This document shows, one piece after another, positions 1 to 64,000 of a stretch of DNA of 64,000 nucleotides. The stretch is from Terriglobia bacterium (GTDB lineage Bacteria > Acidobacteriota > Terriglobia > 20CM-2-55-15): contig CBDAOY010000005.1 of NCBI GenBank assembly GCA_965198225.1, positions 480,001 through 544,000 on the forward strand. Reading direction: 5' to 3'. How positions within the stretch are numbered: position 1 is the first letter of the stretch; each line of letters opens with the position of its first letter. The translations under genes were made by a program, and so were the position numbers. The notes under the pieces are model-generated. The model made no database searches. It saw nothing but the letters and a program-made list of their open reading frames with translations, and was not told the origin of the DNA.

Positions 1-743
1 TATCCCCATCGAAATATCCCAGGCTCTATCCTGTGCCCATCGACACTGCAGAGAAGGCACAGCGCAATTACAGGAACATGAATTTATTGGCACTCCTGGC
101 TGGTCTTGGACTGGTGTTCATTGGAGTCTATTCACCGAGCGAAGAAATGCTCAATTGGGATACGATTTCGGTTCTCACAATCTATATGGCCGTTCAATAT
201 TCCGCGCTTCTGATCGCGGCGACCTCGGGCTTCACATATTTCAATCTCAAGAGAAGAATTGATTCACGTACCACCAGAAAAGCAGAACTCCATCCTCGCC
301 GTTTGTTTGATTTTGTTTCACCCGCGATGGTCGGCCTCGCGATCGTCGTGTATCTCGCCTTCATCTGGCTCGTCCTCTATATCAGGCAGTTCGAGTTTCC
401 CTGGTTTGGCGGATATTGGAATATTTTTGGAGTGACGGCTATCAACCTTTTGTTCGCAGGAATAATCATCCAGAATTTGTATGGAAAGAAAAAGGATCCA
501 TACCAGGCTCACGAAGATCGAATAAGGCATATAGAGCTCAGTGTCAAAATACTGATTTGTTCGAGCATCGCCGCGACCGTGTTTGTAGCGACAGCGATAA
601 TCGTTAAGGCCCTGGACCTGGGCTATCTCCAACCTATCTCCTTCAGCGTGTATTGTCAGCTCTTGGCAATAATGAGCTTCCGGGCATTCCGAATAGACAA
701 TGTGAATTTTGAAGTCTACAAAGAGGATCCGTTGGTCGCATAA
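1..743 (+). CDS. Hypothetical multi-pass membrane protein, 5' end outside the window
   Basis: Frame is open from the window edge (SPSKYPRLYPVPI...); about 6 hydrophobic segments; TAA at 741-743. Confidence 0.7.
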   Translation, partial: SPSKYPRLYPVPIDTAEKAQRNYRNMNLLALLAGLGLVFIGVYSPSEEMLNWDTISVLTIYMAVQYSALLIAATSGFTYFNLKRRIDSRTTRKAELHPRRLFDFVSPAMVGLAIVVYLAFIWLVLYIRQFEFPWFGGYWNIFGVTAINLLFAGIIIQNLYGKKKDPYQAHEDRIRHIELSVKILICSSIAATVFVATAIIVKALDLGYLQPISFSVYCQLLAIMSFRAFRIDNVNFEVYKEDPLVA

Positions 744-798
744 GCTCTCGACCGCCGGTGCCCCGGCCGCTGCAATCCCTTTCGACGTTGTTTCCGGG

Positions 799-1858
799 TC
801 ACTTCCTCTTGTCGTCTTTCTTGACGCGCCGCACCATCTTGGAAAAGCTACGCTCGCGGGCTCTCACCTTGTGTGCTTCCTGCCGGATCTGATGACTCTC
901 CAGTTCTTTTCTCATCTTCATGAAGCTCGCATAGCGATCCGGCCCGAGGTCCCCCTGTTCCATAACGGCCAGGACCGCACAATCGGGTTCCGCTTCGTGT
1001 CTGCAGTCTCGAAAACGGCAATCCGGGGCCAATGCCACGATTTCGGGGGAAGGTCTCACCAAGACGATCCGGGTCGCCCCACAGTTGCAACTCCCGCAGT
1101 CCCGGCGTGTCGATGATGGCGCCGCCTCCGGACAGAGCGAATAGTTCGCGGCGCGTCGTGATGTGCCGTCCCCTGGAGTCGTCCTCCCGAACCGGACCGA
1201 CGCGCTGGAGGTCCACGCCGAGTATCCGGTTGGTCAGCGTCGACTTTCCTGCCCCGGAGGAGCCCACCAGCGCGGCCGTCTGTCCGGCCGCCCAATAGCG
1301 ACCGAGAGCCGTGACTCCCGTTCCTCGAAACGCGCTGATCGCGTGGACATCGGCGGTGCCCGCAATTTCTTCAGCGCGCCGAATAGCGGCGTCAACTTCG
1401 GTACACACATCCGCCTTGTTGAGTACGATCACCGGAAACGCCCCGCTTTCCCAGATGAGCGAAAGATAGCGCTCCAGGCGGCGCACGTTGAAGTCCGCAT
1501 CCAGCCCGGTCACAACCAGGACGGTATCTACGTTGGCCGCCAACGCCTGGTCCTCCACCCGGAGCCCGGCAGCCTGCCGGGTCAAACAGCTCTTGCGCGG
1601 CAGCACGGCGTCGATGATGAATCGGTCCTCATGTGGCCGCACAGCGACCCAGTCACCGATAACCGGAAGCTCCGAGACTGAGCCGGTGCTGTAGCGCATG
1701 CGGCCCGGCACCGACACACGCAACTCACCCTCGCGGCCGATCGCGCAGTAGAACTCTCGGTCATGGCGGTTGATCCGAGCCGGCTCCAGCGAGAGATCGT
1801 CCAACTCCGTCATATGGAAATCAAGTGCCCCGCTCCATCCGATGTCCTCAAACTCCAT
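799..1858 (-). CDS. rsgA: Ribosome small subunit-dependent GTPase A, split by a +1 frameshift in the G run at ~1045-1049
   Basis: NKAD, GSSGAGKST, GRHITT and DTPG motifs in 848..1966; zinc finger CRFRDCRHEAEPDC in 799..1062; removing one base restores ETFPEIVALA. Confidence 0.9.
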
Positions 1859-2114
1859 TTCGCACTCCGTTCTGTTCATGACGGCTGACGTCCGAACGAC
1901 GCACGTCGACCATCGTTCAAATCTGTGTAGGGAAAAAGAAGCGAAGGGACGGGATCCGCCGAACACACAACGCCGGCTTCGACGATCGAGCGACCGTTAA
2001 AGGATCTCCGTCTTAGAGGACAAGGGCTGTCGTCATAAAGCTCTCTGAGGCCGTCGAGCCTCAAGGGGAGCGTAGCACGACCGGACGATCGGACGGGAGA
2101 GGTTTCAGGATCAG

Positions 2115-2374
2115 GTGTAGGTGCGCTCTATGAGCGCACGTTGTTTCGGTTCGGAGAATGTGCGGTCATAGACCGCACCTACACTTGCTGGAGCAACCTC
2201 TCTCGCCCGGGTGTAGGGGCGCTCTATGAGCGGATATGTTTCGGCTCGGAGGGTGTGCGGTCATAGACCGCCCCTACACTTGCCTGAACAACCTCTCTCG
2301 CCCGGGTGTAGGGGCGCTCTATGAGCGCACGTGTTTCGGTTCGAAGAGTGTGCGGTCACAGACCGCCCCTACAC
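2115..2374. repeat. Three ~95-bp tandem units, each an inverted pair of GTAG-initiated REP-like palindromes
   Basis: Units at 2115-2184, 2211-2279 and 2306-2374: GTGTAGG(T/G)GCGCTCTATGAGCG ... TGCGGTCATAGACCGC(A/C)CCTACAC. Confidence 0.85.
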
Positions 2375-2481
2375 CTCCAGAGGTCAGAGTTCTCCACCGA
2401 GCCCAGACCCAATCGCTTGGGGTGAACAACGAAAGCAAGAATGGTAGCAAGAACGGGAACAGCCGTGGAGGCGCAGTTATT

Positions 2482-5400
2482 CTATGGTTGGGATCCGGCA
2501 GCCAGGGTCTCAACAAGTGGCTGTCCCGATTGGTCGACGAGGATCAGCGATCCTGCAGATGACTGCCCCGGACTCCCACTGAAGAGGATGAATTGTGTTG
2601 TATATCCGCCGCCATCGGCCAGGTGAGGGAACAAGCTTTCCGACAAGCTCACGGGAGCCGCCTCGTTCGTCGGCGGGGTCGTGGTGATGAGAAAATCCTG
2701 GCGTTCGTTGTACCGGGTGCGCAGCCCTGCGACGGCGATTTCCGTCGAAACGGAGGAGACGCGTAAGATTCCCTGGAAAGAATCTGGAAGATCCGGAAAA
2801 AACTCCGCAAGAAACCGGGCCGTGTGGCCGAGGGCGGGCAACACAGGCAGGACTACGGGTGCGGGTAATCCGCTGGATGACCCGGCGAGATCCGTCAATT
2901 CAAGCGTCACCGTGGCCGCCGTCGATGAGCTGTTGGCGATGGCCACTCCACTTTGGATATTTCCAGGCGCTCCATCGGTTCCGGAGGATTCGACGTACAT
3001 GCGGAACGCCGTGCCGTCTGTCGCGGCAACGCCGGGTTCCGACAACGTGACTCCCGCTGGTTTGTAGGGAAACACGACCAGGGCGGTAGGCGCTGTCCCA
3101 CCTCCGGTGGGAAGTACGCGCACGGACCCGGTCGCCGCGACCACAGGCGATCCGTCGGTTGCCAGCCGTCGAGAACTTCGAGGCGGGATCGAATACGCAA
3201 AAATGCTACCGGTCTGGCCCGCAATCGTCACGTTTGATGGGTCGCCGTTGCCGTCTTTGAACTCCAGATTTCCCGCGATAGTGTTGCTGGTGGGATTCAC
3301 CAGCAGGACCAGGGTCGTCCATCCTCCTCCATCAGCGAAGTGCGGAATGACGGCGGTGCCGCTTGCGGCCGGCGCCGTGGTGTCGATAACGGGGAGGGTG
3401 GCCATCAGGAAGTCCTGACGTTCATTCAAAAGACCCCGGATCGCGATGACGCCCAGGGGCAGGTCGGATGTGAAACTGAACGTGCCCTGAAATGCCGAAC
3501 CACTGAACGTCTTGAAAGGAGCCTGATCCAGAAACTTCGCGACTTGCCCGTTTGGCGGGATCGTCGTTGTGCCGAAGCCAAGATCGATCCCGTCAGCATC
3601 CGTAAAGTTGAAGTTGATGGATGCCGTCTGGTCGTTCGGATTGACGATGGCCAGCCCCGTATTGAGGGAGCCGTCGACTTCGGCGTAAATCTGTCCCGAT
3701 CTCAAAGACGCCGTGGCTGGAACGCTGGTCTCACTCACGAGATTCTCGCCCGGGCGATAGCCGAAGATTGCCACGCCTGCGGGCGTGCTGTTGCCGACGT
3801 CGGGCCGGATACGGCCATAACCCACATTGATGGAAGGCGCACTCCCCGATGTCGTCAGCGAACTGCCTCCCCGATCCGGTGTCGTAAATGGATTGGCATC
3901 GATGACGATGAGCCCCCACTCTTGCTTGCTATCGCCACCATCGCCGCACTTCATCCCGTGGACATAGTAAAGGTATTCGGTCGTGGTCCCGGTGTTGGTG
4001 AACGTGTGGCTGTAGTCGGCAGGAAAGGGATTTCCGGCCGCCGTGAAATGCTGATAGATGGGATCGTTGCGGCGCAGATGGAGATCATCCGTCCAGTCGT
4101 CGATCGTCTTGCCGCTGTTGGGGAGCACACCCCCGCTGGTGTTCTCGGCGCGCCACAACATTCTTTCATAGACCTCCAGGAAGACCCCGTCAGAGTTGTC
4201 CCATAGGTTCTGGAATGTGAGATCCAGGTCGGACGGAGTCGCCACCTGCGACAGGTTGTTGGTTTGATAGCCGGTGACCTGGCCCTGAGCACCTTCCTGC
4301 AGGACCCACCGGTTCGGACAATTACTGTCGTCCTGAGTCCCCCGGTAGTCGTTCCGAGGTCGGAGAGGCTTGGGATGGGTGCCGTCGAAAGGGCAGCCGG
4401 CGGCTTTCTGTCCCAGGCCGTTGTGCTGAACGACGAAACTTGTTCCCCGGGATTGTTGCCCGAGATCCAATATGCTCTCGGTCTGCTCGAAGCCTGCGAT
4501 CAGTGGCGACGCGTCGGACGAGCTCCCCGTGGAGGTCAGATATCCGCCGGTTTCGTTGATCCTCGGAAAACCGGCCTGTAGCAGAGCGTAGCTCATGGAC
4601 TTGCCCGGAAACAGATCATTGAACAGCTGAGTCTGCTCCGTGTAAAACGCGTACAGCCCCGAGGGGCGGTATCCATCGGCGGCAAAGATGGCAGGGTTGC
4701 AAGGGCAGCCCTCGGTGCAGTTCTTCGGGAGCCGGTTCTCGTGAGAAATCTGGTTGGCACCCGAGATCTTCATGTAAGCCAGGGCGCGGTACCAGTCCGC
4801 CCGGCTCTTGATGAACTCGGCCACTTCAGTCAGCATCGAGGCGTAAAGCTGTCTGTACCTGAGGCCGGTCGGGTTGCCCAGGTCCATTCGCACGCCGCAG
4901 CCCGTGGCGCCCCCATCAGCCACATCTCGTAAATGCAGACGCGTGACGCCGCCGCCACCCCCGGTCCGCGGTGTGTCATCGGTGTTGGTCGAGAAGATCC
5001 AGTCGGGAGTGCCGTCCTTGCCTGCCTTGATACCCAGGCTGTACAGTTTGCCGTTCTGCACCGCCTGTTCGATCTCGCGCCGGAGAATAGTGAAGTCGAA
5101 CACACCAGGCGCGGGGTTGATGTCGCTCCACAACAACCGGATGAACACTCCGGAGACGTTCGCACTCTGCCAGATCGAGTCCGCAGTTGCCTGGTATGCG
5201 CCGCCACGGCACAGTACCTTGCCGTTGTCGCCGGTCTCAATCGTAGCCCCTTCGAGCGGGCAAGTCCCAGTGGCTTCGATGTAACCCCCATCGAGAGGGC
5301 TCAGCGTGTAAACGCCCGAAGGCGCAACGGGCATCGGTCCGGTAAACTCGTTCGGATCGGATGGACCGTAGGCCTTCAGGCTGGTACACATGGCAGGAAA

Positions 5401-5649
5401 GCCTTGCGCGCCGTCGGCTGGAATTATCGAGTCCACGCGCGTGAGTTGCTCCCAACGGACGGTGTCACCGCTCCTGATATAGGTCACTTGAGGTGTGAAT
5501 GTCCCGTCGACATTCACCGTCACGGTGTGGGTTTGCGACTGCGCAAACGCAATGGAACAACTCATCACTCCAAGCAGGCCTAATCTGGCCGGTACAGCCC
5601 ACCGGGCTCCACGAAGCCAATCATTCACTCCAGTCACCGCGTTCCTCAC
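2482..5649 (-). CDS. Large secreted protein: cupredoxin-like N-terminus, glycoside hydrolase-like TIM barrel, duplicated C-terminal beta-rich domain
   Basis: Signal peptide; FTPQVTYIRSGDTVRW; GVFIRLLWSDINPAPGVFDF...GTPDW resembles GH-A/GH42-type N-termini; repeated NTGLAIVNPN / PHFADGGGWTT units. Confidence 0.65.
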   Translation of the reverse strand: MRNAVTGVNDWLRGARWAVPARLGLLGVMSCSIAFAQSQTHTVTVNVDGTFTPQVTYIRSGDTVRWEQLTRVDSIIPADGAQGFPAMCTSLKAYGPSDPNEFTGPMPVAPSGVYTLSPLDGGYIEATGTCPLEGATIETGDNGKVLCRGGAYQATADSIWQSANVSGVFIRLLWSDINPAPGVFDFTILRREIEQAVQNGKLYSLGIKAGKDGTPDWIFSTNTDDTPRTGGGGGVTRLHLRDVADGGATGCGVRMDLGNPTGLRYRQLYASMLTEVAEFIKSRADWYRALAYMKISGANQISHENRLPKNCTEGCPCNPAIFAADGYRPSGLYAFYTEQTQLFNDLFPGKSMSYALLQAGFPRINETGGYLTSTGSSSDASPLIAGFEQTESILDLGQQSRGTSFVVQHNGLGQKAAGCPFDGTHPKPLRPRNDYRGTQDDSNCPNRWVLQEGAQGQVTGYQTNNLSQVATPSDLDLTFQNLWDNSDGVFLEVYERMLWRAENTSGGVLPNSGKTIDDWTDDLHLRRNDPIYQHFTAAGNPFPADYSHTFTNTGTTTEYLYYVHGMKCGDGGDSKQEWGLIVIDANPFTTPDRGGSSLTTSGSAPSINVGYGRIRPDVGNSTPAGVAIFGYRPGENLVSETSVPATASLRSGQIYAEVDGSLNTGLAIVNPNDQTASINFNFTDADGIDLGFGTTTIPPNGQVAKFLDQAPFKTFSGSAFQGTFSFTSDLPLGVIAIRGLLNERQDFLMATLPVIDTTAPAASGTAVIPHFADGGGWTTLVLLVNPTSNTIAGNLEFKDGNGDPSNVTIAGQTGSIFAYSIPPRSSRRLATDGSPVVAATGSVRVLPTGGGTAPTALVVFPYKPAGVTLSEPGVAATDGTAFRMYVESSGTDGAPGNIQSGVAIANSSSTAATVTLELTDLAGSSSGLPAPVVLPVLPALGHTARFLAEFFPDLPDSFQGILRVSSVSTEIAVAGLRTRYNERQDFLITTTPPTNEAAPVSLSESLFPHLADGGGYTTQFILFSGSPGQSSAGSLILVDQSGQPLVETLAAGSQP

Positions 5650-5888
5650 CTCTCTGATTTCTTCATCATATTAGATACGCCCCACTTCTCTCATGCTGCC
5701 GCTCTTACCCATGAGGCTCAGTGATTTCGGTCCTGGCCAAGTAGACACAATGGATGAGAATAGGTTTACCGAAACGTGGGGACGAACGACCTACTTTATC
5801 GCCAGGGCACTGTGGCAGGCACCCTTTGTGGAAAGGCGGCAGCCCGGACAAGAGCGGACGCACCGCGCAACGTGCCTCGAACAGGCCA

Positions 5889-7106
5889 TCAGTTGCCGCG
5901 CATGTAAACAGGGGCATCCGGGTTGTACTGGCGCCAGTCGAACCAGTAGTCGAGAACTGTCTGCAGTCGGGGAAGCGAGGTGCCCGTGAGAGGGCCGGCG
6001 ACGGCCGTGCCCGAGAAATCCCATCGGCTGCCGGTGTCGGCGTCCATCAGCGTCAGCGTCTCAGAATCTTCGAGGCCGTAGAGTTCGGCCTCGGCGCCGT
6101 TGACCACCCGCTGGAATGCTCGGGCGGACCGTCCGTCCGCGGCCAGGAGCACGACGATCGGCGTGTTTCCGACCCGGTCCTGGAGCGGAGTTTGTTCGGC
6201 CAGGAGCGTCGCCGGGTAGCCCTTTACCCGGTCGCCTACGTGCACGCTCACGATCAGATCGCGCGGCTCCAGGGCGACGTCGGGATCGGGACTGTACCAG
6301 AGACCGGTCGTGTAATAAGCGGCCCGCTCGGGATCGGCCTGCCGGTAGCGCGCGAAGGGATAAATGGCCGCGTATTCGGGGTCGGGACGCAGGACCAGGC
6401 TGTCGGGATGCTCGTGACGCCAGATGGCGAAGCTCACTTCATCCCAGTTATACATCTCCAGGCGCCGGCCCTTCATGGGGCCGACGATCGCTTTTCCGGT
6501 TACCTGTTGCCACCACGTTCCGGTCCGAACGTCGCGCATGACGAAGTTCTGGTTGTTCATCCCGGCGTATTCGAAGTCGAGAGACTGTCCGTCCAACTCG
6601 CCGCGCCACACCAGACCGGTGCGACACATCCCTCAATAGGTGACGAGCAGCCGCACCCCCCCGACGACATCGTTGACGACGTGGGGGTAAGCGACCACGG
6701 CGTTGGGGTAGGCGATCGCCTGTCCGTCCACAACGACGCCGAGCACCATGTCGGCGTCGTCCAGGAAGTCCACGTCCTGAAGCCGGGCGTAGCGAACGCT
6801 GTCCATGGGCGCGAAGACGGTACGTTGGCTGTCGACGAACAGCCACGTCGCACCGATCAGCCCGAGCAGCGGAGCGATCAGGATCAGACGGCCCCCAGCC
6901 TTCCGCCGGTGATGGAGAATCCCACCGCCTCCGACGCCGGCCAGCACCAGGACCAGGAGCCAGCCGAAACGATCGATCCCGTAGACCACCGAAAGCCCGG
7001 CCGGCGTTTGTCCAGCGACGACATCCTGCAACGCAGCGCGGAGCGGCGCCAGCCCGGCGATTCCCACGGCCGCGATCGCGGCGACCACGATCTGCCAATG
7101 TCTCAT
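5889..7106 (-). CDS. DUF3179-family membrane-anchored selenoprotein (Sec at TGA 6633-6635, UxxC)
   Basis: ORFs 6633..7106 and 5889..6629 are in one frame: VTY-TGA-GMCRTG aligns to the family VTYCPLC motif; DxxTGTWWQQVTG and YWFDW motifs. Confidence 0.88.
6605..6627 (-). promoter_or_regulatory. Bacterial SECIS-like hairpin just 3' of the Sec codon
   Basis: Minus strand UGUCGCACC-GGUCU-GGUGUGGCG; the apical GGUCU loop resembles the E. coli fdhF SECIS loop. Confidence 0.75.
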
Positions 7107-7219
7107 TGCATACTCCAGTATTCCTGAACCGCCAGGCTAAAACTGCTCCAGGCCTTCGCCGTTTGGAGGCGGAACTCCTCCTGGATGCGGGCAGCAGTTT
7201 CGGAGCTCCACCCGGGCAG

Positions 7220-8110
7220 CTACGCCAGGGCGGTATCGAACAGGGCGAGCAGCCGGCTCCATGCCCGCTCCGCCTGGGCCTCGTTGTACACGTCCGAGTC
7301 CGGTGGGCACCAGCCGTGCAGGGTGTCCTGATAAACCTCGATCTCTGCCGGGAGTCCGGCGCCGGCATAGACTTCACGGAGCACATTCTTTGCTTCCGGA
7401 TCGCGCTCGTCATCGTTCTCCGCAATCGCGAACAGAAAGTGGGCTTTCGTGTCGGGAACCAGCAGGTGCGGACTATCGGGCTGGTCCGTCACCAATCCGC
7501 CACCGTGGAAGGACGCGCCTGCCCCGATACGCCCGGGTACAGCGGCTGCGGTACGCATCGTGATCGGACCGCCCATGCAGTACCCCGTGGTGCCGATTCT
7601 CCGGTTCGTGTCGACGGCTGCCTGCCGGTCCAGGAAGGTCACGAAGGCCCGGGCGTCCCTCATGTGGGTTGTGGCGTTCAGCGAACGCGCCAACGGGAAG
7701 ACGATATTGCGAATCTCCTCGTCCTGGAAGCTTGCGCCATCGGGAACCACCGGGGCCCTGCTGTTCCGGTAGAACGGGTTGACGACCAACACCGAATAGC
7801 CCGATTCGGCGAGCCTCCGGCCCATCATCCTGAATGCCGGGCGCAGGCCGAGTATGTCCGGCCAAACAATGACGCCAGGATGTTCGCCGCTCGACGGATG
7901 CACGAAATAGGAATCTGCGCTTCCATCAGGTGTTGGAACATCGACATCCGCTTCCGTCACGGCTTGCGCATCGGCGGCCCTCGGCAAGAGCATTGCCAAA
8001 CCCATTCCGACCGATAGTGTGCTGAACTGGCGCCTTGTCAGACTCCCGGTTCGGCTCAGGTACTTGTTCGTGTCCTTAACTGTCTTTTCGTCGCACATGA
8101 GTTCCTCCAT
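7220..8110 (-). CDS. Dienelactone hydrolase family protein with Tat signal
   Basis: TRRQF Tat motif; GYCMGG nucleophile; HGW catalytic His. Confidence 0.9.
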   Translation of the reverse strand: MEELMCDEKTVKDTNKYLSRTGSLTRRQFSTLSVGMGLAMLLPRAADAQAVTEADVDVPTPDGSADSYFVHPSSGEHPGVIVWPDILGLRPAFRMMGRRLAESGYSVLVVNPFYRNSRAPVVPDGASFQDEEIRNIVFPLARSLNATTHMRDARAFVTFLDRQAAVDTNRRIGTTGYCMGGPITMRTAAAVPGRIGAGASFHGGGLVTDQPDSPHLLVPDTKAHFLFAIAENDDERDPEAKNVLREVYAGAGLPAEIEVYQDTLHGWCPPDSDVYNEAQAERAWSRLLALFDTALA

Positions 8111-8324
8111 CGGCGGGAGCCTGAACCTTCATCACCGTCGGTGCAGGCCCACTCTCTCCGGGCTCGATCACCCGCAAATAAAGCACAGGTGGGACGGGAG
8201 ATCAATTGAAGAGTAAACTAGCCTGACAAACCGCTCGACAGACTTGGGTAGCGAAGTCTTCCCCGGCCTCAGTCGCGGGTACCTTTTCTGCCCGCCAGCG
8301 GAACTTCGGGAGTTGCATTCCAAC

Positions 8325-9533
8325 ATGAGTCTGATCCTACGGCGGGTCCTCCTTATTGCTGCCCTGGGGGCGCTTGTACTTGCCGCGTTCTTCGGTACCC
8401 GTACTCCATCTTCGAGCACACCGGACTCCGCGTCTCTTCCGCGGTCGTCCTTCGCGTGGAACCAGGCAGAGTTAGAGGCGGGACTCGCGCACTGGGACGA
8501 AGTCTTTCCCGGACGTGAGGTGCGGCGGGGGTCGCAGGTTAATGAGCTCGCTCCTGGCAATGCGCTCGCGCCATTCTCGGCGGGCGGACCCTGGGAAGAG
8601 GAGCTCGAGCGGTTCATCGCCGAACAGAGGGTCGCGGGCCTGATCGTGCTGCACCGAGGGATGGTCCGGCTGGAGCGGTACGCGCTTGGGCACAGCGTCA
8701 CCGGCCGCTGGACGTCACAGTCCATGGCGAAGTCCGTTACGAGTACGCTCGTCGGCGCCGCGGTGAGGGATGGCTTCATTTCTAGTATCGACGACCCCGT
8801 CACGACATACATCCCTGACCTCCGGGGCAGCGCCTACGAGGGTGTCACCGTCCGTCATCTGATGACGATGACCTCGGGAGCGCAGTGGAGGGAAGACTAC
8901 ACGGATCCCGCGTCCGACATCGCCCGTTTCTACTCCGCGCCGCCGGAGCCGGGAATGGATGCGACGGTAAGCTACATGCGCGGGCTGGGGCGGGAGGCGG
9001 CGCCCGGCACAAAGTGGGTCTACAAGACCGGCGAGACGCACCTCCTGGGCGTCCTCGTATCCTCCGCGACTGGGCAGCCACTGGCCGAGTACCTCTCATC
9101 GAAGATCTGGCGGCCGTACGGCATGGAGCAATCAGCTTCGTGGTCAATCGACCGGACCGATCACGAATTGGCTGGCTGCTGTCTCCAGGCGACTCTCCGG
9201 GACTTCGCGCGGTACGGTCAATTCGTCCTCGAAGGTGGGCGGATCGACGGCCGCTCGATCGTTCCCGACGGCTGGTTTGAGGAAGCCACTCGGACGCAGG
9301 CGTCGACGGGTTTCGCCGGTCGTGGGTACGGATACCAGTGGTGGACAGCCGACGACGGGACCTTCGATGCCATCGGTATTCACGGTCAGCTCATCCACAT
9401 CGATCCTGCACGGCGGCTCGTTGTGGTGCTCAACAGTGCATGGCCGGCCGCGACGGGTCGGGAACGATCATCAGCGCAGAGGAATCTCTTGAGCACGATC
9501 GCGGCAGCGATAGACGATGAGGGCTCAGGCTAG
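8325..9533 (+). CDS. Serine hydrolase, beta-lactamase-like (class C/NylB type)
   Basis: SMAK (SxxK), HLMTMTSG and GYGYQWW motifs; N-terminal signal or anchor. Confidence 0.88.
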   Translation: MSLILRRVLLIAALGALVLAAFFGTRTPSSSTPDSASLPRSSFAWNQAELEAGLAHWDEVFPGREVRRGSQVNELAPGNALAPFSAGGPWEEELERFIAEQRVAGLIVLHRGMVRLERYALGHSVTGRWTSQSMAKSVTSTLVGAAVRDGFISSIDDPVTTYIPDLRGSAYEGVTVRHLMTMTSGAQWREDYTDPASDIARFYSAPPEPGMDATVSYMRGLGREAAPGTKWVYKTGETHLLGVLVSSATGQPLAEYLSSKIWRPYGMEQSASWSIDRTDHELAGCCLQATLRDFARYGQFVLEGGRIDGRSIVPDGWFEEATRTQASTGFAGRGYGYQWWTADDGTFDAIGIHGQLIHIDPARRLVVVLNSAWPAATGRERSSAQRNLLSTIAAAIDDEGSG

Positions 9534-9707
9534 CAGGAACTCCCGGCACGGGTTTGAAGCCGTCAGGGGAGAACGGTAGACGCGACAACCCTCTTTCGAC
9601 TGGCGCTGTCGGCCGGCATGGTCCTCACGCTGCTTAACCCCAATTTCATCCTGTGCAGCCATGTGTCAGAGCGCACGGGTGTACGCATGGCGGGAGCCAT
9701 ATGTTGC

Positions 9708-9995
9708 TCAAGTGAGAAAGAAAACGGCGGCAATTGCTGCGAACGCGGCGGCAGCCTGCATGGCGAGTACCTGCAGCGCCTGTGTCGGACTGCGTGGCAG
9801 CCACTTGATCGCGAAAAACGCCGCGACCGGCACCTGAGCCACCATGAGTATCTGAAAGATGTGTGCAGCAGTCCCTTCGTCGGCCTCGTGGACAATGCCG
9901 AATATTGCAGCGTGAACAAGCACCATGGTGAGTGCGACGAGCGACATCGCCAGAGGAAGAAAAGCGCTCGGCTGCCTGATCGATGGGACGTTCAT
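9708..9995 (-). CDS. Small membrane protein (3 TM), unknown function
   Basis: 95 aa with three hydrophobic helices; GGAGG RBS upstream. Confidence 0.6.
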   Translation of the reverse strand: MNVPSIRQPSAFLPLAMSLVALTMVLVHAAIFGIVHEADEGTAAHIFQILMVAQVPVAAFFAIKWLPRSPTQALQVLAMQAAAAFAAIAAVFFLT

Positions 9996-10158
9996 TTGGG
10001 AACCTCCAGAGTGTGTTTCGCTTGGCCGTCTCCAGCGTCTCCAGACTCATCGAGATCGAAGGCCGCGAGTCTACCGACAATTACTTTGTTATGTAAAGTG
10101 ATGTGCTCGCTTGCTCGGATTTACTTTCAGATTCCGCGTGTTGTTTCACAAGTCTGAG

Positions 10159-11916
10159 TCAGGCAACGGAGTGTCTCAAGACCTCTCCTGGCAGAGCTTC
10201 TGTCAACTGATTGTTATCGATCACCGGTACGCCGTTGACGATGACATAGGGTATCCCTGCCGGGTATCCCGGCATCGCGTCGTTCTCATACGTGCAAAGA
10301 CTCGCGACGTTGTCGAGATCAAATACGGCGAGATCCGCCCGAAAGCCTTCCTTGATTAGACCTCTGTCCTGGAGGCGCAGGGCGTGTGCCGCCAAAGATG
10401 TCATTTTCCTCACCATGTCCTCAATTGGAACCAGCCTCTCTTCCCGGACCCAGATGAGAGCGTCACTGAATCCACTGTATGCGCTTGGGCGGACCCTTCG
10501 ATCGGATTCACCTGGCTTGGCCGTGCTTCCACCATCGGTACTCGGCATGGCGTTCGACCACATCAACTGGCTATTCCGGTCCTCCATGAGCTTGTTCGCG
10601 ACATGGATCTCCCCGTTTTCCTCGACGAGAATCTCGAAGAGGGCGTCAAGCAGGTCGACCCCCTTCATTTCGGCGATTACATCGAGTGTTTTTCTCTCGT
10701 ATTCGGGGTTCTCAAAACGCCCATTGACTGGGGGGAATATCCAGACGCCATCCCCCCTTCCAGTTCTAATGAGGAGTAGCCGCGCCGTCGTGTTCTCGAA
10801 ACCCATCTCCGCAGGTGACTTCGTGAGCAGTTCTTCCTTCAGTGCAGCCCGCTGCTCCGGGTCTCGCAGCCTTTCGAGGAGGCCCTCTCTTCCGTCTTCG
10901 AAATAGGCAGGGGAGAAGACCGACCGACCTGGCCATCTGGCTACCGAGCCCCAGTTACTGGGAAGGATGTCTACCAGGACGTCGATTCCCTCCTCCCTTG
11001 CGGCGAAGATCAGGTCGTGAACCTTGTCATCGAGGTCTGGATCTCCGGAGTAGGGCGAGTTGCTGCTGAGATGGGAAATCTGGACAACCCTTATTCCAGA
11101 CCTCCTTCCAATCTCAATGGCCTCATCGACCGCCCGATACACGGAACCTTCTTCCCCTGACCACCCGAGAACTTTTGAGCTGAAGTCTCTGAGATGGGTC
11201 GCGTAGATGCCCCCATATTCGGCAGCGACCTTGGCCAGTTCTACAACCTCATCGGTGTGGGCGTAGACACCCGGGGAATATGCGAGACCCGTGGAGAGTC
11301 CTGCTGCGCCCTGTTGTATGGCTTCTCTTACGAGGTCTTTCATCTCGTCGAGCTGCTTCTCGGTGGGTGCACCGTGGTTTCCCTCCATCACGTACCGCCT
11401 CACGGAGCCGTGCCCAACCAGCGTGGCCATGTTCAGGCCGATCCCACTTTGTTCAACCCGATTGAAGTATTCGTCCCAGGTCGACCAGTTGTCGTCCTCG
11501 TCTGGCGCACCTCTACGTGGTACTGGGCTTCCACCACAATTGCCGTTTACCTCTGTGGTGATGCCCTGTCGGATCTTACTTTCCATCCATGGATCAACGA
11601 ACATCCTCGTGTCAGAGTGGCTGTGGACGTCGATAAACCCTGGACTGACGTAGAGTCCGTCGACGTCGATGGCTCTGCCGGCCTTTGTCTCATCCACTCT
11701 GCCGATCTTGCTTATCCGTCCTTGTTTTAGGCCGATATCCGCCTTGAACCACGGGTTACCGGCACCGTCCAGGATTCGGCCGTTTTTTAGAACAAGATCA
11801 TGCGTGTCGGAAGTCGCCTGCTCGCCGGCTTCGCACCCGTACGCAGCGGCGGACACCGCGGCAGCGGACGCCGCGGCGGCGGACGACAAAAACTCTCTTC
11901 TTTTCACTTGAGCCAC
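10159..11916 (-). CDS. N-acyl-D-amino-acid deacylase (D-aminoacylase), Tat-exported
   Basis: KRREFL Tat motif; PGFIDVHSHSD, GNCG, STGLAY and DRGLIKEGFRADL. Confidence 0.9.
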   Translation of the reverse strand: MAQVKRREFLSSAAAASAAAVSAAAYGCEAGEQATSDTHDLVLKNGRILDGAGNPWFKADIGLKQGRISKIGRVDETKAGRAIDVDGLYVSPGFIDVHSHSDTRMFVDPWMESKIRQGITTEVNGNCGGSPVPRRGAPDEDDNWSTWDEYFNRVEQSGIGLNMATLVGHGSVRRYVMEGNHGAPTEKQLDEMKDLVREAIQQGAAGLSTGLAYSPGVYAHTDEVVELAKVAAEYGGIYATHLRDFSSKVLGWSGEEGSVYRAVDEAIEIGRRSGIRVVQISHLSSNSPYSGDPDLDDKVHDLIFAAREEGIDVLVDILPSNWGSVARWPGRSVFSPAYFEDGREGLLERLRDPEQRAALKEELLTKSPAEMGFENTTARLLLIRTGRGDGVWIFPPVNGRFENPEYERKTLDVIAEMKGVDLLDALFEILVEENGEIHVANKLMEDRNSQLMWSNAMPSTDGGSTAKPGESDRRVRPSAYSGFSDALIWVREERLVPIEDMVRKMTSLAAHALRLQDRGLIKEGFRADLAVFDLDNVASLCTYENDAMPGYPAGIPYVIVNGVPVIDNNQLTEALPGEVLRHSVA

Positions 11917-12401
11917 CTCTATCGGAAAGCAGATTATCCGAAAAAACCCTCGGGCAGGAGTCGGTCGGATCGCGGCCGCCGTCCTCTGCTGCCTGGATTC
12001 TGGCGTTCTGCTTCCTGCAAGTCAACATGACAGCCCAACGGCGACGGATCCGCCGTGCGTCTTGCCAAACACTGCACTGCGAACCTCACTTGTTCTGCTT
12101 GTCGACCAGAGTTTTGATCATGACCGCTGGATTTTCACCGGCTACGACCTCGGTGTTGCCATCGACAACGGCTACTCGAAGCGTTCGCGCGGGCCGCACC
12201 CACCGGGCTCGATTCACGTGGCGCGCGCACGACATGGATCGTATTTCCGTTTACTGGAGCCTCGGAATTGCCCTACACTCACCCCATCTTCATATGCCTG
12301 GGCCTCATATTCTGCCTATCCGCTCGAAGCAGCGGGTGCCGACGGGGCGGTAGGTAACCGCGTCCGCCTCTTCTAAACTGCCCTTCAGGAAGGAAGGCCA
12401 C

Positions 12402-14894
12402 ATGAAAGCCCTGACGCTTCTAGTTGCTGTTGCCGCGGTTCTTTTCTCTGGCCCGGCCGGGCGCTTGTTGCTCGAACCCGGCGTGCAAGCGGCGGCAGAA
12501 CCCGGGGCTTCAATGAGTCAGTCCGGTGGCCGCTTCAACTGGCCGTCGTTCCGGGGTCCCAACGCCTCAGGAATCGCCGACGGCCAGGCACCGCCGGTTC
12601 GCTGGAACGCCGCCACGCAGCAAAATGTCGCCTGGAGGACGCCGATCCCGGGTCTCGGCCATTCGAGTCCGGTGGTGTGGAACGACCGCGTCTTCGTCAC
12701 CAGCGCCGTCAGCTCGGATCTGAATTCGGTGTTCAAATTCGGCCGTGACGGAAGCATCGACCGGCGCACCGACACCTCCGAGCACATCTGGACGGTGTAT
12801 GCGCTGGATCGGTACAACGGCGCGGTCTTGTGGCAACACGAGGCCTTCCGGGGCGTGCCGCGAATCCAGCGGCACCCCAAGAACAGCTACGCCTCGGCGA
12901 CACCTGCAACCGACGGCGAGCGCCTGGTCGTGATGTTCGGATCGGAGGGGCTCTATTGCTACGACCTCGGCGGTGAATTGCTGTGGAGCCGCGATCTGGG
13001 GCCCATCGACGGCGGCGCTTCATACGACGATACCTATCACTGGGGGTCTGCCAGCTCGCCGATCATCTATCGGGGCCTGGTCATCGTGCAGGCCGATCAG
13101 CAGGAGGATTCGTTTATCGCCGCCTACGACGTGGTGAGCGGTGACGAGGCGTGGCGCACGGCGCGCGATGTGATCTCGTCGTTCTCCACGCCGACGGTAT
13201 ACGAGGGCGACGACCGAACCGAGCTGATCACCAACGGTCCCGAGAGAATCTACGGCTACGACCCCCTCAGTGGGGAGCTCCTCTGGATGCTGCGCGGCAG
13301 CTCGTTCAACACCACACCGACGCCGGTCATCGGCGACGGCCTGTTCTTTGTGGCGAGCGGCTATCGGATCCGGCCGATTTTCGCGATCCGCCCCGGTGCC
13401 AACGGCGACATCTCGCTGTCGGAGGACGAAAGGGCTAACGAGTTCGTCGCCTGGAGCTCGCCGCGCTTCGGCCCCTACATGACCACGCCGCTGGTGTATC
13501 GCGATCAGCTGTACGTGGTTTCGGACGGGGGCGTGGTGACCACGTTTCAAGCCACCAGTGGCGAACGCGTGTATCAGGCGCGGCTCGGCAACGTCGGCGG
13601 TGCCTACACCGCCTCGCCGATTGCCGCCGAGGGTCGCATCTATGCCGCCAGCGAGGATGGCGACGTGTTCGTGTTCAAGGCCGGCGATGAGCACGAACTT
13701 CTGGCGGTAAACCCGGTCGGCGAGGTGATCTTGGCAACGCCCGCCATCTCGGAGGGGCAGGTATTCGTGCGCACGACGCGGCACCTGTTTGCCTTTGCGG
13801 AAAGCGCATCGCCGGCGACGACGGCCGGCGAATCCAGTGAACCGCCGAACTACCGCGCCTACGATCAACTCGGCATACACGAAGAGAGGTCGGCATCGCT
13901 CAGCTTCGGCGATATCGACGGCGATGGAGATCGGGATATCGTAGTTGCCAACGGCCGGCACTGGCCGGGCCGGAGCCGCATATTCGTGAACAACGGAACC
14001 GGCGGCTTCACCGTCGAGCGCCCGCTCGGTGAGGATGCCGCCACCAGCTACGCAACGGCGATTGCCGACCTCGACTACGACGGCGATCTCGACGTCGCCG
14101 TCGGCAACGACCTCGCTCCGAACCTCGTGTACTGGAACAACGGCGACGGCCGCTTCACGCCGGGTCCGTCTTTCGGTGGGATCGACAGCACGCGCAGCAT
14201 CTTGCTGGCCGATCTCGATGGCGATGCGCGCATCGACATTCTGGTGAACAACCGGGGCATGGAAAACGGCATTTACTTTAACGATCGGGGTCCGATCTTC
14301 GAGCGACGGGGATCGTTCGGCAACCGGGCCGACTCGACGATCGACGTCGCCGCGGCCGATCTGAACGGCGACGACTACCTGGACCTGGCGTTGGCCAATC
14401 GCGACGGCCAGCCCAACGTGGTTTATTTCAACGACGGTGAAGGCTCCTTCCCGACCTCGCGTCCGTACGGCACCGGCAGCGACGAGACCCGCGCCGTGGA
14501 GGTCGCCGATCTCGACGGCGACGGCCACCTCGACATCATCAACGGCAACATCGAGGAGGCCAACGCGGTGTATTTCGGCGATGGGGCAGGGAGCTTCGAG
14601 CGTCGCGTGACGTTCGGGCGCGACGACGGCCGTACATACACGCTGGCGGTGGCTGACATGGATCGCGACGGCGCGCTCGATATCGTCGTCGGCAACGCCG
14701 GGCAAGCCAACACGATGTTCCTGAATCGTGACCAGGGACGGCGCTTCGAGGCCGTCACGCTCGGTGATCCGAAACTCGTGACCTACGGCATCGCCCTGGC
14801 CGACATCGATGGTGACGGTATTCCGGAAATCGCTACCGCGAACTCCGACGGCCCCAATATGTTGTACCGACGGGGGCCGCGCCAGCGCCGGTGA
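12402..14894 (+). CDS. Secreted PQQ-like beta-propeller fused to FG-GAP/VCBS repeats
   Basis: WPSFRGP, GHSSPVVW and YTASP in the N-terminal half; seven DxDGDGxxD-type repeats in the C-terminal half. Confidence 0.85.
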   Translation: MKALTLLVAVAAVLFSGPAGRLLLEPGVQAAAEPGASMSQSGGRFNWPSFRGPNASGIADGQAPPVRWNAATQQNVAWRTPIPGLGHSSPVVWNDRVFVTSAVSSDLNSVFKFGRDGSIDRRTDTSEHIWTVYALDRYNGAVLWQHEAFRGVPRIQRHPKNSYASATPATDGERLVVMFGSEGLYCYDLGGELLWSRDLGPIDGGASYDDTYHWGSASSPIIYRGLVIVQADQQEDSFIAAYDVVSGDEAWRTARDVISSFSTPTVYEGDDRTELITNGPERIYGYDPLSGELLWMLRGSSFNTTPTPVIGDGLFFVASGYRIRPIFAIRPGANGDISLSEDERANEFVAWSSPRFGPYMTTPLVYRDQLYVVSDGGVVTTFQATSGERVYQARLGNVGGAYTASPIAAEGRIYAASEDGDVFVFKAGDEHELLAVNPVGEVILATPAISEGQVFVRTTRHLFAFAESASPATTAGESSEPPNYRAYDQLGIHEERSASLSFGDIDGDGDRDIVVANGRHWPGRSRIFVNNGTGGFTVERPLGEDAATSYATAIADLDYDGDLDVAVGNDLAPNLVYWNNGDGRFTPGPSFGGIDSTRSILLADLDGDARIDILVNNRGMENGIYFNDRGPIFERRGSFGNRADSTIDVAAADLNGDDYLDLALANRDGQPNVVYFNDGEGSFPTSRPYGTGSDETRAVEVADLDGDGHLDIINGNIEEANAVYFGDGAGSFERRVTFGRDDGRTYTLAVADMDRDGALDIVVGNAGQANTMFLNRDQGRRFEAVTLGDPKLVTYGIALADIDGDGIPEIATANSDGPNMLYRRGPRQRR

Positions 14895-15015
14895 CCGATC
14901 AACCCTCCAGCCGCACCGATGTCGCTCGACGCCCGGTGTGGCCTGGAGGCGGGCACCTGATTCTATATGGACGAGTAGTCGTGCCGCCTCCCTCCCGAGT
15001 CCGCTCGAGAAGCCG

Positions 15016-15129
15016 ACAGGCTCGCATGGTTTGAGCGCGAAGCTAAACTGCTCGCGTCGTTGAACCATCCCAACATCGCAGTATCCATGGGTTCGAGGAA
15101 AACGACGGCACGCACTGGTCATGGAACTG
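15016..15129 (+). pseudogene. Ser/Thr protein kinase fragment
   Basis: Translates with frameshifts as DRLAWFEREAKLLASLNHPNIA.IHGFEENDGTH..VMEL. Confidence 0.75.
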
Positions 15130-15179
15130 AGGCGAGTTGGCACTGTCCGCCTATACAACGTTCGGCATAGAAGGACCAT

Positions 15180-15791
15180 ATGGATCGGCACTCGATAGTC
15201 CTAAGGGCCGCCAACCCCACGTTCGATGAAGGTCTGGCATGCGCCCACTACCTTGACGAAGCAGCCGAGGGGTTCTTTCGTTTAATGCTCGGTCGCCGCG
15301 CCGGGCACATAATCGCCACGGCGTTCCTCGAGCCCGACCACGACCTCTCCCACCAGTATGTGACTTTCGCAGAACGTGACGACATCATCGTGGGAATGGT
15401 ATTGGCGTACACGGCGGCGCAGCATCGCCGCTCCTCGCGCCAGCCCCTGAAGCGGGCTGCCGGAAGGCTTAATCTACGAATGAGGATCGTGGAAATACTG
15501 TTTGCTCCAATGATGCGGATTGTCGATTCAATCGCCGATGGCGATTTCTACCTCCTGTCCATCGCTGTTGATAAGGAACTTCGCGGCGATGGCGTCGGCT
15601 CCGTCTTGATGGACTTCGTTGAAGAGCGGGCCCGCGCCAGCGGATCGACTCGACTATCCCTCGACGTTTCAGCTAGGAATGAGGGAGCTTGCCGATTCTA
15701 CGAGCGCCGCGGGATGAACGTCGAGTCGCAGTGGCCGAAGCGATTCTCTATGCCGGGATTGACGTTCTATCGAATGACAAAGGGGCTCTGA
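15180..15791 (+). CDS. GNAT family N-acetyltransferase
   Basis: IAVDKELRGDGVGSVL (motif A) and NEGACRFYERRG. Confidence 0.9.
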   Translation: MDRHSIVLRAANPTFDEGLACAHYLDEAAEGFFRLMLGRRAGHIIATAFLEPDHDLSHQYVTFAERDDIIVGMVLAYTAAQHRRSSRQPLKRAAGRLNLRMRIVEILFAPMMRIVDSIADGDFYLLSIAVDKELRGDGVGSVLMDFVEERARASGSTRLSLDVSARNEGACRFYERRGMNVESQWPKRFSMPGLTFYRMTKGL

Positions 15792-15826
15792 GCCTTCAAC
15801 GGGGAAGGGCTGAAGGGAGTAGCATC

Positions 15827-16564
15827 ATGAGTCACTACGTACTCGTTCACGGCGCCTGGGAAGGTGCTTGGTCTTGGGAAAAGGTTGTCCCTCTCCTTGA
15901 GGAGAAGGGGCACGAAGTCGTCACCGTCGAGCTTCCAGGCAGCTCGAGCAACAGGAAACCGGTTGACAAGGTCACCCAGTACGCCTATGTGACAGCGGTC
16001 GCGGAGGTGCTCGCAAACATCGACGGAAAAGTGGTGCTCGTCGGCCACAGCTTGGGCGGCACGATCATCTCCCAGGTGGCCGAGCGGTTCCCGGAACGCA
16101 TCGAGCGGCTCGTCTACGTGACGGCGTTCTTGCTCAAGAGCGGCGAAAACGCGCTTGAAACGATGCAGAGCGACCCAGCGGGTCAGCTCCTGCCAAAGCT
16201 TGTCTTCGCCGAGGACGAGTCCTACGCGGCGGTGCCCGAAGACGTATGGCGTGACGTCGCGTTCCACGACGCCCCGGCTGCCGCTATCGAAGCGGCGCTG
16301 CCCAGGCTCGCCGAGAAGCAGGCCACCGAACCCTTCCTTGCTAACCTCGAGCTCACCGACGAGCGTTTCGGCTCCGTACCCAAGTTCTACGTCCGCACCG
16401 GGATCGACCGCATCCTCACGCCGGCGCTCCAGGAGCGCATGATTCGAAACTGGCCTGTCGAGCAGGTCGTGACCCTCGAGGCCGGTCACTTCCCTCTGCT
16501 ATCTGTGCCCGCTGAGTTGGCGAGCGCGCTCCTGTCGCTCGGCGCCAGCGCAGGGGCTGCGTAG
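15827..16564 (+). CDS. Alpha/beta hydrolase (methylesterase-like)
   Basis: VLVHGAW, GHSLGG and AGHFP; GGGAG RBS before ATG 15827. Confidence 0.9.
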   Translation: MSHYVLVHGAWEGAWSWEKVVPLLEEKGHEVVTVELPGSSSNRKPVDKVTQYAYVTAVAEVLANIDGKVVLVGHSLGGTIISQVAERFPERIERLVYVTAFLLKSGENALETMQSDPAGQLLPKLVFAEDESYAAVPEDVWRDVAFHDAPAAAIEAALPRLAEKQATEPFLANLELTDERFGSVPKFYVRTGIDRILTPALQERMIRNWPVEQVVTLEAGHFPLLSVPAELASALLSLGASAGAA

Positions 16565-16717
16565 CCGGGCAATGTGCTTGGTCGTGGGAAAGGTTATCAC
16601 CTCCACCGTGGACGGGTATCGGGGCCTGAGGGCACGGATCTGATCCAGCCATGAGGGGCACAAGACACCGTGGGCTTCAGCCAGCTCACAAACGCCCGGT
16701 TCAGTCCGCCATGTTTG

Positions 16718-16890
16718 CTAGGTGCCCAACTGAGCGATTGCCTCGTCTGTGCTCCATACGGCATTCGCGATGAAACGGAAGTTCGTGATGGCGGCAAGAT
16801 AGCCATCACCATCCGGGATCTTCGCGGCCGCGGTTGCGTCCCTGACGACCGCAACCTCGAAGCCGAGTTCCAACAGCTCCCTGAGCGCCA
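16718..16890 (-). pseudogene. C-terminal fragment of an isochorismatase-like cysteine hydrolase
   Basis: RELLELGFEVAVVRDATAA...NFRFIANAVWST with no N-terminal part. Confidence 0.65.
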
Positions 16891-17036
16891 ACTCCTTCCT
16901 CCCATGGTATCCACCGGGCGGAGCGGTTTGATCACATCGACGATTGGCAGAACCTGAGCTGTAGCGGCCGGCAGCACCGGGACACATTCACTGTTTCCGG
17001 TGGCACGGGCCGCGGGTATAACATTGACATCAACCC

Positions 17037-18879
17037 ATGAAATCCAAGAGCATCAGAGCGGCCTGTCTGCTGCTGAGCTTCCTCGCCCTCGCGCAAACGG
17101 CGAGCGCGCAACGGCGGTATGCGGTCGAGGCGATCGTCGTCGATGTGACCGTCCAGGCGGATGGCTCGATGGAGATCCGTGAGGCCCTCTCCTACGACTT
17201 CCGCGGCCGCTTCACCTTCGCGTTTCGCGACATCCCTCGGGGCGCCTCCGGCGAGGGAGCTCGGTAAGTCTCGCGTCAGCGAAAACGGACGCGACTACCG
17301 CGAATCGGACTCGAACGAACCCGGCACGTTCTTCATCACACAGGAAGCTGCGACGACGCGGGTGACGTGGTACTACCGGGCGGACAGCGAGCGCCGGACG
17401 TTCGACTTCGCCTACACGATCGCGGGAGGCGTTCGGCGCTATCCAGACACGGCCGAGTTCTACTACAAGTTCGTCGGCGACGACTGGGATCGCCCGATCG
17501 GTAACGTGCGCGCGACGGTCCGGTTCCCGTCTCCGCCCGCGTTTACCGATCTCCGGGCATGGGCCCACGGCCCCCTGAACGGCTCGGCACGGATCAATGC
17601 GGACGGCACCGTGGCATTCGACGTATCGCCTCTGCCCGCCGGCCAGTTCTGGGAAGGTCGGCTCCTGTTTCCCGCGACCCTCGTGGCCGACCTGGCGCTC
17701 GCCTCCAGTGATCCTAGAGTCGACCAGGTCTTGAACGAGGAGCGCGTGTGGGTCGAAGAAGCCAATGCCCGGCGCGAAGCCAATCAGCGACGACTCGAGG
17801 AACAAGCGGCCCTCAGAGCCAGCCGCGACGAGCTGGCGGGACGGTTTTTCCCGCTCGCGTTGGCACTCGTGCCCGTGGGCCTGCTGGCGTGGTTTCTGGC
17901 CTTTCGGCGTTACGACCGCCCACACGACGTTCCCGTGCACGCGGTTCCCGGCGAGTTCCCGAGCGATCACACACCCGCCATCCTCGCTTACCTCATGTCC
18001 CGGAATGTGGGCGCCTCGTGTATCGTCGCGACCCTGTTGGATCTGGCGCATCGGGGACACTTCCAGATTCGTGAGACGGTCGAGATCAGGCGCGGCTTCT
18101 TCGGCGAGAAACGTGCTGTGGACTACCGGTTTGAACGCACGGAGAAGCCACTCGACGAGTTGCAGCCCTTCGAGCGCGATCTCGTCGACTTCCTCCTGGG
18201 CCAGAGCGACTCGTCGACCGGGTTCGCGGTGTCGGTGATCCGGAAGACGGCGTCCAAGCGAAGTCGGGAGTTCCACAAGTGGTTCGCGGCCTGGCTGAAG
18301 AAAGTCAAAGCGAGCGGTGAAGTGCTCGACTTCTACGAACCGTACGCGGTCGGCTCCATGGTTCGAAACGCCGGGATCGGCGTGGCGATGGTGGTCGCCG
18401 GCATTCTCTTTAGCGTGGTGTCGCAGTCGCCGGCGGGTCTTCCTGCGATCATTGGAGGCGTCCTCGTCGCCGGTCTCACCGCGACCCTGAACCGAAGAAC
18501 CGTCGAAGGCCGCCGGCTCTATCTCGCTTGGACGGGGTTCCGTTCGCATCTCAAGTCGCTGGGGCGATCCCTCGGATCCGTTTCACTCGATGCCGACACC
18601 TGGGGACGGTACCTTGCGGCTTCAGTGGTCTTCGGCATGCACAAGAAACTCCTGCCCAAACTGCAGCCGATCGACGAGCACGGCCAGCCTGCGAGTCCCG
18701 TGTTCTTCGTCGGCGGGCCTGGAGATTCGTTCGGCGACAGCGTTTCGTCGCTGGCTTCGAGCGTTTCCTCGATGGTCACGTCGGTATCGACGTCGATGAG
18801 CTCCGCGTCCGGCGCCGGGGGTGGTGCGAGCGGAGGCGGCGGTGGCGGTGCGGGGGGCGGCGGGGGTGGCGCCGGCTAG
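17037..18879 (+). CDS. DUF2207 family membrane protein, frameshift at ~17255
   Basis: Signal peptide and DVTVQADGSMEIRE in 17037..17267 continue in frame 17161..18879 (WAHGP, ATLLDLAHRG, Gly-rich tail). Confidence 0.85.
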
Positions 18880-19018
18880 TCGTCCGAGGGTTTCTGGAGT
18901 GTCCGTGACTGCTGCGCCGGATTGTCCGACAAACGGAAAGGTCCCCGTCTACACAGCCGGCTGAAATTGCCTGCGCTAAACGTCGGTCGGGAATTTCTTA
19001 CGTCTTGGCAAGAAGCAC

Positions 19019-21304
19019 CTAAGGACGGTAACGGTTCAGGATTTCTTGGAATCGCGGATCGGAGCGAAAAGGATCAAAATGGACTTCATCGAAGAATGTG
19101 AAATCATCAAAACCGTCGGCCAAAGCCCCTTCTAGCTCGACAAGAGAGCGTTCCGTGTCTCCCAGGCCGGCATAGACGGCGCTCATTCGCACCTGCGCTG
19201 ACCCTGGGCGACCACCCAATTCGCGAGCTCTTTCGAACGGCCCCAGGGCCTGTTCGTAGTTGTCCAAAGCCAGGTGTGCTAGGCCGAGCCGAAACCAAGC
19301 GACGCCACGACCTGGTTCCAGTCTCAAAGCATGTTCGAACTCGGTTATGGCTTCCTCGTGGCGCTCCTGCTCGAAAAGCGCGCGGCCGAGCTGGTGATAC
19401 GCCTCGAAGTAATCCGGGTCATGCCGAATCGCGTTGCGCGCTGCCGTTTCCGCCGCCTCGAACTCATTCCCCCCGCTGCACGCCGCAGCGAGCTCGCACC
19501 AAGTGAACGCGTCGTCGGGGTTCAGACTTACGGCCCGCTCGTATTCATCGATGGAGCGTCCATAATCCCGTCTGCTGAAAAAGACTTGCCCCAGGACGAT
19601 GTACGCTTCCGAGAGCTCCGGGTCGAGAGCGAGGGCCTCGAGAGCAAACTCTTCCGCCCTCTGCAAACGTTCAGGGCTGCGGTCGTATCCGAAATAGCGA
19701 TATAACCACTCGGCGGCGCCCAGACCCGCCAAGGCCAGGGGATACCTGCTGTCCAACGCGAGAGCCTGTTCGAAATATTCCTGGGCAGCATCAATCCGCG
19801 CCTCAGGGAAGTCGAGAACAGTATGGGCCGACTGTACCAGTGACCAACCTCGAAGATATGTATCGTAGGCCTTGGAGTTTTCGGTATGGCGGACGCTGAC
19901 CCTCGCGGTTTCCTCGGGGCTCAATTGGAGATCCAAGGCCGCGGCGATCTCTAATGCCACCTCTTCCTGCAGACCGAACACATCGTCCAGCTCTCCCTCG
20001 AAATCGTCTGACCAGAGCTGGAAACTGGTTCCGGCGTCGATCAACTGCGCACTGACGCGGACGCGACCTCCAGCCCTGCGGACACTCCCCTCGACGACGT
20101 GCGTAAGACCGAGTTCCTCAGCAATTTCCGTAATGCTTCCGATCCTCTCCCTGAAGTGGGCCGCGGATCTCCGTGAAGCAACCTGGAGACCCTGGATTCG
20201 GGATAGCTTGCTGACGAGTTCTTCTGTCATCCCGTCGCTGAAATACTGGTTTTCAGGGTCGGCACTCAGGTTTTCGAACGGGAACACGGCTAAAGAAGGA
20301 GATTCCTCTGTTATCGGAGACAGCGAGACGTCTCCATCGAAGACAGCTGCGATCCTCTCCCGCAAGTTCCCGACGTCCCATACGAGTAGTGTTACCACCA
20401 GCAGGACGATCGCGACGCCGATCAGTTGTAGTCTCCAACGCAGTGGTCCCCCATCTCCAGAAACAGCCTCCGTTGCGCCCATGCGCCGGAAGTCGGCCAT
20501 AATCTCCCGAGCAGACTGATAACGATGTTCGCGGTTCTTTTCAAGGCACTTCAGGATGAGTTCTTCCAATCGCACCGGCAGATCTGTGTTGGTCCTGCTT
20601 GGGGGTGCTGGCGATCTGTGCACGATGTCGTCGGCCAATCGAGTAGAGATCGCTTCGGGGAACGGTCTGCGGCCGGTCGCCATCTCGTACAGAACGGCGC
20701 CCAATCCGTACAGGTCGGTACGTGGGTCTATCTCCTCCGCCCGCACTTGCTCCGGGGCCATGTAGGGAAGCGTGCCGGTCACTGCATCTGTTTCGGTTAA
20801 CAGGCTCCGCGTTTCGGCTTCTTCCCTTCTCGGCCCAGTCAGCTTAGCCAGGCCGAAGTCCAGGATTTTCGCCTCGCCGCGAGCTGTTACGAATATGTTC
20901 GCCGGCTTCAGATCGCGGTGGACGATGCCCTTATCGTGGGCAGCATCGAGAGCATCGGCCAGCTGAAGGCCCCACTCGACCACTTTTTCACTCGACAGTT
21001 TTCGGCCGGCGATGTGGTCCTTCAATGTCTGACCTTCAAGCAGCTCCATCACAAGGAACTGTCGGCCCTCGTGCTCGTCGATGTCGTGGATCGTACAGAT
21101 ATGAGGATGATTCAGCCCGGATGCGGCTCGGGCCTCACGCCGGAATCTCTCGATGGCTGTCGGGTCGCGTGAGAATTCTCCGGGGAGGAACTTGAGAGCA
21201 ACTTGCCGGCGAAGCTTGAGATCCTCGGCACGGTACACTTCCCCCATGCCGCCCTGTCCGATCTTCTCAAGGATCTTGTAGTGGCTGACGGTTTGGCCGA
21301 CCAT
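19019..21304 (-). CDS. Ser/Thr protein kinase with TM, TolB-like domain and TPR repeats
   Basis: MVGQTVSHY start; [17 protein letters not shown] and DFG; [11 protein letters not shown]; TPRs. Confidence 0.92.
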
Positions 21305-21463
21305 GGTCGCGCTCCCAATGAGTGGGTCGTCCGATGATAAACGACTGAAGGGCAGTAGACAAATCAACGAGTGTCTGCTCAGAAAATCTCCGCCTGTTAA
21401 GAAGGCGAAGCATCCAATACAAAACTTGCCCTTCAACGCCAATCTTAACTTCGCGTTCACTTG

Positions 21464-21713
21464 ATCGCGGTAGGGATGCCGGTCACCCGGCACCCCCCGC
21501 AGATCCGCACGTGCGGAACTACCGCATACGGCTCCTACCTCGGATGGTTGCGGCGATACAACGTGCCGCACACCGAACAACCCCTGGGACACGGACAACG
21601 CCCGCTCTGAGTCGGGACCGTGTGGAATTGGAACGATGTTCTCCTTGGTCCACGCCCTTCCCTCCCCAACCTCCGCCGAGTACTCATCCTCTTTGTTCGG
21701 CTGGTTCACAGGT
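21464..21713 (-). ncRNA. 3' half (D3-D6) of an ORF-less group II intron, host of the nested intron
   Basis: D3-like ACCTGTGAACCAGCCGAAC...GGAGGGAAGGG; D5 GAGCCGTATGCGGTAGTTCCGCACGTGCGGATC; D6 ending CCCTACCGCGAT. Confidence 0.8.
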
Positions 21714-23866
21714 GTAGAGTCGAAAGTGGTCGGGCTGGTCTGCCCTTCCACCGTCCGCTCAATCAAACGGCTCGTGCGGTTTTCCCGCAAGCCGCTTTCC
21801 TCAGTTGCTCCTCGCACGGAGTCACCGGTCCACGAGACCGGGAATCAGATGCGTCAGTCGGACCAGACCGAACTCTCGAATAAGTCGTCGCGTCGGATAA
21901 CGGCGCCACATCGTATTTCTCCACCGTTTCGCGAGAAACGAGTAGATACGGCGCTCAATCCAACGGTCCAGCTCGTTGAAGAGTCGGCGCACCCTCGCTT
22001 TGCGGTAATAGTTCCCCCAGCCCCGAATCACCGGGTTGAGCTGGTCGATGACTTCGCCCAGCTTCAGGGGAGCCTTACGGCGCGAGAGGTGTCGGATTTG
22101 CGTCCGGAACCTCTCGACCGACTTTTCCCGTGGAATGGCATACAGGTTATGGGGGTGCATTCCGCGACCACGCCTCTGTGTATCGGACAGACGCAGTCCT
22201 TTCCCTTGTTTCACCTTGTACCCCAAGAACTCAAAGCCTTGTCGAACGTGTACAATCCGCGTCTTCTTCGGATGAAGTCGAACTCCAAGTTCCTCCCAGA
22301 GAAACCGCTCTGCAAATGCGAGCGCCTGCCGGGCTTGGGCCGGTGTCCTACAAACCACCACAAAGTCGTCCGCCCAGCGTGTGAGTCTGTGACCTTGCCG
22401 GGTCATCGCACGGTCAAACGGCGTCAGAAAGATGTTCGACCACAACGGACTGGCCACTCCCCCTTGGGGAACTCCCGTCCGCGTGGGTTGCCAGCAACCT
22501 CCTTCCAATACCCCCGAACCCAGGATTGCCCGGATCAGCCCCAGAACTCGGCCGTCGCTGATCTCTTCGGCGATCAAGTCGAGAAGCTTCTCCTGGTCGA
22601 TCGTGTCAAAGAACTGCCGTAGGTCAGCATCAACCACCCAGAGGTCTCCGGCGCCTAGCTCTGCCCAGACTTTCCGCATCGCATCATGGGGTGAACGCCC
22701 CTTGCGATACCCGAATGAGCAGTCCAGAAACAACGGCTCGAAGATTGGTTCCATCCGCTGGACCAGCGCCTGCTGACAGACCCGATCCATTACGGCCGGT
22801 ATCCCCAGCTTTCGCATTCCTCCGTCGGACTTCCCGATCTCGACTCGCTTTACCGGCTTGGGTCGATAGGTGTCATCCCGCAGCTTTTGATGCAACAAGG
22901 CCAGATACTCCTCCTTGCGCCTTTCAAACTGCTCAATGGTCACTTCGTCGATGCCCGCGCTACCTCGGTTCCGTTTCACTTTCTCCCAGGCCAACTCCAG
23001 ATTCTTGCGACTAAACACCTTGTCGATCAGCGAGTGGACCTTTCGCTTCCTTCCCTGTCTGCTTTCCAATGTCGCTGTGTGGCGGCGGGCGGCGGCTTCA
23101 TCCGTACCGCGTTTGGGTCTTTCACTAAAGGAACTATCCAAGTTCACGATATCTCCGCGTTTCCCATCGCTCGCACATTCACAACTGAGTACGGGGACTT
23201 CCCCCTCCAGCGGGCCTTTTGAACCCACCAGCGCCGCTGCTCGAAGCAACGATCCGAAACCTTATGTTTGCCGTCTCGTTCCTGAGTACTATTCCCCGAT
23301 CCGATTCCTGGCACCGCGTCGGCCGGAATTTCGCTCTCGCTTATATCCGCACCTACCTTGCGGGGCTCTAGGTCGATGTTTGTCTTCTCGGTTGCCCGCC
23401 CTTTCGTCTGCGGGTGCCACATCATCTCGACCTTACCTTCCGCCCGGACGATACCAGGCCTCCCTGGGTCACTCGCGTCTCTTCCCCACCGTGTCGCCCG
23501 CACACACCTTGGTGCGATGGGGTGGAACCAATGCGCCTTCGCCCCCATAGTGCGGGCTCGACCATTCCCCATCTTTGGCCGACCGGTTCATCCTCGGGAT
23601 CGCTCCCGTCGATTACGACCCGGTGGTTCTCCTCATACCCTTCAGACCCCACCTCGCGGTGGGCGCCCTGCCCTCCAAAGTTTCCGTAGGTGGCTCCAGC
23701 TCTGCCTTGTCCGTGTCCGGCTTTCGCCTTCGTGCCCGTTTAGGCATTTGCCATACCTGCCTACACTCCGGCCAGTGAGGCATTACCCCCACTTGTTGGA
23801 TATCGACCCGTGGCCTCGGGCCGAGCGGGACTTTAACCCGCCGGAAACGCGTGCTGCCAGGCACGC
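21714..23866 (-). mobile_element. RT-encoding group II intron (inner)
   Basis: Probable 5' end GCGTG at 23866; D5 AAGCGGCTTGCGGGAAAACCGCACGAGCCGTTT; 3' end TTCGACTCTAC at 21714. Confidence 0.8.
21822..23147 (-). CDS. ltrA: Group II intron reverse transcriptase/maturase, no endonuclease domain
   Basis: [45 protein letters not shown] and domain X RGWGNYY; GTG start with GGAG RBS. Confidence 0.93.
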
Positions 23867-24324
23867 ATTACGGGTTCGTCCGCCCCCGCGCTGCGCTTCG
23901 GTACTCAGACCTTGAGAGGGCTTCTCTTGGCCGTCTCCCTTGACATCGCAGTCGCAGGTTCCTGCAGTTCCGCACAAGAGCCCGGACCGAACTCGCGCCA
24001 TCTCTATGCCGGACACCGCCCACCCAGTAAACAGGTTTCCGATGGGCTCATCCCGGGGCAACATCACCTCCCCGGTTCTGATGTCGTCTAAGGCACTTTC
24101 GACACTTGAATGATGGTTCACTGGTGTTCGCCTTCTCGATCCATACCTGACGCGTTTATCACGCCTTTTCCCTGACGCTCACGACGACGGATCGCCGCTC
24201 AGGGCGGTTTGAGATCAGCCCCTGCAGGCCGACCCCGGAGGGCCATAATCCTCCATCTCTCGCGCAGCTTCTCACGCCCGGGTTAACTCATTCTGAGCCT
24301 CCCTTTTGCGCTGCTGCAGCACAC
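23867..24324 (-). ncRNA. 5' half (D1-D2) of a group II intron interrupted by the inner intron
   Basis: Begins GTGTG at 24324; contains GGAAC..GGAACC and ends GAGTACCGAAGCGCAGCGCGGGGGCGGACGAACCCGTAAT at the start of D3. Confidence 0.7.
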
Positions 24325-24614
24325 TGATATCGGCTGCCCACTTCGATTGCTCAGGCCGCGGTCTGCCTGAATGCCGTGCTTCACGTCTCTCCGAATTGGC
24401 CGGTTTTCAAGTGCCACTGAGGAGATTTCCCCCCTGTACCAGAAAGCCTCTCCTAGGGGTTTGAGCCGCAACGGTGTGAAAAATTACTCTAAGGGTCCGT
24501 GTGTGACCATCCTGGAGTAACTCCCGGCACCGCTTCCGCTGCTATAAAGCACCCGTTCTTCGGGACTTGGACCTCGGAAACGACTGCCACAGTCATGGCC
24601 AAAAGGTATAGATT

Positions 24615-24920
24615 ATGGCCATGCCGAAATCGACCCCGAGAAGGCCCGGAAAACCTCGCCAAAATAGAGACTCGCGCGATGGGGTTTTTGGCCACCCCGA
24701 AAGCCAGGTCGGCCCGCTCCCTCGCGTCGGCCTCTACGCCCGCGTCGCGACACCCCATCAGCACACGACCGGGATGCAGCTGCGGCAGCTGCGAGAGTTC
24801 CTGGAACGCCGTCGCTGGCAGGAGGTCCTTGTTGTCGAAGAGGGCGTCTCCGGATCCAGGCGCCGCCCGGAGAGAGACCGTCTACTCGACGCTGCGCGGC
24901 GGCGCGAGATAGACATCATC
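24615..24920 (+). pseudogene. Truncated serine recombinase (resolvase)
   Basis: VGLYARVAT...EEGVSGSRRRPERDRLLDAARRREIDII; the YARVS serine is changed and the C-terminus is missing. Confidence 0.75.
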
Positions 24921-25060
24921 CCGAGCGGAACTTACCGATTTCGGGACCAGCGGGCTCGCTTAGAGTAATTTTTCACACCGTTGCGGCTCAAACCCCTCCT
25001 AGGAGCCTGCGCCGTAGGAAGTGAATGAGCTAATTGTGTCGCAGTTAGGAGGAGAATGCG

Positions 25061-26383
25061 ATGCCGACGACGTTTCGCCCGTACCAGCCGGATCAGGGGT
25101 TGCTGCTGGCGCCGGATTTACGGGATTGGTTGCCGGAGGGGCACTTGGCACACCATGTGAGCGATCTGGTGGACGGATTGGACTTGACAGCGTTTTACGC
25201 GCGTTACGAGGGGGACGGTCGTCGCAAGTCGCCGTATGAGCCGCGGATGATGGCGAAGGTGCTGATCTACGGGTACGCGACGGGGGTGTTTTCGTCCCGA
25301 GGGCTGGCGCGGAAGCTGGAGGAGGACGTGGCATTTCGGGTGTTGGCGGCGGGGAATTTTCCGAGCCATCGGACGATTTGCGAGTTTCGTCGCCGTCATT
25401 TGTCGGATTTCAAGGCGCTGTTTGTGGAGGTGATCGGTCTGGCGCGCGAGACCGGGGTTGGGAACTTCGGCAAGTTGTCGATCGACGGGACGAAGGTTCG
25501 AGCCAACGCCAGCAAGCGCAAGGCGATGAGTTACGGTCGGATGCAGGAGGAGGAGCGGCGTCTGGAGGGCGAGATCGAAGCGTTGCTGTCGCGCGCGCGG
25601 GAGACCGACGCGGCGGAGGATGCGCGCTTTGGAGAGGCGTTTCGGGGCGACGAGTTGCCCGAGGAGTTGCGCCGGCGGGAGGACCGACTGGCGGCGATCC
25701 GGGCGGCGAAGGCGCGCCTTAAGGCGCGGCAGCGGGAGGCCGACCAGGCGAGGGGACGCGAGCCCGGTTCGAAGCGCAACCGGAAGGGCGGGCGGCCCTA
25801 CAAGCGGGAGTACGGCGAGCCGGACGAGAAGGCGCAGGACAACTTCACGGATCCGGAAAGCCGGATCATGAAGACCGCGTCGGAGGGATTTCAGCAGTGC
25901 TACAACGCGCAGGTGGCGGTGGAGGGAGAGAACCAGTTGATCGTCGCCACCGAGGTGTCGTCGAGCGCCAGCGACCAGGGTCGGCTGGTCCCGTTGGTGG
26001 ACGAGGTGGAGGCCACCCATGGGGAACGGTCGGAGACGGTGCTGGCGGATGCGGGCTACTGCAACGAGGACGACCTTGAGGCGCTGGAGGCGCGCGGCGT
26101 GGACGCCTACGTGGCCTTGGGCCGGGAGGGCCGGCGCGCGGTTGCGGTGGACGCGGCCAAGCATCCGGCGAAGGCCCGCATGGCCGAGAAGCTGGCGACC
26201 GCGCCGGGACGGGCGCAGTACGCCCGACGCAAATGGCTGTCGGAGGCGCCCAACGGGTGGATCAAGGAAGTGCTCGGCTTCCGCCGATTCAGCCTGCGCG
26301 GCCTGAACAAGGTCCAGGGCGAGTGGGACTTGGTGTGTCTGGCATTGAACGTCAAGCGGTTGCAGGGGCTTCAAGCAGCCTGA
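25061..26383 (+). CDS. IS1182 family transposase
   Basis: LIYGYATGVFSSR, IDGTKVRANAS, TDPESRIM and ADAGY. Confidence 0.93.
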   Translation: MPTTFRPYQPDQGLLLAPDLRDWLPEGHLAHHVSDLVDGLDLTAFYARYEGDGRRKSPYEPRMMAKVLIYGYATGVFSSRGLARKLEEDVAFRVLAAGNFPSHRTICEFRRRHLSDFKALFVEVIGLARETGVGNFGKLSIDGTKVRANASKRKAMSYGRMQEEERRLEGEIEALLSRARETDAAEDARFGEAFRGDELPEELRRREDRLAAIRAAKARLKARQREADQARGREPGSKRNRKGGRPYKREYGEPDEKAQDNFTDPESRIMKTASEGFQQCYNAQVAVEGENQLIVATEVSSSASDQGRLVPLVDEVEATHGERSETVLADAGYCNEDDLEALEARGVDAYVALGREGRRAVAVDAAKHPAKARMAEKLATAPGRAQYARRKWLSEAPNGWIKEVLGFRRFSLRGLNKVQGEWDLVCLALNVKRLQGLQAA

Positions 26384-27171
26384 TGACAGGCATACCGCCC
26401 GCAAATCAGGCCGAACGACGGCCGATTCAAGCACCCGTGGCGCCCGGAGCGGCGCCTCGTCGTCCAAAACGCCCAATCCCCGGTCACGAGGTTCCGTCAA
26501 TAAGTGTGTAAATAGACATCAGGCGGCTTTCTCCTCGGTGACTTGGTTGACTGGAACTCCATTGACATATTGGGCGCCTTGGTAGACATCCTTCATCAAG
26601 TGCGGAGCCTTCAAACGGCGAAATCGTTTCTCAGCGACCAGCAGCATCTTCCAGATGACAGCCCGTGCGTTGGCCACTTTCTTGAACCTTCGAGAGGCAT
26701 CGGTTCGCAGTCGCAGAGCAGAGAAGGGAGACTCCACTGGATTGGTAGTCCGCAGATGTTGCCACTGCTGTTTGGGATAGTTGTAAAACGTCACCATCCG
26801 ATCCCAGTCCTGGTCGATCAGATCAGCCGCAGCCTCCAGTCCTCTCTTGCCACACCAATGTTGGAATCGTCCTTTGACTTGCTCGGCTTCCTGCCGTGTT
26901 TCTGCATAAGGGATCTGCCGCAACATCAACAACGCCGCTTTGTGCCGACCCTTGGGGATCTTAGCCAGCAAGTTGACGATGCGATGATTCCAGCATCTCT
27001 GCTCGTCGGCTTCTGGGAAAACGTTGCGCAACGCTCCCCAGATCCCCAGATGCCCGTCAGCCATCACCAGTCTCGGTGGGTTCATCCCCCGCTCTTTGAG
27101 ATCCCTCAGCACTTCGGACCAGCTCTGGGTCGATTCTCGATAACCACTACTGACCGACACCACCACTTTAG

Positions 27172-28553
27172 TGAGGTGCTCCCCAAAATTCGGACAGGTT
27201 GCTAAGGTGTAAGATCGCTGCCTCAGGAGAGGCAGATGAAGAAGCGAGGACGGAAGCAGTACAGCGCGGCATTGAAGGCAAAGATCGCCGTGGAAGCGGT
27301 CAAGGGACAGCGCACGATCCAGGAGCTCGCGTCCCACTACGAAGTTCACCCGAACATGGTGACGAAGTGGAAAAAGCAAGTGCTCGACGGCCTATCGGAG
27401 ATCTTCTCCAATGGTCGATCCCCGGCCAGTGAAGTCGATGAGCAAGTACAGGCCGAACTTTACCAACAGATCGGAAAATTACAGATCGAGGTGGAGTGGC
27501 TCAAAAAAAAGTCGGGACTTTCCCGTTAGAGCAACGACGGCCATGGATCGAATCAAATCACGACGAGCTGAGCATCGTCGAGCAGTGTCGGTTGACCGGA
27601 GTGTCCCGATCCGGACTCTACTACACACCGGTGGGCGAGAGCGCCGAGAACATCGCGTTGATGCGTCTGTTGGACGAGCAGTATACGCGGACCCCGTTCT
27701 ACGGGATTCGGCGTATGACCTGGTGGTTGGAGACGCAAGGTCGGCAGGTCAATGCGAAGCGGGTTCGGCGACTGCTACGGCTCATGGGACTGGAAGCGAT
27801 CTATCCCAAACCGCGGTTGTCGATGCCAGCCCCGGGACACCGGATTTACCCATACCAGTTGCGCAATCTGGAGATTGTGCGTCCCGATCAGGTGTGGGCC
27901 ACCGATATCACGTATATCCGACTCCGGCAGGGATTCATCTATCTGGTGGCGATCATGGACTGGTTCAGCCGGTACGTGCTGGCTTGGGAAGTGTCCACGT
28001 CGATGGACAGTGGATTTTGCGTGTCGGCACTGGACTGGGCGCTGAGGCAAGCGCAACCGGAGATTTTCAACACGGATCAGGGGGCTCAGTTCACCAGCGA
28101 TGTCTTCACGCGCCGACTGGAAGACCAGGGCATCACGATCAGCATGGACGGCCGGGGCCGGTTCCTGGACAACATCTTCGTCGAGCGCTTATGGCGCACC
28201 GTGAAGTACGAGGAAGTGTACCTGAAGGACTACTTGAGCGTTTCCGAGGCGATCTCGAACCTGAACCTATATTTCAGGTTTTACAATCAGGAACGCGGCC
28301 ATCAAGTATTCGACTATCAGACGCCCGAGACCGTTTACTTTCAGCGCGCGCCAGGGGCCTGTGGAAACTGACTCCGCAGTGGAAATCCGCACACAACTCG
28401 GATTCCCACAGCTGCTTGAAAACAGCCTCGAAGACTCGGCTTTTTCACAGTTCCCACAGGCTCGGGCGACGGGCTAAATATCAACCCATTTCAGTGGCAG
28501 CGATCCACCTTAAGACCCGGGGGTTGCTGTCCGAAGAATGGGGAGCCCACTCA
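27172..28553 (+). mobile_element. IS3-family element, apparently intact
   Basis: TG...CA ends with imperfect IRs (TGAGGTGCTCCCC..TTCGGACAG / CTGTCCGAA..GGGGAGCCCACTCA); 3-bp TSD TAG. Confidence 0.92.
27236..28371 (+). CDS. IS3 transposase OrfA (27236..27529) and OrfB joined by -1 frameshift
   Basis: HTH OrfA; A8G slippery run at 27503-27511; rve DDE motifs WATDITY, NTDQGAQF and DNIFVER. Confidence 0.92.
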
Positions 28554-29555
28554 TAGTGCCATCACTTAAAGCGGCGATCACTACCAGGATCACGGCCTTT
28601 TCCTTCTCCAGCCCTGCTTTGATGTACACACCGTCTGCCCACAGATACACCACTTCCAGATCGTCCAGCCGACGGCTTTGCCAGGCCTCCATTTCTCCCT
28701 GCCACTTCTCCTTCAACCGGGCTACGGTGCTGGGGGACAGCGGCGCTTCTTCCCCTAAAAGCCCTCTTAAGGCCAGATCGAAATCCCCCTCGGCCAGACC
28801 ATGCAAATAGAGTTCTGGAATCAAGTCTCGTACCTCTTGCGTCCGCTTGGCAAACAGCGGCAAGACCCGGCTCTCAAAACGCTCTTCCAGATCCCGCACT
28901 CGGGGACGCCGCAGCTTGATCGTTCCGCAACTCAGCGTCAGTCGCCGCTCCTTACCGTAGCCGTTGCGATAGCCACCGGGTGCGTCCACTTCTCGGCGAC
29001 GCTCATTCTTTCTTCGTCCCAGCAGCTGTGTCACTTCATCCTCCAACAGTTCCTGTACGTAAAACTGGATCTGCTCTCGCACCCACTCTTCCAGCTGTTC
29101 AAAGCAGACTCTTGACTCCACACTTCGATCAATGTTCTTCTTGCTCATGGCGGTGTGACTCCTTCCTTTCGGGCTCTTCCGCCCGGGTTTTTATTTCACC
29201 CGGAAGGATAATCACCGCCTATGCTATTTACACACCTTTTGAGGGTAGCTCCCCGGTCACCGATGCCGATTGATCGCCATCTCGCGTAATTCGCCGAGTC
29301 GAAAATCCTCCTACGGCGCAGACTCCTAGCCCCTTTATTTCACCGATTCGAAAATCAAGGCACCCTTCATTGGACATTTTTCCCAAGAATTAGCTTCAAG
29401 CGAATGGTTTGACACACCGATGATCCGTCCCAGCTCCTCCACCGATCCGGCGGCCTCGGAGCGACGCGTCGTCGGCAAGGCCGAGTTCCTGGAGCCACGC
29501 GATTGTCTTCACACCAGCTCAATCCTACCTTTCAATCCTTTGGGGAATCGCAACG

Positions 29556-30779
29556 CTACAGATCGGCGAAGGGAAGCGCAGTCACACCGGGACCGAGGGG
29601 CAGACGTATGTCACCGGGATGTACCACGTATCCGGGTAACGCCGCACTTCCCATGTCCCCTTGGAATGTCTTGATGGCTCTGGCCATGGGCGGTCGCGGT
29701 GTAGCGGACAGCTTCACCTCGATGGGGACAAGCCCTCCGGCGGTTTCGACCACGAAATCCACTTCCGTTCCCACCATGGTGCGCCAAAAGTAGACCTGGG
29801 GGTCCATCCCACGATGCGTCAACGTTCTGATGATTTCTGACAGCACCGCCGTTTCCATGATGGAGCCGCGCATGGGGCCTGAGGCGGCATGGGTGGGGTC
29901 CTTGAGACCCGCCAAGTAGCAAAGCGTGCCAACGTCGGTGAAATACACTTTCGGAGTCTTCACAAGCCGTTTCCCGACGTTGGCAAAGTAAGGGCGCAGC
30001 ACGATCACCTGGTAGGTGGCTTCGAGCACGGAGAGCCATGCCTTGATGGTGTTGACCGCAACCCCGAGGTCTCGGGCGACGTCGGTCAGACTCAAAAGCT
30101 GCGCACTTCGGGACGCCAGGACGCGGAGGAAATTCTGATACTGAGTCAGGTCCCCGACCTGACGGAGTGTGCGCACGTCCCGTTCGAGATAGGTCTGAAT
30201 ATAGCTGGCATGCCAAAGGAAGGCATCCCGGTCAGGTTGTATCGCGAGTTCCGGGTACCCGCCTCGAAGAAAGCCTTTCCATAGGTCGCTAAACATGTGC
30301 GGCGTTCTCGAAGGCGATGGGCGCTTGCGTTCCCACGCAAGGGAAACCGCCGGTCGTCCTTCCGCTTCCCGCCTGGACAGCGGCAACAGGTGGAGTATGG
30401 CCGCGCGGCCCGCCAACGACTCGGTCACCTTCTCAGCGAGCAACAAATTCTGTGAGCCGGTCAACAGGTATTGGCCGGTCTTGGCACGGTCCGCGTCGAT
30501 CTTTTCCTTGATGTAGGGAAGCAGGTCGGGGGCGTACTGCAGCTCATCGAAGATCGCTGGCGGCGGGTATAGTGCCAGCAAACCGCGTGGGTCTTCCGCG
30601 GCGGCCGCGCGAACATCCGGCGGTTCCAAAGATAGATAACGACAACGCCTTCCGAAGAGATGTTGCAGCAGAGTCGTCTTGCCGGACTGGCGCGGCCCGG
30701 TCAGGACCACAGCAGGAAACTCGGATGCCGCCTTCTTGAGGACCGGTTCCAGCGAGCGTTGGATGTACGGCAAATTCAT
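29556..30779 (-). CDS. AAA+ ATPase with DUF4143 C-terminal domain
   Basis: GPRQSGKT, DELQY, LTGSQ, GGYPE, KTPKVYFTDVG and EVDF...PIEVK. Confidence 0.9.
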   Translation of the reverse strand: MNLPYIQRSLEPVLKKAASEFPAVVLTGPRQSGKTTLLQHLFGRRCRYLSLEPPDVRAAAAEDPRGLLALYPPPAIFDELQYAPDLLPYIKEKIDADRAKTGQYLLTGSQNLLLAEKVTESLAGRAAILHLLPLSRREAEGRPAVSLAWERKRPSPSRTPHMFSDLWKGFLRGGYPELAIQPDRDAFLWHASYIQTYLERDVRTLRQVGDLTQYQNFLRVLASRSAQLLSLTDVARDLGVAVNTIKAWLSVLEATYQVIVLRPYFANVGKRLVKTPKVYFTDVGTLCYLAGLKDPTHAASGPMRGSIMETAVLSEIIRTLTHRGMDPQVYFWRTMVGTEVDFVVETAGGLVPIEVKLSATPRPPMARAIKTFQGDMGSAALPGYVVHPGDIRLPLGPGVTALPFADL

Positions 30780-31049
30780 GGATTGATATTATGCATTTAG
30801 AATGCACAATATCAAGAACGGCCTCCCCTCTTCACTCGTGGCTGGCTCTGATCCTTACGCCGACTGAGCTTCTCTCTGTAGGAGGTAGGCGACGGTTTTC
30901 AACGCGGCGTCCAAGAAAGGGTCAAATAGAGTCTATTTCGGACTGTTAAAGACTACAGTATCCAGCACATTGTGTAGTCCATTAACGTCGAGCAAGACGT
31001 TCGTTATTCTAGACACCTGGCCATGATCTTTCCGTCTCGAAGCCAATTG

Positions 31050-31160
31050 GCAAGGCAGCACCGCACGCTTCCGGGCCTCGGGTGAATATCTGGCTGGTCT
31101 TCCCGTGGTGACTCCCATCGTCTCAAGTAATGGAGTCTCCGGAAAACCCGGGGCGGTTCA
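31050..31160 (-). mobile_element. Truncated IS3-family left end with OrfA start
   Basis: TGAACCGCCCCGGGTTTTCCGGAGAC terminus followed by GRPARYSPEARKRAV. Confidence 0.7.
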
Positions 31161-31736
31161 ACTTGATTGACGAGCTTTACGAGGTTTACCGTGACGGCCA
31201 CACGGCACCGCTGGCAGCCTTTCGGCAATATTTCGTGACCCGGGAAGATAGCCAGCCAAAGGTCATGCGCGCGCATGGAATCATGCGCAACCTTTAAAGG
31301 AAGGAGTAGCTGTTGTTCGGCGTGGATGTTCGACACCTATGGGCATGTGCAGTGGCATCGGAGAGCAACGCCTCGGAGTACTTGGCCCACAACGCCGATC
31401 AGGCCGTCGACCTGGACACTGGCACAGGCGTCGCCATCGCCCCACAGGCGGTGGTTGTGGGGTGACCCGCGCCGCTCAGCGCGGGACAAACCCAACGATA
31501 AAGATACTTATCGGTGAGTGTATAGCTCCATCGTCCCACAGCCGGACCTGCTCGGGCCCGCTTGGGGGCTCGACTCGTTTTTGAGAAAATGGGCGCGGTG
31601 GCGCAGGCCTGGAGCCTGTGCGAGAAGCGGTCGTTTCCCCAACCGGTCCGCTCGTCACTGGGAAGATGGAAAATCGAATCCGCTATCAGCTATGGCGAAT
31701 GATATGTGGCACCCCGTCAACCCTAACTCAGCGTCC

Positions 31737-31926
31737 TAGTGTAGGCCGTCACAATTGACGTAACGCAATGCGCTTTCCAGATCCGGGTTTATATGAGGAA
31801 AGCACCGACCATTAAGTCGGATATCCCTGTTAGAAAGGAACTGGAGCGGCTACGCAGCAGCAGTGTGTCGGTCCGGTTGGCAGAACTATTCCGATAAGTT
31901 ACAGTCTGTTTGACGGGGGACCACTA
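31737..31926 (+). mobile_element. Internally deleted IS630-like element (MITE-like)
   Basis: Imperfect IRs TAGTGTAGGCCGTCA / TGACGGGGACCACTA, both in CTAG context; residual ORF MRKAPTIK...ELERLRSSSVSVRLAE. Confidence 0.55.
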
Positions 31927-31956
31927 GAGTACCCGGAATATCGTCTTCCGGGGTCG

Positions 31957-32095
31957 CTACTGCTTCTTGATCACAACCAGCGTGACGTCATCGGACGGCG
32001 GTGCGAATTCTTCGAGATCAGTCCGCACGGCCTCGAAGATCTCTTGAGCACTGCCGCGCTTCGATTTCCGTACGGCTTGTTCCAGGCGTCTAGGT
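31957..32095 (-). pseudogene. C-terminal fragment of a PP2C/SpoIIE phosphatase
   Basis: RLEQAV...SAQEIFEAVRTDLEEF..PSDDVTLVVIK. Confidence 0.7.
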
Positions 32096-32289
32096 GCGTA
32101 GGCTAGCGTGGGAGGAAATCCGGTCCGATGACCCGGTTTCGAAGGTGTCGACCCGGACCCCGCCGATGGCGATCCGGTCCCCAATGGGTTTTCAAGTAGG
32201 TTGGCGGTGCGAAACAGTATTGCACTATTGATTTGATTGGCGACACTTTTATGCAATGCTGCGCGATTATGCGCCCGGATCGGTCCGAT

Positions 32290-33741
32290 TCACTTTAGCA
32301 TCCGCTTCAATACCTTGCCCGTTGGGTTGCGGGGGAGGTCTGGAACGATCTCGAAGGCCTTGGGGACCTTGTAGGCAGCCACCCGCTCCTTGCAGAAACT
32401 CCGCAACTGCTTGTCGTCAATCGCGGCGCCTTCCTCTGGGATCACGAACGCCTTGGGCACTTCGCCCCGCACCGCGTCCGGAATTCCGATAACCGCCACT
32501 TCTTTCACCGACGGATGCTGGCCGAGGGCTTCTTCGATTTCGCGCGGGTAGATATTCTCTCCGGCCGAAATGATGAGATCCTTCTTGCGGCCGGTGATGG
32601 TGACGTACCCCTCCGCGTCCATGTACCCGAGATCTCCGGTGTGCAACCAGCCATCGGTGATGGTCTTGGCTGTTTCTTCGGGGAGATCATGGTATCCCGC
32701 CATCACGTTCTTGCCGCGGACCATGATCTCGCCAACCTCTCCCGGAGTGAGGGGCTTGTTCTGATCATCCCGTATGGCTATTTCAACGTTGGGCAGCGCA
32801 CGGCCCACGGTGCCGAGCTTGCGTCCACCGGGAACGTTCAGAGAAACAACCGGGGCCGCCTCGGTCTGGCCGTAACCCTCGAAGATGTCGACTCCAAATC
32901 GTTTCTGAAATGCTTCGGCCACGGCCACCGGAAGTGGCTCCCCACCGGAAATCGGAAAACGTACCGAACTGAAGTCAAAATCTCCCTCGGTCGCGGCAAG
33001 TACCCGGTACATCGAGGGGATCGCCAGAAAGCAGGTCGTCCCATGCTCGGCGATCAGGTTCAGCACCTTCAGCGGCTGGAAGCGGTCCACCAGGACCATC
33101 TTCGCGGCGTTGAGCATCGGCAGCAGGAATGTTCCCGTGATGGCATAAGTGTGGGAGAACGGTAACAGACACAGGACACTGTCGTTCTCGTCGAAGTTCC
33201 CCGCCTTCTGGCAGGAGTCCACGTTTGCCGTCAGGTTCTCGTGGGTCAGGACCACCCCCTTGGGCCGCCCCGTCGTCCCTGACGTATACAGGAGCAACGC
33301 GGGATCCTGGTCGCCGCCACCGTCGGGACCACCGGCGGGAACGAAGTCGGGGTCGTCGGCCATCAGGATCTTGCCCCGGGTGTCAAACAACGGCCGAATC
33401 TTCGTCACCGCCTCGTCGGAAAACTTCGAAGCAATGAGTCCCGACATGCCGGAATCCTGGAGTATGAAACCCAGATCATGGGGCGGAAGCAAATAGTTGA
33501 GGGGCACCGCCGTCTTCCCCGCGCGCCAGATGGCGAGCATGGAGACCAGGTAGCGTTACGAGTTAAGCAACAGGATTCCGACGGTGTTTCCCGGCACCTC
33601 ATCGCGGATTCTGGCTGAAAGGCGACGCGCCTCATCGTCGAGTTGGCCGAATGTCCACGACCGGCCGGCTTCGTCAACGAGCGCGGTGCGGGAGCGGTTC
33701 TTCCCGACCGCTTGATCGAACTTCTCGGAGAGAAAAGGCAT
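32290..33741 (-). pseudogene. Long-chain acyl-CoA ligase (AMP-binding) with in-frame TAA at 33556-33558
   Basis: YTSGTTGRPKG, EGYGQTE, LHTGD and GKVLK; ...LLNS-TAA-RYLVSM... is in one frame. Confidence 0.88.
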
Positions 33742-34129
33742 GGATGACCTCCGTCAATTTGGAGGGTTATATCATCGCATGCCGCACCAGCTGCTGCTTC
33801 CCGCTGATCGGCGGGTGTGGGCCACGTGAATGGGGATACCGTCCAGATCACGGAAACAGAACGAACTGACGCGGGTCCAGTGCATCTTCGGTTGGGCCGC
33901 CCGTTCCAGGCCCAGATGCTTCGTCCCGAAACAGGCCACTTCGGCAGCTTCCCTGCCGCCCTCGTTTCTGTAGCCCGGACTCAAACCAGACTTGACAGAA
34001 CCGTCCGCTCAGATCGTGCATATCACACGCCCGGCTTCCCCGCGACTCTTAGCGAAGAGTGGAGTAAATGTTCCGTTGGAGTTGAAGCCGCAGCGTTTCG
34101 CAACGGTCCCTTCTTTTGTTCCTTTGAGA

Positions 34130-34385
34130 GGATAATATTGAAGTGTCGCTAAGGCGCTCCCTATATCCGCTGGACGAGATACTGCTTCGGGTCTTGTGTC
34201 TCACTGGCTTTATAGGACGCTCCCCGGGTTCAGGTCGAAGCGACTCACGCCGACATTGCCGATGGGGGAAGCAGATCAACACGGCCCAACTCCAACGGTA
34301 CTACGTAAAACGGTTACAGAGATTCGGGTTGAAGGTCGCTGTAGAACCTGTGCCGGAGGTAGACTGAGGGACATTTTTGAAGGTG
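34130..34385 (+). mobile_element. Probable IS110-family remnant: non-coding end fused to the last ~30 transposase codons
   Basis: QINTAQLQRYYVKRLQRFGLKVAVEPV* resembles the C-terminus of one IS110 subgroup; structured non-coding sequence precedes it. Confidence 0.45.
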
Positions 34386-34478
34386 GAGGAGAAATCGTTG
34401 GGCAATCTCCAACGCTGCCGGGCCTGTATGCGACGATTCCGACGATGACATCTTGACCGCGGGTGCCATGATTCCAAA

Positions 34479-37226
34479 ATGACACAGCGCTCCCTCGACA
34501 GCATCTCCAACACCGACTCCACACTCGTCTGTGGGTTGACGCCAAGTGGGCACATCGAGGTCCGACCCGAATTGACCAATGGGGACCCAACGATGCCCGC
34601 TGCCACGCAACAACGAATCCTCAAAGCATTCGGCACCGGGCGCGGACACGGCGTTCTGCACCTGGGCGCGGGAGAACTGGGCCGCGACCTCCATCCAACG
34701 CTATCGTACTGGCGTGACATCGGGCAGGCCTTCGTGGCCCGCGCATGCGGTGAGCTCGACCCCACCGACCCGAGTTCCCTCGTCCTGCCGCAGTCAGACT
34801 CTGACGAGATTTCGGCATTTGTCCAGGCCGCGCCCCCCATGCGGGGCGCGGAGTTGATCGGACCCCCACTGCTCGAAGACCTCTGGTTCGACATTGGCAA
34901 GGCCCTCGTCGCCGAAGCTGCGAGGTTCAAGGACGGAGTCCAAGGGTACCTCAGGGAGCAAAGCTCGGTTTGGAACGTGGTCGGCCGGGTCTGCTTCCAC
35001 CTGGCCGAGAACAAGCAAGAACCGGACTTCCCCTTCGCGTTTATCGCGACGTACGTCCACAAGGTTTCGATCGAGGCCAAGCCCCAGCACCTCCCGCTCG
35101 GTCGGGCGCTCAAGGATTACGCCGGAGCCAGAAACCGCCAAAAACTACTCTCACTGCTGTCTCCTCTGTCGCGCGCTGCTGGGCAAAGTGATCTCATCCG
35201 CGAGCTTGTCGACTCAGGAGACATCTATCATCCACTGTCCTGGACGCCAGGGGAGGCGCATCGTTTCCTCAGCGATACCGCGTTGTACCAGAAGGCCGGC
35301 CTGGTCGTGCGTATGCCCGACTGGTGGAATGCCCGAGACCGGCACCGGCCTAAAGTCTCGGTGACGGTGGGCGGCAAGGTGCCTTCGAAACTCGGCATGG
35401 AGGCGCTGCTGGATTTTGACGTCAGGCTCACCGCCGATGGCAAGACCCTGTCGCAAAAGGAGATGGAGGACTTGCTCGGCTCCACCGAAGGGCTCGTGTT
35501 GATCAAGGGCAAGTGGGTCGAGGTCGACCGCGACAAACTCGGCCAAGTTCTCGCACAGTGGCGGAATGTCCAGCAGCAGGCTGAAGCGGGCGGAGTCCGC
35601 TTCGGCGAGGCCATGCGCATGCTGGCCGGCGTTCAACTCGATGATGGTGAGGCCGACAACGCCACGGACGCTCGACGGGAGTGGTCGGAGGTAATCGCTG
35701 GCAAGTGGCTCTCATCCAAGATCGATGCGCTCCGTCGACCCGGATGGAAAACCGCAATTGACGCCAGCGCTGGACTCAAGACGGATCTTCGTCCTTACCA
35801 GAAACTCGGCGTCCGGTGGCTTTGGACGCTGCGTAGCCTGGGGCTCGGCGGCTGCCTGGCCGACGACATGGGCCTCGGCAAGACAATCCAGGTGCTGGCG
35901 GTTCTCTCTCTGAGCCTGCGCAACAAGGAAGCGGGCGCCGATTTGCTCGTGGTTCCTGCATCGATCATCGACAACTGGAGCCTGGAGATTGAGCGATTCG
36001 CCCCGGAATTGAAGGTGCTGATCGCGCATCCGTCGCGCATCCCCTCAACCGATCTCAGGAAGCTGTCAAAAGAGGAAGTGGAGGCGCACGACGCGGTGAT
36101 TACCACCTACGGTACGGCCACGCGGACCGACTGGATGAAAACCCATCCATGGCGGACCGTGATCCTAGACGAGGCCCAAGCCATCAAGAACCCGGGTGCC
36201 AAGCAGACCCGGGCAGTCAAGGCGCTGCAATCGAAATGGCGTCTGGCTCTGACGGGAACGCCGGTGGAGAATCGGCTCGGCGATCTGTGGTCGATCTTCG
36301 ACTTTCTAAACCCGGGACTTCTAGGGTCGGCCAAAAAGTTCAACGCGTTCTCGAAATCCATGGCGTCAGGCAAGCAGGGCGGCTACGCACCGCTACGCAG
36401 GCTGGTGCAGCCTTACATCCTGCGCAGGCTCAAAAGCGACAAGAGCATCATCGCGGATCTGCCTGACAAGACCGAAGTCAATGCCTATTGCGGGTTGACC
36501 CAGCGCCAGGCCTTGCTCTACCAGCAGTCGGTTGAAGAAATGAAGAGAACCATTGAGGCGCTGGGCGGTATCGAGCGGCGGGGCGTAGTTCTGGCCTTTT
36601 TGATGCGCCTCAAACAGATCTGCAACCACCCGTCCCAGTGGCTGGGTGACGGAAAGTACCAGCCGGCGGATAGCGGCAAGTTCTCACGACTGCGCGAGCT
36701 ATGCGAGACCGTTGCCGCCCGACAGGACAAGGTGCTGGTGTTCACTCAGTTTCGCGGAATGACCGGGCCGCTCGCGGGCTTCCTTGCTGAGATCTTCGGG
36801 CGCAAAGGCCTCGTTCTGCACGGAGGCACACCAGTCCGGAAACGACAGGAGCTCGTTGAGAGTTTCCAGGGCAATGACTGGATTCCGTTCATGGCACTCT
36901 CACTCAAGGCGGGCGGCACCGGGCTCAACCTCACGGCAGCGTCCCACGTGATCCACTTCGACCGCTGGTGGAACCCCGCCGTCGAGAACCAGGCTACCGA
37001 CCGAGCCTTTCGTATTGGCCAGAAGGAAAACGTCCTCGTCCACAAGTTCCTCTGCAGGGGCACAGTGGAGGAGCGTATCGACGAGCTGATCGCCGGCAAG
37101 CAGAAGCTCTCCGATGAGATCCTGTCGGTGGGAGCTGAGTCGGTATTGACCGAGCTCAGCAACGAGGAGTTGATCTCCATCGTGTCGCTCAACGTAAGCA
37201 GCTCTCTCGAAGTGTCGCAGGCATGA
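34479..37226 (+). CDS. SNF2-family helicase/ATPase
   Basis: LADDMGLGKT, DEAQ, LTGTPVEN, SLKAGGTGLNL and QATDRAFRIGQ. Confidence 0.95.
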   Translation: MTQRSLDSISNTDSTLVCGLTPSGHIEVRPELTNGDPTMPAATQQRILKAFGTGRGHGVLHLGAGELGRDLHPTLSYWRDIGQAFVARACGELDPTDPSSLVLPQSDSDEISAFVQAAPPMRGAELIGPPLLEDLWFDIGKALVAEAARFKDGVQGYLREQSSVWNVVGRVCFHLAENKQEPDFPFAFIATYVHKVSIEAKPQHLPLGRALKDYAGARNRQKLLSLLSPLSRAAGQSDLIRELVDSGDIYHPLSWTPGEAHRFLSDTALYQKAGLVVRMPDWWNARDRHRPKVSVTVGGKVPSKLGMEALLDFDVRLTADGKTLSQKEMEDLLGSTEGLVLIKGKWVEVDRDKLGQVLAQWRNVQQQAEAGGVRFGEAMRMLAGVQLDDGEADNATDARREWSEVIAGKWLSSKIDALRRPGWKTAIDASAGLKTDLRPYQKLGVRWLWTLRSLGLGGCLADDMGLGKTIQVLAVLSLSLRNKEAGADLLVVPASIIDNWSLEIERFAPELKVLIAHPSRIPSTDLRKLSKEEVEAHDAVITTYGTATRTDWMKTHPWRTVILDEAQAIKNPGAKQTRAVKALQSKWRLALTGTPVENRLGDLWSIFDFLNPGLLGSAKKFNAFSKSMASGKQGGYAPLRRLVQPYILRRLKSDKSIIADLPDKTEVNAYCGLTQRQALLYQQSVEEMKRTIEALGGIERRGVVLAFLMRLKQICNHPSQWLGDGKYQPADSGKFSRLRELCETVAARQDKVLVFTQFRGMTGPLAGFLAEIFGRKGLVLHGGTPVRKRQELVESFQGNDWIPFMALSLKAGGTGLNLTAASHVIHFDRWWNPAVENQATDRAFRIGQKENVLVHKFLCRGTVEERIDELIAGKQKLSDEILSVGAESVLTELSNEELISIVSLNVSSSLEVSQA

Positions 37227-37250
37227 ACGGCACCGTAGCGAGGTAGGACA

Positions 37251-38243
37251 ATGGACTGGTACTCATGGCGCCCGTATGTTTCTGCAGCCGAGCGCCGCCG
37301 CAAGGCACTGGAAACAATCCTCAAGATGAAGAAAGCCGGACGGGAACTCTCGCCGGTCGAGGTCGCCAGCCGCAAGATAGCTTCGACCTTCTGGGGCGAC
37401 GCCTGGTGCAGGAACCTTGAGTCCTATAGCGACTATGCCAATCGCTTGCCGCGTGGGCGGACCTATCTGCGCAACCGTTCAGTGATCGATTTGCAGATCG
37501 AGGCCAGGCGTGTACGCGCACTGGTCAGCGGCTCAGACATCTACGAAATAGACATCCGGATAAAGCCGCTCGCGAAGCGCCGATGGACCGAGATCAAGGG
37601 CCAGTGTGCGGGTCAGATCAATTCGCTGGTGGAGCTGCTGCGGGGGGCCATATCCAAAAGTGTAATGGAGATCGTGACTTTCAAAGGCAAGGGGCTGTTT
37701 CCGTCCCCCAAAGAGATTTCGTTGAACTGCTCGTGCCCGGACTGGGCCACCATGTGCAAGCATGTGGCGGCCACTCTATACGGTGTAGGTGCTCGCCTGG
37801 ACCGCGAGCCCGAGATGTTATTCACCTTGCGAGGAGTCGACCCCACCGAGATGCTCGCCGCCGCCGTTGATCAGCCAGCGCCCGTGGGCAAGCCCAAGAA
37901 GAGCCGGGCCCTTGCATTAGACGACCTGTCTTCAGTCTTCGGTGTCGATATCGACGGAACCTCGTCGGAAGATGCGGCAAAGCCAACCCATATCGCCACA
38001 CGCACTACGAGGACCCGAAAACGACTAAAGGCTACGAAGAACAGTAAGGCCCAGGTAAGACCGGGGGCCAAGAAATCAGCAAATCAAGCCACTGGCAAAA
38101 AGGCTCCGACCCGGAAGCAGGTTTCGACTCAGAAAGCGATCTCCAACAGAAAGACATCCTCGAGGAAACAGACAGCGAAGGGGGCTGGCAAGAAGGCCAG
38201 GGGCCGGAAGACCTCTACCGTGAAACCTACTGCGAAAACGTAG
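37251..38243 (+). CDS. SWIM zinc finger protein with Lys-rich tail
   Basis: RLPRGRTY and CSCPDWATMCKH; directly follows the SNF2 gene. Confidence 0.92.
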   Translation: MDWYSWRPYVSAAERRRKALETILKMKKAGRELSPVEVASRKIASTFWGDAWCRNLESYSDYANRLPRGRTYLRNRSVIDLQIEARRVRALVSGSDIYEIDIRIKPLAKRRWTEIKGQCAGQINSLVELLRGAISKSVMEIVTFKGKGLFPSPKEISLNCSCPDWATMCKHVAATLYGVGARLDREPEMLFTLRGVDPTEMLAAAVDQPAPVGKPKKSRALALDDLSSVFGVDIDGTSSEDAAKPTHIATRTTRTRKRLKATKNSKAQVRPGAKKSANQATGKKAPTRKQVSTQKAISNRKTSSRKQTAKGAGKKARGRKTSTVKPTAKT

Positions 38244-38263
38244 TGTCCGTCAGGATGAAACGC

Positions 38264-39458
38264 TAGTCTCCTGTCCCAATGGTTCGTGACATAAATTATC
38301 CCTGCTCAGCGGGTCGTGTGCGCTGGGCGAAACGTGCGATGCTGGCCAGAATATCGTCGGCAGTCCGGGTCCAAACGAAGGGATTGGGATCTTCGTTGTG
38401 CACGTCGATGTAGTCGCGAATGGCGGCTTCCAATTCCTTCACGCTTCGGAATATCCCACGACGAATCCGTTTGTTGGTGATCTCAGCAAACCAGCGCTCG
38501 ACCAGATTGATCCAGGAGCCATAGGTCGGGGTGAAGTGGGCGTGAAAACGAGGGCGCTTCGCAAACCATTTCCGAATGATGACCGTCTTGTGCGTCCCGT
38601 AGTTATCCATCACGATGTGAATGTCCAAATCAGCGGGCACGTTCGCCTCGATCGTATCCAGGAATTTGCGGAATTCCTGAGAACGGTGACGGCGATGCAA
38701 TTGACCGATGACGCGGTTGGTCTTCAACTCCAGGGCCGCGAACAGAGACGTCGTTCCATGGCGTTTGTAATCGTGCGTGCGGCGCTCCAGTTGTCCGGGC
38801 CGCATGGGCCGCATCGGCTGCGCACGATCCAGCGCTTGAATCTGGCTCTTTTCATCGACGCATAAGACCAGCGCGTGATCCGGTGGGTTCATGTACAGTC
38901 CCACGATGTCCCGCACCTTCTCGACCAACAACGGGTCGGGTGACAGCTTGAATGTCTCCACACGATGCGGCTGTAATCCAAACGCCCGCCAGATCCGGCT
39001 GATCGTCATGCGGCTCAGCCCACTGGCTTTCGCCAGTTCACGTGTACTCCAATGCGTCTGCCCCCGCGGTGTGCTCTCCAACGTCTTAATGATGACCTGC
39101 TCGATTTGCTCATCACTGACTTTACGAGGCGCTCCCGGGCGCGGCTCATCATACAGCCCTTCCAGACGTGACTCGAGAAACCGCGCACGCCATTTGCCCA
39201 CCATGCCCAGCGAGCAACGCAGTTTCTTTGCGACCACTTTGTTATCCAATCCTTCCGCGCAGGCCAGCACCACTCGGGCCCGTCGCGCCACTAACGACTG
39301 ACTGCGCGAACGGTGCGCCAACGACTGGAGTCGCTCACGCTCTTCTTCGGTTAACATCAATGGTTGTTTGGGACGACCGGTTCGCATCTAAGACCTCCTC
39401 GGATCTTAGTACGAAACAGGCCTCTAATTAGTTCAATTATTTCTGGGACAGGAGACTA
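38264..39458 (-). mobile_element. IS630-family element
   Basis: Perfect IR TAGTCTCCTGTCCCA / TGGGACAGGAGACTA with TA target. Confidence 0.92.
38296..39387 (-). CDS. IS630 family transposase
   Basis: [26 protein letters not shown] and [10 protein letters not shown]. Confidence 0.95.
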
Positions 39459-39545
39459 GCAGTCCGAGGTTAAAGTCGGACCCAAAACGTCAAAGGGACC
39501 GTGCGCGTCCGTATCGCGAAGAGAATGACGAGAGGAGAACGCGAT

Positions 39546-39710
39546 ATGGGACTGGGACGGAAGAAGCGTCGGCAAGATTCGCGCTGGATCGCGATGCAGG
39601 AACTGCCGCGGACGAGCGGCCATGTTTTTTATGAACGGGTGAACCGCACTCTCGAAGAGAACGGGTTCGACCGATTCGTCGAGGACGCCTGCCAGAAGTT
39701 CTATGCACCG
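39546..39710 (+). pseudogene. N-terminal fragment of an IS1182/IS5-like (DUF772-type) transposase
   Basis: MGLGRKKRRQ..W...LPRTSGHVFYERVN..L...GFDRFVEDACQKFYA. Confidence 0.65.
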
Positions 39711-39727
39711 ATCTGCCTGATACCCTA

Positions 39728-39796
39728 GTGTTCACGATCGCCGGAATCCCGTTCAGGCTGCCCGGAATCGGTGTTCAGGATGGGCCGGAATACGCA
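39728..39796. mobile_element. Isolated IS21-family terminus
   Basis: Minus strand TGCGTATTCCGGCCCATCCTGAACACCGATTCCGG with internal repeats. Confidence 0.65.
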
Positions 39797-39967
39797 GCAA
39801 TCGCTCGGAATACGCAACCGACACTGGAGCGCAGGGAGCTTCGATCGTGAGAGAAGAACGAAGACTTTGCAACCGAGCCGCGGATTTGAGTACCCTGACC
39901 GTGCAGGGATGGCCAAAAATGAAATCCCGATTTACTTTCTGTGGATGAAGTAGGAGCCCGATAGAAC

Positions 39968-40549
39968 ATGACCCAGAGTGAAGGATTGTTTGAAGAGAAA
40001 AGCAAGAGCCTGGAAGAGGAATGTTTTCACCGAGAGAATCAGCGCCAGCTGGAGAATCTGCGCCAGGTGCGCGTCATGGAACAATCCAGGGAGGAATTGT
40101 CTCAGGCTTCGGGTATCCAGAACGAGGCCATCCTGGATCGTCTTCTGGAACTGGGGATTACCGCTCAGACGGTGGCAGCCTTGACGGTGGTGCCCTTGGT
40201 CGAGGTAGTTTGGGCTGATGGTCATCTGGATGAAAAGGAAAAGCAGGCCTTCTTGCAGGCTGCTGATCAATTAGGACTCTCCGCAGGGAGCGTCAACTAC
40301 GATCTGTTGGAAGGCTGGCTATCCAAACGGCCCGATCGCCGTCTGCGCCAGGCTTGGCGGGAGTATATCCAGGGGCTGTGCGACGAATTGAATCCCGAGC
40401 AACGAGAGGCCTTGAAGTCAGACCTGCTGAGGCGAGCGCGGGATATGGCCGAGGCCAGCGGGGGCATTCTGGGCCTGGGCTCCAAGATATCGAAGGCAGA
40501 GATGGATACGTTGGAAGAACTGGCAGATGCCTTTCCCAGCCCGGACTAG
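39968..40549 (+). CDS. Hypothetical helical protein, TerB-like
   Basis: VPLVEVVWADGHLDEKEK and AEASGGILGLG.KIS..E; AGGAG RBS. Confidence 0.7.
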   Translation: MTQSEGLFEEKSKSLEEECFHRENQRQLENLRQVRVMEQSREELSQASGIQNEAILDRLLELGITAQTVAALTVVPLVEVVWADGHLDEKEKQAFLQAADQLGLSAGSVNYDLLEGWLSKRPDRRLRQAWREYIQGLCDELNPEQREALKSDLLRRARDMAEASGGILGLGSKISKAEMDTLEELADAFPSPD

Positions 40550-40760
40550 CGTGACCTCGGTCCCGGACGAAACACATCAAGGTAAATCGTTTTCCAATAC
40601 TAAGTTATTGATTTCTTGTTCTGGTGCATTGGCGGTCGCAGCAGCGCGGAGAGTCGGCCTGGGCTGATCGGCGGTGCCGGTAAGGCCGCCCTGGAGCGGA
40701 GGGCAGGCTGGAGATCCCCGTCTCGTTCAGGAGGCATTTGATACGTATGATAATGTCCTT

Positions 40761-41043
40761 TGAACTAAGCCGCAGGCGCTCGGATGCTACATGTGTGGTA
40801 TGGTCTGGTGCGATCAGACGATGAAGGTATTTCGCAAATCACGCCCCAACGTGAGTCACTTTTCGACACAAAGTCGTAAGCCGTTCATTAAAAGCCGGTT
40901 AAAATTGAAAACCCATAGGCGCTGGCCCGCATCCTCTTAACGCGCCTCCGGCTCACTTCAAAGCATTCTATCCGACATCGCCCGGCATCATTTTCTGTCA
41001 CTGTCGGTGCCTGACGATCTCCGATAGAATCATGGCGTTTATC
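40761..41043. repeat. 283-bp direct repeat, copy 1
   Basis: Near-identical to 60744-61026 (one mismatch seen by eye). Confidence 0.95.
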
Positions 41044-41132
41044 ATTCATATTAAAGCCCACCCCGCCAGTCTACCGAAAATCATATGATGCCGGATCGCG
41101 GCCTCACCTTGAGTAGAATCGGAGCCCGCACG

Positions 41133-41310
41133 ATGCCTCGAAAACCGGCGGGGGTTCACAGACTTCCGGAAATTCTCAACGTGCTCGACCACATGGACGC
41201 GAGTCACCGCGACCGCCAGGGGGTCGAGAAACTCTTCGGCGTCGGTGAGCGCCGCGCCCGGCAATTGATGGCCGGGTTTTCCGGCATCCGGGCCGGCAAC
41301 GCTGGGCCGC
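41133..41310 (+). pseudogene. Truncated HTH-like protein following the repeat
   Basis: MPRKPAGVHRLPEILNVL...DRQGVEKLFGVGERRARQLM; paralogous start at 61115. Confidence 0.5.
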
Positions 41311-41428
41311 GAACCATGACCTTCGACCGAAAGGTCCGAAACCTATGTCGCATCCGGGGCGGTTCACAGTGTCGTTCGAGACAACTGAAGTTCGCGCGGG
41401 CCTTCACGGGGCGATGCGTTGTTCTCAA

Positions 41429-41629
41429 TCAGCTGACCTTGCGTTTCGCGATCAACTCCCGAACTTCTGGAACGAGATCAACTGGAACTTCGACCGCCGT
41501 GTGAGTGGTACTCTCAAATGCAGCTTCGTCCTCCGCGACGGCTTCCTCGTCGCTTTGTGTTTCGTAGTGTTCGAGTACCTGTTGGACCCTGCTCTCGTCC
41601 CACCCGGCCGGAAAGTGCTTCTTACTCAT
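41429..41629 (-). CDS. Putative antitoxin of a type II TA pair
   Basis: 66-aa acidic protein overlapping the upstream gene (ATGA). Confidence 0.65.
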   Translation of the reverse strand: MSKKHFPAGWDESRVQQVLEHYETQSDEEAVAEDEAAFESTTHTAVEVPVDLVPEVRELIAKRKVS

Positions 41630-41907
41630 TGTGCCCTCTTACGTCTGCGGCGAAGAGCTCGCCTCGCCTTTGGTCCGAGTTCGTACGCAGTGATCACGAA
41701 GACCGAGTTCGGAATGGGATCTGGAACGTAAACGATCCTTAAATAACGGCCTTCGGCCGTTTGGCCGAGCGCGATTCTCGCTCCTCCCTCTCCGGGCCGG
41801 TCTTCCATTGGACGATCAAGGACTGCCTCAACTTCGTATTCGGACACGTTGTGACCGTAGATGTGAGGTTGTCCACTTCTGGGATCATCGTAATAGCGCG
41901 CCTGCAT
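41626..41907 (-). CDS. Putative BrnT/DUF4258-like toxin
   Basis: HIYGHNVSEYEVEAVL...ALGQTAEGRYLRIVY...VITAY. Confidence 0.7.
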   Translation of the reverse strand: MQARYYDDPRSGQPHIYGHNVSEYEVEAVLDRPMEDRPGEGGARIALGQTAEGRYLRIVYVPDPIPNSVFVITAYELGPKARRALRRRRKRAQ

Positions 41908-42138
41908 GGAAATATTCTACATTGCTGCCTCTCGCTGAAACCGTCCGAAGCAACGGCCTTGGATGGATTAGCATATTCTTAGTGATCAGGGTAGCAGGGC
42001 GGGGTTGCACCCTCCCTGCACCGACTATCCATGCGAAAGTGTTATTGCCGTTGGAGAGGGCAAGAGATCGAGTTCATCGGACGAACTGAAAGCCCCAAGC
42101 TCCGAAACGTCATACAAGCTACCGAAGCCAAGGGACGC

Positions 42139-43437
42139 TCACAGGCACGCGAACTTCACCGCGAAGAGCAGCGCCACCGCGATCAAGGCTGGTGAACACT
42201 CGCTACGGCGTCCCGCCAGCACCTTAATCAACACGTAGGTGAGAACGCCGAGGCCGAGGCCGTCGGCGATGGAAAACGTTAGCGGGATGGCGATGACGGT
42301 CACGACCGCGGCGGCTGACTCGGTGACGTCGCTCCAGTCCACGTCCACTAGCGGGCGCGCCATGAGACACGCCACGTAGAGGATGGCCGCCGCCGTCGCG
42401 TAGGGCGGGATGGACCCGGCCAGCGGCGCCATGAACAGGCAGGCGAGGAACAGCCCCGCCACGACGACCGCTGTCAGACCCGTGCGTCCGCCCGCGCTGA
42501 CCCCCGTGGCGCTCTCGATGTAGCTGGTCACCGGCGAGGTGCCGAGCAGGGCGCCTCCCACCGTTCCCGTGGAGTCGGCGATCAGCGCGCGCTGCATGCG
42601 CGGAAGTTGACCGCGGTCGTCTAGAAGCTGCGCCTGGTGGGCGACGCCGATCAGCGTGCCTGTCGTGTCGAAGAGGTCGACGATCAGGAACGTCAGGATG
42701 ACTCCGATCATACCCGCCTGCAGCGCACCAGCTATGTCGAGGGCCAACAGCGTCGGCGTCGGGTCGGGCGGCAGCGATGCAATACCCTGCCATTCGGAGA
42801 CGCCCATGATGAGGCCGGCGGCGGTGACGCCCAGCATCCCGATAATCGCGGCCCCCGGCACGCGGCGCGCTGAGAGCGCCACGATCGCGCAGAAACCGAG
42901 CAGGGCCAGCACCGGCGCCGGCGCCCTCAACTCGCCGGCAGTGACCAACGTCGCCTCGCTGGCCTGGATGATGCCGGCGTTCCGTAGCGCGATGACGCCC
43001 AGGAACAGGCCGATCCCGGCCGCGATGGCCAGCTTCAGCCCCCGGGGGATCGCCTCGATGATCCAGCGTCGCACCGGTAGCACGCTCAGGACGAGAAACA
43101 GCACGCCGGCGACGAATACCGCGCCGAGCGCGACCTCCCACGTGTGGCCGAGGCCGAGGACGACGCCGTAGGCGAAGAATGCGTTGAGTCCCATTCCAGG
43201 CGCTAGAGCGATCGGGTAGTTGGCGTACAGCCCCATCACGAGCGTGCTCAGCGCCGCCGCGAGGCAGGTGGCGACGAATACCGCTTCGAACGGCATGCCG
43301 GCGTCGGAGAGGATCTGCGGGTTGACGAAGGCGATGTAGGCCATCGTCAGGAACGTCGTCACGCCTGCTGCCACCTCCGTCCTTACGTCAGTGCCCCGCT
43401 GCGCCAGTCCGAAGTAGCGTTCAAGGGTCGCGGTCAT
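42139..43437 (-). CDS. NCS2/AzgA family purine permease
   Basis: AGVTTFLTMAYI..VNP, APGMGLNAFF, DLFDTTGT and YIESATG...GGRTG. Confidence 0.93.
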   Translation of the reverse strand: MTATLERYFGLAQRGTDVRTEVAAGVTTFLTMAYIAFVNPQILSDAGMPFEAVFVATCLAAALSTLVMGLYANYPIALAPGMGLNAFFAYGVVLGLGHTWEVALGAVFVAGVLFLVLSVLPVRRWIIEAIPRGLKLAIAAGIGLFLGVIALRNAGIIQASEATLVTAGELRAPAPVLALLGFCAIVALSARRVPGAAIIGMLGVTAAGLIMGVSEWQGIASLPPDPTPTLLALDIAGALQAGMIGVILTFLIVDLFDTTGTLIGVAHQAQLLDDRGQLPRMQRALIADSTGTVGGALLGTSPVTSYIESATGVSAGGRTGLTAVVVAGLFLACLFMAPLAGSIPPYATAAAILYVACLMARPLVDVDWSDVTESAAAVVTVIAIPLTFSIADGLGLGVLTYVLIKVLAGRRSECSPALIAVALLFAVKFACL

Positions 43438-43841
43438 GAATTCCTCGTGTGTGGTCCGAATTCCCGTTTCCGTGCTGCGCCAAATCTACCAGAGGTGCAG
43501 GTCCTCGGACATTGCACAAAATACGTCCGGGGCCAGAGGATTGCAGAACCGTTCCTTTCTGCAATATGTCCGGGTGTGGAGGGAGATCAGGCAAAACGGA
43601 AATCCCGGCTTAGACCTCACCGCCAACTTTGCGGGCACCGCCCTTTCGAACGAGCGCACCATTCCCAATTTCAAAATCCTTGAATACAGACACAGTACCC
43701 TCAACGAGTGTGTGAAGCTGTTGGATCGCTTCGAGTGCATCCTTTTCGAGATCCTTGCTACGGGCGTGCGCATACCTGTTACGCAGGGCGCGTGATGCGC
43801 CGATAGGTGTTCTTGGTACATCGTTCGCGTAGACCGCAGCC

Positions 43842-44899
43842 GCCAGCTCGCATGGACCACGGACTGGTACCTGCGCGAGGAGACGCTCAAAGCTGCCTTC
43901 TCGGCTCTCGTGGACTTCCAGCACCCGCTGCCTCTTGCCGAGGCCTGGGGCGGTGGAACCCTCTCCTCCTCCGATGGCCAGCGATTCCCCGTTCGAGGCT
44001 CGGCGGAGAACGCGACCGCGCTCCCGAAATATTTCGGCCTCGGAAGGGGCCTCACTTTCTACACCTGGACCTCGGACCAGTACTCGCAGTACGGGTCGAA
44101 GGTCATCTCGTCTACGGTTCGTGACGCGACCTATGTCCTCGACGAGATCCTCGATAACCAGACCGATCTTCCGATCCTCGAGCACACGACCGACACCGCT
44201 GGCTACACCGAGATCGTCTTCGCCCTGTTTCAGCTTCTGGGGCTGCAGTTCGCCCCGCGCATCCGGGACTTGGGCGCTCAGCGCTTGTATCGTCTCGATG
44301 CTCCTCCGCGGAAAGAAGGGGTCGCGGTTCTGCTGAAGGGATTGGTTCGGAGCAAGACCCTACTCGACAACTGGGACGAACTCCTCCGGGTGGCCGGCTC
44401 ACTCCAGTTGGGTTGGGTGACCGCATCGCTCCTGATTTCGAAGCTCCAGGCTGGCGCAAGAGAGAACGTCTTGTCCCGAGCCCTCCGCGATCTCGGACGC
44501 CTCGTCAAGACCCCGTTCATCCTAAGGTGGATTGAGAACCCGGATTATCGTCGTCGAATCCACCGCCAGCTGAACAAGGGAGAAGCCCTCCACGCACTGC
44601 GCCGCTTCCTATTCTTCGCTCACGAAGGGAAGGTGCAGCGCCGTCAAGCAGATCAGCAGACGAATCAGGTCCTCTGCCTAAACTTGGTCACGAATGCCAT
44701 CGTCACCTGGAACACCGTCTATATGAACGCCGCCATCGAACGCCTGCGGGCCGAGGGGAGGATCGGCCGCGACATCGATCTCGGCCATCTGTCGCCTGCC
44801 CTCTACGGGCACGTCAATCCCTACGGTAAGTACCGATTCGAGATCGAGGGTCGAGCGCCAGGCCTCCGACCCCTAAGGAGTCCGGGAAACGACGCTTAG
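43842..44899 (+). pseudogene. C-terminal part of a Tn3-family transposase
   Basis: SSSDGQ, HTTDTAGY, LNKGEA.HAL and LNLVTNAIVTWNT; 5' two-thirds absent. Confidence 0.9.
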
Positions 44900-44904
44900 C
44901 GTGC

Positions 44905-45075
44905 GCTTTTGCTCCGTTACTGTCGGAACCCCGTCACGAGGGCTGGAAGCTGGTCGAGGAATATCGAGATGAGGAATCGGGTGCCACCGGGAGCCGCGCT
45001 CGATTCCAAGCGCTCTTCGAGGACGCGCACCAGCGGAAGTTCGATGTCGTCGTCTTCTGGGCGCTCGACCGCTTC
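44905..45075 (+). pseudogene. Serine recombinase fragment
   Basis: GWKLVEEYRDEESGATGSRARFQALFEDAHQRKFDVVVFWALDRF. Confidence 0.7.
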
Positions 45076-45239
45076 TTCGAGGGCACGCTGGCAACACCGA
45101 AGGGCAAGCACGATGACGGACCCGTGGCGACGCAGATCACTCGGGGCTGCCAGCCTTTTCGGTGGCGTGAGGTGTTGCTGTGACTGGGAAACGCGGGATG
45201 GAGGCGGATTGTTGCGCCAAAAACGGGCGGATTACCCGG

Positions 45240-46670
45240 TCAAACCGCTGCGACGGCAATCAAGGCGGGAATTCCTACGAGGTTGATTGCGCGGCGCATG
45301 TTGTAGGCCAAGGCGGTGAGGCTGAACTCCCCGCGGACATTGCCGAGTCGGCGCGTCAGGAACGCGCCTTGGCCCATCCACTGCTTGATCGAACCGAAGG
45401 GATGCTCGACCGACTCCCGGCGACGATCCATCACCTCGGGCCGGGCGGCGAGACGGTTCGCCATGCGCTCCATCGTTGCTTCGTTCTCGAAGCGCGTGAT
45501 GCGCCGATAGGTGTTCTTGGTACATCGTTCGCGTAGACCGCAGCCTCTGCATGCGGCGCGGTTGGCGTAACTGACAAGATACGTGCCTGTGCGCGACTTA
45601 CCCACGCTTCGGCGATACAACGGCACCAGGCGCTCACCAGCGGGGCACCGGTAGGTGTCCGTGGAGTCGTCGTATTGGAAATCGGACTTCGGAAAGTGGC
45701 CACTGCGTCTGGCCGTGCTCCGGTCGGGCTTCGGAACGTAGGGCGTGATCCCGGCGGCTTCGCAGTCCTCAATGTCTTCGATCTTGTAGTAGCCTCGGTC
45801 CGCGACCGCGTCGATCTCGTCGACAGCCAAGTTCTCCCGAGCCGCTGTGGCCGTCTCCGCGAGCAGACCGAGGTCCGAGACCTTGCTATGGACCTGCTGT
45901 TCGGCGATCAGGTTGTGCTCAGTGTCGACAGCGATCTGGACGTTGTAGCCGACTCCGACCCGTGTCCCGGAATGCATTGACCGGGAGTCCGGATCCGTAA
46001 GCGACAGCTGGGCTTCTCCGGTATCGTCCAGCGTCTGCCGATGCCCCTCCAAGGTCTCCTTTCTCTTACGGATCGATGCGATCTTCTCCTGAAGATCCGC
46101 CACGGCAGCCGCTCTGCCGCCGGCATCATCGTCGGCTTCGCCTGGTCGAGGTATCGAGTCGGTCGCGATACGCTGCAGGTCCGTCTTCAGCTTGGCCCGC
46201 GTGAAGTTGCGGTCCCGGTGGTTCACCGCCTTGATGCGCGTGCCGTCCACGGCGATCAACTCCCGCCCGTACAGGTCGAGTTCCCGGCACAACCGCACGA
46301 ACCGCCGAAACACCGCCCGGAACGCATGCCGATTGTCGCGCCGGAAGTCGGAGATCGTCTTGAAGTCGGGCTTCAGCTGGCGTAGCAGCCAGATCGCCTC
46401 GAGGTTGCGATGCGTCTCTGTCTCCAGCCTGCGGCTCGACCGAATACGATTCAGATACCCGTAGATATACAGCTTCAGCAGATCCGCGGGATCGTAGCCT
46501 GGACGGCCCTTGTCGTTGGGCCGAACGCGCTGGAATCCAGCCGCCTCAAGGTCGAGACCGTCGACGAATGCATCAATGAAACGGACCGGGTTGTCCGGTC
46601 CCACGTAGTCGTCCACAGTATCGGGCAGAAGCAGAAGCTGGGAACGGTCTTCACCGGTGATATGTGCCAT
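45240..46670 (-). CDS. IS1182 family transposase
   Basis: GRPGYDP, LYIYGYLNRIRSSR, PDFKTI, VDGT, TDPDSR, ADRGY and VEHPFG. Confidence 0.93.
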   Translation of the reverse strand: MAHITGEDRSQLLLLPDTVDDYVGPDNPVRFIDAFVDGLDLEAAGFQRVRPNDKGRPGYDPADLLKLYIYGYLNRIRSSRRLETETHRNLEAIWLLRQLKPDFKTISDFRRDNRHAFRAVFRRFVRLCRELDLYGRELIAVDGTRIKAVNHRDRNFTRAKLKTDLQRIATDSIPRPGEADDDAGGRAAAVADLQEKIASIRKRKETLEGHRQTLDDTGEAQLSLTDPDSRSMHSGTRVGVGYNVQIAVDTEHNLIAEQQVHSKVSDLGLLAETATAARENLAVDEIDAVADRGYYKIEDIEDCEAAGITPYVPKPDRSTARRSGHFPKSDFQYDDSTDTYRCPAGERLVPLYRRSVGKSRTGTYLVSYANRAACRGCGLRERCTKNTYRRITRFENEATMERMANRLAARPEVMDRRRESVEHPFGSIKQWMGQGAFLTRRLGNVRGEFSLTALAYNMRRAINLVGIPALIAVAAV

Positions 46671-47326
46671 GACACATTTTACCAACCGCCATGGGGAACC
46701 TGATGCCAGTTCACCGACTCCCGCCCGGCTGTCGCCGACTTTTCACACAGTCTGGTTCCTTTGTGCGCCAGGCGCAAGTTTCCACCCGCAGCTTCGGACA
46801 GCATGTGGCGGATATTCCGGGAGCGGTATCCCCTTGCTGTGGGCATTCTTTGCTTCTTAATCTGCCCCTTCCATGCACGGGCTGATCCTGCGCCTCGGAT
46901 TTCAATCCCCGGGTCAGGCGCGACAACGTCTTGCTATCGCCGCGGCGGCTTGATTATGGTGGGTTCACTCTGTCCATGAAATCAGGGGCGGTACAGTCCA
47001 TCTCGTTTCGCTGGACATAGCGTGATCCTCCTGCGTTGTAGTTTCTCAAATCACTGTCCAAAGAAATCGTGGGGCGGGGAAAACATTGCACGCTAAGATG
47101 GGTGGCATGTCCAAACCACGGAGGAAGAAGCCGACCGTGGCGGTGGTGCCGTTGGGATTGACCATGGCGATCCCGGTCCGGAGCGGGCCGTCCCTTTCGG
47201 CAAAGATCCGTCCTTCCATCGCTCCGGTGCGGGCGAATATGGCAGAATGAGGCATCCAGCGTAAACGAGACGATTCGGTTTCCATTGCTGAAGAAAAAGA
47301 TGGGGACCGAAGGAGAGGAGCCCTCC

Positions 47327-49540
47327 GTGCAGCTGAAAGCCTTCCGTGTGCAGAAGTTTCGAAATATTGAGGACTCGGGAGAGGTCGATCTAACCGATGC
47401 GCTCGCTTGCGTGGTCGGGAAGAACCAGGCGGGGAAGAGCGCCCTCCTACGCGGGTTGCACAAGTTCAACCCGCATCGCCCGGCGCCGTACGACATGCGC
47501 CGCGACTGGCCCCGTGGCCAGCGCACCAAGCGCGACAAGAAGCAGGTCGTTTGCCAGGTGCGATTCACACTCTCGCCCGAAGAGTTGAAAAAGCTTGGAG
47601 AGATCGCTGGCCGGGAATTGAGCGGCGCGGATGTCGTCGTCACGAAGGACTACGATGGGAAGTTCGGGATTCAGCTCCCAGAAGATTCGGATCTCTTCCC
47701 GGACGAATTGCACTCCGATCCGATCGATGCTATCTGCGAAAAACTGCCAGAGCCGACCTACCCGGTCGGCATGAAGTTCCAGGCGGCGGCAGACAAGTGC
47801 ATCCTGGAGGCCAGGCAGTACGCAAGGGAGCGCCGCTTCGAGGAACTCACCCAGCTCCGCGACCAGCACGTAGCGGTGCTCGAAGAGGAACGCACCGACG
47901 TGAAGGTGGCGCGCCAACAGGCGAACGAAAAACAGTTCATTGAGGATTACAAGACGAAGCTGACGGAGGCCTTGACCGCGCTCGGCGTCGAGCGCACGAA
48001 ACATCAGCAGGCCCAAGACTACATCATCTCCCGGCTCCCGACTTTCATCTACATGGATGATTACAAGAGATTCCAGGGCTGCGCTAACCTGGAGCAACTC
48101 AAAGAGCGCCGGAACAACAAGAAATTGGCCCTCTCCGAAGAGGACGAGACGTTCCTGATGATCCTCAAGCTCGGCGGTCTCGACCTGGACAAGTTGATCG
48201 AGCAGGGCAAGTCAGAAGATCAGGACGTCATCCATGATCGCCAGATCGATCTCCAGGACGCCGCCACGACGTTGACCAGCGGCGTCGCCGGACGCTGGGG
48301 CCAGAACGAGTACCAGGTGCAGTTCCGGGCCGATGGACCTCTGTTCTTCACAGAGATTGAGGAGACGGCCAAAAACATTGGGATGATCCCGCTCGAGGAG
48401 CAGTCGAAGGGCTTCCAGTGGTTCTTCTCGTTCGATCTGCACTTCATGCACGACAGCGAAGGATCCTTCGAGGGCTGCGTGCTTCTGCTAGACGAGCCTG
48501 GCCTCCACCTGCATCCGGGGGGGCAAAGGGATCTTCTCTCGCGCCTGGACGCATACGCGAAGAAAAACACGCTGATCTATACGACGCACCTGCCGTCCCT
48601 CGTCGATCTGCGCGAGCCCAAGCGGATCAAGATCATCAAGCAAACTGAGCTGGGGGCAGTAGTATCGGATGATCTCGGCGGAACTCAGACCGACGAGCGG
48701 CTGACGCTTCAGGCCGCGCTCGGGATGCGGGCGAACCAGAGTCTCCTTGTTTCCAAGCGGAATCTTCTCGTCGAGGGTGTCCACGACTACTGGATCATCA
48801 GAGAGCTCTCGAACATCTTCGAGCGTGAGGAGCGCGCCTGCCTGCCAGAAGATGTCTTGATCACAGTAGTCGGCGGGGCATCGGAGATCGTCCCGACCGC
48901 CACGTTCATGATCGGCCATGAACTCAACATCGTCGCGCTATTCAATTCGGACTCGGCGGGGAAGGAGGCCGAGGATGGGCTTCGGCAGACGTGGATCACC
49001 CGGTATAGGGGAGCACGGGCGGTGACGTTGCGGGTTGGTGACGCGCTTGGGATGCCGGACGAGGGCGCGACGATCGAAGACCTCTTCACGGAGGCCTACT
49101 ATATGGAGAAGGTGCGCGAGTCGCATGCGTTGAAGTTGAAGAGCAAGGGGCTCACCACTGATGCGATCACACTGAGCGGCTCGGGCCCCGTCCTGCCACG
49201 GCTGCAGCAGTGCTTCGACAAACTCAAGGTGGACCTCGACAAGAGGGCGGTGGGCAAGCTGATCCGCCGGGATCTGATCCAGTGCAAGGGTGTCCACTTC
49301 CTTCCGACCGGAGTGGCGGAGAAGGGTGAGGCCTTGCTGACCGCTCTGCGGGATGCGTTCGACACTCCGGACGCCGACACTCCGGACGCCGGCACTCCGG
49401 ACGTCGACACTCCGGACGCCGACACTCCGGACGTCGACACTCCGGACGTCGGCACTTCGGCCGAGCAGACGCCTCCGCTCGCAAATGTCGGTTCCGATAC
49501 TCTCGACACCGGTTCGACTGCCTCGCCCATACCGGATTGA
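47327..49540 (+). CDS. OLD-like ATP-dependent nuclease (ABC ATPase + TOPRIM)
   Basis: FRNIED, GKNQAGKS, SKGFQW, LLLDEPGLHLHP, YTTH and TOPRIM LLVEG..D; GAGGAG RBS before GTG. Confidence 0.85.
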   Translation: MQLKAFRVQKFRNIEDSGEVDLTDALACVVGKNQAGKSALLRGLHKFNPHRPAPYDMRRDWPRGQRTKRDKKQVVCQVRFTLSPEELKKLGEIAGRELSGADVVVTKDYDGKFGIQLPEDSDLFPDELHSDPIDAICEKLPEPTYPVGMKFQAAADKCILEARQYARERRFEELTQLRDQHVAVLEEERTDVKVARQQANEKQFIEDYKTKLTEALTALGVERTKHQQAQDYIISRLPTFIYMDDYKRFQGCANLEQLKERRNNKKLALSEEDETFLMILKLGGLDLDKLIEQGKSEDQDVIHDRQIDLQDAATTLTSGVAGRWGQNEYQVQFRADGPLFFTEIEETAKNIGMIPLEEQSKGFQWFFSFDLHFMHDSEGSFEGCVLLLDEPGLHLHPGGQRDLLSRLDAYAKKNTLIYTTHLPSLVDLREPKRIKIIKQTELGAVVSDDLGGTQTDERLTLQAALGMRANQSLLVSKRNLLVEGVHDYWIIRELSNIFEREERACLPEDVLITVVGGASEIVPTATFMIGHELNIVALFNSDSAGKEAEDGLRQTWITRYRGARAVTLRVGDALGMPDEGATIEDLFTEAYYMEKVRESHALKLKSKGLTTDAITLSGSGPVLPRLQQCFDKLKVDLDKRAVGKLIRRDLIQCKGVHFLPTGVAEKGEALLTALRDAFDTPDADTPDAGTPDVDTPDADTPDVDTPDVGTSAEQTPPLANVGSDTLDTGSTASPIPD
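49361..49460 (+). repeat. 15-bp tandem repeat, about 6.5 copies, encoding (D/G)TPD(A/V)
   Basis: G(A/G)CACTCCGGACG(C/T)C units. Confidence 0.95.
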
Positions 49541-49816
49541 TGAACGCTACCAGCGGCCTATAAGAACACCCCCAATGAGTGCAAGGCGTTGGCTCTGCTG
49601 ACAGCTTCCATGGTTTAACCGTTGCGGGTTTTGCGGTTCCGTTATCTCGTACCGACACTGCGGGAGAACGTAGAGTTTTTGCCTGTATTAGACCGGCGGA
49701 CTCGCCTTCCTCGTTGCTTCCAGGCCCATTAATGCCGCCGTCACCGGGGTTTCATGTGTGGCGCCCGATTTCGTTCGGGAATTCCAACTGAAGGGTTCTA
49801 TTCCAACAAAGGTGGG

Positions 49817-50437
49817 CGGATCGGGACGGCGCTCGCCTGGAAGGACACATTCACCGGCAGCGCAGCCCAGATCGCGAACGGTATCGAGGCGATGGCCGGA
49901 GGCGCGTCCCTGACCGAAACGTGGAGGAATCGTTTGACGGGGGCCGCTACCGTCACCGAAAGCGCTGTCCTGGACCTCTGGGCTCCTCTTGGAACCGGCC
50001 GGAGCGCGGCGGGTGTTGCGGCCTATCAGACGCAGCGGGAACAAGCCGACGTGCGGCTCGTTCTGAACTTCGTTAGCAGTGACGCGGCCACCGCGCTACT
50101 GGCGGCGGCGGATGCATCCGTAGCGGCCTATGCGGGCATGGCCGCGAACACGAACCTCTCCGATACGGCATTGCGGCAACAGCTGGTGGCCGCACGCATC
50201 ACCCGGGGCAATCTCAAGACCGGGATCGCGCAGCAGATGGCCGTCGAGGCGGCGCGGCAGAGCGCGGAGGCGCTGGAAGCCGAGATCGGGCGGCGGGAGG
50301 CGCTCTCACGCTGGGTAGCGGCGCAGCAACGGGCCCAGGCCACCTTCAGCGCGCATCAGTCCGGGATCGCCGCGCACCGCGACGCCATGCGCGAGGGATT
50401 GGCCTGGCAACCCCTGAACCTTTACGGCGGACAGTAG
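49817..50437 (+). pseudogene. 5'-truncated paralog of the downstream VirB5/TrbJ-like gene
   Basis: IGTALAWKDTFTGSAAQIANGIEAMA...PLNLY matches the C-terminal two-thirds of 50447..51352. Confidence 0.85.
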
Positions 50438-50446
50438 GAGGCTGAC

Positions 50447-51352
50447 ATGAAAACCCGAATCATTCCCGTGCTCATTCTGCTGCCGGTCCTCATCGTTTCG
50501 ATGACCGTCGAGGCCCAGGCAATCATCGGCGGCATTATCGCGGGCATCCAGCGGGCACAGATGATCGTCAATCAGGGCCTGCAGATCTACGAGCAGCAAC
50601 TCGCCAAGCTCACGATGGACGGGCAACTGCTTCAACTGACCGATCAGTTCGACCACCTGCGGGACCAGGCGCTGGGCGCGGTCGGGGAACTCACCGATCC
50701 GTTCACCGACATGGTTTCCCAGCCCACGCGGATGATCGGGACGGCGCTCACCTGGAAGGACACATTCACCGGCAGCGCGGCCCAGATCGCGAACGGCATC
50801 GAGGCGATGGCGGCGGGCACGTCCCTGACCCAGACGTGGCAAGGGCGTCTGGCTGCGGTCGACACCGTGACGGAAACCGAAGTTCTCGCCCTCTACGCTC
50901 CGCTTGGAACCGATCGGAGCGCGGCGGCATCGTCGGCCTATCAGTCACAGCGGGAACAGGCCGACGAGCGCCTTGTCCTGAGTTTCGCCACCAGCGACGC
51001 GGCCACCGAGCTGCTGCGAGCGGCCGAGGAGGCGGCGGCCGCTTACGCGGACATGGCCGCCAGGACGAACCTGTCGAATACCGCATTGCAGCAACAGTTG
51101 GTTGCCGGAGCCATTACCGAGGGCAACCTGGATGCCGCCATCGCGCAGATGGGGGCTGTGGAGGCGGCGCGGCGGAACGCGGAGGCACTGGAAGCCGAGA
51201 TCGGACGCCGGGAAGCGCTCGCCCGCTGGGTGGCGGCCCAGCAACGCGCCCAGGCGACGTTCAATGCGCATCAGGCCGGGATCGCGGCACACAGCGACGC
51301 CATGGGCGAGGGATTGGCGTGGCGTCCCTTGAACCTTTACGCGGGACCGTAG
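50447..51352 (+). CDS. Secreted helical protein, VirB5/TrbJ-like
   Basis: Signal peptide (AQA), Q/A-rich helices, position upstream of the VirB6-like gene; AGGAGG RBS. Confidence 0.55.
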   Translation: MKTRIIPVLILLPVLIVSMTVEAQAIIGGIIAGIQRAQMIVNQGLQIYEQQLAKLTMDGQLLQLTDQFDHLRDQALGAVGELTDPFTDMVSQPTRMIGTALTWKDTFTGSAAQIANGIEAMAAGTSLTQTWQGRLAAVDTVTETEVLALYAPLGTDRSAAASSAYQSQREQADERLVLSFATSDAATELLRAAEEAAAAYADMAARTNLSNTALQQQLVAGAITEGNLDAAIAQMGAVEAARRNAEALEAEIGRREALARWVAAQQRAQATFNAHQAGIAAHSDAMGEGLAWRPLNLYAGP

Positions 51353-51358
51353 CGGATC

Positions 51359-52398
51359 GTGTGCGCACTGTTTCTGGTCCTGCTGCTACAGGTGCCGACT
51401 CAGATTGATCCCGCTGTGCCGGTACAGATACCCGAAGGCGATCAGGCCAACTTCAAGCTGTTCCTGGACCGGGTACTGGAATCCGTATTGGGGAGTGCGG
51501 CCAATCCAGTCCTCGATCTGGGACGCGATCTGTGGCGGGGCATGGCGGTCATCGTCATCGTCTGGACCGGATTGAAGATCGCCTTCAGCGGGAGCATCGA
51601 GGCATGGGAGATCGTGCGGCTCGTCTTCGGATTATGGATTCCGTGGGTGATGTTGCAATTCTATTCGGTGCCCTTGCCGGGAATGGCCCTGTCCTTTCCG
51701 GAAATGATTGCGGGAGGCGGGACGTGGCTGCAACGGATGTTTCTCGAGGACACGGTTTCCTCGATGCAAACCCAGCTGGGCGACCTCGTCAACAATCTCG
51801 CCGCCGACCTGGAAGCCGCCCGCCAGGGCGGGCTGATCTCCATGGTTGTGACCGGCGTCGGGCGCACCCTGACTCTGGTTGCCGGAGCCATCATCATGCT
51901 CCTGGTGGTGCTCTGTCTCGTTCTCTTGTTCGCCGTCACCTACGCCCAGGTGATCTGGGCCCAGATCGCCATCTACATCCTCATCTTCATCGGGCCGATC
52001 TTCATCCCCTGGATGGTGTTCGAGCCGCTGGCCTTCATGTTCTGGGGCTGGTTCAAGGCCATGATCACCTACTCGCTCTATGGCCTCGTCGCCGGCGTCG
52101 TCATGCGCGTGTTCATGGGCGTGGCGCTGGGCTTCGTGACCACGCTCAACTCCACCACGCTCAACTGGGACTCGCTGGCCGACCTGGGCCGGTGGCTGCT
52201 GGTCGTGCTCCCCTCTTCGTGGCCGGGATACTGGCCAGTCTCAAGGTCGGGGCGCTGGCCTCGATGCTGGTCACCGGAGGCGGGGCCGCCGGCAGCGGGA
52301 TCGGGGGAGTCGCGACAGCGGGCGCGGCAGCGGCCAGCGGCGGCGCGAAGCTGGCGGCCAGCGGCGGGAAAGCCGGGGCGACAGGAGGCTTGAAATGA
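51359..52398 (+). CDS. VirB6/TrbL-like T4SS membrane protein, frameshift at ~52210
   Basis: Multi-TM; IGPIFIPW.VF.PL..MFWGWFK; Gly/Ala tail lies in another frame and ends at 52398, overlapping the next ATG. Confidence 0.82.
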
Positions 52399-53060
52399 GC
52401 AGGAAAGAACCGAAAGACGCCGGGGCCGAATACGCCGAGATCTGGGGCGAGGCCATCCACTCGAATCGTCATCTGCGGGTGTTCTCGATCGGGCTGGGCG
52501 CGGTGTGCGTCTTGCTCATCATCGTCATCATTCGGATTGTGGGGGTCGATCCCCCCAAACCCATCGTCATCCGGGTGGACGAGATCGGGCGGGCCGAGGC
52601 GCTGGCCTATGAAGCGGTGGAGGCCCAGGCGAATCCCCTGGACTCCACCACCAAATACTTTCTCAACCGCTTCATCCACGACTTCTATTCCCGGCGGCGG
52701 GCCACCGTCCAGGAGGGCTGGAGCCGCTCGCTCCGCTTTCTCGCCGCGCCCCTCGCCAACGCTTCCTTCCAGGCCGAGGGCCAGAACGTCGCCCTGCTCG
52801 CGGCCGGCGGCGCCCGGGACGAGTTGCAGGTGGATAACGTCGTGCTTCGCATCCAGGCCAACCCTGCCCCTCCCCACGGAGCGGTTGCCGACTTCGATCT
52901 GGTCCGGCTGGTTCAGTCGTCTGAGGTGGCGCGCGAGCGATGGTCGCTCTCGCTCCAATTCATGTTCCTCGACCGGGTCCCCCCGGACCTGATCGTCTAC
53001 AACCCGATGGGCCTGGTGATTACCTATCTCCAGGGCGATCGGGCCTTCGGCGGACAATGA
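52395..53060 (+). CDS. VirB8/TrbF family protein
   Basis: Single TM, PIVIRVDEIG and C-terminal NPMGLVIT. Confidence 0.88.
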   Translation: MSRKEPKDAGAEYAEIWGEAIHSNRHLRVFSIGLGAVCVLLIIVIIRIVGVDPPKPIVIRVDEIGRAEALAYEAVEAQANPLDSTTKYFLNRFIHDFYSRRRATVQEGWSRSLRFLAAPLANASFQAEGQNVALLAAGGARDELQVDNVVLRIQANPAPPHGAVADFDLVRLVQSSEVARERWSLSLQFMFLDRVPPDLIVYNPMGLVITYLQGDRAFGGQ

Positions 53061-54055
53061 CGATCGCGCACCTTCGAGGCCGGGAGAAAGCGCTGGAACC
53101 GCTGGGATGGACCGGGGCCGAGGCGGAGTGGATCGCCCTGGTCTGCCTCCATAGCGGCATCTTTACCCGGTCGCAGTTCTGCTTCTACTTCGACGTGCGG
53201 CCTAATCGCGCCCATCGCTTCGTACGGGCTTTGGTTCAGCGCGGATCGGCGGCGGAGCCCAACACGCCCCGGTATGAAGGCGCGGCGCGGGCTTGCCGAA
53301 TATTCGACAAACGGATCTACCGGGCGCTCGGGATCCAGGACGTAAAGCATCGCCGGGAAGCGACCTTCGACCTCACCCTGCGGCGGCTGCTCTCCTTCGA
53401 TTACGTCCTGGAACATCCGAACCTGCGATGGCTTCCCACCGAGGGGGAAAAGGTCGCGTGCTTTGACGGCCTCGGGATCGGCCGGGATCTCTTGCCGCGC
53501 CGGGTCTACAAGGGAGCGGCGGGGGCCCAGAAACGCTTTTTCGCGCTGAAACTTCCCATCGCCATGGACACCGAAATCGCCACGTTCATCTATGTCGATC
53601 CGGGGCATGAAACCGACAACGGGATTCGCTCTTGGGGGGGCGCGCATCGGCGGCTTTGGAACGCCCTTCTGGCGAAAGGTATCGCGGTTCGGATCGTGGC
53701 GATTGCCCGGAACCGGGAGGCGCTGGACCGGGCCGTGAAATGGTTGCGGACCTGGGCAACAACCACCCCGAAATCACAGCCCCAGGGGATGACGGCGAAG
53801 CAGGAAATCGAGCATATCACCCAGGCCATCCTTGACGGAGATTGGGCCGGGTTGGATGAGCGATATGGGGGTCTGAATCCGGCCATACAGCGGAAGGATG
53901 CACTGATGGAGAATCCGGTGCGGAACGTCGGCGAGGGGGTGTCGATTACCGACTACCGGGCCGTGTGTACCGGGCGGATCCATGTCCTGGAGAACTGGTC
54001 CGGGGCCGAGACCGAAGACGAGCCGGAGGGGACATGGCGCGTGGAGACGGTTTGA
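53057..54055 (+). CDS. Hypothetical mobile-element protein with wHTH-like N-terminus, possibly replication-relaxation type
   Basis: GWTGAEAEWIALVCLHSGIFTRSQF; coupled to the virB8-like gene via ATGA. Confidence 0.65.
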   Translation: MTIAHLRGREKALEPLGWTGAEAEWIALVCLHSGIFTRSQFCFYFDVRPNRAHRFVRALVQRGSAAEPNTPRYEGAARACRIFDKRIYRALGIQDVKHRREATFDLTLRRLLSFDYVLEHPNLRWLPTEGEKVACFDGLGIGRDLLPRRVYKGAAGAQKRFFALKLPIAMDTEIATFIYVDPGHETDNGIRSWGGAHRRLWNALLAKGIAVRIVAIARNREALDRAVKWLRTWATTTPKSQPQGMTAKQEIEHITQAILDGDWAGLDERYGGLNPAIQRKDALMENPVRNVGEGVSITDYRAVCTGRIHVLENWSGAETEDEPEGTWRVETV

Positions 54056-54399
54056 GGGTCGGGTCGGGGCCGAATCCGGGGCGATCCGGTGGAATACCCC
54101 CCCCTGTTTCCTGGAATAGGGTCAACAGCGGGGGTATTCCAGAATCCGGGTCGCGGGCATTCCAAAACCCCCTTCCATCAGGTCCCTCATTCTTCGGTTC
54201 TTATCCCCGAATACCCCGGCCCGACCGTTACGAGGCAGGAGGAGCGGAGAGGACGGGAGCGACCCCCCCTCTGGCGCGTTGTCCTGGTCATGGCTGTGGG
54301 CCCCGGTGGTGCCCCCGCCCTTTCCCCGGTGGGGGGATCGCTCCCGTCCTATTTATCCCTGCGGGAAGGCTCGGAGCCGAAGCGGGAGGCGGGAAGCGC

Positions 54400-54720
54400 C
54401 GAGGTCCCAGCAGCGCCTTGCGCGCCGCGGCGAGCACCTCCGGGGGCAGGGAACCGAGGCGCACCAGGTCGTTGGGAGAAACACTCCGCTTGCCGAAGCG
54501 CCGCACGGTGATGGCCACGCTGGGGCTGGCCGGCGGGACGCAGATGGCCACTCTTGATCCGTCATCCAGGCGGGCATCCACGATAGGCTTCTGCGCCGGG
54601 TCCAGACCCAGGGGCCGCGCAATATGGATGGCCGCGCGGGCCAGCGCCCGCCGATCGAGCGCGGGCGCCGGGTGGGGCTGGAGTTTTCCATGCGGGGCGA
54701 GTTTATCGCGCTCGAGAATC
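54400..54720 (-). pseudogene. Degenerate VirB11/CpaF ATPase fragment
   Basis: DARLDDGSRVAICVPPASPSVAITVRRFG; no Walker A region. Confidence 0.75.
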
Positions 54721-55200
54721 AGGCGCGCATTCAGGGGCGGGGCTTATGGGCGCCGCGTTAGGCCGGGCTATGCCGAACACGAAATGTTGGGGGCCTTCCC
54801 TTCCCTCTGGCCGCAATCCGCGCTGTCTCGCGCAATCCGCACACACGGTCTTGAGGGTCGGCCACCTTCGTAGGGCGGCGCCTTTGCACGGCGGACTTCC
54901 AACGCCGGGGCGAGCCAACAGGCTGCGCCTCGGCGGGTGCGCCCATCGAGTCCTTGCCCCGGCCGGAATCTCGGTTGGGTTCCGACGATGTGCCGCCGGC
55001 CGCTGGCGGGGACCGTGGCCCGGCGCACCTCTCACGCCAGACCGGGAACCCGCTCCGCGGCGTCTGTCAGTCGATGTGCTTTATGCCGGGCGGGCCTGTC
55101 CCCGTCAGCGCCCTGGCTATCCCCTTCCCGCCGGGCTTGCCTTTGTCGCCTGTCTTTGTGAACGACAAAATTCAAACCCTTTAACTCAGAAGGATCCAAC

Positions 55201-55470
55201 ATGTCTTCACAGAAACCTATCACCGAAATCCGCATCGGGGCCGTCAAGGCCACGATCTGGCGGAATGGCACCGCCGATCAGCCGCGGCACAACGTCACCT
55301 TTTCCAGACTCTACAAGGACGGCGATACCTGGAAGTCCACCCAGGGCTTCGGACGCAACGATCTCCTGTTGCTGGCGAAGGTGGCCGACCAGGCGCATTC
55401 GCGCATCTTCCAGCTCCCGCTTCCCGACGGCGCCGAAGCCACCCCGGAGGACGACACCCCAGTGGCATAA
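55201..55470 (+). CDS. Small conserved-type protein, possibly ssDNA-binding
   Basis: EIRIGAVKATIWRN...NVTFSRLYKDGDTWKST..FGRNDL, acidic tail; AAGGA RBS. Confidence 0.7.
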   Translation: MSSQKPITEIRIGAVKATIWRNGTADQPRHNVTFSRLYKDGDTWKSTQGFGRNDLLLLAKVADQAHSRIFQLPLPDGAEATPEDDTPVA

Positions 55471-55480
55471 CCCAACGCGG

Positions 55481-55509
55481 CTGCGGCGGGGATCACGCCC
55501 CGCCGCAGC
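55481..55509 (+). terminator. GC-rich hairpin after the small gene
   Basis: CTGCGGCGGGG-ATCACG-CCCCGCCGCAG; no U-tract. Confidence 0.4.
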
Positions 55510-55823
55510 TATGGCGCTGTCAGGGTCCACGGCTATCGCTCGCTTTGCAAGGGAGGCTACTGATGGTCGATGAGCAATTCGGAAAACTGGCAGCGATGCG
55601 CAGGGTCGACCACATTAAAGCTCTCGGCGTCGCCGTCGCTTTGATCCGAGCTTACACCGACAAATTCATTGCCACAGAACTGAAGCAGGTTGCCAGGCGC
55701 TGGGGACGTCGGTTTCTGGGCGAAGCGTTGCTTCTCAAGAGCTCCGACGCCGACAAAAACTTATTCTTAGCGGACCCGCGCTGGCCAGCGAAGAACGATA
55801 ACAATAAGAGGAATTTTAAAGAC

Positions 55824-56756
55824 ATGCGCGATAAATCAAAACCTGATCTCTCGCTGGTGCCACCCCAGGCCCGGCATCACTTCACTTTGGCCGATCAGGT
55901 GGACCAGTTAGTCGCGGCCAGCGAAGCGGACGCCGATATAGGTTTCATGGCGCGGCTGCTCTCGCTGTGCAGCCTGCCCCGCACCAACCCCGGTGACCAG
56001 AAGGAATACAAGCGGATCAATGGGCCGTACACTCTCTACATGAACGCTACGGCAAACAACAAACTCCCCTACGGAAATCTCCCCCGCTTGATCCTCGCGT
56101 GGCTATGTACCGAGGTGGTAAAGACACAAAGCCGCGAGATCGTTCTAGGAAAGTCGCTGGCCGAGTTCATGCGCAAGCTAGGGATCGGCAGTGACAGCGG
56201 CGGGAGCCGGGGCGAGGGCACCCGCCTCCGCAATCAAATGAAGCGGCTGTTTCATTGCACGGTCTCACTGATCTCCGAGCACGCGCACGGGGAGCGATTT
56301 GTCACATCGCCCATTGCCGACCGGGGTGAATTCTGGTGGGATCCGACACGGTCCGATGAGCGCCCACTGTGGAGTAGCAAAATCCGCATCGGTGAGGATT
56401 TTTTCAACCAGATCATCAGCCACCCCGTGCCGATCGACATGAACACCCTGAAGGCGCTCAAGCGTTCCTCGGTGGGCTTGGACATGTACCTGTGGCTAGT
56501 GTATCGAACCTTCTCTCTCACGAGGCCACTATCCCTCTCATGGCGTCAGATATACCGCCAATTCGGCGCAGATCCAGCCAACGCCACCGACAAATTCGCC
56601 GTCCGCAGCTTCCGTGAAAAGGCGCTACGCGAGTTGAATAAGATCAAGACGGCATGGCCGGGACTGAACTATGGGACGGCCAGGGGCGTATTGATCCTGT
56701 ACCCCTCAAAGTCCGCGATCCCTCCAGCACCCAAGCCATTGCGGCTTGCGGAATAG
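55824..56756 (+). CDS. repA: Plasmid replication initiator RepA (RepA_C type)
   Basis: CSLPRTNPG, LPYGNLPRLILAW, RLRNQMKRLF and LDMYLWLVYR. Confidence 0.88.
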   Translation: MRDKSKPDLSLVPPQARHHFTLADQVDQLVAASEADADIGFMARLLSLCSLPRTNPGDQKEYKRINGPYTLYMNATANNKLPYGNLPRLILAWLCTEVVKTQSREIVLGKSLAEFMRKLGIGSDSGGSRGEGTRLRNQMKRLFHCTVSLISEHAHGERFVTSPIADRGEFWWDPTRSDERPLWSSKIRIGEDFFNQIISHPVPIDMNTLKALKRSSVGLDMYLWLVYRTFSLTRPLSLSWRQIYRQFGADPANATDKFAVRSFREKALRELNKIKTAWPGLNYGTARGVLILYPSKSAIPPAPKPLRLAE

Positions 56757-56890
56757 CGGTTTCTTGTCTTCTCAGCGCCCCGTCATTACTTTCTTCCGCC
56801 AAGCCGGTCAACGTCCTCCCAATCTCAAAATTGTCAGAATCAGTAAACAACATATTTCCACAGGCTTATGTTCATTTTCGCGGTTTTCCA

Positions 56891-56979
56891 CGCTGAAGTG
56901 GGGTCACTAATCCACCCTGATTTCCGCTGAAACAGGGTCACTAATCCACCCTGATTTCCGCTGAAACAGGGTCACTAAT
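56891..56979. repeat. 34-bp tandem repeats (~2.6 copies), iteron-like
   Basis: GGGTCACTAATCCACCCTGATTTCCGCTGAAACA twice plus partial copies, followed by an AT-rich tract. Confidence 0.8.
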
Positions 56980-57118
56980 ACATATAGAAGACAAGTAATA
57001 AGATTCTTCATGTATTAGGAACGGCGGGATCTGTTGAAAACAAGGAGATAAATTCAAAGAAACCGAAATCATGGAAAAGAGGGACAGCTAGGTCCAGGAA
57101 GACCATCGAGACACTCTG

Positions 57119-57415
57119 TTAGTGCAGAAGCTCCCGATCTCGCATATCCAGTAGTGCCCCAACCGCGTACAGCGTCTCAATCTGAGCATTCAGCGCGGCC
57201 GGGTCGGCCACCCGGAGCGTGTCAACTAATTCGCGTAAGAGCCCCGGCCCCAACCCACAAACATTCAAGGCAGCATCGACATGAACACAGTCAGGGCAAA
57301 GTGTCATTCCCGACCCGATGTTTTTACCCGTGACGCCGCACAGCGTAATCGACTGGGTGGACGACTCGCCCACCCAGTCGACGCGCAGGTGGTAATACAG
57401 TTCCGGATTTTCCAT
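57119..57415 (-). CDS. Hypothetical small protein with possible Zn ligands
   Basis: H...TLCG...CPDC pattern. Confidence 0.4.
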   Translation of the reverse strand: MENPELYYHLRVDWVGESSTQSITLCGVTGKNIGSGMTLCPDCVHVDAALNVCGLGPGLLRELVDTLRVADPAALNAQIETLYAVGALLDMRDRELLH

Positions 57416-57780
57416 TGGACTTACAGATTACCTCATGACTAGGCCGAGGCCGCAATCCAGTGTTAATACAGTCGCGGCTCAGCTCAAACGAAGTTCGGCG
57501 AGGTCCAAAGACAAAAGTTCGTACGCGAAGCTGCTTCATCTGACAATGAGACCGAAAGATTTCTCGCGTTCGTGGAGGATCGAATCAAGAAAGGAAGCCT
57601 CCCGACGGTCGGGAGGTTCGCTCCCTTTTTCCTTGTCGGTTCGCGCACGAGATCACTATCCTCGAAGGGAACACGAATCGTCGCAAATGAGCCCGTGCGT
57701 GCTCGAACAGTCCGGCGGAACTGGGTCGGCTGGACTGGTTTCGGAGCGGCGTCGATGAGCTCCATTTTGACTCCCAAAAT

Positions 57781-58338
57781 GTGAGGTTTAGATCAGTGCA
57801 CCCACTCTGCTTCTTACTCTGTTCGGATCGCTTCTGGACCAAACCAGTTGCAGCCATGTACGACCACCAGGTAACTCTCGTTGAAGACGCAGTTCTGTCG
57901 CTGGCCGAGGGCATGCCGGCTGAGGCCTACGACTTTGCTCCGACCAGTGGAGAGTTCGCCGGCGTTCGAAGCTTCGGCGAACAGGTGAAGCACGTCGCGA
58001 CGATGATCTACATGACGGGTGCGGTTGTCATGGAGGAGGAATCACCCTACCGCCCCGGCACTCACAACAACGGTCCGGACGACGTTAGATCCAAGGATGA
58101 GATCATCGCGTTTCTCAAAGGGTCGCTGGCGTAGGCACGCCGGGCCATGGCTTCCCTGACCGTTGAGAATCCTTTGTATCCGGTACCGTCCGTTTTTGGC
58201 CGGAGGCCTCGGTCGGAAGCGGCTGCGGGGGTGGCATACCACAGTTTCGACCACTACGGGCAGATGGTAGTGTACGCGCGCATGAACGGGATTGTGCCAC
58301 CGGCGATCGTGCCGACAGGCGACGAAGGTGTACGGTAG
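57781..58338 (+). pseudogene. DinB-family protein with in-frame TAG at 58132-58134
   Basis: AEGMPAEAYDFAP..RSFGEQVKH and HSFDHYGQMVVYARMNGIVPP. Confidence 0.85.
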
Positions 58339-58896
58339 GCTATAAACCGAACTAACTGGAAGCCTCGACGTCGACCGGGACCGTTTCAAAGACCAACTCT
58401 CCGTCCGCTCCAGCTTCAACGAGGACGTGTGAAGCCGCGGGAATCTTGCCTTCGAGAATTTCGACTGAATGGAATGCATAAAGGAGCGGTTACGCATTCT
58501 ACAGCCTGACCTGCACCTTCGCTTCAGGCGCATGATCCGTGCGGGCCCAATTGAAACAGTCTCTGGAGGCTGTCATTTTCCTTTTGCAAATCACCCTCCA
58601 TGCCTGACGGCTCCGTCTGTGAATCGCCCGATCGTCAGCGCCGGGTTAAGGCCTTTTGGCCAGTCGGGTTTCAGGGAACAGACTTCCTTGCTGTTCAACT
58701 GCCCCTTTCCGACGGACACCATGTGTCCCTGCCTTCTCCGTAACTGGGAAGAATGAGCCATCCTGCATAAACAAAACAGATTTGTTCCGATCGGTGAAGT
58801 TATCGGCGAACTGGACGTGACGGTGACGGCGATCCCTCCGGCTCAGCAGCTTTCGCTTGCAGAGTAAGCTCCGCCGCTTCACTCTACGAACGAAAG

Positions 58897-59376
58897 ATGA
58901 AGCCGAGGATATCCATCGGAACTTGCCAGAGGGCGGTTTCTATCGTTGAAAGGGCGAGGCAGACCGTCGATGTCGGCATCCCTGTAATGATCCGTGGGGA
59001 GGAGGTCCTCATCACCCGAGGCCTCCGGGTCCAGGAGAAGCACTGGGTCTGCGGAGATATCCGGCTTTCGCGCGTCAGCCAGGAAGAGCTTACCCGGAAG
59101 GCGCACGCCATCATTGCAGAAGACGAACGCCAGTTCCTCGAGCGGTTTCCTCCTCGCCCGCCAACGATATCCATCCAGGAGTGCCAGGAAGCGATTGAGA
59201 TAGCCGGGGCCATTTCCATCACCCTTCGGGGCGAGGAGATGCGGATCACCGAGCTCGCCACCCGGGATATCAGCAAGTGGGTCAGCGGAGATATCCGGTT
59301 CACGCCCAAAGAGAAAGAACTCCTCACCAACCAGGCCCGCGCCATCATTGCGGGCAAGGACATGGCATCCGAATAA
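58897..59376 (+). CDS. Hypothetical protein with an internal duplication
   Basis: Two ISI..CQ.A..I...RGEE..IT...WV.GDIR......ELT..A.AIIA units. Confidence 0.7.
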   Translation: MKPRISIGTCQRAVSIVERARQTVDVGIPVMIRGEEVLITRGLRVQEKHWVCGDIRLSRVSQEELTRKAHAIIAEDERQFLERFPPRPPTISIQECQEAIEIAGAISITLRGEEMRITELATRDISKWVSGDIRFTPKEKELLTNQARAIIAGKDMASE

Positions 59377-59514
59377 CCCATTTCCGGCCCTCAGAGGCCT
59401 TTTCGCCCCGTGTTGGGCCTCTGGGTTGTTCTTCAATCGTCAGAAGCGCCACCGCACTCGATCTCCAACAGCAAAGCCAGGAAGCGGTCCAGCACTAAAG
59501 TTAGGATAGCCGAT

Positions 59515-59787
59515 TCAAGGCTTGAGGATTTGCGCGATTAGAGGCTTTCCGCGGGAATGAAAGAGCAAGTCGAGCGCTTCTTCAAGAAGCTTCTGGACAC
59601 TGCTGTTTTCTTCCACCGCCAAGTGACGTAGTTGCGTCGAGACGGCGGGGTCAAAATAGCCACCAACGTGCTTACTCCGGTTGCGTCCACTGCGTGACCG
59701 CGCGGCGGGAGTGGCGGCGGGAGTCACGGACTCCTGGGCGGTCTGAAGCGCTTTCGCGAACTTGTTGGCCATTGGATTGAACTCCAT
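59515..59787 (-). CDS. ParG-like ribbon-helix-helix partition protein
   Basis: KHVGGYFDPAVSTQLRHLAVEENSSVQKLLEEAL; directly downstream of parA. Confidence 0.8.
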   Translation of the reverse strand: MEFNPMANKFAKALQTAQESVTPAATPAARSRSGRNRSKHVGGYFDPAVSTQLRHLAVEENSSVQKLLEEALDLLFHSRGKPLIAQILKP

Positions 59788-59790
59788 TGT

Positions 59791-60423
59791 TTATGATGTC
59801 CTGAATGTGTGAACACGCTCAACTATGCACTCGTGCAAATGTTCAGCTTCGGTAGCGGCCTTTCCCCCTGGCTCAAATTCTTGGGCCGCTTGGCCGCTAA
59901 TCAACGCCCGTGCAAACGCCACGCGGTTGCCGAGCCTCACGGGACAGACTTCGACGGCGAGGTCTGCGATCGCATCGGCAGCTTGAGTGGCATCCTGCCC
60001 CAGAGGGGCCACTGCATTGAGCACCACATAAACAGGTGTTTCTGCGGTGCGAACGAAATGTAGTGTTTTCGAAATTGCCTCCAGATCCAAAATCGCGGGC
60101 CGGCAGGGGATCACCACAAGATCGGCGGCTTTAGCTGCCTCTAGCGCTGCGCTGTCAGAATGGGGGGCCGTGTCTAGGTAAAGGATTTCACCGCCCGTCT
60201 CCTCCACACGAGTAGCCTCATGGCGGAGGCGGCTCGCGTGGGCCGAGAGCACCACGGGCAGTTCGTCTCGGCGGCGGTCAGCCCAATTGGCAGCGGAGGC
60301 TTGGGGGTCGAGGTCGATCACTGCCGTATTGCGCCCAGCCCTTGCGGAAGCCACAGCCATGTGCAGCGCAATTGTTGTTTTTCCGGACCCACCTTTTTGG
60401 CTGACAATGGCGATTGTCTTCAC
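59791..60423 (-). CDS. parA: ParA family ATPase (short type Ib)
   Basis: QKGGSGKTT, IDLDPQ and DTAP. Confidence 0.93.
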   Translation of the reverse strand: MKTIAIVSQKGGSGKTTIALHMAVASARAGRNTAVIDLDPQASAANWADRRRDELPVVLSAHASRLRHEATRVEETGGEILYLDTAPHSDSAALEAAKAADLVVIPCRPAILDLEAISKTLHFVRTAETPVYVVLNAVAPLGQDATQAADAIADLAVEVCPVRLGNRVAFARALISGQAAQEFEPGGKAATEAEHLHECIVERVHTFRTS

Positions 60424-60743
60424 GAGATGGACTCCATGTTTGCTGGATTGAACATATGCACAATATCAAGTATACCAATCTGCAGGTGTGAGCCATAGCA
60501 CGTGTGCAGGATTTAAGCGGTGGTGCGTTGCTGTGGGCCAGTCCCGCGATCCACCGCTGACGGGCAGCGTCCACGGCCCACTGGGGGCCAGCTTCGCCGT
60601 GCCGGCGACGAGATCACGTCCAACATGGCCGAGCGCCGCAAGGATGCCCAGGTGGCCCGCGAGGTCAAGGTCGCGCAGGGTCATGGTTAGCGTGTAGGGA
60701 CCGTTGTAAAGGAGGTTATGAGGTTATGAACGAAAAGGTTGTA

Positions 60744-61026
60744 TGAACTAAGCCGCAGGCGCTCGGATGCTACATGTGTGGTATGGTCTGGTGCGATCAG
60801 ACGATGAAGGTATTTCGCAAATCACGCCCCAACGTGAGTCACTTTTCGACACAAAGTCGTAAGCCGTTCATTAAAAGCCGGTTAAAATTGAAAACCCATA
60901 GGCGCTGGCCCGCATCCTCTTAACGCGCCTCCGGCTCACTTCAAACCATTCTATCCGACATCGCCCGGCATCATTTTCTGTCACTGTCGGTGCCTGACGA
61001 TCTCCGATAGAATCATGGCGTTTATC
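60744..61026. repeat. 283-bp direct repeat, copy 2
   Basis: Near-identical to 40761-41043. Confidence 0.95.
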
Positions 61027-61692
61027 GTTCATGTCCAGCCCGGCCCGCCACTCTTCCGGAAATCATATAATGCCGGATCACTCCCTCACATCGGGTAAAA
61101 TCACCCCCGGCCCCATGCCTTCCAAACCTACTTGGTTTCACCGACTTGGGGAAATCCTCGACGTCCTTCGCGACATGGACACGAGCCAACTCGACCGCCA
61201 GGGGTTCGATCCAACTCATAACACTGCCCACCGCATCGAGATTCCCACGGGTTTGCTGGGGAGCGCGTCGCATGGGGCGCAGGTTTCTGGCAATCAGCGC
61301 AGTCGAAGAGGCCCCAAAACGCCCCTTGTAAAATGGTGGGGAGTCCTTTTACGTTATCGAAATCAACCGGCGCCATGAAACCGAGATCGGGACCCGCTAC
61401 GCGGTCCGCGACCTAACGGTTTACCTGATCGGCAATGGTGAAGTGGTGCCGCACCTGGGGCGAAGAGGAAAGGGGCGCCGTCACCGGCACTGCCAGCTCG
61501 CCGACAACTTCACCGATGGGAACCAATCCGTCTCGTTTACGCTGCATGGCATTTCGTCATTTTCCAGTGGTCCCGGACAAGACAGTGTCGCCAGGCAGCA
61601 GGCGATTTAACAGAGACTTGGGACGGAGAGTTTCAAGGCGAAGCAGAGTTTGGCCTCAGGTTATCAGGGAGGAGGTGCTGCTGGAGATATTG

Positions 61693-63639
61693 TCAAGTTG
61701 AGCCGCTTGTGGACACAGCGGTCCGATCATTTTCGCCTTCATCTATGTTCCCGACTAGCGATGAAGGGACGCGCCGCCGAATCCTCCACATACGATAGGC
61801 CACCCACGCCGACAAGGAAACGCAGACTACCCCTACCTGTACGATGGGGGGATCTTCGTTGGGCTCTCCCACGTTTTCGCCTAAAAGTATTCCGAGAAAG
61901 AAAAAAAGCGGGAGAGCGGCCAGCGCCAACCGTATGAGTGTTCTGTTGAATCTTCCCAACTTGGAAGAAGTGGCAGTGCCCCAAAGCTCGGCCCCAATAC
62001 TGAGGTCCCTTTGAAGGGCCCATGATAGTTCCATGAGATCGCGATACTGAGTCAGTTCGCGAATGAGAGGATCGACCTGACGCAGGGCGAGTGGAGGTCG
62101 CCGCTCCAGATAGCGGCGGACGAAACGATACTCGTAGACGTGGAGTTCCAGTGCCGCAGCCGAAGCATCCTCCACGGCGGAGACACCGTACTTCTTGGCC
62201 AGGGAGAGCACACCCAGGATGCGGCGGACCGCAGCTTCCCCTTGTCGGCGGTGAATGGCGTCACAGAGTGTGCCGATGTGGGTGCCAGCGCGGCGGGCTC
62301 GGGCCAGCAGTTGCACCGTCGTTAACGGGGTTTTCTTCGGGTTGTCTTCAGCACGGACACGGTATCCACCCCGCTTCTGGCGGACATGCTCGCGGAGGAG
62401 TGGATAGGTGTTTGGGTCCAGGATCCGGACGTGAAGCGTGTCCCACTGGACCTTGACACCCCGTCCGATCCAGCCCGGCGGTACACTGTAATAGGCGGCT
62501 TCGACTTCGACGCAACCGTCGAGATGGACGACACGTTCACCGAATTGGTAATAGCGAAACGGTTCGATCGGCAGCGGCTTAAGAGATGGTTTCTCTTCGG
62601 CGAACATGGCCGCCACCTGCCGCTTGGTCGTGCCGTGGATGCGGGTGTCGGCCCATCGGACTTCCCAGCGATCCAGATACCCCTGGGCCTGGTCGAGGCT
62701 CTCGAAGCGCTGTCCCTTCAATGGGGTCTTCTGGGCGTGCCCGACACCGGATTCGACTTTGCCTTTGCGGTCTGGATCGCGCACCCGGCATGGCATGGCC
62801 ACCACGCCGTAATGGGTCAGGACATCTCGAAACAACGGATTCAGGGTGGGGTCGTAATGGTCCGGGACGATCACGCCTTCGCGCAGGTTATCCAGCACGA
62901 TGAGGCGGGGAGTGCCGCCGAGTCGGCGGAACGCGGTCTCGTGCAACTGGGCCCAGATGCGGGAACTGGACTTGAACGTCAGCAGCCGGACCGATTTGCG
63001 GCTGTAGCCCAACGTCATCACGAACAGCCGCGTCCGTCGGTACTTGCCCGTCTTCGGATCCCGGACCATCGGTCCGGTCCCGTAGTCGACCTGCGCTTCC
63101 TCTCCAGCTCCGGTCTGGATGATTCCGACCGCTTCCGGGGATCGCACTCCCCGGAGTTTGCGAACGAAACGCTTGACCGATTCGTAGCTGCCGACAAAAC
63201 CGTGATCCGTGACCAGGTCCTGCCAGATCGCCATCGCGTTGCGGCCACGCTCCAGCGCCTGTTGGATGGTCTCCCGGTACGGCTCGCAGGAACTGCCCGA
63301 CGGTGGGCTTGGAGGGGGAGCCGACGACTCTGCCGAGACCGGATTCTCGGCCTCCGGGTCGGTGGTCACTTCGTTGGCCGGTTTTGAAGTATCGGAACCG
63401 CCAAACCCCTCAACGACACCATTTACGCCGTCCGGGTCGGTGGTCACCTCGTTGGCCGGTTTTGCCGGTCGCCGGCCCCAACTCCCGGGCGGCCGAATGG
63501 GGATTCCGGCCGCTCTCAGATACGCACTGGCCGTCTCACGACGCACGCCGGTGGTCTGTTCGATCCGACGCAGCGGCCATCCAAGCCGCCCCAATGCAAC
63601 AACTTGCTCTCTCTTTTCTGTGCTCAAGACATTGCTCAT
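61693..63639 (-). CDS. istA: IS21 transposase IstA reading through into unrelated sequence; istB absent
   Basis: EEAQVDYG, LFVMTLGYSR, DNLREG and KGKVESGV; similarity ends near LIRELTQYRDL (~62035). Confidence 0.9.
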   Translation of the reverse strand: MSNVLSTEKREQVVALGRLGWPLRRIEQTTGVRRETASAYLRAAGIPIRPPGSWGRRPAKPANEVTTDPDGVNGVVEGFGGSDTSKPANEVTTDPEAENPVSAESSAPPPSPPSGSSCEPYRETIQQALERGRNAMAIWQDLVTDHGFVGSYESVKRFVRKLRGVRSPEAVGIIQTGAGEEAQVDYGTGPMVRDPKTGKYRRTRLFVMTLGYSRKSVRLLTFKSSSRIWAQLHETAFRRLGGTPRLIVLDNLREGVIVPDHYDPTLNPLFRDVLTHYGVVAMPCRVRDPDRKGKVESGVGHAQKTPLKGQRFESLDQAQGYLDRWEVRWADTRIHGTTKRQVAAMFAEEKPSLKPLPIEPFRYYQFGERVVHLDGCVEVEAAYYSVPPGWIGRGVKVQWDTLHVRILDPNTYPLLREHVRQKRGGYRVRAEDNPKKTPLTTVQLLARARRAGTHIGTLCDAIHRRQGEAAVRRILGVLSLAKKYGVSAVEDASAAALELHVYEYRFVRRYLERRPPLALRQVDPLIRELTQYRDLMELSWALQRDLSIGAELWGTATSSKLGRFNRTLIRLALAALPLFFFLGILLGENVGEPNEDPPIVQVGVVCVSLSAWVAYRMWRIRRRVPSSLVGNIDEGENDRTAVSTSGST

Positions 63640-63751
63640 GCCGACGGAGCCTGTTTCGGCTTCCCGTCGGTGTCAATGTCCCGGGCTTATCTATGTTCGT
63701 TGGCCGGTTTTCAGGTGACCACCATTGGCCGGTTTTGGGTGACCGCCGAGG
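62035..63751 (-). mobile_element. Truncated IS21-family element (left end plus istA)
   Basis: Terminus CCTCGGCGGTCACCCAAAACCGGCCAA with the tandem repeat GGTCACCTGAAAACCGGCCAA. Confidence 0.8.
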
Positions 63752-64000
63752 CTGCTGGGAAGCATTCCCCAGGTGGGTCCGATACGAGCGGCTCAGATTG
63801 TGGCCACCGCCGATACGCCATACCGGTTCCGAACCAAGCGGCAGTTCTGGAGTTATAGCGGTCTGGCCGTGGTGACCCACAGCAGCGCGGAATACGATTT
63901 TCAGGATGGTCGTGTTCGGCGGCGATCCAAGCCGGTGGCCACACGGGGGTTGAACCGGAACTGCAACCGGCGCCTGAAGTCGGTCTTCGTCTCTGCCGCA

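Follow-up and report, generated by a model that had tools for sequence, protein, structure and literature searches.

The stretch of DNA analysed here (the window, 64,000 nucleotides from a Terriglobia bacterium) carries on its minus strand a group II intron that encodes a reverse transcriptase (RT) and lies within another group II ribozyme, which raises the question whether this intron belongs to a lineage that homes into domain III (D3) of other group II introns. That the RT-encoding intron is flanked on both sides by group II ribozyme sequence, as proposed by the earlier sequence-only reading, was corroborated by an RF01999 match upstream and a second, sub-cut-off RF00029 match downstream. 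The inner intron is thus bounded on the same strand by D1-D3 of a host intron upstream and by D3-D6 downstream, i.e. in a twintron arrangement:

21714 to 23866, minus strand: inner group II intron at full length (2153 nt), with termini common to 20 5' and 21 3' junctions.
21714 to 21799, minus strand: D5-D6 of the inner intron (RF00029, 37.0 bits, model positions 1-77, E 3e-4).
23867 to 24275, minus strand: 5' part of the host intron comprising D1, D2, J2/3 and the 5' strand of D3 (RF01999 at 24145-24254, 86.7 bits).
21464 to 21713, minus strand: 3' part of a host intron comprising the 3' half of D3, a short ORF-less D4, D5 and D6 (RF00029 at 21464-21536, 36.4 bits).

Both D5-D6 matches in the window score below the RF00029 cut-off of 40 bits; relatives of the inner intron reach 38-41 bits. 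A bulged A can be read from the sequence 7 nt from the 3' end of the inner intron within D5-D6.

On the minus strand the inner intron runs from 23866 (GCGTGCC...) to 21714 (...CTCTAC), and it is preceded by ...GAACCCGTAAT and followed by ACCTGTGAACC. Identical termini were detected in the same genome at 20 5' junctions and at 20 of 21 3' junctions, the divergence of the odd 3' end being confined to the sequence upstream of the last 17 bases. The two outermost features are as follows:

23862 to 23866, minus strand: non-canonical 5' end GCGUG, the boundary being fixed unambiguously by comparison of interrupted with uninterrupted self-targets.
21713, minus strand: first base of the 3' exon, A, presumed IBS3; an A follows all 21 3' junctions in the genome.

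A GUGYG 5' terminus was found in none of the copies in this genome, all of which begin with GCGUG; relatives with 53-77 % RT identity start with GUGYG. Besides the window intron, the genome contains a single further intact copy that encodes the RT (C6:343788-345941); it differs from the former at 15 positions (99.3 % DNA identity), and both contain a 479-codon open frame. The majority of copies are ORF-less derivatives that share one and the same break (795/2047) and hence lack the following segment:

21821 to 23071, minus strand: segment absent from the ORF-less derivatives (intron positions 796-2046).

The joined ORF-less form was also present in contigs of all four sequencing runs examined, and two of the ORF-less copies in the genome are identical to each other. 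Together with the near-identity of the two full copies, this identity points to recent activity, and a functional source of the protein within the genome is implied by the near-identity of ORF-less copies.

The intron-encoded protein (IEP) is predicted as follows:

21822 to 23147, minus strand: IEP gene (RVT_1 and GIIM), about 441 aa from a GTG at 23147 with GGAG just before it.

The surrounding open frame (21822-23249) matches the Pfam families RVT_1 (2.8e-33) and GIIM (1.5e-19), and the protein accordingly comprises RT and maturase domains, with WADD at the active site and without an endonuclease domain. Proteins of relatives align to the IEP from residue 34-38 on. The nearest solved structures are class C (IIC) RTs, namely 7uim (E 5e-65) and 6ar1 (E 1e-62).

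The site of insertion is best seen in the RF01998 consensus of the D2-D3 region (...gGcCAUAGUAgccgcc...ggcggcGAAGGgC), in which CAUAGUA forms the 5' side of an internal loop, the insertion point being located after the U. An empty copy of host family U has its site in this internal loop, 3' of the D2 hairpin and 5' of the RT ORF, and from this location between D2 plus J2/3 on one side and the ORF on the other, together with the standard group II intron model, the RF01998 stem is taken here to be domain III. Upon reconstitution, the sites in host families Y, W', V, U and Y' all fold into a basal stem of 4-7 bp and a distal stem, with AUAGUA or GUAGUA in the 5' loop and a GAAG-type sequence in the 3' loop; two sites in foreign genomes fold likewise. 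The bases 5' of IBS1 form one strand of the basal stem of D3, its partner strand being located downstream of the site. The inner intron possesses such a structure itself:

23192 to 23298, minus strand: own domain III of the inner intron, with a CGGGGA/UCCCCG basal stem, AUAGUA in the 5' loop and GGAAG in the 3' loop; the z-score of this fold is only -1.38.

The self-target within it (AATAGT followed by AC, 23293-23286) is entered between 23288 and 23287, corresponding to intron position 579/580, and self-insertion was detected at six loci in the genome. The earlier assumption that the intron's own D3 is slightly off-target does therefore not hold, since AAUAGU before A is in use at these six loci.

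Pairing with the target can be assigned to the following elements:

23541 to 23557, minus strand: EBS1 hairpin with a GCCC/GGGC stem and the 9-nt loop GCACUAUGG, as predicted by RNAalifold and covariation.
23867 to 23872, minus strand: IBS1 of the window copy, CGUAAU, complementary to EBS1 at five of six positions; position -2 is an A-C mismatch.

The hairpin reads GCCC-GCACTATGG-GGGC and displays ACTATG at 23546-23551, i.e. ACUAUG as EBS1. It had been picked by eye in the sequence-only reading, together with the single mismatch to the flank CGTAAT; its coordinates and the mismatch were verified, and its role as EBS1 gained independent support. In the RNAalifold consensus the ACUAUG loop caps a long distal arm of D1, the closing pair of the hairpin being UA in six, CG in three and UG in one case. 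At the equivalent positions, a sister intron carries the loop CCAAAG, and its 5' exon ends with CUUUGG, a covariation by which the predicted EBS1 assignment of the ACUAUG hairpin is confirmed. An IBS2/EBS2 pairing was not found when conserved bases were sought at -7 to -20 among the targets: positions -7 to -13 vary among about 24 distinct target contexts, and the sole recurrent upstream bases in the range of -7 to -20 are the host's own J2/3-like CAGA or CGGA. The intron's UCUGA complements CAGA/CGGA and was considered as EBS2, but since it belongs to the general RF02001 consensus it was not counted as such. Recognition of the target appears to comprise the short IBS1 and the first base of the 3' exon, as in IIC introns.

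At the window locus itself, a later G-to-A substitution probably accounts for CGTAAT, judging from homologous host introns, in which the sequence is CCCGTAGT. The 5' end of the host, placed near 24275 (GUGAG) by alignment only, belongs to a 5' part that shares 66 % identity over 441 nt with the Y' host family (5' end GUGCG). The 3' part in the window has a homologue in the 3' part at C8:902508, which forms a perfectly paired D3 basal stem together with a 5' part of RF02005 type; the basal stem of the host D3 pairs poorly in the window and perfectly at C8:903484. A homologue of the upstream flank (95 % identical, run X1) runs on into a different, uninterrupted D3, the 3' half of which is of another type. 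The window flanks therefore probably derive from two different host introns, and judging from this chimeric host together with the IBS1 mismatch, this particular copy may splice poorly. Contigs from two metatranscriptome runs and two other runs contain the ORF-less form and several flanks; a join of 23867 to 21713 was not among them, and contigs cannot show absence. Going further, the window copy could be regarded as a dead relic in a non-functional chimeric host, with the lineage as such still targeting D3. Despite the mismatch at -2, the poorly paired basal stem and the uninterrupted homologue in run X1, all of which would suit such a relic, this appears rather unlikely in view of the intact ORF, the near-identity to the second full copy, the preservation of five out of six IBS1 pairs and the near-identical ORF-less copies, which imply a working protein source.

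Turning to the lineage, the junctions in its own genome reveal a strong bias. Among the 20 readable 5' junctions of the element family, NRTAGT precedes 18 (the chance level for a given tetramer is 1/256), and these 18 are located in D3 of foreign introns (13, from at least six other families), in the element's own D3 (four) and in a gene (one), so that 17 of 18 occupied NRTAGT sites reside in D3. The remaining two 5' junctions are the window copy (CGTAAT, foreign D3) and a rearranged one. Upstream contexts of the 14 junctions in foreign D3 comprise the host types Y (six), Y' and Z (two each) as well as W, W', V and U (one each). By their best Rfam D1-D4 model, these host 5' parts are assigned to RF02005 (Y, V and W'), RF01999 (Y' and W) and RF02001 (U and Z); in addition, an RF02003 match was detected beside a 5'-truncated copy. 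Host family U is represented by seven empty copies and one filled copy with identical flanks (80 of 80 bases), which demonstrates a precise insertion without target duplication. V-like hosts include three empty copies (95.5 % identity). For Y-type hosts, six filled copies and no empty one were found, and some copies may therefore have spread as passengers of their host.

Relatives with 53-90 % identical RTs in other phyla display the same insertion pattern. They originate from Terriglobia, Desulfobacterales, other delta- and gammaproteobacterial MAGs, Desulforhopalus, Neomarinimicrobiota, Nitrospinota and Ignavibacteriaceae. The 35 relative loci include 20 with a 5' end, the flank of which is readable in 18, limited to 4 nt in one and lacking in one; loci without a 5' end are 5'-truncated, located at contig ends or members of a group with about 41 % identical RTs (Verrucomicrobia and similar), which yielded no ribozyme-profile match and was excluded from the flank counts. 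Without exception, the 18 readable foreign 5' junctions, which represent 15 distinct contexts, are preceded by [AG]TAGT. Among 11 foreign loci scanned, a foreign D1-D4 match was detected just upstream in nine and a second D5-D6 downstream in seven, and a second RT ORF is located downstream in six of 14 scanned loci. A motif-independent pattern scan of metagenome contigs retrieved five loci, three of which have a D3-type CGTAGT flank; the metagenome loci L106 and L110 are too diverged to place EBS1. Homologues are thus flanked mainly by intron sequence, as anticipated from the sequence alone, with foreign D3 at 14 and own D3 at four of the 20 junctions in this genome and [AG]TAGT at 18 of 18 elsewhere. 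Target specificity is, however, not absolute. One ectopic copy in the own genome is inserted antisense in a gene for a MASE9-domain protein, and in a family of 97-98 % identical members from three related genomes, five of nine junctions lack an intron match within 1.5 kb upstream. These five are all found at CGTAGT-type sites in one genome (G027), which harbours few other introns and one copy in D3. The proposed hyperparasite, homing to a ribozyme motif shared across intron classes, is largely supported by the D3 flanks and by hosts of at least three Rfam types, and qualified by the five non-intron copies in G027.

Such ectopic copies could also be taken to indicate that recognition extends no further than a motif of about 7 nt (NRUAGU plus A), the bias towards D3 being a by-product of the survival of harmless landing places under selection and of the copying of passengers by filled hosts. 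The five non-intron copies against a single D3 copy in the related intron-poor genome, the lack of IBS2 conservation among the targets and the filled state of all six Y-type hosts agree with this explanation. It is nevertheless considered unlikely: the genome offers 1672 unoccupied NRTAGTA sites, about 20 of which were recognized as intron D3, and yet a single ectopic insertion stands against at least eight distinct D3 contexts; antisense and intergenic sites ought to be equally harmless; and the D3 bias recurs independently in at least eight other genomes. That the nesting merely reflects assembly artefacts or repeat recombination rather than site-specific insertion, as the recombinant forms in the survey (hosts with mismatched halves, twintrons without one half) and the partial origin of the genomes from MAGs might suggest, is highly improbable, given the recurrence of exact junctions in at least 10 separate genome assemblies as well as in metagenome contigs, the complete match of filled and empty sites, and identical junctions in contigs from independent runs. 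On the sequence evidence, the element is therefore very probably a mobile group II intron without endonuclease, which is active or was so until recently and which homes to D3 of other introns.

The mechanism envisaged for this homing relies on EBS1, since ACUAUG is complementary to CAUAGU; in many bacterial group II introns, this sequence makes up the 5' half of the conserved D3 internal loop, in which AUAGUA faces GAAG. After excision, the intron RNA, together with the RT/maturase, would reverse-splice after the U of the motif, with A as the next base, and would then be copied into DNA, with priming presumably at replication forks. The internally deleted ORF-less derivative would have multiplied presumably with protein supplied by the few full-length copies, i.e. 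by mobilisation in trans, and the inner intron would have to splice out before domain III of the host can fold. As a constituent of the ribozyme, the motif would provide a homing site in any intron family that retains it, which would make the lineage a hyperparasite across structural classes and bacterial phyla; and because the subclade's own D3 retains the motif, copies also invade each other and form nested arrays. Dispersed copies may finally recombine and join halves of different host introns, of which the window locus appears to be an example.

A joint reading of these observations can be put forward tentatively. The cross-phylum endonuclease-less clade might be a specialised hyperparasite of a conserved D3 loop that hosts cannot alter without harm to their ribozyme. 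Recognition could then exceed the 6-bp EBS1 pairing, e.g. by reading the loop as presented between its two neighbouring helices, either in single-stranded DNA or in host intron RNA. Distant members might have lost the motif from their own D3 and thereby avoid self-invasion, whereas the subclade of the present genome would have kept the motif and nest, with unrelated host ribozymes exchanging their 5' and 3' halves through recombination between copies.

Several known systems share individual traits with this lineage. According to Tourasse and Kolsto (2008, PMC2504315), M.a.I5, UA.I3, P.l.I2 and B.th.I3 home to the RT catalytic motif of other retroelements. As described there, the M.a.I5 group resembles the present lineage in lacking an endonuclease, in its distant hosts, in the use of a conserved motif inside group II introns as site, leading to twintrons and nested arrays, and in a site conservation limited to IBS motifs. 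The target of the M.a.I5 group is, however, YADD-encoding DNA within the RT ORF in domain IV, whereas here it is a D3 ribozyme motif upstream of the ORF. Insertions into the RT motif were not found among the present sites; these map to the RF01998 stem, which precedes the RT ORF of the host. With a D3 ribozyme motif as target, the site also occurs in introns that lack an ORF or encode unrelated RTs.

Within-genome proliferation, ORF-less derivatives with a single deletion and mobile introns serving as safe sites are likewise known from the twintrons of Thermosynechococcus elongatus, for which mobilisation of ORF-less TeI3-family derivatives in trans was demonstrated (Mohr et al. 2010, PMC2882425). 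The site described there belongs to one related intron family and is located in its DIV, between the first two ATGs, in contrast to DIII and hosts of at least three Rfam D1-D4 types plus self-insertion in the present case. The short IEP without endonuclease is reminiscent of IIC introns, to which the nearest solved RTs belong; an apparent lack of IBS2 pairing may be a further parallel. IIC introns use the position directly behind a DNA hairpin, e.g. a terminator or attC, for insertion (PMC4424553). Here, by contrast, IBS1 resides inside an internal loop between two helices, insertion 3' of a complete stem-loop was not found among the sites, and the long D1 includes an EBS1 arm with a weak match to RF02001. 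Insertion of a bacterial group II intron into ribozyme sequence rather than into the ORF of its host was reported for a twintron of Trichodesmium, including sequential splicing (Pfreundt and Hess 2015, PMC4649490); in the passages covered, this twintron represents a single locus with insertion into domain I and without a described lineage-wide target motif. The texts covered in a full-text literature search describe twintrons with insertions into DIV, RT ORFs or D1 as well as LAGLIDADG ORFs in DIII, and a group II lineage homing into DIII was not found among them.

Known homing of introns into introns concerns protein-coding or DIV sites within related families, from which a lineage directed to a conserved ribozyme motif would differ. 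For the annotation of intron-rich genomes, this implies that finders requiring an intact domain III will miss host introns. The lineage would provide a natural system to study how a very short EBS1 pairing affords high site selectivity, and a route to nested arrays and chimeric ribozymes in intron-rich bacterial genomes. If the proposed targeting is correct, the element would be a parasite of the intron class itself, entering ORF-less introns and at least three structural types in many phyla.

Two D5-D6 matches, D1 matches and an RT ORF are found on the minus strand of the window, and the locus is therefore regarded as an RT-encoding group II intron within an ORF-less group II ribozyme. The following features were identified:

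~24275 to 21464, minus strand: surrounding ORF-less group II ribozyme sequence
24145-24254, minus strand: strong D1-region match (RF01999, 86.7 bits)
23866 to 21714, minus strand: inner RT-encoding intron
23556-23663, minus strand: weak RF02001 match (Rfam)
21822-23249, minus strand: ORF of the intron-encoded protein (IEP), with RT and maturase domains and without endonuclease domain
23147, minus strand: likely GTG start of the IEP, preceded by GGAG
21714-21799, minus strand: D5-D6 match (Rfam)
21464-21536, minus strand: second D5-D6 match (Rfam)
19019-21414, minus strand (that of the host intron): Ser/Thr protein kinase with TPR repeats

The arrangement proposed in the sequence-only reading, an RT intron with group II ribozyme sequence on both sides, is thus borne out by RF01999 upstream and the second D5-D6 downstream. 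The IEP start was placed at 23147 because the alignment of relatives begins at residue 34-38. The kinase gene starts ~50 nt 3' of the host intron's 3' end, its mechanical ORF call extending spuriously into the intron. The RT catalytic motif (22360-22375) reads WADD, likewise in four relatives (L042, L045, L046, L063), and FADD or YADD in more distant D3-homing relatives. At the 5' end (23849-23866; columns 1-18 of A1, an alignment of 11 introns), a local hairpin can form between intron positions 1-6 and 13-18. Among the 11 aligned introns, pair 2-17 is C-G here vs U-A in relatives and pair 4-15 is U-A or C-G, joint changes by which the unusual GCGUG 5' end is compensated.

In the 6.4-Mb assembly of the own genome, two full-length copies were detected, one in the window and one at C6:343788-345941; 15 positions distinguish them, and the ORF is open in each. 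Additionally, one 5'-truncated copy and at least 10 ORF-less derivatives, all missing intron positions 796-2046 and some identical to each other, were identified. All copies share the termini GCGTGCC...CTCTAC. NRTAGT precedes 18 of the 20 5' junctions (GATAGT, 8; AATAGT, 4; CATAGT, 3; CGTAGT, 2; AGTAGT, 1), the remaining two being CGTAAT before the window copy and unrelated sequence before one rearranged copy; the base following the 3' junction is A in 21/21. As an empty-site control, flanks were joined and searched against the own genome: the host family termed U is represented by seven uninterrupted copies vs one filled, with flanks identical over 80/80 bases, and V-like hosts by three uninterrupted copies (95.5% identity).

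The junction flanks belong to other group II introns of several Rfam D1-D4 types. The model matched upstream is RF02005 at Y, V and W', RF01999 at Y' and at the window site, and RF02001 at U and Z; an RF02003 match adjoins one truncated copy. Host D5-D6 matches follow most typed sites; none was found by Rfam downstream of the Z site. In an uninterrupted U copy the insertion site falls within an RF01998 match. The RF01998 consensus comprises a hairpin, a linker with ...AGAAgUCAG... and a stem in whose internal loop CAUAGUA faces GAAG; shortly 3' of this stem the RT ORF begins. By its position in the standard model we take this stem to be domain III, the Rfam label being only D1-D4. Reconstituted Y, W', V, U and Y' sites fold alike, with a basal stem of 4-7 bp of variable sequence and a distal stem, between which (A/G)UAGUA forms the 5' loop and a GAAG-type sequence the 3' loop. 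The intron inserts into the 5' loop between U and the last A.

The inner intron's own domain III, described earlier as slightly off-target, has the same design (CGGGGA / AUAGUA ... GGAAG / UCCCCG in the fold) and is filled by another family copy at six loci. Complete twintrons are seen at three of these loci; at the other three one half is missing, a loss that recombination between nested repeats would be expected to cause. In A1 (columns 590-610), AUAGUA is missing from domain III itself in six clade members that are more distant (L049, L054, L056, L058, L061, L069), and L063 has AUAUUA; the self-target is kept only in the subclade containing the window copy.

Group II introns of several families are unusually abundant in the own genome (31 GIIM and 32 D5-D6 matches). 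One U copy (C7:488330-488460; L033 531-660) has its GUGCG start directly 3' of a tRNA gene and of a terminator-like hairpin with a terminal T run, a site resembling the habit of class C introns. In Y hosts, D6 of a further RT-encoding intron ends 16 nt before the RF02005 match, and the gap contains no GUGYG (L031 3700-3830, C6:839700-839830); four loci share this arrangement. This further intron may be nested in the host's D1, in which case there would be three or four nesting levels.

The hairpin GCC(C/U)-GCACUAUGG-(G/A)GGC is common to eleven aligned lineage members, its loop being invariant in ten and changed in L058 at one base outside the ACUAU core. In the RNAalifold consensus it caps a long D1 arm of several helices, with compensatory changes at ten pairs of the arm (closing pair of the hairpin: UA, 6; CG, 3; UG, 1). 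Since the target is conserved, covariation of the loop is not possible within the clade. A sister intron of a related family (D1 ~78% identical) has a 5' exon ending ...GGGACTTTGG and the homologous loop GCCCAAAGA, where CCAAAG occupies the six positions of ACUAUG and fully complements that intron's own exon. EBS1 is thereby set at 23546-23551 and IBS1 at a length of six bases, and fold and covariation together uphold the assignment of ACUAUG as EBS1 that had been made by eye. The ideal IBS1 would be CAUAGU, which is also what the Rfam consensus has in the D3 loop. As to the window flank, the sequence CGUAAU has, as first noted, one mismatch to ACUAUG; because homologous hosts read CCCGUAGU, the simplest reading is a G-to-A change after insertion.

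RT relatives (53-90% identity) occur in named assemblies of Terriglobia, Desulfobacterales, delta- and gammaproteobacterial MAGs, Desulforhopalus, Neomarinimicrobiota, Nitrospinota and Ignavibacteriaceae. The 5' end was obtained in 20 of 35 relative loci and the flank was readable in 18, all ending in [AG]TAGT (15 distinct contexts), mostly with J2/3-like ...GUCAG(A/C)... or ...GCGGA... ~12 nt upstream. Among 11 Rfam-scanned loci, a foreign D1-D4 match (RF02005, RF02001 or RF01999) lies 60-400 nt upstream in nine and a second D5-D6 downstream in seven; a second RT ORF follows on the same strand in 6/14 scanned loci. Homologous copies thus reside mostly in other introns. Scanning metagenome contigs with a pattern from the intron 5' region, flank excluded, yielded five loci; the flank is of D3 type (...CGTAGT) in three, and the remaining two are diverged introns flanked by different sequence. 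Eight of 59 related genomes matched, three genomes of the same family carrying 97-98% identical copies; among these 59, none of the three same-genus genomes matched the D3-homing family. The ORF-less form (window 21400-24400 compared) is present in contigs of X16 and X17, metatranscriptome runs labelled sponge metagenome; one contig has U-type sequence upstream and Y-type downstream.

Homing into D3 of other introns, as originally proposed, is supported by junctions and relatives, its specificity not being exclusive. Within the own genome, one copy is inserted antisense into a MASE9-domain gene, and one related genome with six full-length copies has five junctions after CGTAGT-type or CATAGC sequence without intron match within 1.5 kb upstream; one copy from a named assembly matching this genome is in a Z-type D3. 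Such ectopic sites indicate that six-base pairing plus A is enough for occasional insertion elsewhere. The own genome harbours 1672 free NRTAGTA sites, ~20 recognisable as intron D3, yet D3 accounts for 17 of its 18 occupied NRTAGT sites; some factor beyond the 7-mer favours D3. No IBS2-like conservation was detected among target flanks. Three causes are possible: the loop may be displayed between two helices when DNA or RNA is single-stranded, insertions elsewhere may be selected against, or copies may hitch-hike with mobile hosts.

Several hosts are probably chimeric. The upstream window flank is homologous to the Y' family (66% over 441 nt), whose native D3 3' half in a related genome starts AGCGATGAAG... 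and base-pairs with the family's 5' strand. A 1617-nt contig of sequencing run X1, 95% identical to this flank, continues beyond the insertion point with Y'-native-type sequence (AGCGATGAAG type), without inner intron. The downstream window flank is homologous to the 3' half of the C8:902508 locus (190/266 positions identical), which at that locus pairs perfectly over 7 bp with an RF02005-type 5' half to make the D3 basal stem. Y' 5' halves are joined to Y 3' halves at two other own-genome loci, and in a gammaproteobacterial MAG one 3' half is attached to two different 5' halves. Judged from these sequences, recombination between inner copies in different hosts would explain all cases.

Twintrons are described in DIV in T. 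elongatus, between two start codons (Mohr et al. 2010, PMC2882425), and in Porphyridium plastids, and in domain I in Trichodesmium (Pfreundt and Hess 2015, PMC4649490), whereas the site here is a DIII ribozyme motif. Nested intron arrays are described in Methanosarcina, LAGLIDADG ORFs are known in DIII, and another intron lineage inserts at the RT catalytic motif of other retroelements (Tourasse and Kolsto 2008, PMC2504315), in contrast to the ribozyme motif targeted here. No lineage homing into a DIII ribozyme motif was found in a full-text search of part of the relevant literature. The inner intron is very probably a member of a D3-homing group II intron lineage.
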